Shown here one piece after another: positions 1 through 35,087 of a stretch of DNA of 35,087 bases. The stretch lies in UHGV virus genome UHGV-0145327; one strand, written 5' to 3'. Below the pieces are notes generated by a model, which saw only the letters and a program-made list of their open reading frames with translations, had not been told where the DNA came from and did not search any database. This DNA is from a virus. The position numbers and the translations under genes were made by a program. The number at the start of each line of letters is the position of its first letter. Positions within the stretch are counted from its first letter, which is position 1.

Positions 1-694
1 TATCCTGCGTCCAGGCGTTGTACCACGGTGTATCTGTAATTTTAAATAACTCTCCTTGGATAAAATCTTCAGAAGCATAAAAAAGAGGCTGACCCGGTAT
101 TCTCTCAAATAAAAAACGAGCATTTTTAAATCGACTGACATCTGGAAGAGTTGATACTTTAAAAGTAAGCCCTCGCCCATCTATCTTTTCACCACCTGTT
201 GCAACAGAAAGTAATTCTGATAGAGCTGATGTATCATCATGAACACCATCACCAATAGCCCCCCAACCTCTTACATCATAACTGTCTCTCCATCTTGCTA
301 TCTGAAGTTTTGGGTATTTATTCGCTCCATCTGGGTCTTCTAATTGCTGTCGTAACTGATCAGGATCATACTTCAGCACATTCGGAAAATAGAACTGCTG
401 CACACCATACGCATCATAAACAGCCATAGAATGGCCTTGCACAGTTACGAACTTGGCAATCTGCCCGTTATATACCGGATATCCGGCAGCGTTAATGATG
501 ATTGGTTGCGAAACAGGAACGTGAGAGCCGTCTTCATTCTCTACATAAACCTGAATCTGGTTTTCTGGATTTACCGGGTCAGTGTCAATTTTACCGATAT
601 AAATTTTGCCATTGGCTACGGCTTTAAAAGAACGCGCCATAGTGAAGAGTTGCGATGGCATTGATACGATCACATTGGCTGTAATGTCTGTCAT
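1..694 (-). CDS. Tailspike protein, N-terminal portion only (gene continues past the left edge of the window)
   Basis: Minus-strand ORF starting at ATG 694..692, not in the ORF track because it has no stop in the window. My translation begins [59 protein letters not shown]..., which matches the P22 gp9 head-binding domain as I remember it. After roughly residue 115 the sequence no longer resembles P22 gp9. Confidence 0.85.
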
Positions 695-751
695 TTAATT
701 TGCTCCAGATACAAGGAATCACCGCAGCATGGCTACGGCAATGCGTCATAG

Positions 752-766
752 AGACCACAGTGGTCT
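752..766. promoter_or_regulatory. Perfect 15-bp palindrome AGACCACAGTGGTCT, candidate Mnt operator between the divergent mnt and tailspike genes
   Basis: Seen directly: AGACCAC-A-GTGGTCT is its own reverse complement. It sits 64 bp upstream of the mnt ATG and 58 bp upstream of the tailspike ATG. It shares the CCAC-N-GTGG core with the P22 mnt operator as I recall it. Confidence 0.5.
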
Positions 767-829
767 TATTGTGGATATAACCAGTAGATCATATGATGCC
801 GATCCACTTACAAAAGTGAGGCATCAAGA

Positions 830-1081
830 ATGGGAAGAGATGACCCGCAATTTAATCTGCGGCTACCTTACGAATTAAAGGAAAAACTAAAACAGCGAGC
901 CAAATCCAATGGCCGCTCTCTTAATTCAGAATTAGTTCAGATAGTGACTGATGCTGTATCAAAGCCATCCAAAATTTCAGGCTATCGAGACGATGCGGAA
1001 CGCATCGCTGATGAGCAGTCTGAACTTGTTAAGAAGATGGTGTTTGATACGCTGAAGGATTTGTACAAAAAACCCACCTGA
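830..1081 (+). CDS. mnt: Mnt-family ribbon-helix-helix repressor (83 aa)
   Basis: Translation MGRDDPQFNLRLPYELKEKLKQRAKSNGRSLNSELVQIVTDAVSKPSKISGYRDDAERIADEQSELVKKMVFDTLKDLYKKPT is co-linear with P22 Mnt as I remember it, including the C-terminal ...DAERLADEQSELVKKMVFDTLKDLYKK segment. Confidence 0.9.
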   Translation: MGRDDPQFNLRLPYELKEKLKQRAKSNGRSLNSELVQIVTDAVSKPSKISGYRDDAERIADEQSELVKKMVFDTLKDLYKKPT

Positions 1082-1090
1082 CGGTGGGTT
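1071..1090. terminator. Hairpin AACCCACC-tgac-GGTGGGTT between convergent mnt (+) and the 322-aa gene (-); likely bidirectional terminator
   Basis: 8-bp perfect stem with a 4-nt loop that contains the mnt stop codon; A-run upstream and T-rich sequence downstream on the plus strand. Confidence 0.45.
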
Positions 1091-1096
1091 TCATAA

Positions 1097-2065
1097 TTAG
1101 ATTTCTGGTTTCATTCTTCCGAAAACCTTTTCTATTCCTTTTTCGTATTCTTCTCTTGTCTCACTCATCGCTGCGACACCAAGAAGCTTACCGATATGCT
1201 GACGCAAAGCCTTGACACCAATTTCAGAAAGGAACAGATGCAACTTATCAGATTGTTTTCCGTTCTCGTCTCGGCTGGCTCTAATTTGTTCAAGGATTTT
1301 ACCTTTACTCTTTGCTAGCGGGGTGTATATCTGCATGTTGGTTAGCTGCCCAAAACGAATAGGCCGTCCTTTCTCTGGCCTATTCAGGCCGTACAGTCGA
1401 TACCACTCCTCGTATAGCTCATCTGGAAATTCCTTTTCATATTGACGAGCCTCTTCACGAACAAACGCTTTGAACTCGTCAATGACAGCCTGAACTTCTG
1501 GACGATAACCAGCAAGCGCATACGCAACCCCCTTAATTCCCGCCTTAGCGGAGGCATTAATAAGTCTCTGTGCTGCGGCGGCTGCCTTTAACCGTGATTG
1601 TGGTAGATCGTCATTATCTTTGGCTTCTATTAGTGCCCTACCAATATCAACAATTGCTGTAATGTCATAACCTAACGCTTGATGAACGGTTTTAGACTTC
1701 GAAGTAAGTTGAAATTTATAGGGATTTTCCATTTTTCGCTGCAATTCTAGATCTCGGTATTTGCTCATATACTGAGCGCCAAGCAGTTGATCTAAATCCC
1801 TGGCATGTTCACCAATCCCTAGCAACTGAGATAATCCAGTTTTCGTAACAACGACAGTTTTCGACTCGTCATCCAGTACATAACATTCAGCATCAATGCC
1901 AAAATCATCTAAAAAGTTACCACGATGAGTTGCCCTGAGAATCTTACTTTTCCATCTTGCAGCAGCTGCTTTCTTTGCTATTTCAGAACGCTGCTCTTTA
2001 GTCAGCGACTTTGCGCGAGCGATCCCGCCCTTAGCTTTCCCTTCGCCACTTTTCTTTTCAGTCAT
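1097..2065 (-). CDS. Hypothetical protein, 322 aa, lysine/arginine-rich N-terminus, no family recognised
   Basis: Long minus-strand ORF. I place the start at ATG 2065 (MTEKKSGEGKAKGG...), which has an AAGGTG Shine-Dalgarno about 9 nt upstream; the upstream extension in the ORF track (MLVCVYSV...) has no ribosome-binding site. No catalytic motif recognised. Confidence 0.6.
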   Translation of the reverse strand: MTEKKSGEGKAKGGIARAKSLTKEQRSEIAKKAAAARWKSKILRATHRGNFLDDFGIDAECYVLDDESKTVVVTKTGLSQLLGIGEHARDLDQLLGAQYMSKYRDLELQRKMENPYKFQLTSKSKTVHQALGYDITAIVDIGRALIEAKDNDDLPQSRLKAAAAAQRLINASAKAGIKGVAYALAGYRPEVQAVIDEFKAFVREEARQYEKEFPDELYEEWYRLYGLNRPEKGRPIRFGQLTNMQIYTPLAKSKGKILEQIRASRDENGKQSDKLHLFLSEIGVKALRQHIGKLLGVAAMSETREEYEKGIEKVFGRMKPEI

Positions 2066-2160
2066 AATGCAAGCACCTTTGCTGTGATGTATGCTTGCAT
2101 TATATACACTGTACACACATACAAGCAAGCATAAAGCTAAAACAAAATGCTTGCATTACA
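2066..2160. promoter_or_regulatory. Divergent intergenic region with repeated ATGCTTGCAT / ATGCAAGCA motifs (candidate operator sites)
   Basis: ATGCAAGCA at 2067-2075 (inverted copy), ATGCTTGCAT at 2091-2100, CAAGCAAGCAT at 2122-2132, ATGCTTGCAT at 2147-2156, all between the start codons of two divergent genes. Confidence 0.4.
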
Positions 2161-2221
2161 ACCGCGCTACTCCAACTACACATTATCATCTGGTATCCTG
2201 CTCAAAACTAAGGAGGTTGGC

Positions 2222-2611
2222 GTGAAGCAATTTCTTACCGCTATGTTCTTATTCATATCTTTTGGGGCTACAGCAGAGTGCTGGGTCGTTGGAGATATGC
2301 GCGGAATAAGCTATTCAGAACGAAATAATTTCCATCCGGAAGAAGATGGTTTTAGTGGAACATTCATCATTAAGACAAACGGTGAAGATGCCAGCATCAC
2401 ATATTCTGGGACAGATGCGGGCGGCATGGCTTACAAAGCATTGTCTAAAAACTCCATCATAGGAATCGGCGCGAATGGCGAAACTCAACGCGTTATCGAC
2501 TCATGGGTAATACATCCTACTGGAACAGTTTTAATGTCAAAAACCATTTCCGGTTATGGAAATATGGATTCAACCAAAGCTTTTGTTGGAAAAGTAAAAA
2601 GAAAATGTTAG
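2222..2611 (+). CDS. Hypothetical secreted or periplasmic protein (about 129 aa) with an N-terminal signal peptide
   Basis: AGGAGG at 2211-2216 followed by in-frame GTG at 2222. Hydrophobic N-terminus VKQFLTAMFLFISFGATAEC; mature part has Cys near both ends. Plus-strand gene sitting inside a minus-strand late region. Confidence 0.6.
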   Translation: MKQFLTAMFLFISFGATAECWVVGDMRGISYSERNNFHPEEDGFSGTFIIKTNGEDASITYSGTDAGGMAYKALSKNSIIGIGANGETQRVIDSWVIHPTGTVLMSKTISGYGNMDSTKAFVGKVKRKC

Positions 2612-2635
2612 CGATTGAATCCAATTTCCCATACG

Positions 2636-4477
2636 TTACTGCTGTGTTGCCTCAGTAGCAAACAGCGGTCTGATGGCATTCGCAGCGTTATTTATCGCTC
2701 TTTCATAGGCTGGTGTTCCTGCTTTGGTGTTTGCCAAACGAAGAAGCATATTCCTTGCTGCTTTGGACTCATACAAGCGCATCATTGCACCAAAACCAGC
2801 CTCAAGCCCCATTGATACGCCAAGGGTCGCAGTTGCGCCAATCGTCCTTATCCTGTTGGCTTGCGATTGCCCCGTCTGAGTTACTACATTTGCGGTGTCT
2901 GACCTTGCTGTTTGCTGTAGAACTTCATGAAGAGCATCAAGCTCTTTCATGTGCTTTCCAGAAAAAATAGTGTTGTAAATTTCACCGCCTGACTGAGATT
3001 TCAGCTTATTAACTTCAGTGATGAACTTGGCTGGAGAGTCACCGGCCTTTTCCGCTATTTTGCTGACATAAGCTGCACGCATAGCATCTTTCCCTTTATT
3101 ATCCAATGCGCTCCAGATTCGTTTTACGTCAGATGGTTTTCTGCTTAATACAACGGTATTTATAAGTTCAGGACTGGCTTCACTGCTTGCCTTGTTGAGC
3201 TTGTTGGCAATGTTTTTATTAAGCACCTTATTATAAACGTTTGCATAATCGGAATTTGCTTTAAGGTATTTTGCTGCGTCTGATGCACCGAGGTTTTTAG
3301 CAACTGCGTTACGAAGGTCTTTTGACATTGCATTCTCTACCATATTGGTAGCTGCTTTTGCCTGGTTGGGGAAGACCATAGCATCTCCCTGAACATTAGA
3401 TCTAAATGCTGTTCTGTGCTGACGCAAGAGATCAAACGTAACATCCAAATCAGTTGCAGGGTTTGCTAATTCTTCACGTAGGTTACGCAAGGATGTAAGC
3501 AGGCTTTGATTGGCAGACGTCCCAAGCCGTTCCTGTCTTGCGATCGCTGTATTCAGAGCATTCATGGTATTTGTGGTATCAACTGCGGCATTACCCATTT
3601 TATTGGTGACGTCATTGATAACAGCGCCAGCGGCATCCTTCCGCCCCCTTAACGTGGTGGTAAGAGATTTCACCACATCATCAGGGTTGTACTCACCAAA
3701 CCGGTCAAAATAATTACTTACCAGCTTACTACGCGTTGCATATTGCTCCGCTCGCTTTGAGCCTGTCCCGAGCAAAGCCCCCTCGGCATCCTGAGTTAGG
3801 CCGCGAGTGAAAGCATTTTTCGGCGGGATAACATCAGATGTCATTGGTGTCACACCCATCGATTCTGATGTGGCAATTTTCTTCGCCACTTCTGGCGCAA
3901 TATCACCTTTTATAGCCGTTATTCCACGCCCTATTCCCTTTGCTGCTGCGGAAAGAACACCCTGAGCGGCAAGGTTAACTCCGGCATTTTTAGCTGCATT
4001 TTGTGCGAAATCGCCTTTCTGATTTGCGGCCTCTGCCAGTGATCCAATAGCCATGCTTCCTGCCGTTCCAACTCCTGGAACTAAATACCCACCAATTGTT
4101 TCACCGGCTTGCGCGTAGGGGTCTGTCGGTCTGTCTACTGGACGATAAACATCATCCAAAACCTTGGGTCCACCAAGCCCCTGACTGATTGCATTAATCA
4201 GACTTGCGCCGCCCTGCAATACGTCAAATGGTATGTTTACCAGACCACGACCAGCCTGTTCTGCAATTTGCCCTGCACTTTGACCACCAGTGAGCCAATC
4301 GCCAGCTTGTTGCATCAATGATGGTTCTTCACGTGCTGGTTCATTGCTATCCTGGCTGACAGTTTGTTGCTGAACAGACTGTCCAGCAAAATACTCATCA
4401 ATGGCAGATCCAATATCTTCCGTGCTCGTACCATCAGGGAAGGTAAATGTCTTACCGTTTGCAGTTACTTTCATCAT
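2636..4477 (-). CDS. Internal virion ejection protein, P22 gp16-like (613 aa)
   Basis: Size and position (last gene of the late operon, after the gp20-like gene) match the P22 order 7-20-16; Gly/Ala-rich sequence typical of ejection proteins. Confidence 0.8.
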
Positions 4478-5880
4478 TCCACCGTAAATTGAATGCCTGA
4501 TTTTGAGGTATATGATCCAACCTGATTCCGTGGTTCTCCTGAAGGTGTCGAATCTTGCGCTGGTGCTGCGTCAGTATTCATTGACATATACCGCTTAACG
4601 GCACTCCCCAATGATTCACCTTTTTTAACATCCAACCCCAATATCTGACCGCCATTACGCGATTGTCCAGGGTTGCCATTCGCGCTCATCCACTCGGCTT
4701 TAAACTCATTAAACTGCGCGTTTCGTCGCTCAAGGTTTGCCATTGCATCAAGCCATCTTGCGACCGTCTCAGGGTTATCCATGTCAGTTGGTGCACCCTG
4801 ACGAACGATCTCAACGTCTTTATCCGTTGCGGGGCCGGGAGGTAGGAATTTAAGAACCTGACTGTTAACAAGGGCATTTTGGCGAATGCGCAAATCACGC
4901 AATGTCGTATCGCTTCCGGTAAGTTTTGCGAACATGTTCTGTGCGTTACCGAACAAACCTGTCGTTGGTTTTTCTGTTCTGAACTGTTGAGCAAGCGCAC
5001 TCATAGAATTGGCTGAGTTTGATGATGCTGTGGCATTGTTTACAGCCGTCTCGATGCCTTTTTCCATGTTTACTGACAGCTTAGGTGCTTCGCTAATCAA
5101 CTGCTGAGCCTTTTCCTGCGCTTGCTGCATCTTAAACCCGAACTCTTGCTGATCCAGAGCCAAGCGTTGTGCTGCGATATTGTGCCCAGTCATTGCTGAC
5201 TGATAGGAAAGGTTTTGCCCTCTCGCCTGAAGTGCTTCACCAGCCTGATTGCTGCGGATTGTCTCTGCCAGCCTGCCTCGGTCAATTTCACGACCAGCCA
5301 TCTTGTCCTGAACATTGAAGTAATCAATCGGACCAAGAGCAGCCATTCCAAGGTGATCAACAAACTCACCAAATCCTGAAGGATTCTGCTGATACATCTG
5401 AGCAACGTTATTAGGGTCAACACCGACGCGCGCCAGCTCATTGGCGTTGTTTTGCAGCCATGATTGCATTGCTTCTGGAGACGATGACGCAAGGCGTGCG
5501 CCAGCCGCTAAGGTGCCGATAGAATTACGCTGATCTTCATCAATGAATCCCATGCCTTTACGAACGGATTCAATCTGGTCTGGATATTGAGTAGCCAACT
5601 GACGCAAAGCTCCGCGATCACCAGACGCATAAGCATTAGCGTACGCCTGCTGAAATTCTTTCTGCCGCTGAGCCTGCTTTTCCTGCTGAAACACCCCTGC
5701 AATACCTGAAAGACCTTGCAAAGCAGTCAGCCCAACATTGTTAGCGCCTGAACGCTCAATATCATTGTTCTGCCTGATAAGCTGAAGCGTATTGCCGATG
5801 TCATTTACGCTCGGAGCGTTTGAGTTGACGCCGCCGATACCAGCTAACAATCCGCCATTTGATCCTTGCCAAGTAGCCAT
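4474..5880 (-). CDS. Internal virion ejection protein, P22 gp20-like (468 aa)
   Basis: Size and synteny with P22 gene 20 (about 470 aa); start codon overlaps the upstream gene. Confidence 0.8.
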
Positions 5881-5889
5881 GATTACCCC

Positions 5890-6582
5890 TTAAAACAACG
5901 AGCCAAGCAATCCGATACCAGCACCAATGCCAGCGCCCCAAGGTGTTGATGTTCCCAAAAGGCTGGCAAGACCTGCACCGGCAATCGCACCAGACGTTCC
6001 GCCACTAATTGCTGTCTGAAGGCCTGATGGTTTATTGGCGTTAGCAGCGGCAAGTGCTGCGCTTTGCTGCGCAATGCTGCTCATGTTGTTGGCATATGTC
6101 TGCCCGGCGTTTGCCTGACCTTGCAGTGCGCCAAGACCAACATTTGCCAGATTCTGGTAGTTGTTCATCTGACCAGATAGCCATTGCTGACCAAGCGTTG
6201 GTGCGATTGTTGCTAACTGATTACTGGTTGCGGTGGAACCCAATCCACCTGTTGCTTCCGCTGCAGCCAGACTCTGATAGCGAGCCTGACCTGCAAGGTC
6301 TTTATACTGCTGAGAGTTGTAATACTGGTTAAGTGCCTGACCTTGCCCCTCCAGAGACGATAAGTTTTCGAGGCTGCCGACATACTTATCAGCCAGAGGA
6401 GTAAACGGCTTCAGGTTATTCATGATGGTGTTGAACTGCTGATTTTGCAGGTCTGCGGCATACTTCTGGGCTTCTGCTGCATACTTTGCGCTTTTATCAG
6501 AGCTACCACCTTTCCCGCCTTTTTCAGGGCACCAAGGTTCCTCGCCGTGCAGTTTTCTGCCCAGCTTAAATGCATATAACAT
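5890..6582 (-). CDS. Internal virion ejection protein, P22 gp7-like (230 aa)
   Basis: Size and synteny with P22 gene 7 (about 229 aa); Gly/Ala-rich C-terminus. Confidence 0.8.
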   Translation of the reverse strand: MLYAFKLGRKLHGEEPWCPEKGGKGGSSDKSAKYAAEAQKYAADLQNQQFNTIMNNLKPFTPLADKYVGSLENLSSLEGQGQALNQYYNSQQYKDLAGQARYQSLAAAEATGGLGSTATSNQLATIAPTLGQQWLSGQMNNYQNLANVGLGALQGQANAGQTYANNMSSIAQQSAALAAANANKPSGLQTAISGGTSGAIAGAGLASLLGTSTPWGAGIGAGIGLLGSLF

Positions 6583-6584
6583 GG

Positions 6585-7040
6585 CTATCTCCCGTGATTC
6601 AGGAATTCGATTAGTTCTTCGCGTGTGGCGCTGTAAAACGTCACGTCATCCACGCCTTTGAAGTATTTCTTGATGGTTCCTACACGATTAAGGCCAATCA
6701 TTGCGCAATACATCTGACCGTGGCGGAATTTGCGTGCTGCGAACGATGTGACGCACTGAACGGTGGTGTTAGTCAGAATGTATCTCCAGAAAGACAGCCC
6801 GATTTCCTTGCTGAAGCCGCGAATCTCTGGCAGGTACATGGCGTGGCAATCAAAGGTCAGCGGCTGAATCTCCTGATAGTAAACAATTCCGCCGAACTGC
6901 CCGTGCACGTTCACCTCAAAGTAACGGCATTCAGGTTTGTAGTCATATCCATCACCGTTGTTGCTCCCGGCAATAATGTCAGGGTGATTTCCGACTGCTT
7001 CTATCAGGTCGATGTTTCGCGTTGGTTTGAATGTAATCAT
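6585..7040 (-). CDS. P22 gp14-like virion assembly protein (151 aa)
   Basis: Position between the tail needle and the gp7-like gene, as in P22-like genomes. Called from synteny only. Confidence 0.6.
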   Translation of the reverse strand: MITFKPTRNIDLIEAVGNHPDIIAGSNNGDGYDYKPECRYFEVNVHGQFGGIVYYQEIQPLTFDCHAMYLPEIRGFSKEIGLSFWRYILTNTTVQCVTSFAARKFRHGQMYCAMIGLNRVGTIKKYFKGVDDVTFYSATREELIEFLNHGR

Positions 7041-7741
7041 CAGTCAATCAGCCCATGTAATCTAAGTGCCGTTTCAAGCGCCAGAATACGCTGCCGCGCC
7101 TGCTGCAAACCTGTAGCGAGAGCTGCGACTTCGGATTGCGTGTACGTAGTGCCGACAGTGTATGACTGGTTAGCGTTGAATGAGCCAAGAAGTGGCGTAC
7201 CTGTGGCTGCAGTCCATCCGGTCTGCCTTGCTCCAACGACCTGAATTCCATCAACTGAATATGATGTTTTTACATCCAGCGGTGACGCAAGAGACTGCGA
7301 TTCGGTTACGGTTTTCGATACGTAATCACTCTTAATGTCAGATACATCGCTTTCTACGCCATCCAGTCTTTGGTCAACAGTGACCAGATGCGCCTGAATA
7401 TCGATAACCTCATCCAGCAAGTAATCAACATCGCTACGTAGTACGACTATCTTCCCTTCGGCGGTTGTTAACCTGACCTCAAGGAGATTTATCGCTTTTG
7501 TGTTTGCGGTGATTCTTGCATCGTGATCTGCCAGCTCGACGTCCTGTTCATCGTTTTTCACCTGAGCATCGTAAGCGCCCTGACCAGCCTGATTTGCCTT
7601 CCCGGCAATTGCGCCAACATCAGCACCCTGATTTATGACATACAGCAGGTAAGACTGGCTGAATATATTGCGTGGCAAAATTGAAGCATCAAGGCGCGCA
7701 GCCTGAACCGCGACAGGATTATTCAGTGATGAATCCGCCAT
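7040..7741 (-). CDS. Tail needle protein, P22 gp26-like (233 aa)
   Basis: N-terminus [77 protein letters not shown] and C-terminus ...[12 protein letters not shown] closely match P22 gp26 as recalled; same length. Confidence 0.9.
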
Positions 7742-9159
7742 TACTCAATCCTTATCTGGCAGCCAGACAGAGTGACAGGTGACTTCGTGATAACGCGCAA
7801 TTTGAAGCCGACATTTTTCCTGATTCGCCCGACACGCTTCCACAAAACGCGTTTGTCGTAAACGAACGGTTCATTCTGCTCAATCATCTGCTCACGACCG
7901 TAATTGATGCCGTCAGTGGTTGCAGAGAGAAAAAGGCGGTCAGCATACTGCGCAACGCCAGTTGAAGATTCAACTTCAAGGTCGAAAACTCTGGCGTTAT
8001 CTGCTTTGAAGAGTGGAGTAAACAGCAGGTGTTCCTGCTGCTTGTCGTACTGGCTGCTGATATCGAACTGCAATTTCCCGGTAACAGATTCCAGCTTATC
8101 GCCGCACGTTATCTGATTGCCTTCGTAAATGAAGTCGATAGCGCGGTACACATCGTCATACAAGCCTGTTTTCAGTACACACCATTGCGGACCATTGGCG
8201 CTTGAAGATGCGTCGTACACGAGGACGTGGCGCGGAAGGTGGATAATCAGCAGTTCATGCGCATCAAATCGCAGCGATTCCATCACACCATCAGCCAGTT
8301 CATCAGCAGTGTAGGAGCGGAGGATTTTCTCAATGCTCGCGCTGGCGATTGGTGATACCTGACCGGAGCCGATGATGTATACAGACGGCGCACCTGTTGC
8401 CGGATTGCTGATGAACGCATACGAGTCAGCAAACGGCGTTTTGCAGTAGGTCCCGGCAATGCCTTTCTGCACCATCAGCGATGGCTGGGCGACATACAAA
8501 GCAGCACCAACGGTGGTTGCACCAGTCAGGGAGAAATATTCAATCGTCGATGAACCAAAGCAGACGATGAAGTCTCGCCATGTCCCGATACCGATGATGC
8601 CGTCCGGCTGCGATTCTGCGCGATATTGTGCACTGTATCGGTCAGGGTGCGATTCGTCTTCAAGGTCAGTGATAAACCATGAATCAGTTCCGTCTTTTGA
8701 CCACGCATAACGCCCACGTAAGCGAGTAATGTCGCGAACTGAACCTAACTCATACTGCGTGAATCCACTGTCTGTAGGCCAGTTTGAGACGGTTTTAACC
8801 GTGCCATCATAGCGATACTCGACCAGTTGACCATTAACGCCTACCGCCTGTGATGTTCGACCATGCGCCATTGATACGCGACCACTTCCGGCAACATCAC
8901 CAACCTCGCTTTCGCCCTTATACAGCTTGCCACCACACACGCGATAAACAGCATTCTGCGCCATGTTGTACTCGACGCCTCGCGATACGCCGTTCACATC
9001 AGAACGTTTGGCAATGCCCGGGAATGAGCGAAGATATCCGCTGCTGTTGAGGATTTCTTTGGGTGTAGCCAACATATTCACTGGCAGATAGTCGATATAG
9101 TCGGCGTTTCGAAAGTCTTTGCCGACACCTTTCATAAGCGGAAGTTGCTGAATCGTCAT
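7741..9159 (-). CDS. Tail hub protein, P22 gp10-like (472 aa)
   Basis: Same length as P22 gp10 and correct position between gp4 and gp26. Confidence 0.8.
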
Positions 9160-9168
9160 TTATTCACC

Positions 9169-9630
9169 TCACGTACTCGGTTCATCTTTCTCGATGTAAA
9201 ACCGATTCCACGTAAACGCGCTTTTGTTACCACTACCGCGAGGCATGTCATTTCGCCGCTCAAGTGGTGGTATTTTGGTTAAAGCGATGCAGATTGTCTG
9301 ATATGCGCTGTCAGCAGCGGTAAGGAGAGCATCCGACGGCTGAATGACGTTATCCATGCACACTTGCACAGCGAGTTTCAAAGCGACGCCATCATTTGCC
9401 CATGCAGGGATACCTGAATCATCGTCAGGTAACGGCATGATGCCGTTTTCTGTATCAGCAAACTGATATCCAAGCTCGATACCTTTCGCCTGCCATGCTG
9501 CCATCATGTCTTCGAGGTCATTAATGGCATCTTCAATTGCCTGAGGGTCGGCATCTGTCAACGTGGCATTGGAATACAGCCCGGCTTTTCGTAAAGCCTT
9601 TAGAACGAGATCACCCTTCGTTTTCGCCAT
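9169..9630 (-). CDS. Head-to-tail adaptor, P22 gp4-like (153 aa)
   Basis: MAKTKGDLVLKALRKAGLYSNATLTDADPQAIEDAINDLEDMMAAW resembles the P22 gp4 N-terminus (..KTKGDLVRAALRKLGV..ATLTD..DAVDDLEAMMAEW). Confidence 0.85.
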   Translation of the reverse strand: MAKTKGDLVLKALRKAGLYSNATLTDADPQAIEDAINDLEDMMAAWQAKGIELGYQFADTENGIMPLPDDDSGIPAWANDGVALKLAVQVCMDNVIQPSDALLTAADSAYQTICIALTKIPPLERRNDMPRGSGNKSAFTWNRFYIEKDEPST

Positions 9631-9799
9631 CTTCTTCCGCCTTAGCCACTTTTTGCTTCGTTGCGGTTTCTTCAGGAGTTTTTACCCAACCTTTTTTCAG
9701 GTGAGATTTAACTTCTTCGTCATCAACAATGATGTAATCGACAGCAAACTGACCACAGGTGATCATGTTGCCAGGCTTATAGAGCATTGTTCGTGCCAT
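9611..9799 (-). CDS. Small hypothetical protein (62 aa) between coat and gp4
   Basis: ATG at 9799 preceded by GGGAGAAG on the minus strand; the upstream part of the track ORF would overlap the coat stop codon. Confidence 0.45.
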   Translation of the reverse strand: MARTMLYKPGNMITCGQFAVDYIIVDDEEVKSHLKKGWVKTPEETATKQKVAKAEEDGENEG

Positions 9800-9840
9800 T
9801 GTCTTCTCCCAATAAAAATGGGGCCGAAGCCCCACCAAAA

Positions 9841-11094
9841 TTACTGCCCGGCAATAACGATGCCCGTATATTCAGGAACAAGTACAGAGCAACCGTACAG
9901 AGTGGTGAAACGAGCAGTGGTTACGCCTTTGATGTGGTCGAAGGCGTAAGACATGATCAGCGTAGCGCCCTGCTCGGTGGTTGCTGTCATTACCTGTGGA
10001 CCCTGACCAGTTGGGAACGCCAGTTTGCCGTACATCAGTTCAACAGAACCATCAGCCCAGAACAGGTTAGCCGGTGCGGCATTTTTGTTGAGAATGGTGA
10101 TTGCTGCGCTACTTGCCGCATTAGCATCAACGTTTGCATATGGACGGCTGGCGACATCCGAGTTGTCAGGCGGCAGAATTTTCGGGGAGATAGTTACTGT
10201 CGTTCCGCTAACTGCCAGAACGCGGAATACTTGCGGCTGCCCGGTGGTATCTTTGGTGATCTGGTGTACGGAATTCACCCCTGCGATGGTAAACGCATCG
10301 CCAACCTGCAAACCTTCAGCAGATACCGTAATGGTCCCCTGTCGGTTATCCACTGGCATATCGTTAGCATCTTTCGCTTCAACCTTGTGCGCAGGTGCTG
10401 CTGCCAGCGTAATGGAAGTTGCTGTACCCTTCGGAACACGACCAGAAATATCGGTCTTGTAGCTATCGAAGGACGCAACCGGAGGGATCTGCGCTTTTTC
10501 GTATGCTGTCAGGGTTGCGCCCTGAGCATAGGCTCGGTGACCAAGCTCGCCAGCAAGGTCTTTGTAGTTGAAGGGGTTCCAGAAAGAGCGACGGTTGATA
10601 CCCTGCGGTACACCAATCGCCGTCATGGTGGCATCAATACCTGCCGCACAGTTCCACAAATCACGGCCCTGTGAACCAGTGGTTGAGTCAGCCATTGTGA
10701 TCACGTTAGTAGCACGCTGCGTGACCATGGAAATCAGGTCCGAGTCAATCTGTGCAGCAAGGCGCATACCTGCGGCGCGACCAGCTTCAGTTTTATGTTC
10801 CGGGTCACGCATTTCACGCGCATCCAGAGTGTACAGAATGTTTTTCGGCTCCTTGAACACTGAAGGAACAAGGCGCTGAACCAGTGCTGTTGGCGTTTTG
10901 CTGCTGAGGTCTAGGCCTTCCTCAATGTTCATGTGGTAATGCTGCGGACGATACAGAACATCACCTGCTCGCTGCATTGCTGTATCACCGGGACGGAATT
11001 TTTTAGCGTTACGGGAAACTACGCAGGCGGCCTCAAAGCCTTCAACGTAGTTTTCGAACATGATTTCAAGGTCTTTTGCTAATTGGTTAGGCAT
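9841..11094 (-). CDS. Major capsid (coat) protein, P22 gp5-like (417 aa)
   Basis: ...SRNAKKFRPGDTAMQRAGDVLYRPQHYHMNIEEGLDLS... parallels P22 coat ...[38 protein letters not shown]...; length and position after scaffold fit. Confidence 0.9.
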   Translation of the reverse strand: MPNQLAKDLEIMFENYVEGFEAACVVSRNAKKFRPGDTAMQRAGDVLYRPQHYHMNIEEGLDLSSKTPTALVQRLVPSVFKEPKNILYTLDAREMRDPEHKTEAGRAAGMRLAAQIDSDLISMVTQRATNVITMADSTTGSQGRDLWNCAAGIDATMTAIGVPQGINRRSFWNPFNYKDLAGELGHRAYAQGATLTAYEKAQIPPVASFDSYKTDISGRVPKGTATSITLAAAPAHKVEAKDANDMPVDNRQGTITVSAEGLQVGDAFTIAGVNSVHQITKDTTGQPQVFRVLAVSGTTVTISPKILPPDNSDVASRPYANVDANAASSAAITILNKNAAPANLFWADGSVELMYGKLAFPTGQGPQVMTATTEQGATLIMSYAFDHIKGVTTARFTTLYGCSVLVPEYTGIVIAGQ

Positions 11095-11112
11095 GCTTAA
11101 TGCTCCGATAGG

Positions 11113-12006
11113 TTATTTTTTTGCCTTTTTAGCGGCGAAATACGGCGTCCAGTCACCAGTTTCCCGCGCCTTGGCTTTCAGTTTGTCGAGGTTATTGATT
11201 ACTGCGCCGTTGCTCCCCTTAACTGTCGGGGTTGTGGCTGCCGTGGTTTTTGCTTTTGGCATGATTCTGGCCTTCGATTCGATACGTTCCAGCAGACGAC
11301 CAATTGCTACTGGGTTGGTAGCTTCTGCCAGTTGCTTGCGCAGTTCAGCGTTGCGACCGAGCGCGAGAACAACGATTTCCGGCTTCTCTGACTCAAACAG
11401 GATCGCGTTTTGTGTCTCGATGGGGATTTCCTCGAGTACAGCCTGTTCTGCTTCCTGATAGCCAGGAACTTTGAGAGCCTTAACACGTTGCTGATATTTG
11501 GATAATCGCTCTTGATAGGCAGCCTGAAGCTCCTGCTCCTTCTGCTTGCGAGCCATCTCCTGTTGCTGGTACTTGCCGTTATCCTCTGCCCACTTAGCCA
11601 TGCGTTGCTGGTAGATTTCTTCATCGAAACCGATGTCATCATCGTCCAGTTTTGGCATTCGCGGTGGTTGAGTGATTACCGGCTGCTGCTCGACGGGTTT
11701 CTGAGACTGACGCATCAGCTCTTTCAGCTCGCGGTCTTTCTCTTTAATCGTCTTGCGCAGGTGTTTTACCAGTCCATGCTCTGCGCCATCTTCGCTGGTT
11801 GGCGAATCCAGCTTTTCGTCACCAAAGTAGAATTCCTGTTCTGATTCGTCGTCATCAGTTTCAGTAGCTTCCTCTGCATCATTGCCGGAGGACTCACTGC
11901 CATCTTCTGTTTCGACTTCTTCAACCAGTTCGACATCATCAGGAATCTGCTCTGACGCGTCGGTTTCGATTTCAACTTCTGGTGTGTTTTCTGCCATCTG
12001 GTCCAT
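11113..12006 (-). CDS. Scaffolding protein, P22 gp8-like (297 aa)
   Basis: Highly acidic N-terminal region, coiled-coil-like middle, basic C-terminus (..KAKARETGDWTPYFAAKKAKK) typical of the coat-binding end of P22-type scaffold; lies between portal and coat. Confidence 0.8.
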   Translation of the reverse strand: MDQMAENTPEVEIETDASEQIPDDVELVEEVETEDGSESSGNDAEEATETDDDESEQEFYFGDEKLDSPTSEDGAEHGLVKHLRKTIKEKDRELKELMRQSQKPVEQQPVITQPPRMPKLDDDDIGFDEEIYQQRMAKWAEDNGKYQQQEMARKQKEQELQAAYQERLSKYQQRVKALKVPGYQEAEQAVLEEIPIETQNAILFESEKPEIVVLALGRNAELRKQLAEATNPVAIGRLLERIESKARIMPKAKTTAATTPTVKGSNGAVINNLDKLKAKARETGDWTPYFAAKKAKK

Positions 12007-12096
12007 TTGTTACCCCTGTTTACTCGATGTTCAGCCCATCGGAAGGCAATAGGGTGCCAGGCCTCATAAAGACAGCCATTGCACGTTATGGGTTAA

Positions 12097-14313
12097 TTAC
12101 TGCTGTGGTTGTTGCTGAGTTGATTTTTGCAGGATGCTGCTGATGTCCATGCGCTGCGCATGGCCCTGTGCCTGACTTTTCAGGACAAGCTCTGCATCAG
12201 CACGGGCATTGTCTCCTTGCTGTTGCTGGAACTGTCCGAGCAGTTTCAGAGCCTCGCGGATATCAGATTTCTGCTGGCTATCAGCAGATGCGAGGATTTT
12301 CACAACGTTTGCCGCTGCAACCTGAGCATCAGTCTGTGCCTGGAATGCTTTAACCTGAATGGCTGCCTGCTCGTTCTGCGCTTTCTGCAATTCAGCCTGA
12401 CCAGCAAGAAGCTGACCTTGCGCAGCAACCATAGCCGGATCTGGCTGACTGGCCTGTTGTTGTTTCGCCTGCTCAACCATCTGCTGTTCTTCTGGCGTTC
12501 TCGGCTTGATAACTCCAGACAGAAGCAACTGATTGCGGTTGTATTCTTTAAGGTCGTCCATCCCTTCGCCGTCCATATTGTCGAGGATCATCGACGATAC
12601 AAGGTCGTGTTTCGACGTTCCTGGCGGGATAAGTGCCAGCATGGAAAGTAACGACTTAACCGTTGCGTCACGGCGAGTAGCGAACGACTGACCGACATCG
12701 ACAGTCACTTCATAGTTACCCTGAGAAAGGTCGTTAAGCGCGATAACCTGCCCTGTCTGACGGTCAACCACTTCACCAGTCATCAGCGCCACGTCATCGC
12801 TGCCGTCCTCATTAACGATACGCATCGGCGTATCACTACCATAGACCTCACGTGCCATAGAAAGCCACACGACGCCAGCACGGCGCATGGATTTAGCCAT
12901 GTTGTCCATGTAGATATAGGACTGCGTGTCCATCCGGTTAAAGATGCTATCAACGGTATCGGTAGCGACGTTGCTCGGCATGTTCTCAAGCTGCGACGCA
13001 CCTGTAATTTGCTGAATAGCCGTTCCGGTGTACTGCAATAGCCCGGCAAGAGCTGGCGGCATTTGTGTCGGAGGTGTATAACTGCTGACCTGAGCCTGCG
13101 CAGTAATATCTCCGTTTTTGTTTTTCAGACTGACCATCGGCAGGAACGCCGGGCGCTTTTTGTTGCGCTCCGCCCAATGAGTGGCAAGAGGACCAGGAAT
13201 CATGTCAACATCAACTACAGGAATGCCATCACCGCCAGCCTGAGTAGCGTTATCTGCAATCATGGAAACCATCAGGTTCTCAAGACGCTGTGCATCCATC
13301 GCTTTTGCTGCGTGGCCTTCTATTCGCTCCTGATTATCAACAAATGAGCGACGCCCATATACCGGGATGAGAGGAATATGTTCGCCCGGAATACGCTTCG
13401 GTTCTTCCAGCCATTCAGCGCCAGACAGAAGACCGCAATAAACTCTGCGTTTCTTCACTGTCCGCTCACCAATCAGTTCGAATGCGCCATCGGTCAGCTC
13501 GTCGACAATATCTTTGATTTGCTCTTCATCATAGATTGCCGTTTCTCCGCTAACAGGGTTGCGCCATGCCGTGAGCTTCACCTTCTCTATGCGAACTTCG
13601 TAGTAGCGACCAACATAGATGGCATCTGGCGTTGACCAGTCATATTGAGTGCCAGTGTCATCACGAGAAAGGCTTGCCGCGATGGAATCAGGGTATTCAG
13701 CCTCGAACGCTTTAGGCGTCATGGAGAACATTTCCATAGCCCACATAGCATCAGAGCGGTCATATTGCTTGCTGTCCTGATCGAAGAAAACGCATGTCGC
13801 TGGGTCGTAAACAGGAAGAAGGCTGATGCGTCGCTGCTCGTTACTTGGGTCCATTTCATCTTCGTAATCGGCACACATGCGGAAACAACCGAATCCGCCC
13901 GTTACAGCATCATCAAATGCGTTATCACACGCTTCGCCACCGGATGTTTCCTGATAGTCAGCGCGGAATTTGCCGTTCATCTTTTCGGCTAACGCTTCCG
14001 ATGCCTTGTCATCCTTCGGCCTGAATTTAACGCTGATGCGATTCTGTCGATACTCGCCAATGATGCGATCACATTCACGGGCAATCTTATTCAGTTCAAA
14101 GCGCGGATAATGCTCAAACCTGCCTTCATCAAATGAGTAACCAGCGTTTGTGCTGCCTTCCCACTGTGCGCCGGACACCCGGACGAAACGTTGAGCCTCA
14201 ATAATCTGCTCTCGCATATCCTGCGTTGCTGACCAGGCATTATCAAAGTTGCACAGCACCTTGCGATGCCAGTCAGTCATCTTTCTATCATCAGCCATCA
14301 TCCAACTCCGCAA
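12097..14313 (-). CDS. Portal protein, P22 gp1-like (738 aa)
   Basis: Size and position between terminase large subunit and scaffold; Gln-rich C-terminal helical tail as in P22 portal. Confidence 0.85.
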   Translation of the reverse strand: MRSWMMADDRKMTDWHRKVLCNFDNAWSATQDMREQIIEAQRFVRVSGAQWEGSTNAGYSFDEGRFEHYPRFELNKIARECDRIIGEYRQNRISVKFRPKDDKASEALAEKMNGKFRADYQETSGGEACDNAFDDAVTGGFGCFRMCADYEDEMDPSNEQRRISLLPVYDPATCVFFDQDSKQYDRSDAMWAMEMFSMTPKAFEAEYPDSIAASLSRDDTGTQYDWSTPDAIYVGRYYEVRIEKVKLTAWRNPVSGETAIYDEEQIKDIVDELTDGAFELIGERTVKKRRVYCGLLSGAEWLEEPKRIPGEHIPLIPVYGRRSFVDNQERIEGHAAKAMDAQRLENLMVSMIADNATQAGGDGIPVVDVDMIPGPLATHWAERNKKRPAFLPMVSLKNKNGDITAQAQVSSYTPPTQMPPALAGLLQYTGTAIQQITGASQLENMPSNVATDTVDSIFNRMDTQSYIYMDNMAKSMRRAGVVWLSMAREVYGSDTPMRIVNEDGSDDVALMTGEVVDRQTGQVIALNDLSQGNYEVTVDVGQSFATRRDATVKSLLSMLALIPPGTSKHDLVSSMILDNMDGEGMDDLKEYNRNQLLLSGVIKPRTPEEQQMVEQAKQQQASQPDPAMVAAQGQLLAGQAELQKAQNEQAAIQVKAFQAQTDAQVAAANVVKILASADSQQKSDIREALKLLGQFQQQQGDNARADAELVLKSQAQGHAQRMDISSILQKSTQQQPQQ

Positions 14314-15794
14314 GGTATGTTGTAGCTTGAGTAATCAATCTCTTTAGGATCTTTGATGTCTCGCATCTGTATTGCAAAACGCCTCATCATGTAGCCATAG
14401 CGAACAGCAGAAAGGATGTCGTCATTTAGCTTGACGATCTTCCCGTTCTCATCGCGGTGATACAGGCGAAACTCTTCAAAGAATGGCTCGCAGGTGTTAA
14501 ATACCTTGAAACGACCGTCGAGCATCATGTCGCGTATCTCTGCTATCCCGGGTTCGACCGCATTACCTCCATCAGGCCATGTTGCATGATCTGGCAACAT
14601 GTCGAACCCAGCGTCGGCGTATTGTTCCTTGAGCTGAGCGCCGCCTCCCTTTTCGTGCTGATGCCCGTCATGAGGCCAAGCCGTAGGGGTGTTTTTGCTC
14701 CATGCTTTAACAGCACTCCATGCCTCTGTCGCCTTCTTCTGTTTGGCCTTCCAGACGCGAGAAAGATAAATCACGTCCTCGTCTTTATCCCACCAAAGCT
14801 GGATATGTGCCTGTGGGTGATCCCATCCGAAGTCCATTGCATTGATGACGTAGAAGTGATCAGGACACTCGAACGGCTGACACTTAATCGTCTCTTCCGG
14901 TATCTGGAAGATTCGACCACTACCCATCGTAGGAATACCGCGAGTACGCGCCTCTCTCTCATGCTCAGGATAGGATGCGATGATTTGCTCTTTCTGCTCG
15001 TCGGTATAGTGCTCAGCGTCATAGATGGTCATGTTGACCACTTTCTGCGACTTGCTGGGATTCTTCAGGAACTTGGTAACAACGTCAGACATCCCCATCA
15101 GCGGGGTAAACGTCAGAATTGAGAATTGCCCGTATTTGTTGGTACGGGTAAGACCTTCGCCATAAATGCTGTATGGTGGCTCTTCGTCAAACCACACGCC
15201 GTGGATTGTGTCACCCTGCCAGCGAGCACGGCCTTGCGAGTATGGTTTGAAGTAGCAGATTGAAATGCCATCTTCAACGCCATCAGCCGTGTGATGCTTA
15301 ACCAGAAGGTGATCAACAAGGTTCGGAAAGAAAGGAGACTTCTTCCAGCTAATGATGTCTTCTTTCGGTATGGAACCGTAGCCTGGCTCGTCATTCTCTT
15401 CGATACGACCGCACAGGATGCGTTGAGTCGTTTTGGTTACCGTCTCGTTTGTCTCGCCGCCAATCCAGAAGACAACAGGCTCATAGAAACGCTTACCTTT
15501 CCACTCACCGCCATATTTACCATCAGCAGGATAGCCTTTTGTGCCCGGATAACGCCCGGTAAGGTGAAACGCGACTTCAGCAGCACCAGTAAATGACTTA
15601 CCAAGCTGGTTACCAGCCATAAAACATCGCTCTGGATAGTCATGCCCGGCGTCGATGAACTCACGCTGTTTGCTGTATGGCGTAAATTCATATAGCAGGT
15701 GTGTGTTCCGGTAGTTTTCTTCTTCTTCGAGTAGCTCGAGCAATTCGATTTGCTCTTCGTCGCTCAGGTTATCAAGAATCGCGTCCAGTTCCAC
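14298..15794 (-). CDS. Terminase large subunit (498 aa)
   Basis: Length matches P22 gp2 (499 aa); lies between the small-subunit and portal genes with overlapping starts. Confidence 0.85.
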
Positions 15795-16296
15795 GGTTGA
15801 ATAGCTCCTTGATACGAGAGCGTCGCTTATCGCGATCTCCCTTATCAGGTGTCACGTCTTCAACTTGCGACTGCTCTTTGAGGCCCAAATCACGGGCGAT
15901 GATGTTAGCGTTGAGAAGGTCAGCGGCTGCGCCAGAGAATTTCTGGTCGTAGATGATGTCTTCCGCTCGTGATGTGACGTCAGAAAAACCTTCCATTGAC
16001 CGGAAGGTTCCCCATGTTTGCCTGGTGATATCAAGGAAGGTACACAATCCTGAAATAGTCATGGCTCGCATCTTAGGGACATTAGCCTTAATTATTTCTC
16101 CCTGATATGAAAATACCTTACCCTCCCATAGCGGGTTATCATCAGCCCACTCGAAGTATTCACAACAAGCAGCCCACAGCGCCTCAGGCGATTCGAATTT
16201 AGGATTTCGCCCATGACTACTGCGGGCCTCCCAAAATCGGTTGCCCTTTGGTGCTGCCATATGATTATTTCCCTTCTGCTTGCTTATCCCATTCAT
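15772..16296 (-). CDS. Terminase small subunit (start uncertain; MNGISK... or internal [11 protein letters not shown]...)
   Basis: Immediately upstream of and overlapping the large-subunit gene; size fits P22/Sf6-type small subunits. Confidence 0.75.
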
Positions 16297-16338
16297 CGCG
16301 GAATTTGGATGGGTTGTCGAAACCTTGAGTTGCCATGT

Positions 16339-16581
16339 TTATGCTCCGGTAGTGAACAGGTCTAACGCTTCCTTCGATTTACGCACCGCTTCAAATGTGC
16401 GGATCGTGATATCTGAATTAGCGCCGCCTGACTGGAAGTGAATTTTGAATAGCTCAAGCTTCAACTCGTCAGTGCCAATGAACTGAAATGCTTCCTCTGC
16501 GGCTGCGTTCTGGTTCATGACCAGTTTGTAAATCTCTAACTGGAATTTCTGTTCTTCAGTCATGGGAATAATCTCTGCCAT
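16339..16581 (-). CDS. Hypothetical protein (80 aa) upstream of terminase
   Basis: Complete ORF with appropriate spacing before the terminase small-subunit gene; no family recognised. Confidence 0.5.
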   Translation of the reverse strand: MAEIIPMTEEQKFQLEIYKLVMNQNAAAEEAFQFIGTDELKLELFKIHFQSGGANSDITIRTFEAVRKSKEALDLFTTGA

Positions 16582-17028
16582 TGTTGGCTCCGTTTATCCG
16601 TTAAAAGGGATATCAGTTAAGTTATCCCGTGTAGGGTATAAGCCATTGTCGAGACCACTCATTGAATGGTCTCTGCAATAACCGATGTCTTTCCATCAGT
16701 CCGCCACCACAAAGAATCTTTTTTGCCATAAGGCAGGAGGTTCATCTTTCAGTGGCTGCCAGTGTTATTTTCCCACTTTCTGGCTTGGGTTGTTTCGCTG
16801 TACTGCCGTAACTGGTTACCCAGAATAAATTCCGGTTTCATTATCAAGCCCACCCGTAGATGGGCTTTGTAATGAACTGGCTCTTATCTCAACGCAGCCC
16901 CTTACCGCGCGCCAGATGCTCAACTTCAAGCATCAGCAATGAGATGTTTAATCTGGATTCACTCCAGAAGTGATCACCACCCTGTCTACAGAGCCAGATG
17001 TGAAGGATGATGAGTAAAATTATCGCTA

Positions 17029-17466
17029 TCATCGAAGGCATTGCGTCCTGATGTATTCCTGCAAGTAGTTAACCTGCGCGGTTATCCTGTCGATTCCACT
17101 TCGGAGACGGTAATAATTGAGTTCAGCATCTGCTGTAAGTCCTGGGCTTTCTCCATCGCCCATGCTGCTGGCTCCGGTCGTTGACTTTGCACAGGTGGCG
17201 GCGACTTGCAGGCGCTTACGACCAGCAGAAACATCAGCACGGAGACTTTCGATAGTCGCGTTAGCATCAGCAAGTTCCTTTGTATATCTTGCGTCGAGTT
17301 CTGCTACATCACGTTGACGCTTCTGCATATCAGCGATGATGGATGTGGCTTTATCGCGCTGTTCTTTGTAGGCGATGGCGTTATCACGGTAATGATTAAC
17401 AGCCCATGACAGGCAGACGATGATGCAGATAACCAGAGCAGAGATAATCGCGGTGACTCTGCTCAT
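17029..17466 (-). CDS. Rz: Spanin inner-membrane subunit Rz (145 aa)
   Basis: [31 protein letters not shown]... matches the lambda Rz N-terminus; start overlaps the R stop. Confidence 0.9.
17082..17273 (-). CDS. Rz1: Spanin outer-membrane lipoprotein Rz1 (63 aa), embedded in the +1 frame of Rz
   Basis: [27 protein letters not shown]...: signal peptide with lipobox VSAC and a proline-rich mature part, entirely inside Rz. Confidence 0.85.
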
Positions 17467-17939
17467 ACCTCAATCTCTCTGACCGTTCCGCCAGCTTCTT
17501 TGAATTTTGCAATCAGGCTGTCAACCTTATGCTCGAACTGACCGTAACCAGCCCCCGGCAGTGAAGCCCAGATATTGCTGCAACGGTCGATTGCCTGACG
17601 GATATCACCGCGATCAATCATCGGTAAAGCGCCACGTTCCTTAATCTGTTGCAGTGCCACAGCGTCCTGGCTTTTCGGAGAGAAGTCTTTCAGGCCAAGC
17701 TGCTTACGATAGGCATCCCACCAACGGGAAAGAAGCTGGTAACGTCCGGCTGCTGTTGATTTGAGTTTGGGGTTTAGCGTGACAAGTTTGCGAGGGTGAT
17801 CGGAGTAATCAGTGAATAGCTCTCCGCCAACAATGACGTCATAACCATGATTTCTGGTTTTCTGACGTCCGTTATCAGTTCCCTCCGACCACGCCAGCAT
17901 ATCGAGGAACGCCTTACGTTGATTATTGATTTCCACCAT
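17463..17939 (-). CDS. R: Endolysin, lambda R-type lytic transglycosylase (158 aa)
   Basis: [53 protein letters not shown]... is essentially the lambda R sequence as recalled. Confidence 0.95.
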
Positions 17940-18246
17940 CTTCTACTCCGGCTTTTTTAGCAGCGAAGCGTTTGATAAGCGAACCAATCGAGTCAGTGCC
18001 GATATAGCCGATGAACACGCTCGTTATATAAGCGAGATTGCTACTTAGTCCGGCGAAGTCGAGAAGGTCACGAATGAACCAGGCGATAATGGCGCACATC
18101 GTTGCGTCGATTACTGTTTTTGTAAACGCACCGCCATTATATCTGCCGCGAAGGTACGCCATTGCAAACGCAAGGATTGCCCCGATGCCTTGTTCCTTTG
18201 CCGCGAGAATGGCGGCTAACAGGTCATGTTTTTCTGGCATCTTCAT
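17923..18246 (-). CDS. S: Holin/antiholin, lambda S-type (107 aa, dual Met1/Met3 start)
   Basis: [62 protein letters not shown]... is nearly identical to lambda S107 as recalled, including the M-K-M dual-start motif. Confidence 0.95.
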
Positions 18247-18964
18247 GTCTTACCCCCAATAAGGGGATTTGCTCTATTTAATTAGGAATAAGGTCGATTA
18301 CTGATAGAACAAATCCAGGCTACTGTGTTTAGTAATCAGATTTGTTCGTGACCGATATGCACGGGCAAAACGGCAGGAGGTTGTTAGCGCAGCCTCTTGC
18401 CACCCGCTTTCACGAAGGTCATGTGTAGAAGGCCGCAGCATAACTATCACTGATGAATTCAGGATAGCCAGTGGCTACGGCTCAGTTTGGATTGTGGCGA
18501 CCGGTGCTGATCTCCGGTTTGCTGCAACTGCCTACAGCGGGCTACGTGGCCACACCGAATCCAGCGAAAGATTCTTGCCCTTACACATCAGCCTGTGCAT
18601 TCACCACAACTGAAAGAGCACTTGCGGAGTCGAACCGCCTTGGCTTCTAGAACTTTCGCATATAGCTAATCGCTAGTCTCCGTCACCAGTAATGCTCTTT
18701 CCGTTGTGTGCCCATTATTAATCACACCGGGCCAGTGCGCCGAATTTGTTTACAAGGAGTCGGAAGACCTTGCTGACTTACAGGCTATTACGCCGCCATC
18801 AGAACAACATCATCGTTTGCATTTATCTTTGTGGTCAGTTTCTAAAAAACCGCAAAGTCGCCAACTCTGACGAAAACTATCGTTGTGCTGCCACAACGAT
18901 AAGAGCACTCGGTGCATTTAAGCCAAGCCCCATAAGGGAGAATGCTCTTACCTGTTACACAGAT

Positions 18965-19024
18965 ATAAAAAATCCCGAAACCGTTATGCAGGCTCTAACT
19001 ATTACCTGCGAACTGTTTCGGGAT
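18965..19024 (-). terminator. tR'-like intrinsic terminator ending the short PR' transcript
   Basis: On the minus strand, CCCGAAAC...GTTTCGGG (with an inner GCAGG...CCTGC pairing) is followed by ATTTTTTAT. Confidence 0.6.
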
Positions 19025-19165
19025 TGCATTTTGCAGACCTCTCTGCCTGCAATGGTTGGAGTTCCAGACGATACGTCGAAGTGACCAACTAGGCGGAATC
19101 GGTAGTAAGCGCCGCCTCTTTTCATCTCACTACCACAACGAGCGAATTAACCCATCGTTGAGTCA

Positions 19166-19194
19166 AATTTACCCAATTTTATTCAATAAGTCAA
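19166..19194 (-). promoter_or_regulatory. Late promoter PR' (-35 TTGACT, 17-bp spacer, -10 TAAATT), with the Q-utilisation region expected to overlap it
   Basis: On the minus strand: TTGACTtattgaataaaattgggTAAATTtgactcaacgatggg, just downstream of the Q stop. Confidence 0.6.
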
Positions 19195-19236
19195 TATCAT
19201 GCCGTTAATATGTTGCCATCCGTGGCAATCATGCTG

Positions 19237-19860
19237 CTAACGTGTGACCGCATTCAAAATGTTGTCTGCGATTGACTCTTCTTTGTGGCATTGCACCACC
19301 AGAGCGTCATACAGCGGCTTAACAGTGCGTGACCAGGTGGGTTGAGTAAGGTTTGGGATTAGCATCGTTACAGCGCGATATGCGGCGCTTGCTGGCATTC
19401 TTGAATAGCCGACACCTTTGCATCTTCCGCATTCTTTCTCAACAACTCTCCCCCACAGTTCTGTTTTGGCTATATCAACCGCCCGACCTGTACCGTGGCA
19501 ATCTCTGCATCTTGCGCCCGGCGTCGCGGCACTACGGCAATAATCAGCATAAGCGAATGTTGCGAGCACTTGCAGTACCTTTGCCTTAGTATTTCCTTCA
19601 AGCTTTGCAACGCAACGGTATTTCCCCGATACCTTGTGTGCAAATTGCATCAGATAGTTGATGGCTTTTTGTTTGTCATTCTGGCTGAGTTCGTGCTTAC
19701 CACAGAACGCAGCCATTCCAAATCCGGCTTGTGATTGCGCCATCCCCATAGCAGCCATCACATCAGTACCGGAAAGAGAGTCAGAAGCCGTAGCCCGTGG
19801 TGAGTCGCTCATCATCGGGCTTTTTGGCGAATGAAATTTAGCCACGCTTTCGAGTCTCAT
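19237..19860 (-). CDS. Q: Late-gene antiterminator Q (207 aa)
   Basis: [82 protein letters not shown]... is near-identical to lambda Q as recalled. Confidence 0.95.
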
Positions 19861-20522
19861 GCGCCTTCTCCCTGTACTTGAATCAATGTGAGGTTTCCGC
19901 AGAACACTGCGCCGGTATCGATATACATCTGGTTGGCAAACTTGAGTGGTTTCACTGCTGGCGTATGACCAAAGATGAACGTGTCCGCGCCTTTGATTTC
20001 TTTCACGATCCCGTCTTGTGAGTTGCTGATTCGTTCGCGGTTCCAGATTACCTGCTGATGATCAACTGGCTTTCCAAACTCGTATTCGTCACAAGGATAA
20101 TCGGCGTGGCAGATGACATATTTTTTATCTTTGCTCACCAGTTCGATGATTAACGGAAGTTCATCTGCTTTATGGGCAAGAGCTTTAGCCAGAATTTCTT
20201 TGTCGTAATCGAGATTAAAGAACCAGCCACCGCCATTAAGCAGCCAGTGATTGACGTTTCCACGCTCTGATAAGCCATCAATCATCATTTGCTCATGGTT
20301 TCCACGTACAGCTCTGAACCAGGGGGATGTGATTAATTCCAGGCATTCGACGTTCTCTGTACCGCGATCAACCAAATCGCCCACCGAGATAAGCAGGTCT
20401 TTTTTGGTGTCGAATCCTATCGTCTCCAGTTTTTTCATCAGGTTCGTGTAGCATCCGTGCAGATCGCCAACTACCCAAATATTTCGGTATTTGCTGCCAT
20501 CAATTCTTTCGTAATAGCGCAT
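19857..20522 (-). CDS. Ser/Thr protein phosphatase, lambda NinI-like (221 aa from [12 protein letters not shown])
   Basis: GDLHG and GNHE metallophosphatase motifs ([25 protein letters not shown]); matches the lambda phosphatase as recalled. Confidence 0.9.
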
Positions 20523-20706
20523 CTCTTTCACTCCATCCGCGATGAACCATAAGAACGTCGTTGACGATGGCGTGCATTTTCCCGTCTTTATCATCAACGT
20601 ATTTTCTGACCGTGCCGCGACTACATTTCAGTCTGCGTGCTACTTCTGTCTGGTTTCCGTATGCTTCAACGAGCATGTCTGGAATGGTTTTTACTGAGAA
20701 CGTCAT
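20500..20706 (-). CDS. ninH: NinH (68 aa)
   Basis: [51 protein letters not shown]... is lambda NinH-like. Confidence 0.85.
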
Positions 20707-21305
20707 GCGGCCTCACTTCTGCTGTTTCGCAGGTCTTTGAGTTTCTGCTGATACTCCGCCTTGATGGCCCTGCACTCTTCGACAGTCCAGCGATGGCGGT
20801 TATGGTTTGATTCGATTTCGTCTACTGCTTCCTGCCCGATGCGGCTAATCAGTTCGACGCGATACGGAACGAGATTCCCGCTTTTGTGCTGGTTGCACAC
20901 CACGCATTGCTTGTGAATATTGCGTTCATCAAATCGGAGTTGAGGCGCCGCAGCAGTTGTCCGGTAATGCCCGGCATCCCACTGAGCAGACGTGAGCGTT
21001 CCGCACGAGATACATGGTAAGTCGCGGTCTCTTTCTCTGATGAAGGCGTTTACAGCTTGTTGGGCTTGTTTAATCCAGTAACTGCGGGGCTTTAAGGCGA
21101 GTTTTCGAATCTTAAGTTTATCTTTCTGTTTCTGCTCCTCTCGTCGTCGTTTCTTCTCTGCTGCCTTTTCCGCTTTTTCGCGTTCTTTGCTTCGTCGTTC
21201 GAGTGCTATCTTGGTTCCACAAATCTCATTACACCAATATTGATTTTGATATTTTGGTATAAACCATTCATTGCAACATTTACATTTCCTTCGATAGATT
21301 CGCAT
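20703..21305 (-). CDS. ninG: NinG/Rap recombination protein, restarted at an internal Met (about 200 aa)
   Basis: ...[81 protein letters not shown]... matches lambda NinG as recalled; ATG at 21305 ([15 protein letters not shown]). Confidence 0.85.
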
Positions 21306-21846
21306 AAGTGCTCCTTTCGTTGCCGGAAAAATCACCGTAATACTTATCTCGGGCTTCTTCAGCAACTAGTACCGCTAACTCCAGATCATCAAAGCATCCG
21401 AAGTGTTTACTCTTGCCATGGAAACCTAGCCTAACATTCCATTTTTTCTGTCGTTTGTGCCAAGTAACTCCTCTGCAACCTGATTTGCTATTCTTTCGGA
21501 TCCTTATATTTCTTGAATTTTCTATTGGCAGGCATTCTCTTAAATTTTCTGGCCTATTGTCGGTCCTAATTCCATTAACGTGGTCAATTTGACCAGCAGG
21601 CCAACGATTATGAGTTATGTAAAAAACTAAGACGTGAGTTTTATATCTACGCCCATCTATCATGATCATTGAATAACCGTTGGAATCAAAAGTTCCAGCA
21701 ACACTATTTAATGCTATCCTTCCCTGAGTGGGAACTTTCCATCTAAATACCCCGGTAGATTTATCGAAACTTAGTAACTCAAATATCCTTTTAACAGTTA
21801 AATCTTCTCTTTTACGGTTACATCGTCTTCGCGCTGGTTTAGCCAT
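21280..21846 (-). CDS. HNH homing-type endonuclease with an AP2-like DNA-binding domain (188 aa)
   Basis: HNH core [15 protein letters not shown]; N-terminal ...[17 protein letters not shown]...; AP2-like ...[50 protein letters not shown]. Gene is visibly AT-rich against GC-richer flanks. Confidence 0.8.
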
Positions 21847-22009
21847 TGTCTTCTTCCTCGTGCATCGAACTATTCGGATCGCTCATCAGTTCTGCGCAGC
21901 AGTGCTCACACACGTGAACTTCCAGCACATGCAACTTCTGACCGCAGTTAGCGCACGTTAAAGCCCGCTCGACGCTTTCTTGTTCGTAACTTCGATTTGG
22001 GTCAATCAC
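21839..22009 (-). CDS. ninF: NinF (56 aa, GTG start), not in the ORF track
   Basis: My translation [56 protein letters not shown] matches lambda NinF as recalled; GTGA overlap with the ninE stop. Confidence 0.75.
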
Positions 22010-22188
22010 CTTGTTTTCCTCGCACGTTCTCTAAGCCACCGGATATCCCACAGGTGAGCCGTGTAATTGAAGGTTTTTACGTCAGATTCTTTTGGGATTG
22101 GCTTGCGTTTATTTCTGGAGCGTTTCGTTGGAAGGTATTTGCAGTTTTCGCAGATTATGTCGGTGATACTTCGTCGCTGTCGCCTCAT
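22006..22188 (-). CDS. ninE: NinE (60 aa from [10 protein letters not shown])
   Basis: [60 protein letters not shown]; ATGA overlap with the upstream methyltransferase stop. Confidence 0.75.
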
Positions 22189-22712
22189 GCCGCCCTCCTG
22201 ACGCCCTGCCCGATCGCCATCAATGCCGCTTTGGATACGGTAGTAAACATCCGTCGAGGACTGATGAACGGTCGCCAAATCAGCAGCATGGAACCTTTGC
22301 TGTTTCCCTTCTTCTCCAACCCAGTCGATGGTTCGATAAAATTAATCCGTCCATCAGTGATGATGCGAACTTCGTCAACACTCTCCAGAGCCTTACTGAA
22401 CCATCCTACAGACATATCCTCTGGCACAAGCATCACTACCGTCTGTCGCTGTTGTATGCACTGCTCAGCGGCTTTTTCCACCCACGGCCTGATATTGCTG
22501 TACGGTGGGTTATTCCAGATTGCACCGTGGCTTACCCACTCAGAATTGAGCGCGTCGTCGGCCTCAGTTAACCAGTGAGCGCACAGAGCATTTTTGTCGC
22601 TCGCTGCCGAATCCAGCCAGAATCCAAACTCAATATCCAGTGCATCAAAAAGCCAAAGCGGCGTTTGCCAGCAGTCCTTGTCGTGTGCTGGCGTATTTGA
22701 TTTGATAGTCAT
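22185..22712 (-). CDS. Phage DNA N6-adenine methyltransferase (about 175 aa from [13 protein letters not shown])
   Basis: NPPY catalytic motif ([14 protein letters not shown]) and the [14 protein letters not shown]-terminal region typical of the phage N6A methyltransferase family; ATGA overlap with the ninB stop. Confidence 0.8.
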
Positions 22713-23149
22713 GCAGCCCGATCTCCCCATCGCGCTTTCCATTCGAGAGCCAGTCGCGCTTCGTCTGACCACTTAACGCCACGCTCTGTACCGAATGCCT
22801 GTATAAGCTCTAATAGCTCCGCAAATTCGCTTACACGCATCCTGCTGGTTGACTGGCCTATTACAACAAAGCCATTCCCGGCAAGGTTAGGAACAACGTC
22901 CTGCTGCTTTAATGCTGCTGTAAAAACGCACTTCCAGCTTTCTGCATCCAGCCGGCGACCATGCCATTCAACCTGACGCGAAACGTCACCAAGGCAAGCC
23001 CAAAGCTTCCGATTTTGGTCTAAGCTGCGGTTGCGCTCCTGAATGGTTACTACTATTGGTTTGGTTGGGTCTGGAAGGATTTGCTGTACTGCGTGAATAG
23101 CGTTTTGCTGATGTGCTGGAGATCGAATTTCAAAGGTTAGTTTTTTCAT
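22709..23149 (-). CDS. ninB: NinB recombination protein (146 aa)
   Basis: MKKLTFEIRSPAHQQNAIHAVQQILPDPTKPIVVTIQERNRSLDQNRKLWACLGDVSRQVEWHG... is near-identical to lambda NinB as recalled. Confidence 0.9.
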   Translation of the reverse strand: MKKLTFEIRSPAHQQNAIHAVQQILPDPTKPIVVTIQERNRSLDQNRKLWACLGDVSRQVEWHGRRLDAESWKCVFTAALKQQDVVPNLAGNGFVVIGQSTSRMRVSEFAELLELIQAFGTERGVKWSDEARLALEWKARWGDRAA

Positions 23150-23342
23150 GACTTCCCTCTCTAACAGATTTCAGGTTATTCCACTCCGTTACCGCACTGC
23201 GATAATTCGCGGACGCCACAGCGGCGTGGTTAGCGCAGTAGATTTGGCACCCGTTCTCCATGTCGAATATTGTCGGTGATTTTCCGCATTTACATTTTTT
23301 GGCACGCGGTGCGTCTGAACACATTCCGTTAACGGTGTCCAT
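23130..23342 (-). CDS. Small Cys-rich hypothetical protein (70 aa) between helicase and ninB
   Basis: ATG at 23342 with a GAGGGGGA Shine-Dalgarno 5 nt upstream on the minus strand; CKCGK...CQIYCANH suggests zinc binding. Confidence 0.5.
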   Translation of the reverse strand: MDTVNGMCSDAPRAKKCKCGKSPTIFDMENGCQIYCANHAAVASANYRSAVTEWNNLKSVREGSHEKTNL

Positions 23343-23366
23343 CAGGATCCCCCTCGTTCTTAATCC

Positions 23367-23396
23367 AATAAAAAAGGGCTACTGTGTAAATAGCCC
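23367..23396 (-). terminator. Intrinsic terminator after the helicase gene (tR2-equivalent position)
   Basis: On the minus strand, GGGCTA-tttacacag-TAGCCC is followed by TTTTTTATT. Confidence 0.5.
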
Positions 23397-23423
23397 CTGT
23401 TATTAGCTCAGTGATGTAGATGG

Positions 23424-24800
23424 TCATACGTCAGCCCCTTGTGCATATCGTCTGCCACGTGCAGCGGGTGCATTTGATGCTGTGCAAATCTGTCTGGCTT
23501 CATCCTGGTCACATGCAACAAAGTGTCCGTTACAGAACCGCTGGTAAACCGTACCAAGCGAGCCAAAACGGTTTTTCGTCACGATGATTTCAGCAAATGG
23601 CGCGGCGCTACTGTTCTCGTCATATACCGCTTCCCGATAGAGCATGATGATTGAGTCTGCGTCCTGCTCAATGCTTCCTGAATCACGCAAATCTGCGTTT
23701 GTCGGGCGTTTGTTTGGTCGCTTCTCAACATCGCGCGAAAGCTGACTTAGGGAGATCACAGGCGTTTTCAGGTCTTTCGCCATCGCCTTAAGGCTTCCGG
23801 AGATGTGAGCAATTGCGAGGTCGTTGCGATCTGCTTTCGGCTTCTCAATCAGGCCAAGATAATCCGCCATGATGAGTGACAGGTTTGGATTTTCCTGTTT
23901 GTGCCGTTCTGCGATTGAGCGTATTTCTTCGACCGATAACCGCGAGGCATCGACTACCCATACATCCAAATCTGCAAGCTGACTCATGCCGTTAGCAACA
24001 CGCGCCCAGCCCTCGTCATCCATCGATGCAGGATTTCGCAGTACGCTAACCGACATCCTCCCGGCGTTGGCAATGCTTCGCTCTGCAATCTGCAATGCGC
24101 TCATTTCCATTGAGAAAATCAATACTCCGCGCCGGACGTCAGAACCAGGAATAACACGACTTGCAACGCCTTCGGCAATCTTCAGCGCCAGCTCTGTTTT
24201 CCCCATACCAGGACGAGCAGCGATTATCACCAGGTCTTCTGCGTTCATCCCTCCGGTGATGGCGTCAAGTTCTTCGATTCCGGTCTTCAGGGTATCTGAC
24301 TCTTCTCCGTTCCTCAGACGCCTGTCAAGCGTGTCAGTGTAGTCAGTGATGATTTCCCCTAACCGTACCGGTTTAACCTCGTCACGGGGCTTTCTGATGG
24401 CTGAGAGACGCTTTACAAGTTCATCCATCGCCTGACTCGATGCGTCGATGGTTCCGCTCTGAATTGGTTCACGCATTTCATCCATGATTTCCAGCACCAG
24501 ACGGCGGTGATAGTTATCCGCGACCATTCCGGCATATCCCTTCAGGTTTGCGGCACTCGGGCAGTTTTTGCTGGTCATCAGGATTGACGTGAAATGCTCC
24601 TCTCCGCACGCCTCGGCAACCATCAGCGCATCGATTAGGTTTCTGTTTCTCGCCTGCTTGCGAATAACCTCGAAGGCTTTCCGGTAGAGCGGAATTGAAA
24701 ACGCTTCCGGCTCCAGCGTTGCCAGAACGTCACTGGCGGTTGGAGTTAATCCACCAATCAGCAGGCCACCGATAACGCTCGCTTCGATATCTTGTCTCAT
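23424..24800 (-). CDS. Replicative DNA helicase, DnaB family (458 aa; P22 gene 12-like)
   Basis: Walker [19 protein letters not shown] and DnaB C-terminal domain motifs; same length as P22 gp12. Confidence 0.9.
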
Positions 24801-25744
24801 GCAATCCCCCTGTCTGCAAACTTCCCTTCCCGAACTCCCGTTAACGAGTCTTCTCTCAGCAGGTAATCAAAATCAGCCGTCCAGCCCGTGTCGTTGTCTC
24901 CGAAGTAAAACGGCTTGGCCTGATGCACAAACGCCCTGACATACGCTCTGAAACCGTCCACGTTTGGCGTTTTCAGTTGCGGGATGATTTTCTTCAGGCG
25001 ACGTTTGCGTTTCTCGTTGACCGCAACAGCGTGTGGCAGTCTGTCACCGACTTCGGTGTTGTAGGCGTTCAGGAAGGATTCGTAGTCGATTCGTTCTGCC
25101 TTGCGACGTTCAGGTTTAACCTGCCCATCGCCTCCCCCATTGGGGGGTAGGGGGGTATTATTTATATTCTTGTTAATACCTTCTTGTTCATGATGTGCGG
25201 TTGTTTGTGCGGCTTCATGTGCGCTTTCATGTGCGGCATGTGCGCTGAAAGCCGCGCCATTACTGGCTTCGTCATGTGCGGCATCATGTGCGGTTGTTTG
25301 TGCGGCTTCATGTGCGGGTAAATTGTCCATTTTTTGAGCATATTCATGGTAATTTGTGATGGTTATCACACGACCTTTTTGCTTCTCTCCATCAATGGAG
25401 ATCATCCCCTCTTTCACAAAAACCTGAAGCATCCGCTCAACCTGATCACGGCTTGCTGGCTTGCCATGCCTGTCGCATAACTGAAGACCTAAATCAGCTG
25501 CTGTCACAACCAGTTGACCGGGTTGCAGATGCCATTCATGACCTTTGAAATTCGCTTTGTATGGCTTTCTGGCGGCATTCAGGAGAAGGTTTTCCCACAG
25601 GGTGCGAAGATAAACATCTTTCGCCCATGACTGTTTCAGAATGCTCCGGTACAACGGAATGTAACCAGTTTTCTGGTTCTCCATCCTGTTGCTCCTGCGC
25701 TCGTGTGCGGCGCTGAAATCGTAGATTTTTGCTGTATTGCTCAT
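24797..25744 (-). CDS. Replication initiation protein (lambda O-like in role, 315 aa) with an internal His/Ala-rich repeat region
   Basis: Immediately upstream of and overlapping the helicase gene; central repeats [14 protein letters not shown]...[14 protein letters not shown] are encoded by DNA direct repeats; C-terminal ...[19 protein letters not shown]... resembles a conserved phage replication-protein C-terminal domain. Confidence 0.75.
25130..25320. repeat. Candidate replication origin inside the initiator gene: about 35-bp direct repeats with several CATGTGCG(G) units, next to an AT-rich stretch and a C5/G6 inverted repeat
   Basis: catgatgtgcggttgtttgtgcggcttcatgtgcg at 25189-25223 recurs as catcatgtgcggttgtttgtgcggcttcatgtgcg at 25283-25317; further CATGTGCG units at about 25229, 25238 and 25273; AT-rich tattatttatattcttgttaatacc at 25156-25180; CCCCCATTGGGGGG at 25133-25146. 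Confidence 0.5.
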
Positions 25745-25746
25745 AA

Positions 25747-26019
25747 CTACCTGCCTTGACGAAAGACCTTAAGAACATCGTTAAACTGACTTACGGATAT
25801 GTCTTCTTTGAGCAGCTTTTCCAGAAATGCGTTTGGAATGAACGTATATCCCTCCTCTTTTGGTAGAGACGGGAGCAACGCCCTCGCCTCAGCCTTCAGA
25901 AGCTCAGTTCTGGCAACTTTCACAAAAGAGATTTGAGTTCTTTCGTCAATGGAACGAAGGAAGCGCAAGCGCTTGGCTTCTTTGTGTGTATCAGGTGGAT
26001 TAAAGCCTTTGTTTCGCAT
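25747..26019 (-). CDS. Hypothetical protein (90 aa) between cII and the replication initiator
   Basis: ATG at 26019 with GAGGTAATTAT upstream; the longer track ORF (25747..26328) overlaps cII in another frame and is rejected upstream of this start. Confidence 0.5.
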   Translation of the reverse strand: MRNKGFNPPDTHKEAKRLRFLRSIDERTQISFVKVARTELLKAEARALLPSLPKEEGYTFIPNAFLEKLLKEDISVSQFNDVLKVFRQGR

Positions 26020-26041
26020 ATAATTACCTCGTTGGATGTTG

Positions 26042-26335
26042 TTAAAATTCCATTTGTATTTGATCAGAACGCTCGGTTGCCGCCGGGCGTTTTTTATTGG
26101 TGAGAATCGAAGCAACTTGTCGTGCCAATCGAGCCATATCGTCGTCAACGACGCCCCATTCAAGAACAGCAAGCAGCATTGAGAACTTTGGAATCCAATC
26201 CCTCTTCCACCTGCTGATCTGCGACTTATCAACTCCCACAGCTTCCGCTGTCTTCTCAGTTCCAAGCATTGCGATTTTGTTAAGCAACGCACTCTCGATT
26301 CGTAGAGCCTCGTTGCGTTTGTTTGCACGAACCAT
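26042..26335 (-). CDS. cII: Transcriptional activator CII (97 aa)
   Basis: MVRANKRNEALRIESALLNKIAMLGTEKTAEAVGVDKSQISRWKRDWIPKFSMLLAVLEWGVVDDDMARLARQVASILTNKKRPAATERSDQIQMEF matches lambda CII as recalled; the leader AGGAAATACTTACAT-ATG is also lambda-like. Confidence 0.95.
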   Translation of the reverse strand: MVRANKRNEALRIESALLNKIAMLGTEKTAEAVGVDKSQISRWKRDWIPKFSMLLAVLEWGVVDDDMARLARQVASILTNKKRPAATERSDQIQMEF

Positions 26336-26393
26336 ATGTAAGTATTTCCTTAACAAATAAGAAGTTATGCGCATCAACTTATGCGCGTTGTAT

Positions 26394-26436
26394 TCCCGCA
26401 TTTCGGCGGGAATGAGGACCATGACTGTTAAAGAGC
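26394..26436 (-). promoter_or_regulatory. nutR: boxA (CGCTCTTTAAC) and boxB hairpin (TCCCGC-cgaaat-GCGGGA) between cro and cII
   Basis: Read on the minus strand: accGCTCTTTAAcag ... tTCCCGCCGAAATGCGGGAat. boxA precedes boxB as in lambdoid nut sites. Confidence 0.6.
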
Positions 26437-26444
26437 GGTGTTAC

Positions 26445-26669
26445 TTATGCTGCCTGATTCGGTTTTGGAAACAGGTGTGGCAAATCGGGGCGAATTTCGT
26501 AAGCCTTGATCTGCCCTCCAGTGGCGTTAACGATGGCGGTAACTTTCTCTGGAGAGACCAACCCGCCTTTCAGCCATTTGTGTACTGCTGGCTGCGTTAC
26601 ACCACACTTGTCGGCAAGGCGCTTTTGGCTACCGACAATTTTCAAGGCTCGTTGAATTACTAAATTCAT
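26445..26669 (-). CDS. cro: Cro-like HTH repressor (74 aa from MNLVIQRALK)
   Basis: Small HTH protein (QKRLADKCGVTQPAVHKWLKG) transcribed divergently from cI; AAGAGG Shine-Dalgarno 7 nt before the MNLV ATG. Confidence 0.75.
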   Translation of the reverse strand: MNLVIQRALKIVGSQKRLADKCGVTQPAVHKWLKGGLVSPEKVTAIVNATGGQIKAYEIRPDLPHLFPKPNQAA

Positions 26670-26705
26670 GAGCATACCTCTTGTGGTCATTACTTATAAC
26701 CAAAG

Positions 26706-26768
26706 ATAACTCAAGTTATAAAAAATAGCAATAACCTTTGTTATTTTACTTTGGATAACCGTAGTTAT
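26706..26768. promoter_or_regulatory. OR operator cluster: three ATAAC-N4-GTTAT sites between cro and cI (PR/PRM region)
   Basis: ATAACtcaaGTTAT (26706-26719), ATAACctttGTTAT (26731-26744), ATAACcgtaGTTAT (26755-26768). Confidence 0.6.
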
Positions 26769-26780
26769 AGATTTGTGGGT

Positions 26781-27488
26781 ATGAAAACATTCGCAGAAAG
26801 ACTAAATGCAGCCATGAGCTCAGCAGGGGTATCACAATCACAGCTTGCTGACATGGTTGGAATATCTCAGCCAGCCATACAGAAGATGTCGTCCGGTAAA
26901 ACAAACGGATCTCGCAAGATGGTTGAATTAGCCAATGCTTTAAAAGTGCGCCCTGAATGGCTTAGTTCTGGTATTGGTGAAATGAGGGATGGTGCACATG
27001 AAGAACCATCCAATGTCCGTGAGTCATCTTTAAAAGCTGTGGTATGGGAAGACATTAAAAGAAACGATGACGAGTTTGTTGCGTTGCCTCTTCTTAACGT
27101 TTCGCTTTCAGCTGGAAGCGGTAGCTGCGAGCTAGAGGAATCATCGGAGTTCTCTTTGGTTTTCAGAAAGCACTATCTGAAAAAGATGGGAGTATCTGAA
27201 AGATCAGCCAAGCTAGTTAGGGTTGTAGGGCAAAGCATGGAACCAACGCTTCACGATGGCGATGTTGTTGGTGTTAACACGCAAGATACCACCATCAGAG
27301 ATGGTAAAACCTACGCTATTTGCCAGTCTGATTTGTTACGAGTAAAAACATTAATCGCCACCCCTACATCGGTGATAATCAGATCAATAAATCGCGAAGA
27401 GTACCCGGATGAAGTAATGGATAGAGATGAATTTCATGAAACCGTAAGGATTATTGGCAGAGTATTCTGGTCGTCTCATAGTTGGTAA
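26781..27488 (+). CDS. cI: CI-type prophage repressor with HTH and LexA-like S24 autocleavage domain (235 aa from MKTFAERL)
   Basis: HTH QSQLADMVGISQPAIQKM; C-terminal S24 motifs (VVGQSMEPTLHDGDVV Ser, downstream Lys). ATG 26751 is an alternative start but would overlap the third operator. Confidence 0.85.
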   Translation: MKTFAERLNAAMSSAGVSQSQLADMVGISQPAIQKMSSGKTNGSRKMVELANALKVRPEWLSSGIGEMRDGAHEEPSNVRESSLKAVVWEDIKRNDDEFVALPLLNVSLSAGSGSCELEESSEFSLVFRKHYLKKMGVSERSAKLVRVVGQSMEPTLHDGDVVGVNTQDTTIRDGKTYAICQSDLLRVKTLIATPTSVIIRSINREEYPDEVMDRDEFHETVRIIGRVFWSSHSW

Positions 27489-27528
27489 CCGATAATCAGA
27501 AGAAGACTTACGGAAGTGCGGAGGGATA

Positions 27529-27825
27529 ATGGAATTTCTGATAGTTTTTGTTGTTGTTTTGGTCATCATTCTTTTTGTTTTGCTAAGCATTAGTAAAAAG
27601 CTATCTCAAGTGATTGAACATAGCTCTAATCGCGCAAAAGAAGAAGAGCATCTAATTGATATAAAAGAGATTCTCTCTGATATAAAAATCACATTAGATG
27701 AAATAAAATACACAACAGATCTAATTGAACAGTATAAAATACCAACCCCAAACGAGAGAAAAGCAATAGATCAATATCGTATTGACTTAGAAATCGACGA
27801 AATGCTAAGCAAAAGAAAAGACTAA
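27529..27825 (+). CDS. Small membrane-anchored hypothetical protein (98 aa) in the rexAB position, very AT-rich
   Basis: Directly downstream of cI on the same strand; N-terminal hydrophobic segment MEFLIVFVVVLVIILFVLLSI followed by a charged, helix-prone region; followed by an intrinsic terminator. Confidence 0.6.
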   Translation: MEFLIVFVVVLVIILFVLLSISKKLSQVIEHSSNRAKEEEHLIDIKEILSDIKITLDEIKYTTDLIEQYKIPTPNERKAIDQYRIDLEIDEMLSKRKD

Positions 27826-27830
27826 AAACA

Positions 27831-27858
27831 CCCGGCCTCAGCGCCGGGTTTTCTTTTC
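27831..27858 (+). terminator. Intrinsic terminator ending the cI/rex-slot operon
   Basis: CCCGGC-ctcagc-GCCGGG followed by TTTTCTTTTCC, 5 bp after the stop codon. Confidence 0.65.
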
Positions 27859-27978
27859 CTGCCGTTCACCACCCAATCACCCATCATCATCATAGACAAG
27901 CATCAAGCCAAAGGTAACACCTTCACCCCGCACGCAAGCCCTCAAACACCAATCAATCAGCAACATTTACAAAAATAA

Positions 27979-28064
27979 AATACCTTTGTTATCCATCACT
28001 TATAACTTATTTACCACAAAATATAAATTAGGTTATTGACCACACCTATAACCTAAGTTATCTT
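27979..28064. promoter_or_regulatory. OL/PL region: operator-like sites of the same ATAAC-N4-GTTAT family and a candidate PL (-35 TTGACC at 28036-28041)
   Basis: ATAACctaaGTTAT at 28048-28061 is a full site; ATACCtttgTTAT near 27980-27992 is a degenerate copy; TTGACC with TATCTT 17 bp downstream, pointing toward N. Confidence 0.5.
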
Positions 28065-28110
28065 TAAGCCATCAGCAGGGCGCTGGTAGCCAAACGGAAC
28101 AGATTGGCAG

Positions 28111-28151
28111 GCTCTTTAACATTGATGGGATTGTCCCGCCGAAATGCGGGA
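28111..28151 (+). promoter_or_regulatory. nutL: boxA (GCTCTTTAA) and boxB hairpin (TCCCGC-cgaaat-GCGGGA) upstream of N
   Basis: boxA at 28111-28119; boxB at 28134-28151 has the identical sequence to the boxB found in nutR. Confidence 0.6.
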
Positions 28152-28258
28152 ACCAAAGAGTAGTTGGCTTTGGGGTGGCGTGAAGTGCAGCTGCACGACG
28201 GCAACCGGAAGATAAGCACCCGGCGCGTCACCGCCAAAGTCAATCATCGGAGGTCAAC

Positions 28259-28531
28259 ATGACAGTAGTCATTACATATCTGGCTGACGATAACGCCAGA
28301 AATCGCCGCAGAGCACGCAGACAGGCTCAACGTGAACAGGCAATGCAAGAGCAGCGACTGGCGCGAAAAATTGCGCTAAAGCTCTCTGGTTGCGTCAGAG
28401 CAGATAAAGCAGCATCACTCGGAAGCCTTCGCTGCAAGAAGGCAGATGAATGCAGTGGAAGTATTTGCCTGCCAAACGTAGCCATTTACGCGGCAGGCTA
28501 CCGGAAATCAAAACAACTGACGGCGAGATGA
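28259..28531 (+). CDS. N: N-type transcription antiterminator (90 aa; P22 gp24-like)
   Basis: Arginine-rich motif DNARNRRRARRQAQREQ near the N-terminus; C-terminal LPNVAIYAAGYRKSKQLTAR matches the P22 gp24 C-terminus (LPGVALYAAGHRKSKQITAR) as recalled. Confidence 0.85.
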   Translation: MTVVITYLADDNARNRRRARRQAQREQAMQEQRLARKIALKLSGCVRADKAASLGSLRCKKADECSGSICLPNVAIYAAGYRKSKQLTAR

Positions 28532-28547
28532 TAAATTAATTTGCTAA

Positions 28548-29129
28548 TTACTTGTTTTTGCCATGCTTATACTGAGCGATAAGTTCATCCATAAGACTGT
28601 CTTTCTTCCCAGCAAACCTAATGTAGCACTCATTTCTATAGCGTTCCGGGATAACAAAACGGTCGATTTCAGGATATCCAGTAGCAGAAGGTACCCGAAT
28701 AAGAAGCCCTTTTTCGAGCAATGAGATTGCTTCAGGGCTTCCCTTTTCTGTCTTTAGCTGGTTATTAGCGGCTACAGCGAATGCCAAATACGCTCTTTCT
28801 CCAAGAGTTAACGAATCAAACAAATCTTGCACGTATTTCTCTTCTTTAGATTTGCGCTTCTGAGCAGCGAATATCTCAATTCTTTCAGTCACAGCGTGAT
28901 AAGCGGAATTAACAACGCCGTTAAGCACATAGCTAACGCAAAACAACAGGATGTAATACATCCAGTAATGAGGAAGGATTTCTGGATTATGCAGGTTTAT
29001 CCATTCTTTTACGCTTACAGGCATAACAATAATCAATATGATTAGGATGATTAGCATATGAATCAACTGTTTAAGTGTCATTCCTTGCAGGAAAAAATGC
29101 ATTAGTTCCTGCCACCATGAGTTGTTCAT
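28548..29129 (-). CDS. sieB: Superinfection exclusion protein SieB-like membrane protein (193 aa)
   Basis: Lies next to N on the opposite strand as sieB does in lambda; similar size (about 192 aa); N-terminal transmembrane segments (LIHMLIILIILIIVMPV, YWMYYILLFCVSYVL). Confidence 0.75.
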   Translation of the reverse strand: MNNSWWQELMHFFLQGMTLKQLIHMLIILIILIIVMPVSVKEWINLHNPEILPHYWMYYILLFCVSYVLNGVVNSAYHAVTERIEIFAAQKRKSKEEKYVQDLFDSLTLGERAYLAFAVAANNQLKTEKGSPEAISLLEKGLLIRVPSATGYPEIDRFVIPERYRNECYIRFAGKKDSLMDELIAQYKHGKNK

Positions 29130-29343
29130 CGGCGTTTCTCTTTTGCTCTCTGTAGGGGTGAATAGAGTTTATCCGATTTCTCGCTGTAGGGGTACACGAG
29201 AACCACCGAGCCTGATGTGGTTAAAAGACAGGCATACTAATAAACACTGCACTGTGTATTCATTCCAACGAGTGAATACACTGAGCAATGTCGCTCGTAA
29301 CTAAACAGGAGCCGACTTGTTCTGATTATTGGAAATCTTCTTT

Positions 29344-29369
29344 GCCCTCCAGTGTGAGGGCATTTTTTT
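29344..29369 (+). terminator. Intrinsic terminator in the PL operon (tL-like)
   Basis: GCCCTC-cagtgt-GAGGGC followed by ATTTTTTT. Confidence 0.6.
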
Positions 29370-29381
29370 GACGGAGAAAAT

Positions 29382-29693
29382 ATGAAATTACGTGTCTGGC
29401 ATATCCCGCAAGTACCTATGAAGCCGTTCATTGTAGAAGTGGCAAGTGTTGAAGAGGGTGTTCGCCTGATGGATGCACTGGCTGATTATGATGCCTTTCA
29501 GTATGACAACAATATCAAGCCTGACTACTGCAATGCTAACGGCCTTGAGATGTGGGATGAGAGCCTTATCGATGAAGATTTATCAGATATGGGGCTTACT
29601 GATCGCTGGGTGGATTGGTACAGCGAATGCCAATGTTACGACGACCCACGTAAATATCTCGAAAGCCTGAAAGAAGAAACATCAGCCGCCTAA
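29382..29693 (+). CDS. Hypothetical acidic protein (103 aa), first gene after sieB in the PL operon
   Basis: GGAGAAAAT-ATG start; Cys-containing acidic protein. Position corresponds to P22 gene 17 / lambda ral region, but I cannot confirm the family from sequence. Confidence 0.55.
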   Translation: MKLRVWHIPQVPMKPFIVEVASVEEGVRLMDALADYDAFQYDNNIKPDYCNANGLEMWDESLIDEDLSDMGLTDRWVDWYSECQCYDDPRKYLESLKEETSAA

Positions 29694-29768
29694 GCGCGGC
29701 TTTACCGCATACCAATAACGCTTCACTCGAGGCGTTTTCGTTATGCAATCAAACAGAAGGAGAATCCT

Positions 29769-29939
29769 ATGCAACAGTTCGCTATTGCAGGGGCGGCATC
29801 GGTTCGCCCTTTCAACCCGATTTTATCGGTACAGCATTCACGAAAAAATATTTTAACCGGAGCAGACTTTAAACAACCAAGAATGAAAAGTTTGCTCGAA
29901 AAGCTTTGGGATATTTTGAAACAACAAGGCCGTCCATGA
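29769..29939 (+). CDS. cIII: CIII-like FtsH inhibitor (56 aa), not in the ORF track
   Basis: My translation MQQFAIAGAASVRPFNPILSVQHSRKNILTGADFKQPRMKSLLEKLWDILKQQGRP resembles lambda CIII (MQYAIAG...SLLERITRKLRDGWKRLIDILNQPG); AAGGAG Shine-Dalgarno 7 nt upstream. Confidence 0.75.
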   Translation: MQQFAIAGAASVRPFNPILSVQHSRKNILTGADFKQPRMKSLLEKLWDILKQQGRP

Positions 29940-30020
29940 GTTTTACAGATAACTGGTCAGACGAAGAATTCATTCGTCAGATGAAAGAAATGCTCAATCA
30001 GCACAAAGAACAGGAGAAAG

Positions 30021-30332
30021 ATGATGATTCTGACTCTGAAAGATGAGCGTGAAATATCGCAAATAATCGCAAGTTTTACTGATGAAGATTACGAACGAAT
30101 CAACAGTGAAGTTGATCGCCTCTGCAAACGTTGCGACCCAATAAGCGAAATGCTTCGCTCATATAAACCAGATGAACACACTAAGGACGCTATCGACTGG
30201 CTGGAAGATTATGACTGTAACTATCAGGAAAAAGCCGCTGAATGGTTCTGGGATGCAATAACCGAAAGAGTTAAGGCTGAATATGCCTTCGCAATATTCA
30301 AACGCAGACACGTTTATGGAGAAGCAGCATGA
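30021..30332 (+). CDS. Hypothetical protein (103 aa)
   Basis: ORF translationally coupled to recT (stop overlaps the recT ATG); no family recognised. Confidence 0.5.
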   Translation: MMILTLKDEREISQIIASFTDEDYERINSEVDRLCKRCDPISEMLRSYKPDEHTKDAIDWLEDYDCNYQEKAAEWFWDAITERVKAEYAFAIFKRRHVYGEAA

Positions 30333-31240
30333 GCAATATCGTTGAATTCGTTAAACAGCAAGAGCAGTTATTCTGCGGAGCATTGACTGAACAGACGGTG
30401 ACATGGGCTAAGGAAAGCCAGTTTGCAATTCAGTATTTCCAGAAAAATGATTACCTGGCTAAAACAGCACTGGCAAATCCAACCAGCGCACAGAACGCCA
30501 TCATCAATGTTGCGGCGATCGGTATCACCTTAAACCCGGCTAGCAAACTGGCTTATCTGGTTCCGCGCGACGGCATGGTGTGCCTTGATATCAGTTATAT
30601 GGGATTGCTCCATATTGCAATGGAGTCTGGTGTTATCTCATGGGGTCAGGCAAAACTTGTTCATGCTAACGATACCTATGAGTCAAACGGGCTTGATAAA
30701 GCACCAACCCATAAATACAACGCCTTCGGTGATCGTGGTGATATTGTTGGCGTTTACTGCACAGTTAAGACGCCAGCAGGTGATTATCTAACGGAAGAGA
30801 TGAGTCTGGCTGAAATTGAAGCTGTAAGGAAAACAAGCAAGGCAGCATTCAGCGATAAAGGACCATGGGTAAATCACTGGAATGAGATGGCGCGAAAGAC
30901 GGTCGTAAAGCGTGCAAGCAAGTATTGGCCTAAGGCATCACGTCTTGATAGTGCTATTCACGTACTAAACGAAGAAGAAGGTGTGTGGACTGAACCAGTT
31001 ATGCCGCACAAATCAGAGGAAGATATCCGCGAAGATGAACGGAAACGACAGCAGGAAATTATGGAAAAAGCACAACTTCTTTGTGATGAAATGGCTCAGG
31101 CTGAAAACATGGATGATTTGAAGCGATATTTTGCAGAAGCATATCGCCTGACATCTGGAATGAAATTGCAGCAGAACGTACAAGCCATTTACATAGAATG
31201 CAAAGCGAAACTGGAGGTTGCCAGTGAGCAAACTGTATGA
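30329..31240 (+). CDS. recT: RecT-family single-strand annealing recombinase (303 aa)
   Basis: ...VRKTSKAAFSDKGPWVNHWNEMARKTVVKRASKYWP... aligns with the RecT signature region (...GPWVTHWEEMAKKTAIRRLFKYLP...). Confidence 0.85.
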   Translation: MSNIVEFVKQQEQLFCGALTEQTVTWAKESQFAIQYFQKNDYLAKTALANPTSAQNAIINVAAIGITLNPASKLAYLVPRDGMVCLDISYMGLLHIAMESGVISWGQAKLVHANDTYESNGLDKAPTHKYNAFGDRGDIVGVYCTVKTPAGDYLTEEMSLAEIEAVRKTSKAAFSDKGPWVNHWNEMARKTVVKRASKYWPKASRLDSAIHVLNEEEGVWTEPVMPHKSEEDIREDERKRQQEIMEKAQLLCDEMAQAENMDDLKRYFAEAYRLTSGMKLQQNVQAIYIECKAKLEVASEQTV

Positions 31241-31706
31241 AATTGCCAATGAATACGCAAAATTGATGGATTCAGATTTAGAGCCAGAGATGATTGCTGA
31301 CACAATAGAAGGCATGGAAGGAGAATTTACCGATAAAATAGAGCAACTTCTCGCCATTATTAAAAATGAATCTGGTTATGCTGAACGCCTCAAGGAAGAG
31401 GCAAAGTCACTAAATGAGAGAGCCGCAGTAATTCAAAATAAGATTGACAGCATTATGGCGTATATAGCGTCATCGCTTGAAATGGTTGGCAAGAAAAAGA
31501 TTCGAGCAGGTATTCACCAGGTAACAATTCGCAAACCGTCAGAAATTGTAGAAATAATCGACTCAAGCGCCCTTCCTCCTGAATACGTTGAGTTTGAAAC
31601 GACAATTAAAGCCGACAAACTGGCAATCAAACACCAACTAAAAGCAGGAATAAATATCCCCGGCGCTCAACTCAAAGTTGGGAAACCTTCACTTCTTATC
31701 AAATAA
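31224..31706 (+). CDS. Hypothetical protein immediately after recT (about 160 aa; possibly a Gp157-like recT-associated protein)
   Basis: GGAGG at 31213-31217 then GTG at 31224; coiled-coil-like sequence; family assignment is a guess from gene context. Confidence 0.5.
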   Translation: MSKLYEIANEYAKLMDSDLEPEMIADTIEGMEGEFTDKIEQLLAIIKNESGYAERLKEEAKSLNERAAVIQNKIDSIMAYIASSLEMVGKKKIRAGIHQVTIRKPSEIVEIIDSSALPPEYVEFETTIKADKLAIKHQLKAGINIPGAQLKVGKPSLLIK

Positions 31707-31717
31707 CGGTATCGCCT

Positions 31718-32032
31718 ATGAAAAAGACTCCATGGGAGAAATGGGAAGTCGATTTCTTGCGCGAAGTGGCGGCGACAATGCCAGTTGAAGTTATCGCTGA
31801 AAAACTGGAAAGGACTGAAAAAGCAGTAATGGCGAAAGCAACAAGGATTGGCGCTGACATTGTTAGCCGACTTCGTGGAAGACGATGGACAAGAGCCGAA
31901 GTATCACTTTTCGGTAAGTTCTCCGCAGAAGAAATAGCAATTGCAACCTGCCGCTCAATTTATTCAGTAAGGGCTATGCGATACAAGCTAAAAAAACTCG
32001 ATGAAGAAAGAGCAGGCATACGAATAAATTAA
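31718..32032 (+). CDS. Hypothetical protein (104 aa)
   Basis: Complete ORF in the co-oriented early-left gene array; basic, possibly DNA-binding. Confidence 0.5.
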   Translation: MKKTPWEKWEVDFLREVAATMPVEVIAEKLERTEKAVMAKATRIGADIVSRLRGRRWTRAEVSLFGKFSAEEIAIATCRSIYSVRAMRYKLKKLDEERAGIRIN

Positions 32033-32048
32033 CATGGAGTAATTAACA

Positions 32049-32330
32049 ATGAAGCTAAACATCGACCTCGGCAAATACGTTATTACTGGAACAAAACACG
32101 ACCTGATTCTTAATGAAAGAGGAATTATCAAAGAAGGTGAGAATGCAGGGAAAGAAACACTAAGCCGTATCGGTTATTACAGCAAGTTTGAGCATCTGGT
32201 TAAAGAATTATGCAACCGTGAAATCCTGTTATCTCAGGCGCAGACGCTACAGGATATTCAGCAGCATATCGAAACTTTAGGTATGTCACTTAGCATGGCT
32301 ATTGACCAGTTCGTGGAGAGTAAATCATGA
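32049..32330 (+). CDS. Hypothetical protein (93 aa)
   Basis: Complete ORF in the co-oriented early-left gene array. Confidence 0.5.
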
Positions 32331-32487
32331 GAGGTCTTGCATACAATCCCGGCATTCTTCCGGCAGAAATGATTATTCGCCAACGCGTAAAGCCAATGCC
32401 ATCGAGAGAGGAATTGCTTAAGAGAAATTCTTTTCCATCAGTGAATCAAAACAAATATCTGAATGCGATGTGGCGGGGTGGGAAGAA

Positions 32488-33117
32488 ATGAAACAAATGT
32501 CACTAATTGAGATGGATGGATTTCTGAAAGGTAAATGCATCCCACGAGATTTAAAGGTTAACGAAACAAACGCTGAATATCTGGTGCGTAAGTTCGGTGA
32601 AGCGGAGGCCAAGATTTCGGCTCTGTCCGAAGACCAGCAGAGAGCGATTGAGTCAATTAAGCAGGCTGATGCGGCTGTTAAGTTGGCACACGAGAAGTTT
32701 TCGGCGCTGGCGGCGGAGAATGAACTGGCTCGTAAGGCAGTTCAGGCATTCTGCGATGTTGTTGGCGACAACACCGAGGTTATCGCTGAGGTGGTTGGGA
32801 GAGATGGCGTTCTGGTTATTTTGGAGGCCATGAAGGCAACAGGAAATATGCCTGCCACCGATGCTTTCCTGTCTGAAATACGTGCGGAGGCACGCAACGA
32901 GGGGATTAACTACACCGCAAGCCGCCTTGCTGCTGCGTTCAATCACGGATTTATCAATAAGTCTTTACGTGAAGTTTTCGACGTTACACGCATGATTCTG
33001 TCAGCGAAAGAAGAGTTGGCTAATGAACCGCATCCGATTGATGGCCTGTCTGGTGAATATGCGGAGAAATCCCTTGAAGAATGGGCGGAACAGATTCGCA
33101 AAGGAGTTCAGTCATGA
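32488..33117 (+). CDS. Hypothetical protein (about 209 aa from [11 protein letters not shown])
   Basis: ATG at 32488 overlaps the stop of an upstream small ORF (ATGA); the 32470 start in the track is less likely. Confidence 0.5.
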
Positions 33118-33347
33118 GCATCCGAACTGAACATGGATTTGGTCCTTCAACGGTCGAAGTCGAATGGCTTGATGATTGCCCTAAGTGCCAGCACGGCAAA
33201 GCCAAGGTAACAGGATGGTCGGTAACCAAAGATTCTTTGTGGGCGGGTGATGAGGCCGTTTGTTCCAAATGCGGTCACAAAGGTGAAATCGATGCTGATG
33301 GAGAGAATGCCTGGGTGGAATGGGACGAAATCGAGGAGGCGCAATGA
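33114..33347 (+). CDS. Small zinc-ribbon-like protein (77 aa)
   Basis: Two Cys pairs (CPKC ... CSKC); ATGA start overlap with the upstream gene. Confidence 0.55.
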   Translation: MSIRTEHGFGPSTVEVEWLDDCPKCQHGKAKVTGWSVTKDSLWAGDEAVCSKCGHKGEIDADGENAWVEWDEIEEAQ

Positions 33348-34009
33348 GCAACATCGACATCGACACACTGGCGCTGCGTGAGGCGGCAGAACGTGCAATT
33401 CCGGCAATGGAACGCCTGTTAATGTTGCCAGTTGATGATGATCTGATAAGTGAACAGGAACTTAAAGATTACGGTGTGGATATTGATGCGCTCAACGCCT
33501 TCAAATTTCTGGCCGGACCAGAAACCGTGCTGGCGCTTCTGGATGAACGGGAAAGAAACCAGCAATACATAAAACGCCGCGATCAGGAGAACGAGGATAT
33601 TGCGCTAACGGTAGGGAAACTGCTAATCGAAAACGGCCGGCTTGTTGCCGATACGCTACGCCACTTAGCTGATAACGAAATCGACTCTGATTATTTTGCT
33701 ATCACCTCAACGAATGAGAACGGTACTGAAATTGATCATGAGATGGCTATTACCGATTACGCACTGCAAGCTGCCGGAACTGTAGACGAATTGGTTGCGG
33801 CGCTGGAATCCGCAGAGAAGCGCATAGCAGAACTGGAAGCGCGGGAAATACTGCTCCCGGAACGTAGCAGTATGCTTCATCGAACAGATTTTCACGATGA
33901 TTACCAAACGGTAATGGCATACAAAGTTTCTGAAGTCATCGCTGCAATCCGCGCCGCTGGCATTCGCATCAAAGGAGGCGCAGGAGAACAAAACGATGAA
34001 AAACCGTAA
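33344..34009 (+). CDS. Ead/Ea22-like early-region protein (221 aa)
   Basis: N-terminus MSNIDIDTLALREAAERA resembles the conserved N-terminus of Ead/Ea22-like phage proteins (..ALREAAEKA..); ATGA overlap with the upstream gene. Confidence 0.6.
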   Translation: MSNIDIDTLALREAAERAIPAMERLLMLPVDDDLISEQELKDYGVDIDALNAFKFLAGPETVLALLDERERNQQYIKRRDQENEDIALTVGKLLIENGRLVADTLRHLADNEIDSDYFAITSTNENGTEIDHEMAITDYALQAAGTVDELVAALESAEKRIAELEAREILLPERSSMLHRTDFHDDYQTVMAYKVSEVIAAIRAAGIRIKGGAGEQNDEKP

Positions 34010-34189
34010 AGCAAAATTACTTCTTTTATCGCGTTCGACGGGGTACGAGAAGCTACCAATCAGCAATCACAAACGGGCGGTGATCGGCATGTTTGGTAGG
34101 GTGGTATTCGCATTTAACTATAAACCCACCGCGTCGCGGAACAGACGAGAGAAGGGGTACGCAGTGCGATGAAAAACCGTAAGGCAAAG
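33993..34189. repeat. Two copies of a roughly 21-bp direct repeat CGATGAAAAACCGTAARGCAAA, 174 bp apart, each starting a short ORF beginning MKNRKAK
   Basis: Copy 1 at 33993-34015 spans the 3' end of the Ead-like gene; copy 2 at 34167-34189. Confidence 0.5.
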
Positions 34190-34361
34190 ATGCTGATAGC
34201 AAAGCCGGGGCAGCGTATCCGTATCTCAAATCGGCTTGTTATTTACTATAGATATCTGGGTTTTAGGGGGTGTTCCTCTATTCGTTTTTACGGTGTCTGG
34301 CGAAACAGAAGCGCAGCACAAAACCGCTGGAAAAACCACTTTCGCACTAAAGGAGAGTGAT

Positions 34362-35087
34362 ATGACCACTATAACCGATAAGAAACAGTATCCAGGCGAG
34401 CAATATCTTAATGAGCTGATCACCAACATAGAGTTTGCTGCAAGGGCACCAGTTGAAGTCGTGAGAGCAATGGCAGCAGAGCTACAGAAGCGGCGCGAAG
34501 CTGATAGTGCCGAACCTGCAAGTAATCATGAAGAGTTGCCACTTGATTATCTCCAAGGTCAAAAAGATGGTCTTGAATGGGCTGCGCAGCTTGCAGAAGC
34601 AAATCACCCACAAACTGGCGACTGGCTTTACGATGACCCGCTGGAGCTGGCTAAAGCTATCAGAAAAGGTCCTGACATGCCCGAATTCGATGGACCAACT
34701 CCGATAACGCCGGAGGCCATTGAAAACGCAATTGAATATATCCGCAGTATCGCTTTTCACATCGATGAAGACGATTACCACGGCAAGCATATTGCGTATT
34801 TCATGCGACAAGCACTGGTCTGGCTGGAAGGGCATTCATGCAGCGACGACAGACAGGGTAAAGCCGAGAATCAACCAGTACGCGGCAACCAGGCTGCCGA
34901 ATCCAATCGCGGTAATGAGTGGACCGGCAATCCTGATATTGATAACGCCATCATCATGCTCGATCGCATAGATACGCTGGAAAGTTGCGATGATGACCGT
35001 ATTGAGGCGGTTAAGACTGTTTTGCGTAGACTGGCTGGCAACTATCCGGTAACTCCGGATGGTTGGATAAGCTGTAGTGAGCGAATG
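34362..35087 (+). CDS. Hypothetical early-region protein, 5' portion (gene continues past the right edge of the window)
   Basis: AAAGGAGAG Shine-Dalgarno then ATG at 34362; open reading frame (MTTITDKKQYPGEQYLNELITNIEFAARAPVEVVRAMAAELQKRREADSAEP...) runs to the window end without a stop, so it is absent from the ORF track. Confidence 0.55.
   Translation, partial: MTTITDKKQYPGEQYLNELITNIEFAARAPVEVVRAMAAELQKRREADSAEPASNHEELPLDYLQGQKDGLEWAAQLAEANHPQTGDWLYDDPLELAKAIRKGPDMPEFDGPTPITPEAIENAIEYIRSIAFHIDEDDYHGKHIAYFMRQALVWLEGHSCSDDRQGKAENQPVRGNQAAESNRGNEWTGNPDIDNAIIMLDRIDTLESCDDDRIEAVKTVLRRLAGNYPVTPDGWISCSERM

What the first reader, a model, noticed from the sequence alone, without database searches (positions are those of the whole stretch)
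28548..29340. sieB-like exclusion gene with paired stem-loops in its upstream region
The SieB-like membrane protein lies antisense to the PL transcript next to N, as in lambda. In its upstream region (29140-29200, read on the sieB strand) two similar inverted-repeat elements share a CTGTAGGGGT core: CTCT-CTGTAGGGGTGAAT-AGAG near 29145-29166 and TCTCG-CTGTAGGGGTACA-CGAGA near 29178-29200. Their role is not evident from sequence.
Basis: partly seen in the sequence, partly recalled or inferred. Interest (0 to 1): 0.45.

Follow-up and report, generated by a model that had tools for sequence, protein, structure and literature searches.

The report
Known sas antisense RNA opposite sieB
The two look-alike stem-loops next to the sieB exclusion gene lie on the opposite strand, inside this phage's copy of the P22 "sas" antisense RNA that overlaps the sieB promoter and mRNA start, so the feature is real but already described.

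Summary
The repeats are real: CTGTAGGGGT at 29150-29159 and 29184-29193, each flanked by short inverted arms. The quoted sequence is on the + strand (the N / PL strand), not the sieB strand.

Window 29125-29234 is 107/111 identical to the published P22 sas small RNA. sas is the antisense RNA that switches translation of the sieB mRNA from SieB to its inhibitor Esc (Ranade & Poteete 1993). Transferring the P22 annotation places the sieB transcription start at 29159(-). So the mRNA begins ACCCCUACAG, the exact complement of core 1. Core 2 lies upstream of that start, in the -35 zone of the sieB promoter.

Stem-loop 2 (29178-29202, GGGG tetraloop) is a genuine RNA hairpin. It shows strong compensatory variation across about 75 distinct homologues, with G-U pairs favouring the + strand. 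Stem-loop 1 folds only on the + strand.

Beyond what I could find described: hairpin(s) plus a near-invariant 33-nt block (29203-29234) precede many unrelated opposite-strand genes in prophages of Enterobacterales. In two-hairpin versions the two cores change together, and the repeat starts at the predicted mRNA +1.

Verdict: already known element, ordinary copy. The wider cassette is a moderately interesting lead.

The parts
28548..29129 (-). sieB coding sequence (193 aa, superinfection exclusion protein B)
   Evidence: ORF list. Pfam PF14163 SieB, 90.4 bits, and phrog_1301, E = 1e-122. 98-99% identical DNA annotated as sieB in HK140 and VT1-Sakai.
28548..29057 (-). esc: in-frame internal start at Met25 of sieB, giving the SieB inhibitor
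   Evidence: The P22 record annotates esc starting 72 nt inside sieB. The ATG and its surroundings are identical in the window. Function is taken from the literature, not tested here.
29130..29159 (-). sieB 5' leader (30 nt); predicted transcription start at 29159, so the mRNA begins ACCCCUACAGAGAG
   Evidence: The P22 'sieB RNA start site' (L003 941) maps to window 29159 through alignment A2. The first ~25 nt are predicted to be unstructured.
29166..29196 (-). sieB promoter by homology; -10 TAAACT is the reverse complement of 29166-29171, and the -35 zone overlaps core 2
   Evidence: The P22 annotated promoter L003 948-978 maps here. The consensus scan does not call it because the -35 is weak.
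29125..29234 (+). sas-like antisense RNA. The 5' end lies opposite the sieB start codon. The 3' end is approximate; the window diverges from P22 after 29234.
   Evidence: 107/111 identical to nt 1-111 of the P22A-sas read cluster of PMC13397905 Table 2. No Rfam family matches.
29138..29167 (+). Stem-loop 1. It contains core 1 (CTGTAGGGGT, 29150-29159), which is the complement of the first 10 nt of the sieB mRNA.
   Evidence: Folds at -8.9 kcal/mol on +, using G-U pairs, against -1.3 on -. The stem register differs among lambda, HK620 and 606R2. RNAalifold predicts no consensus helix here.
29178..29202 (+). Stem-loop 2: UUCUCG-C-UGUA GGGG UACA-CGAGAA. It contains core 2 (29184-29193).
   Evidence: -9.9 kcal/mol, z = -2.8. 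Covariation: 87% of cells paired against 65% in shuffles; 174 double-change cells against 58 (0/500 shuffles reach this); 10 of 11 pairs show compensatory change. G-U pairs favour the + strand.
29203..29234 (+). Near-invariant block CCACCGAGCCTGATGTGGTTAAAAGACAGGCA; it forms the 3' part of sas
   Evidence: Identical in lambda and P22-like phages. Found in at least 120 IMG/VR contigs and 97 genome contigs of many Enterobacterales genera, with variable flanks on both sides. Function unresolved.
28259..28531 (+). N antiterminator gene. Upstream lie PL-like hexamers (28036-28064), boxA (28111-28121) and a boxB-like hairpin (28134-28151). This is the inferred source of rightward transcription across sieB.
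   Evidence: Pfam PF25694 and phrog_271. Promoter scan. Sequence read directly.
29244..29369 (+). Context downstream on the PL strand: a strong hairpin at 29244-29291 and an intrinsic terminator at 29343-29369, ahead of gene 17 (29382-29693)
   Evidence: Inverted repeat I1. -21 kcal/mol, z = -4.9. Terminator scan. gp17 is Pfam PF17420.

Best explanation
The paired elements belong to this phage's copy of the P22 sieB/esc/sas module.

Shown by homology and the literature:
- In a lysogen, sieB is transcribed leftward from its own promoter, starting at 29159.
- During lytic growth the opposite strand yields the small RNA sas (about 29125-29234).
- sas is fully complementary to the 30-nt sieB leader and start codon.
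- It blocks SieB translation but leaves the internal Esc start (29057) usable. Esc then neutralises SieB, so the phage escapes its own exclusion system.

Inferred here:
- sas is cut out of read-through PL transcripts. No conserved promoter precedes it, and no U-tract terminator follows it.
- Core 1 is simply the antisense of the mRNA's first 10 nt.
- Stem-loop 2 plus the invariant 3' block is the conserved functional domain of the RNA.
- The GGGG loop and 5' arm of stem-loop 2 carry a second copy of the sequence complementary to the mRNA 5' end. I propose this copy nucleates pairing with the unstructured 5' end, as the loop of IS10 RNA-OUT does with RNA-IN.

My confidence in the identity of the element is about 0.9. 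My confidence in the loop-to-5'-end role of stem-loop 2 is about 0.4.
For: Identity:
- 107/111 identity to the published P22 sas RNA; 96.6% over 115 nt to P22 records.
- The P22 record carries the mapped sieB start site and promoter, which transfer to 29159 and 29166-29196.
- The literature describes the sas translational switch.
- SieB, N and esc are all present.

Strand:
- Stem-loop 1 folds only on +.
- 23 of 25 stem-loop 2 variants fold better on +, with 30 G-U pairs against 5.
- In the model-fitted alignment, 62 G-U cells against 32 A-C cells.

Structure: stem-loop 2 covariation.

Coupling of the two cores:
- At least five different core sequences exist, each duplicated within its own locus.
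- Identity between the two 14-mers is 12.2/14 within a locus against 5.3/14 between classes. The within-locus figure comes from the 64 loci selected for at least 11/14 identity between the two copies, so it is high partly by construction.
- The offset is 33-34 nt in 54 of 64 loci.
- In 56 of 59 variants the repeat begins 5-7 nt downstream of a TAnnnT -10 on the cargo strand, which is the predicted +1.

Accessibility and pairing: the sieB leader is predicted unstructured, and the duplex of its first 16 nt with stem-loop 2 is -23 kcal/mol.
Against: - I could not read the original 1993 papers. The origin of sas (processing or its own promoter) and any published secondary structure are therefore unverified.
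- Published lengths for sas differ: 105 nt and 127 nt.
- The whole sas sequence does not fold better than shuffles (z = -0.64).
- Stem-loop 1 has no consistent register among homologues.
- A 4-nt loop is a small nucleation site, and pairing at stem-loop 2 would not cover the Shine-Dalgarno sequence.
- The alignment used for the pair counts was fitted to the model.
- No expression data exist for this particular phage.
Confidence: 0.85

Rival explanations
1. The two cores are DNA sites. A regulator binds direct repeats centred on the -35 region and on +1 of the sieB promoter and controls its activity.
For: Core 2 sits exactly at -34 to -25 and core 1 at +1 to +10 of the mapped promoter. The 33-34 nt spacing equals the -35 to +1 distance. 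The two cores change together, as two sites for one protein would.
Against: A DNA site does not need flanking arms that stay complementary while their sequence changes. G-U pairs that would be A-C mismatches on the other strand argue for RNA. The same core is kept in phages with unrelated repressors and N proteins, and no candidate binding protein travels with the cassette.
Confidence: 0.08
2. The hairpins act in cis on the PL transcript, as terminators, nut-like or put-like antitermination signals, or barriers that protect the upstream N message from 3' exonucleases.
For: They lie on the PL strand between N and the next rightward gene. Stem-loop 2 is stable and conserved. The sequence TGCTCTCTG before core 1 resembles boxA. 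The same hairpin in SfV was annotated as a putative terminator.
Against: No U-tract follows either hairpin, and the terminator scan calls neither. The boxA-like string is absent in lambda, P22 and Klebsiella versions. These ideas do not explain why the loop and 5' arm must equal the start of the opposite-strand mRNA. A stabilising role is compatible with the main explanation and is not a true rival to it.
Confidence: 0.05
3. The elements are secondary structures of the sieB mRNA leader that control its translation or stability.
For: They lie immediately upstream of the sieB start codon. Stem-loop 2 of this particular sequence can also fold on the - strand, at -9.1 kcal/mol.
Against: The mapped P22 start site puts +1 inside element 1, so element 2 is not transcribed into sieB mRNA. 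Element 1 does not fold on that strand. Homologues carry G-U pairs that work only on the + strand.
Confidence: 0.02

Closest known systems
P22 sas antisense RNA with the sieB/esc translational switch (Ranade & Poteete, Genes Dev 1993; cited in PMC12197685, PMC13397905, PMC7067206)
   Same: 96% sequence identity over the first 111 nt of the published sas read cluster. Same position opposite the sieB leader and start codon. Same promoter block. The same in-frame esc start 72 nt inside sieB.
   Different: Four substitutions or indels in the 5' part. The window diverges after 29234: gene 17 with a hairpin and terminator follows instead of ral. No expression data exist for this phage.
   Same: Identical block from core 1 to the end of the 33-nt module.
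   Different: The lambda SieB N-terminus and leader differ. The annotated start codon lies only 4 nt beyond core 1, and stem-loop 1 uses a different stem, AAACUGU/AUAGUUU.
IS10 RNA-OUT / RNA-IN. This is a comparison of how it works, from established knowledge, not a claim of membership.
   Same: The 5' end of the target mRNA is complementary to the loop and 5' side of the stem of an antisense hairpin. The target's 5' end is predicted to be single-stranded.
   Different: No sequence relation. sas appears to come from read-through transcription rather than its own promoter. It carries a second copy of the anti-5'-end sequence and a conserved 3' block. Pairing kinetics are untested.
Other lambdoid cis-antisense RNAs: lambda/P22 OOP against cII/c1, and P22 sar against ant
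   Same: Small phage RNAs fully complementary to a regulatory gene's mRNA. They appear together with sas among the P22 small RNAs.
   Different: Those RNAs have their own promoters and intrinsic terminators. Here no terminator follows, and the outcome is a switch between two start codons rather than simple repression.

Membership tests
P22 sas antisense RNA | Sequence homology to the P22 sas RNA | tested here: met
   107/111 identical to the published P22A-sas sequence. 96.6% over 115 nt to P22 genome records.
P22 sas antisense RNA | Complementary to the 5' leader and start codon of sieB | tested here: met
   The 5' end of the homologous RNA (29125) lies opposite the sieB ATG (29127-29129). 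The overlap runs to the inferred start site at 29159.
P22 sas antisense RNA | Target gene has an in-frame internal start giving Esc | tested here: met
   Met25 ATG at 29057-29055(-), identical to its context in P22, where esc is annotated.
P22 sas antisense RNA | Made by the infecting or induced phage; shifts translation from SieB to Esc | not testable with these tools
   Known only from the P22 literature. Needs RNA and protein measurements.
SieB (Pfam PF14163) | Score above the curated Pfam threshold | tested here: met
   90.4 bits against a cut-off of 26, covering residues 24-164. phrog_1301 over the full length.
Intrinsic (Rho-independent) terminator | G+C-rich hairpin immediately followed by a U-tract | tested here: not met
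   The scan calls sites at 29343-29369 and elsewhere, but none at stem-loop 1 or 2. AACCACC follows stem-loop 2.
nut site (boxA + boxB) | Conserved boxA followed by a boxB hairpin recognised by the cognate N | tested here: not met
   The boxA-like TGCTCTCTG is not conserved in lambda, P22 or Klebsiella homologues. The same hairpins occur with different N types. The genuine nutL lies at 28111-28151.
Any Rfam family | Match at the gathering score | tested here: not met
   No hit at gathering thresholds in the whole window. Only chance-level hits at E up to 10 in 28950-29420.

The most novel reading that the evidence does not exclude
The sieB/sas arrangement may be one instance of a portable regulatory cassette common in prophages of Enterobacterales.

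Its parts:
- On the early-leftward (PL) strand, a recognition hairpin followed by a near-invariant 33-nt block.
- On the other strand, a promoter positioned so that the cargo mRNA's first 10-14 nt are complementary to the hairpin's loop and 5' arm.

The cargo varies: SieB, phrog_1244 proteins and many small unrelated proteins. The same logic would apply to all of them. The gene is expressed in the lysogen and silenced or re-programmed by read-through antisense RNA once the phage turns lytic.

In two-hairpin versions the second copy of the anti-5'-end sequence is kept identical by selection. The invariant block would be a recognition or processing signal for a conserved host factor.
Probability: 0.4. 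Interest if true: 0.6.

Novelty: already known. Interest (0 to 1): 0.3.

Why it matters
For this window the result is a correct annotation. An unannotated stretch, carried by 18% of complete E. coli genomes and never labelled there, is the sas antisense RNA plus the sieB promoter.

If the wider cassette holds, it would explain how temperate phages carry abortive-infection or exclusion genes without harming their own lytic growth. It would also give a simple sequence signature, hairpin plus invariant block, for finding prophage-expressed accessory and defence genes and their antisense regulators.

Tried and rejected
- Rfam: nothing at the gathering thresholds, and only noise at E up to 10.
- The original 1993 papers, the P22 genome paper and two reviews are not held in the library. 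Three literature searches were swamped by the botanical author abbreviation 'Sieb.'.
- Anti-sRNA AgvB: I suspected the CA-rich leaders of one-hairpin cassettes were AgvB-like. AgvB maps to the PR' moron site, not here. Dropped.
- A dedicated sas promoter inside sieB: the CTTACA-17-TATGAT match at 29014-29042 is weakened in P22 and ST104. The region upstream of stem-loop 1 is not conserved among cassettes. Rejected.
- H-type pseudoknot in the 33-nt block (ACCAC/GUGGU and GCCUG/CAGGC):
  - A scan that left one arm free returned chance hits and one family member with a deletion.
  - Natural variants in the unconstrained arm mostly break pairs, 9 against 4 that remain wobble-compatible (my count from the sequences printed).
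  - Not supported.
- The block as a promoter:
  - In one-hairpin cassettes the opposite strand reads TT[ACT]ACC-16-TGgTATnnT, a plausible extended -10 promoter.
  - In two-hairpin cassettes, including this one, the adjacent -10 is lost, yet the block is equally conserved.
  - Promoter function alone therefore does not explain the conservation.
- Chi site and IHF or CRP sites in the block: checked by eye only; no convincing match.

Full report
**What is in the sequence**

- The ORF at 28548-29129(-) encodes a 193-aa protein. It is a clear SieB: Pfam PF14163 at 90 bits against a cut-off of 26, and phrog_1301 over its full length.
- Immediately to its left, on the + strand, is an N antiterminator gene (28259-28531; PF25694). 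It is preceded by PL-like hexamers (28036-28064), a boxA (28111-28121) and a boxB-like hairpin (28134-28151). Early leftward-operon transcription therefore runs along the window's + strand, antisense through sieB.
- Element 1 is CTCT / CTGTAGGGGTGAAT / AGAG at 29146-29167. Element 2 is TCTCG / CTGTAGGGGTACA / CGAGA at 29179-29201.
- They form a 17-nt direct repeat, 88% identical, 34 nt apart. The exact 10-mer occurs nowhere else in the window.
They are on the N/PL strand, not the sieB strand.

**Is it more than chance?**

One 10-mer repeated within 60 nt is not remarkable on its own. The window has 15 such pairs against about 2 in shuffles. Conservation settles the question.
- The block from core 1 to 29234 is identical in lambda and in a P22-like Salmonella phage, although their flanks differ.
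- The 126-nt region matches 145 phage records.
- It matches 988 of 5426 complete E. coli genomes, where it is never annotated.

**What it is**

- A recent P22 small-RNA survey lists the previously characterised antisense RNA sas with its sequence (PMC13397905, Table 2). Window 29125-29234 is 107/111 identical to nt 1-111 of that sequence.
- sas is the RNA that switches translation of the sieB mRNA from SieB to the in-frame inhibitor Esc, which lets P22 escape its own exclusion system (Ranade & Poteete 1993, as summarised).
- The curated P22 record BK000583 annotates the sieB RNA start site, the sieB promoter and esc. Through a 95%-identical alignment these map as follows:
  - transcription start at window 29159(-);
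  - promoter at 29166-29196, with -10 TAAACT;
  - esc start at 29057(-).
- The sieB mRNA thus begins 5'-ACCCCUACAGAGAG. Its first ten bases are the exact complement of core 1.
- Core 2 lies at -34 to -25, upstream of the start, so it is absent from the sieB mRNA.
- Both elements, and the 33-nt block after them, lie within sas.

**Which strand carries the structure**

- In the window itself, stem-loop 1 folds only on the + strand: -8.9 against -1.3 kcal/mol. Its pairing depends on G-U pairs.
- Stem-loop 2 (29178-29202; ten pairs, one bulged C, GGGG tetraloop) folds on either strand in this particular sequence.
- Among 25 distinct stem-loop 2 variants from related loci, 23 fold better on +. They have 30 G-U pairs there against 5 on the other strand.

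**Evidence that stem-loop 2 is a selected structure**

- RNAalifold predicts stem-loop 2 from a plain MAFFT alignment, with compensatory changes in 7 pairs.
- A covariance model built on stem-loop 2 plus the block found 102 copies in 100 sources.
- On that alignment (75 distinct rows):
  - 87% of cells are paired against 65% in shuffles;
  - 174 cells carry changes on both sides against 58 in shuffles (0 of 500 shuffles reach this);
  - the covariation score is 0.49 against at most 0.12 when partners are slid;
  - 10 of 11 pairs show compensatory change.
- Caveat: this alignment was fitted to the model.
- G-U cells outnumber A-C cells 62 to 32.
- Stem-loop 1 is less clear. Lambda, HK620, 606R2 and others each allow a hairpin, but in different registers, and no consensus helix is predicted.

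**A wider pattern**

- The block CCACC..GCCTGA.GTGGT.AAAAG(A)CAGGC is found in at least 120 viral contigs. It is also in 97 genome contigs from Escherichia, Salmonella, Klebsiella, Enterobacter, Citrobacter, Proteus, Providencia, Morganella, Xenorhabdus, Photorhabdus, Edwardsiella, Pantoea, Serratia, Arsenophonus and others. Both flanks vary.
- Upstream of the block there is either one hairpin or, as here, two.
- In two-hairpin loci the cores differ between lineages: CTGTAGGGGT, TTGTTGGGGA, GCATTGGGG, TTGACTGTGGAA, TTGTGGGGG, TTGCTGGGGAG. Within a locus, however, the two copies are nearly identical.
  - Identity between the two 14-mers is 12.2/14 within a locus against 5.3/14 between classes.
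  - The within-locus figure comes from the 64 loci selected for at least 11/14 identity between the two copies, so it is high partly by construction. The existence of several distinct core types, each duplicated in its own locus, does not depend on that selection.
  - The offset is 33-34 nt in 54 of 64 loci.
- The repeat always ends just after the G-run. In 56 of 59 variants a TAnnnT -10 lies 5-7 nt from that boundary on the cargo strand. The repeated segment therefore starts at the predicted +1. In P22 it starts at the mapped +1.
- The genes downstream on the opposite strand are diverse: SieB of the P22 and lambda types, phrog_1244 proteins such as HK620 hkaP, and many small unrelated proteins. 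The cassette is not specific to sieB.

**How it most likely works**

*Shown, by homology and the literature.* The lysogen transcribes sieB from its own promoter. The lytic phage produces sas, which covers the whole 30-nt leader and the AUG. SieB initiation stops while Esc initiation, 72 nt downstream, continues.

*Inferred.*
- sas is carved from PL read-through.
  - Nothing conserved precedes stem-loop 1 across cassettes with different cargo.
  - The one promoter-like match inside sieB is not conserved in P22.
  - No intrinsic terminator follows.
- The conserved functional domain is the hairpin next to the block, plus the block itself.
- In one-hairpin cassettes that hairpin is itself the antisense of the mRNA 5' end.
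- In two-hairpin cassettes the promoter sits 34 nt further on.
- The sieB leader is predicted to be single-stranded. Its first 16 nt can form a -23 kcal/mol duplex with stem-loop 2. This resembles the 5'-end-to-loop nucleation of IS10 RNA-IN and RNA-OUT.
- This last step is a hypothesis. I put it at about 0.4.

**What remains unexplained**

- The function of the 33-nt block is unresolved.
- In one-hairpin cassettes its opposite strand reads as a decent extended -10 promoter. Two-hairpin cassettes lack the adjacent -10 yet keep the block unchanged.
- A pseudoknot model gained no support.
- Conservation this strong across families of Enterobacterales suggests recognition by a conserved host component. 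I could not test that.

**Verdict**

The gene call and its context are right. The 'unknown' stem-loops belong to a known antisense RNA and promoter. The element in this window is an ordinary, near-identical copy, so the novelty rating is 'already known' and the interest is modest. The generalised cassette and the co-varying duplicate core are the parts worth following up.

Noticed in passing
window 29203-29234; loci L088-L207 and L257-L352: A near-invariant 33-nt block, CCACC..GCCTGA.GTGGT.AAAAG(A)CAGGC, occurs in prophages of many Enterobacterales genera with variable flanks on both sides. It is preceded by one or two hairpins, or in a 'CCACCGCG' variant by no hairpin. In one-hairpin loci the opposite strand reads as TT[ACT]ACC-16-TGgTATnnT, followed by AAGGAAA and the ATG of diverse small genes.
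   Followed up: partly
window 25190-25320: A dense array of about ten copies of (A/T)TGTGCGG, for example TCATGTGCGG, at spacings of 12-45 nt on the + strand. It could be a repetitive peptide-coding stretch or a set of iteron-like sites. Not examined further.
   Followed up: no
window 29244-29291 and 29343-29369: A very stable hairpin (-21 kcal/mol, z = -4.9) without a U-tract, then a classical intrinsic terminator, both on the PL strand just ahead of gene 17 (PF17420, 29382-29693). The hairpin sequence right after the block is also present in HK620; HK620 annotates terminators tL2A/B about 105-160 nt past the block, but I did not align them to the window's terminator.
   Followed up: partly
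window 29014-29042 (+): A sigma-70-like match, CTTACA-17-TATGAT, inside the sieB coding region and pointing towards the sas region. Both hexamers are weakened in P22 and ST104, so it is probably not the source of sas.
   Followed up: yes
window 29087-29112: An imperfect palindrome, GCAGGAA-N12-TTCCTGC, within sieB codons 6-14, about 13 nt before the position matching the 5' end of P22 sas. It could relate to tL1 or to processing of the PL transcript.
   Followed up: no
window 27360-27369 (-): A one-mismatch copy of the core, ATGTAGGGGT, lies on the - strand inside the repressor gene, so the repressor mRNA carries ACCCCUACAU. The window has three one-mismatch copies against 0.74 total matches expected. 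Probably chance.
   Followed up: no
loci L272, L274, L330 and similar: Very short, low-coverage contigs in assemblies of unrelated bacteria (Nocardioides, Pseudoxanthomonas, Aeromicrobium; possibly also Enterococcus and Paenibacillus, whose sequences were not compared) match the pattern. L272 and L274 are identical to lambda over the 130 nt printed and L330 nearly so. This looks like lambda DNA contamination.
   Followed up: partly
loci L091, L104, L101 and others: The hairpin 5' arms and loops are G/U-rich (UUGUUGUUGGGG, CUGUGUGAGA), so the predicted cargo leaders are CA-rich (CCCCAACAACAA, CUCACACAG). These resemble targets of the host small RNA GcvB. Untested; the AgvB lead was excluded.
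   Followed up: partly

Follow-up and report, generated by a model that had tools for sequence, protein, structure and literature searches.

A RecT–Gp157 recombination module without a detected exonuclease gene in a P22-like lambdoid prophage: a known module type with a candidate partner-docking tail

Recombination (Rec) modules without a nuclease account for 84 of 246 lambdoid modules, P22 and HK620 being the classic cases, and the functional class typified by P22—"anti-RecBCD + annealase"—comprises 46 phages (PMC12315714). The Rec module of phage HK140 has been described as SAP-4 plus MuGam, with neither a nuclease nor an SSB (Zheng, Casjens, Davidson, Amundsen, Smith, Genome Res 2025, PMC12315714). 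MuGam here corresponds to the Gp157 family, for which the literature uses the same name as PHROGs, "Mu Gam-like end protection", and Gp157-like genes have been reported beside annealases in phages (PMC8093625). RecT together with Gp157 and without an exonuclease is an already known, common phage module type. The preliminary description of the locus considered here had regarded a RecT without an exonuclease as unusual, a view contradicted by the frequency of nuclease-less lambdoid modules and by the same combination being catalogued for HK140.

The window, a stretch of 35,087 nucleotides from the virus genome UHGV-0145327, contains the following features in and around this module, all on the same strand.

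29936..30046, + strand: orf36, a small acidic ORF, the start of which overlaps the stop of a cIII-like gene (ATGA)
30021..30332, + strand: orf103, 103 aa (ORF call; phrog_3486)
30329..31240, + strand: recT, 303 aa (PF03837, phrog_148)
30329..30988, + strand: predicted annealase core of RecT, about aa 1-220 (PF03837 over aa 31-217)
31058..31240, + strand: C-terminal tail of RecT, about aa 244-303, following a charged linker (aa 221-243)
31224..31706, + strand: gp157, 160 aa from the GTG at 31224 (PF05565, phrog_253)
31718..32032, + strand: orf104, a basic protein with a repeated HTH-like motif (phrog_323, phrog_11492)

These coordinates and lengths agree with the preliminary description, in which a 103-aa ORF and a coiled-coil ORF of about 160 aa lay on either side of recT; the coiled-coil label is fair, since in the AF2 model of the latter protein (pLDDT 79.5) residues 21-88 form one helix of 68 residues, with a small beta domain after it. 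The mechanical ORF of gp157 begins at a TTG (31218; 162 aa), but the GTG at 31224 (160 aa), favored by the family alignment, is likely the start. The orf103 stop and recT start overlap as ATGA at 30329-30332, and recT and gp157 overlap by 17 nt. The three genes thus overlap in series, and orf103-recT-gp157 is read as a single translationally coupled unit.

Residues 31-217 of the 303-aa product match the RecT profile of Pfam (PF03837; E 3.8e-32; 111.9 bits, cutoff 24), and the protein also matches phrog_148 (E 4.9e-92); on this sequence evidence it is a RecT family annealase, predicted to anneal ssDNA. The protein encoded downstream matches PF05565 (Siphovirus Gp157) across the entire profile (1-162 of 162; 125.7 bits, cutoff 28.6; E 2.3e-36) and phrog_253 ("Mu Gam-like end protection"; E 2.8e-53). 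A word-indexed search with Gp157 yielded 193 homologues, with PF05565 found on all 120 listed, and the family amounts by profile to 12,869 clusters at 50% identity. Furthermore, Gp157 adjoins RecT, Erf, Rad52/Sak, and Sak4 annealases across phyla. The suspicion of a Gp157-like accessory protein in the preliminary description was right, the downstream ORF being a full-length Sipho_Gp157; orf103 is not a conserved partner.

The same orf103-recT-gp157-orf104 block is found in HK140, with 97.7% nucleotide identity over 89% of a 3.1-kb query, and the module—annealase and Gp157/"MuGam", without a nuclease—is essentially the same. HK140 is, however, an HK97-like phage, whereas the prophage of the window has P22-like virion genes, indicative of shuffling of the module. 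The block is 97-98% identical in phages HK140, mEpX1, Gally, and Kapi1, and is present in 206 E. coli genomes at at least 80% coverage. An IMG/VR scan with Gp157 showed 397 stretches encoding a relative, all near-identical loci that inform on counts and not on diversity. The recT-gp157 pair is conserved from Escherichia to Aeromonas.

The P22 arf-erf-abc1-abc2 module occupies the same place, behind gene 17, c3, and kil in the early-left operon; it likewise combines an annealase with an anti-RecBCD function (presumed here) and lacks a phage exonuclease (PMC12315714), and in both modules a small protein matches phrog_323, the PHROG hit by Abc1. However, the annealase is Erf in P22 and RecT here, and the place of Abc2, a RecC-binding protein that modifies RecBCD, is taken by the putatively end-binding Gp157, so that resection by a modified RecBCD as in P22 cannot be assumed for this module. 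No sequence similarity to P22 Arf or Abc2 was seen. Lambda Red (Exo-Bet-Gam) and Rac RecET also have an annealase of the RecT/Red-beta superfamily with a C-terminal extension, as well as a RecBCD countermeasure (here Gp157, presumed), but the window module lacks Exo and RecE, and its RecT tail is unrelated to the Exo-binding C-terminal domain of lambda Red-beta. Lambda Gam is a DNA mimic, and Gp157 is not related to it. The erf-ssb and sak4 modules of Firmicutes (Steczkiewicz et al. 2021, PMC8093625) similarly have Gp157 beside an annealase and no exonuclease; there, however, Gp157 lies upstream rather than downstream of the annealase, the annealases are of other families, and an SSB is usually present (PMC8093625).

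The product of orf36, present in 71 of 80 IMG/VR loci, matches phrog_17766 and, over the first 21 residues of the profile only, phrog_2123, and shares with P22 Arf only a 10-residue "SDEEFI" match (E 0.012); its position is that of kil and arf in P22. The orf103 protein is acidic (pI 4.7) and all-alpha in its AF2 model (pLDDT 75), matches phrog_3486 (function not assigned; E 1.1e-57) and nothing in Pfam, and has homologues in only 27 clusters among 5.8 billion proteins. An Enterobacter prophage has a 46%-identical homologue upstream of its recT, and the gene is absent or replaced in Serratia, HK639/KO-TP1 (with GamL at its position), and several other species. Overall, orf103 is a facultative, narrowly distributed member of the module and not a conserved partner; it was also considered as an analogue of P22 Arf or HK639 GamL, and rejected for want of similarity. 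The basic orf104 protein (pI 10) comes after Gp157 in each of the 80 IMG/VR loci, as well as in several genera, and matches phrog_323 (E 2.8e-20), as do P22 Abc1 (E 1.3e-23) and Mu gp9 (E 5.2e-29), as well as phrog_11492. Within the 319-position phrog_323 profile, orf104 and Abc1 align to different parts; orf104 aligns with Mu gp9 by BLAST (E 5e-5), and pairwise BLAST with Abc1 gave nothing. The shared PHROG is thus the sole link of orf104 to P22 Abc1, and the ORF after orf104 gave no alignment with Abc2.

As noted in the preliminary description, neither flank of recT is a canonical nuclease: when compared with nuclease and Gp157-like profiles, the downstream ORF was identified as Gp157 and no nuclease profile was matched. 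YqaJ, RecE, lambda Exo, and DnaQ-type nucleases have no match in the recT flanks or in the other early-region proteins scanned in the window, and no PD-(D/E)XK domain was found in the ORFs at 30021-30332, 31218-31706, and 31718-32032 or in the other pL-operon ORFs scanned (27529-34009). The replication and nin region contains no exonuclease either, but only NinB, NinG, an HNH gene, Dam, and a phosphatase. The window does stop at 35087, before int/xis, with the distal early-left region beyond it, and a partner exonuclease just outside, or elsewhere in the prophage, had been offered as an explanation. This is extremely improbable in view of what related genomes contain. The complete HK140 genome (71 CDSs), which has the same block, encodes no 5'-3' exonuclease, and none is encoded in the early-left operon of Gally, read through int, or in the closest E. 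coli prophages sharing the right end of the window, read to the host junction. Serratia and Enterobacter prophages have no lambda Exo-, YqaJ-, or RecE-like gene, and 80 IMG/VR loci, with up to 3 kb per side, showed no match to a lambda Exo or RecE-like query.

It is also quite unlikely that Gp157 or the 103-aa protein is a cryptic nuclease of unrecognised fold and the true resection partner of RecT. Gp157 does occupy the slot of YqaJ or Exo in sister modules, its gene is tightly coupled to that of the annealase, and a Foldseek search with its model gave weak matches to actinophage PD-(D/E)XK/YqaJ-type exonucleases (E 6.6e-3 to 1.5). However, no library contained a nuclease-family match, and the residues conserved among 144 diverse Gp157 family members (L4, Y5, D26, T27, K38, E59, Y80, P118, K132, G142, and G147) include no recognisable catalytic motif. 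The modeled Gp157 architecture of a long helix and a small basic beta domain, together with the all-helical, acidic nature of orf103 and its dispensability in many relatives, likewise argues against a nuclease.

Gp157 is instead presumed to be a DNA-end-binding, anti-RecBCD protein. No experiment on any Gp157-family protein was found in the searchable literature, and a sequence search against PDB chains gave no match. Its charges are unevenly distributed, with a pI of 4.3 for the long, acidic N-terminal helix and of 9.9 for the basic C-terminal beta domain, and this is the only indirect support for the predicted end binding and RecBCD block. Mu Gam, the Ku-like protein that binds double-strand ends (PF07352), is similar in size (174 aa, versus 160 aa for Gp157), and its gene adjoins that of the phrog_323 protein gp9, as gp157 adjoins orf104; it belongs, however, to a Pfam and a PHROG family (phrog_491) other than those of Gp157 (phrog_253). 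Gp157 scores 18.2 bits against PF07352 (E 0.0025), under the curated threshold of 28.3, with a collinear match over 118 of 149 positions and weak profile similarity over the C-terminal half. By hhalign, a broad Gp157 profile matched Mu Gam weakly (E 3.4e-4, probability 38%), and narrow profiles did not match it significantly. Homology between Gp157 and Mu Gam is, on these profile comparisons, weakly supported. To our knowledge, Mu Gam has no annealase partner, unlike Gp157.

What is new here is that the C-terminal tail of RecT always travels with Gp157. Among 19 distinct loci the RecT core is conserved (mean pairwise distance 0.17), and matches to its close homologues end at about aa 218-233. 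The tail alone matches 24 phage records, and Gp157 is encoded directly downstream at every examined locus bearing it; residues conserved in the tail are L, M, LK, F, A, T, LQ, VQ, Y, and K. The same tail is joined to an Erf core in Pantoea phage PdC23 and is weakly detectable on Rad52-like proteins of Pseudomonas prophages; it was not detected in the examined Clostridia loci, where Gp157 is located beside Sak4-type annealases. Divergence of Gp157 follows the tail and not the core: tail and Gp157 distances are correlated across the 19 distinct loci (r 0.71), the partial correlation given the core being 0.69 (Mantel p 2e-4). Furthermore, the pairing persists despite HNH insertions between the annealase gene and gp157.

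Relatives of the RecT core with other tails are followed by other partners. Where the core bears the C-terminal domain of lambda Red-beta, the next gene encodes lambda Exo, and a core with a third type of tail precedes a gene for a RecE-like nuclease. [quoted passage not shown] The tail in the window, in contrast, did not align with the Bet C-terminal domain (Red-beta residues ~193-261), and its profile found nothing significant in the PDB, including 6M9K (best E 0.013, sub-threshold repeats). The presence of the tail only beside Gp157 on three types of core, the co-divergence, and the parallel with the Red-beta tail and Exo suggest a portable docking domain. It is therefore tentatively proposed, at somewhat less than even odds, that the last ~60 residues of RecT form a domain that docks on Gp157 and has been exchanged between annealase cores of the RecT, Erf, and Rad52-like types, and that Gp157, beyond protecting ends, would act as an end-bound loader in place of an exonuclease, recruiting the annealase to double-strand ends and leaving resection to the host. 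The docking of the lambda Red-beta C-terminal domain on lambda Exo is the analogue for this proposal; "shuffling of partner interaction domains" was left unanalysed by Zheng et al. 2025 (PMC12315714).

The co-variation of tail and Gp157 could, on the other hand, result from genetic linkage rather than physical contact, because the tail-coding DNA abuts gp157. RecT would then act alone, annealing at replication forks, with Gp157 as an unrelated anti-defence or anti-RecBCD neighbor. Mosaic exchange would move contiguous tail-coding DNA and gp157 together, the evidence for contact is purely correlative, and annealases alone support oligonucleotide recombination. This explanation is nevertheless considered unlikely: the core/tail junction has been reused repeatedly, cores of the RecT, Erf, and Rad52-like types all bearing this tail and always with Gp157; the pairing survives HNH insertions that separate the two genes; and Gp157 adjoins four annealase families in phages of Gram-positive and Gram-negative bacteria. 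[quoted passage not shown]

The favored reading, with a probability of roughly 70%, is that the locus is an HK140-type Rec module of a P22-like/lambdoid E. coli prophage, belonging to the "anti-RecBCD + annealase" class typified by P22 and composed of RecT and Gp157 without a phage exonuclease, with Gp157 putatively shielding ends, RecT annealing, the host or replication providing single strands, and the RecT tail putatively serving as an adaptor. As in that class, the early-left cluster is contiguous and contains an annealase, a recognised anti-RecBCD-type gene (gp157, the activity of which is assumed), and no nuclease gene. In this mechanism, Gp157 would dimerise through its long acidic helix and bind double-strand ends by its basic C-terminal domain, thereby, like Mu Gam, keeping RecBCD off phage DNA that has been injected or made by rolling-circle replication. 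The RecT tail, as suggested by the co-variation, may dock the annealase on the Gp157-bound ends. RecT would anneal complementary single strands, leading to circularisation of terminally redundant DNA, formation of concatemers, or exchange with related prophages; these strands would be supplied by host activities, through resection of the RecQ/RecJ type or gaps at replication forks, rather than by a dedicated nuclease of the phage. Counting against the model, the source of single strands for RecT would be left without explanation if Gp157 blocked all exonucleases at ends. The 35-kb window contains 0 Chi sites, with 0.88 expected by chance, a number not significantly below expectation.

For the annotation of phage genomes, RecT without RecE or YqaJ should be regarded as normal in lambdoid phages and the module not called incomplete. 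Gp157 proteins are among the commonest neighbors of phage annealases. If the proposed docking of the RecT tail is true, it would provide the first function for a very large phage family (about 12,900 clusters at 50% identity), the C-termini of annealases could be used to predict their partners, and recombineering systems could be re-wired by swapping tails. It would then also be possible to ask whether end-binding partners trigger, or are targeted by, defence systems that sense end-binding proteins, for example Gabija (PMC12407980).

The window belongs to a P22-like/lambdoid E. coli prophage whose early-left operon lies on the + strand and begins at about 27.5 kb.

Genes of the early-left region
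28259-28531, + strand, N-like antiterminator of the early-left operon
28548-29129, opposite (-) strand, sieB
29382-29693, + strand, P22 gene-17 homologue of the operon
29769-29939, + strand, cIII-like gene of the operon
29936-30046, + strand, acidic 36-aa ORF between the cIII-like gene and orf103
30021-30332, + strand, 103-aa ORF (orf103), phrog_3486
30329-31240, + strand, recT, PF03837
31224-31706, + strand, 160-aa gene (gp157), PF05565; mechanical ORF start 31218
31718-32032, + strand, 104-aa gene (orf104), phrog_323, followed by ea-type genes

RecT is a secure member of its family (PF03837, 111.9 bits), and the overlapping orf103, recT, and gp157 look translationally coupled. The preliminary description had placed recT between a 103-aa protein and a coiled-coil protein of about 160 aa, and both flanks and coordinates were correct. 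Like the N-terminus of the Erf cofactor P22 Arf, the 36-aa ORF, itself translationally coupled between its neighbors, has an 'SDEEFI' stretch (10 residues only, E 0.012); it also matches positions 1-21 of phrog_2123, a 'recombinase' by name. Two adjacent small + strand ORFs (33996-34172, 58 aa; 34169-34360, 63 aa) each start with MKNRKAK, which suggests local duplication.

Neither recT flank nor any scanned early-region protein of the window matched the YqaJ, lambda Exo, RecE, or DnaQ families, bearing out that no canonical exonuclease adjoins recT; the nin region contains NinB, NinG, an HNH homing-type gene, Dam, and a phosphatase. (An HNH_3 + AP2 gene of that region lies at 21280-21846, - strand.) A partner exonuclease outside the window had been offered as one explanation. 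Isolated phages such as HK140, mEpX1, Gally, and Kapi1 carry the gene block at 97-98% identity, and it is also present in 206 complete E. coli genomes (coverage at least 80%). No 5'-3' exonuclease gene was found in the complete HK140 genome, in the Gally early-left operon through int, in the closest prophages with the window's right end, traced to host genes, or in Serratia and Enterobacter prophages. Furthermore, each of the 80 IMG/VR loci that Gp157 retrieved carried RecT, Gp157, and orf104, and 0 of the 80 matched a lambda Exo or RecE-like query. A partner outside the window is therefore not supported. The lack of any conserved catalytic-looking motif across its family argues against Gp157 itself being a cryptic nuclease.

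The seeming anomaly mirrors a lambda/Rac-centred expectation. The view that RecT 'normally' depends on a neighboring exonuclease is too narrow: in an analysis of 325 lambdoid phages, 84 of 246 Rec modules were nuclease-less, and the P22 functional class—anti-RecBCD plus annealase only, to which the module here is likened—had 46 members (Zheng et al., Genome Res 2025, PMC12315714). Gp157 or Mu-Gam-like genes also adjoin erf-ssb and sak4 modules in Firmicutes phages (Steczkiewicz et al., PMC8093625); in agreement, our own scans placed Gp157 relatives directly beside RecT, Erf, Rad52/Sak-like, and Sak4 (AAA_24) annealases across Proteobacteria, Bacteroidia, and Clostridia. The recT-gp157 module is a real feature, but of an ordinary, already catalogued kind.

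Of the two recT flanks, orf103, upstream, has no Pfam match. Downstream, the 160-aa protein belongs over its full length to the Siphovirus Gp157 family (PF05565, 125.7 bits, 162/162 profile positions); it matches phrog_253 as well, a PHROG called 'Mu Gam-like end protection'. In its AlphaFold model (pLDDT 79.5), a helix of 68 residues leads into a small beta domain, with an acidic helical half (pI 4.3) and a basic C-terminal half (pI 9.9). In the public annotation of Gally (locus L002), the gene (6632-7072) is begun at an internal ATG to give 146 aa; the family alignment favors 160 aa.

The 'Mu Gam-like' label is less firm than its name implies. Against PF07352, Gp157 scored 18.2 bits, under the Pfam threshold of 28.3, but collinearly, and Mu Gam sits in a different PHROG. 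With hhalign, narrow Gp157 profiles gave no significant match to Mu Gam, and a broad profile, built on 144 diverse representatives of the 12,869 clusters that an exhaustive search recovered (E up to 1e-3), reached E 3.4e-4 at a probability of 38% across 74 collinear columns of the C-terminal domain. No experimental papers on any Gp157 protein were found in the searchable literature; end binding and anti-RecBCD activity are putative properties that can reasonably be inferred. Foldseek searches of the Gp157 model against BFVD returned weak matches to actinophage PD-(D/E)XK/YqaJ-type exonucleases of 300-400 aa (best, Tsukamurella phage TIN4, E 6.6e-3; others, E 0.6-1.5); the signal hints at a Gp157-like extra domain in some exonucleases, or it may be coiled-coil noise. 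A 655-737-aa phrog_2489 protein (L115:1510-3477, L123:1291-3504, L124:1226-3501), an 'exonuclease' by PHROGs name with no nuclease domain by Pfam, precedes Gp157 relatives of 32-35% identity in prophages of Proteus, Escherichia whittamii, and Citrobacter. Its middle part is RecE-like and its C-terminal third corresponds to a stand-alone 243-aa Rad52-like protein (phrog_7838) of Pseudomonas prophages; these proteins may be the 'RecE-2' of PMC12315714.

The acidic orf103 product, modelled as all-helical, belongs to phrog_3486, a PHROG without assigned function. Its homologues form only 27 clusters among 5.8 billion proteins, and many relatives have another gene in its position (GamL in HK639 and KO-TP1, an unrelated ORF in Serratia), so that orf103 can be no more than a facultative accessory. 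The orf104 product shares PHROG 323 with P22 Abc1 (L007 26970-27254) and Mu gp9 (L008 1483-1782), whose gene adjoins Mu gam; pairwise BLAST linked it to Mu gp9 (E 5e-5) and not to P22 Abc1. By this common match, a putatively Abc1-like small basic protein neighbors the presumed anti-RecBCD gene of three systems that otherwise differ. The protein carries a repeated HTH-like motif, and Gally 7084-7398 is annotated 'Anti-RecBCD protein 1' by likeness to P22 Abc1, a likeness that BLAST did not detect.

A new observation is that the RecT tail (the last ~60 residues, about aa 244-303) travels with Gp157. Matches to the closest homologues of the RecT core (about aa 1-220) in other phages end at about residue 218-233, and the tail searched alone matched only 24 phage records. 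In every tail-bearing locus examined (Escherichia, Pantoea, Klebsiella, Pseudomonas phage 15b, and two Aeromonas phages), a 160-aa Gp157 gene directly follows the annealase. Conversely, in a one-genome-per-species scan, Gp157 genes of at least 60% identity with a readable upstream region always followed RecT core plus tail, the two exceptions being an IS insertion and a contig end. In Pseudenterobacter timonensis (L107:2238-3442), two overlapping ORFs resembling an IS-element transposase stand in for recT directly ahead of an otherwise intact Gp157 gene.

The tail also occurs on other cores. Pantoea phage PdC23 has a window-type tail on an Erf core, with Gp157 downstream past an inserted HNH gene (L009 3647-4111); an HNH gene occupies exactly this position in Candidatus Erwinia dacicola (L100:3037-3504). 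At five Pseudomonas prophage loci in four genomes, a diverged tail (tail HMM E 1e-5 to 2e-3; hhalign E 6.6e-5, probability 64%) closes a Rad52-like protein just upstream of a 33-36% identical Gp157 gene. The controls agree: the annealase of Shigella phage Ss-VASD joins a RecT core with 66% identity to that of the window to a homologue of the lambda Red-beta C-terminal domain (E 1e-23), and the next gene encodes a nuclease with 88% identity to lambda Exo. In a Vibrio phage, the RecT core (75% identical) bears yet another, third type of tail, and a RecE-like nuclease comes next.

Across 19 distinct RecT-type loci, Gp157 divergence correlated with tail divergence at r 0.71 vs 0.31 with core divergence; the partial correlation was 0.69 for tail and Gp157 given core (Mantel p 2e-4) and -0.22 for core and Gp157 given tail. 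The co-variation fits the tail being a portable partner-docking domain, a kind of interaction-domain shuffling left unanalysed by Zheng et al. (PMC12315714). Since the tail-coding DNA abuts gp157, however, co-transfer through linkage alone could yield much of this signal.

Most likely this is a P22-style Rec module without nuclease, in which Gp157 would bind double-strand ends and shield them from RecBCD, while RecT, possibly recruited through contact of its tail with Gp157, would anneal single strands supplied by host resection or replication forks, so as to circularise DNA, build concatemers, and exchange DNA with related prophages. The Chi site (GCTGGTGG) occurs 0 times on either strand of the 35-kb window vs 0.88 expected from shuffles, an absence that agrees with the P22 class and is not significant. 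Overall, the remaining interest of the module lies in the putative function of Gp157 and in the tail-partner rule.

Follow-up and report, generated by a model that had tools for sequence, protein, structure and literature searches.

Two tandem phrog_1380 paralogues, probably translationally coupled, begin with nearly the same 22 nucleotides in the early-left region of a P22-like prophage

The exo-xis region of phage lambda affects the lysis-lysogeny decision and has been described with full or partial gene duplications (PMC7093339, PMC8614690). The small ORFs of this region in lambda and Stx phages (orf60a, orf61, orf63, orf73, and ea8.5) lie by ea22 (PMC8614690, PMC7093339). Short conserved boundary sequences have been proposed to mediate the exchange of modules between lambdoid phages (in work cited by PMC2327257), and Red/RecT-type phage recombinases use short or diverged homologies (PMC2327257). 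Among catalogued protein families, phrog_1380 is a profile of 62 positions listed with “unknown function”, and the family has no Pfam or NCBIfam model.

The window, which is the whole stretch of 35,087 nt that was analysed, was found to be a prophage of the P22-like type (Lederbergvirus), closely related to Kapi1, E212, and CUS-3. The locus described here contains two small ORFs, ORF1 and ORF2, and belongs to the early-left accessory region, which corresponds to exo-xis in lambda. The exo-xis ORFs and the ORF1/ORF2 pair occupy the same neighbourhood, and both are small early accessory genes located between the recombination genes and xis; the sequences, however, were unrelated, with no Pfam match to DUF1317, DUF1382, or zf-dskA_traR. 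ORF1 and ORF2 resembled phrog_1380 in length, in starting with MKNRKAK, and in having the QNR[WR]K block, and as a family nothing set them apart from it. What is added here to the PHROG entry, as far as that entry was seen, is a division into subtypes, tails that depend on position, and a coupling junction, all presented below. Compared with the lambdoid boundary sequences (cited in PMC2327257), the 22-mer is similar in that divergent segments are bordered by short patches of near identity (20-50 nt), where the mosaic joints fall. Unlike generic intergenic linkers, the patches here are the coding ends of one family and were found only there.

In the 99.8%-identical prophage of E. coli MS1657, the gene order was recT, a gp157-family gene, DUF5405, DUF2737, and ead/Ea22-like, followed by an unannotated gap of 352 nt that holds ORF1 and ORF2, and then by DUF551, DUF4752, ASCH, and torI/xis. 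RefSeq annotated an “ead/Ea22-like family protein” with the same stop as in the window and a “DUF551 domain-containing protein” at the matching place, and RefSeq/PGAP called neither ORF1 nor ORF2 between them (positions 3111-3462 of the MS1657 locus L001, corresponding to 34010-34361 of the window). In other records, one of the two small ORFs was labelled “hypothetical protein”. The features of the locus, all on the plus strand, are as follows.

32470-33117, plus strand: ORF of 215 aa; phrog_614 (E 4e-91), also phrog_368 (E 3.9e-42)
33081-33347, plus strand: ORF of 88 aa with zinc-ribbon-like motifs CPKC…CSKC; phrog_4446; weak rubredoxin-like Pfam match
33344-34009, plus strand: Ead/Ea22-like gene; PF13935 (E 1.6e-23), phrog_250
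33982-33986, plus strand: Shine-Dalgarno AGGAG, read from the sequence, 9 nt 5' of the ORF1 ATG
33994-34015, plus strand: repeat copy 1, CGATGAAAAACCGTAAAGCAAA; start of ORF1 and its codons 1-7 (MKNRKAK), with stops in both other frames (ATGA, CGTAA)
33996-34172, plus strand: ORF1, 58 aa; phrog_1380, subtype A1, first-position paralogue with …NRREKGYAVR tail
34128-34188, plus strand: inter-member junction module; ORF1 tail TASRNRREKGYAVR-stop, ATGA overlap, and repeat copy 2
34167-34188, plus strand: repeat copy 2, CGATGAAAAACCGTAAGGCAAA; start of ORF2 and its codons 1-7
34169-34360, plus strand: ORF2, 63 aa; phrog_1380, subtype B, terminal paralogue with …SAAQNRWKNHFRTKGE tail
34310-34360, plus strand: conserved 3' block of ORF2, SAAQNRWKNHFRTKGE-stop; 73-83% nucleotide identity between subtypes
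34362-35087, plus strand: 5' portion of a DUF551-type gene that runs past the window end; phrog_6847, phrog_60

The two copies of the repeat were 22 nt long and identical at 21 of the 22 positions, and their starts were 173 nt apart. The first-pass annotation, which had reported a direct repeat of 21 bp at a spacing of 174, was thus right about the repeat itself and needed correction in its length, its spacing, and its coordinates, which were off by one base. No third copy was found in the 35-kb window with up to 3 mismatches allowed, and 100 dinucleotide-preserving shuffles gave 0 matches to the 22-mer. The repeat had also been placed at the 3' end of the Ead-like gene, and the last codons of this gene (…N D E K P, with the TAA at 34007-34009) indeed lay inside copy 1. 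Likewise, each copy opened a short Arg/Lys-rich ORF as described (58 and 63 aa, with net charges of +13 and +16 and pI values of 11.6 and 11.8, respectively), and the TGA of ORF1 overlapped the ATG of ORF2 in an ATGA. The repeat was not unique to this genome, as a 20-mer of it was present in 120 viral contigs. Among 72 distinct family genes retrieved without codon bias, the ATG was followed by AAA (69/72), AAC (70/72), CGT (69/72), AAR, GCA or GCT (71/72), and AAR. The 22-mer is the invariant 5' end (MKNRKAK) of the phrog_1380 family.

Several other observations were made around the two ORFs. The 88-aa ORF ended in an ATGA overlap with the beginning of the Ead/Ea22-like gene, and phrog_368 was matched by both the 215-aa ORF and the Ead/Ea22-like gene. 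In the MS1657 prophage, otherwise near-identical, the stretch corresponding to 32470-33117 was arranged differently, with DUF5405, DUF2737, and a pseudogene, and this marks another mosaic joint just upstream. A terminator-like hairpin with a T-run (TAGGGGGTGTTCCTCTA TTCGTTTTTA) was located inside ORF2 at 34264-34280 on the plus strand, and the 2-kb region contained 6 terminator-like sites versus 2.1 expected. A promoter scan of the region gave no promoter-like sites.

Profile searches showed that both ORFs matched phrog_1380 along their entire length: residues 1-58 of ORF1 aligned to profile positions 1-60 of 62 (E 5.8e-23) and residues 1-63 of ORF2 to positions 1-62 of 62 (E 5.5e-13). In a direct BLASTP comparison, the first 10 residues alone aligned, and hhalign of the A-type alignment with the alignment of B to E types gave a probability of 98.4% and an E value of 7.6e-15 over 52 of 58 columns. 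The family motifs were the MKNRKAK N-terminus, a central [IV]SN[RH], a conserved Gly, and a C-terminal [ST]A[AS]QNR[WR]K, with a highly variable core. M1, R4, K5, the central Asn, and the C-terminal N-R were invariant in the family alignment; N3, A6, and the Ser before the central Asn were nearly so, and a smaller alignment added the Gly. The codon of this Ser was AGC in the A types and TCA in ORF2. A literature search for the peptide string gave no match, and a preprint on the Pas sRNA did not concern this region.

To about 200 loci collected by a DNA pattern and by a degenerate peptide pattern, pairwise pN/pS analysis was applied in all three frames. For six subtypes, pN/pS was 0.14-0.45 in frame versus 0.6-5.7 in the two other frames, with in-frame values of 0.41 for subtype A1 (ORF1) and 0.31 for subtype B (ORF2). 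Variable sites summed over the subtypes numbered ~67, 50, and 111 at codon positions 1, 2, and 3, so that position 3 was enriched. The length of the ORFs was kept at 58-65 aa despite the divergence of the core, and indels came in multiples of three; a few alleles were frameshifted or truncated. From the frame-specific pN/pS, the third-position variation, and the phrog_1380 matches, we conclude that ORF1 and ORF2 are, by these sequence signatures, real protein-coding genes under purifying selection of moderate strength. One of the readings offered at first, a pair of small genes, is thereby borne out, with homology along the length of the two proteins. ORF1 and ORF2 are very probably tandem, translationally coupled paralogues of phrog_1380, and the two 22-mers their homologous 5' ends.

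The phrog_1380-type family comprised 206 clusters at 90% identity and 51 representatives at 50% in a search of 1.84 billion proteins. All members from named organisms belonged to the Enterobacterales (Escherichia, Salmonella, Klebsiella, Citrobacter, Enterobacter, and Hafnia). In several genera, family members adjoined Ead_Ea22 and DUF551 genes with 4-nt overlaps, and in the exo-xis region of Stx prophages a D1-type member was the gene immediately downstream of Ead_Ea22. In two other loci (L205 and L207, ~4500-6600, with the E-type member P0082, which is named for Enterobacter hormaechei), a trio made up of the small basic ORF, Ead_Ea22, and DUF551 was located between the replication genes and ninB and not in the early-left operon; L206 had the small ORF and Ead_Ea22 without DUF551 or ninB. 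The occurrence of the trio between the replication genes and ninB in some prophages suggests that the cluster moves as a unit. The ORF1-ORF2 region was also present at 98-99% identity on E. coli plasmids of ~90 kb from ETEC and other strains (H35/H36 and H51/H52), which are presumably phage-plasmids, and 167 of the 1210 matching places were plasmid-borne. In E. coli BEN5202, an unrelated basic ORF of 58 aa (…AARRAAKRRRRTKR; L002 1586-1762) was inserted after the Ead-like gene and before ORF1, and it overlapped each of these neighbours in an ATGA. Many of the database proteins of 82-119 aa (P0043, P0023, P0053, and similar) were N-terminally extended or fused, and the extension …QLLQKAQRVTEQAEERVRSK resembled, as judged by eye, an out-of-frame reading of the 3' end of the upstream member. 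These entries appear to be gene-calling extensions or frameshift fusions and not distinct architectures.

The arrangement of stops and starts in the repeat was then compared between loci. Of the two alternative frames of ATGAAAAACCGTAA, one includes a TGA and the other a TAA, so that upstream genes of either frame end inside the 22-mer. When the longest upstream open frame was counted in each of 159 distinct contexts, 131 frames ended inside the 22-mer, 108 at the ATGA and 23 at the CGTAA. Both endings were present in the window: the Ead gene used the TAA in copy 1 as its stop, and ORF1 used the TGA in copy 2. The ends of the family members differed with position. The tail of terminal members, …ACTAAAGGAGAGTGA (TKGE-stop), carried the Shine-Dalgarno of the downstream DUF551 gene, which in the 3' block of ORF2 was AAGGAGAG at 34350-34357. 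The tail of first-position members, …AAGGGGTACGCAGTGCGATGA (KGYAVR-stop), preceded the next member, and in ORF1 it included an SD-like AAGGGG at 34152-34157. The …AVR tail was found in all 52 members with a following member and was absent from 133 of the 134 terminal members. As the type of tail follows the position, copy 2 belongs to a longer conserved inter-member junction. A related upstream motif, GAGA(G/A)CAAA(A/G)CG, was located ahead of first-position members in many loci.

These arrangements, with the ribosome-binding site of the next gene located in the 3' tail of each member, are consistent with a mechanism in which the 22-mer would serve as a frame-independent stop-start coupling junction. 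Constraint on the protein together with the overlapping signals may keep the 22-mer nearly identical at the DNA level. The overlap constraint by itself was insufficient to explain the conservation, because CGT was fixed in 69 of the 72 genes and the CGTAA stop was used by only ~14% of the upstream frames.

Conservation was concentrated at the two ends of the genes. In a codon alignment of subtype representatives, nucleotide identity over all subtypes was 88% in codons 1-8, 43% in the core, and 73% in the 3' block; the corresponding values were 91%, 46%, and 83% for the non-A types only and 83%, 28%, and 53% for the window pair (A1 versus B). Synonymous sites in the conserved blocks were nearly fixed across subtypes, AAA/AAG and GCA/GCT polymorphisms in the blocks were common to different subtypes, and AAAACCG was present in both the 5' and the 3' block. 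Loci with the ORF1 of the window joined to a C or D3 core were ~100% identical to it through ORF1 and the 22-mer, 20-50% identical from ~34196, and 90-95% identical again at 34316-34355, past which they diverged or stayed similar into the DUF551 gene. In loci with a B-type member only, similarity to the window began at ~34156-34176, at the 22-mer. The starts and ends of HSPs clustered at 33940-34019, 34160-34199, and 34300-34379, a clustering that is partly built in because the loci were collected for containing the family. The arrays observed were single members, A1-B, A1-C, A1-D3, A2-D1, A2-C, D1-C, D2-C, and A2-D1-C, and chimeric genes that combined a D core with an A tail were found as well. 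The conserved 5' and 3' blocks may provide short stretches of homology through which phage recombinases swap the variable cores, and exchange at the blocks would yield the A1-B, A1-C, A1-D3, A2-D1, A2-C, D-C, and A2-D1-C combinations.

The same data bear on another explanation, in which the 22-mer is mainly a recombination linker kept for the swapping of early-region modules and the ORFs are secondary. The coincidence of the ends of high-identity segments with the 22-mer and the 3' block, the joining of one A-type gene to B, C, or D cores, the chimeric genes, and the nearly fixed synonymous sites with polymorphisms common to subtypes all agree with it. Besides, a RecT-type recombinase is encoded upstream in the near-identical MS1657 prophage, and the linker concept is established for lambdoid phages (PMC2327257). 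On the other hand, the 20-mer started an ORF in 120 of the 120 viral contigs, nearly always a full-length phrog_1380 gene, MKNRKAK was invariant in the protein, and the genes were under purifying selection. A 22-mer between unrelated gene modules was not found in the 120 viral contigs and the fetched genomes. Every occurrence found started an ORF. The first-pass proposal of a recombination linker stood as far as the breakpoints at the 22-mer and the 3' block and the chimeric genes are concerned and fell as a general linker between gene cassettes. The invariance of MKNRKAK and the purifying selection imply that the conservation can be attributed to the function of the protein and to translation signals, recombination then being a consequence, and a primary role as a linker is possible but rather unlikely.

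A toxin-antitoxin-like or other obligate two-component pair would also account for two small genes with an ATGA overlap and for the finding that an A-type member was without a following member in just 1 of 53 cases. The partners, however, were homologous to each other, terminal-type members were most often alone, and no toxin or antitoxin model of PADLOC, Pfam, or NCBIfam was matched. Since the partners are paralogues and most terminal types stand alone, such a pair is improbable. Even less probable is the explanation that the ORFs are spurious and that the conserved blocks represent a non-coding RNA or a protein-binding DNA element. The uncalled ORFs in PGAP, the conservation of the ends and not of the core at the DNA level, and the AAAACCG in both blocks could be read in this way, but the pN/pS signal was specific to the reading frame, the indels kept the frame, and ORF length was conserved. 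The Rfam scan of 33000-35087 gave a sole match, at E 0.91 and outside the repeat and the ORFs, the folding of 33970-34380 was no better than that of shuffled sequences (z = -0.91), and promoter-like sites were absent. The frame-specific selection, together with the lack of a relevant Rfam match and the shuffle-like folding, disfavoured a non-coding element. Finally, a recent tandem duplication with the 22-mer as its scar, as had been suggested at first, fits the head-to-tail units of similar length (173-nt period) and of one family, yet it is excluded for practical purposes because the cores were only 28% identical in nucleotides, with 10 residues aligned by BLASTP and different codons for the central Ser, and because the A and B types were distinct lineages, each found alone or with other partners in many prophages. 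An ancient duplication that founded the pair of A type and terminal type is compatible with the data.

The proteins of the tandem phrog_1380 paralogues were small and extremely basic throughout the family (~7 kDa, pI 11.3-12.0, and net charge of +13 to +16). AlphaFold2 models built with an alignment of 39-40 sequences had the same predicted order of one helix, three strands, and one helix in both paralogues at moderate confidence. In the ORF1 model (pLDDT 67), the helices covered residues 4-15 and 46-57 and the strands residues 18-21, 26-30, and 36-41; in the ORF2 model (pLDDT 70), the helices covered residues 4-10 and 49-61 and the strands residues 16-20, 23-29, and 38-45. No fold match was found for the models, and Pfam, NCBIfam, PADLOC, and PDB sequence-profile searches gave no match for ORF1 or ORF2. 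An HNH-like (beta-beta-alpha-metal) reading of the QNRWKNH block was considered and rejected, because no conserved His or Asp was located upstream, the central motif was SNR in most subtypes, and the fold matches included no HNH structure. AP2 and integrase arm-type DNA-binding domains consist of a three-stranded sheet packed against a helix, and many have a basic tail at the N-terminus. The AAQNRWK segment might bear some likeness to the arginine-rich motif of lambda N.

Given how basic and how small these proteins are, nucleic-acid binding is the likeliest activity for them, and we tentatively suggest that they may bind nucleic acid as early accessory factors. A more specific and rather doubtful proposal is that they would be unrecognised hyperbasic nucleic-acid-binding regulators of the exo-xis/Ead-DUF551 cluster, in which the core swapped by recombination would set the target and the A-type member would act with the next member.

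The finding is real and ordinary: tandem paralogues of a catalogued but uncharacterised family of small phage proteins. The apparent anomaly of the direct repeat is cleared up, as the repeat is the common start of two paralogous genes and neither a scar nor a special site. In near-identical RefSeq genomes, the standard NCBI pipeline misses these genes in spite of their clear coding signatures, in a region that influences the lysis-lysogeny decision of Stx- and lambda-type phages. A protein of 7 kDa with a pI of ~11.6, for which no fold relative could be detected, is reasonable to take up in experiments. The family also provides a compact example in which the conserved ends of genes, with their stop-start and ribosome-binding signals, coincide with the mosaic joints of temperate phages.
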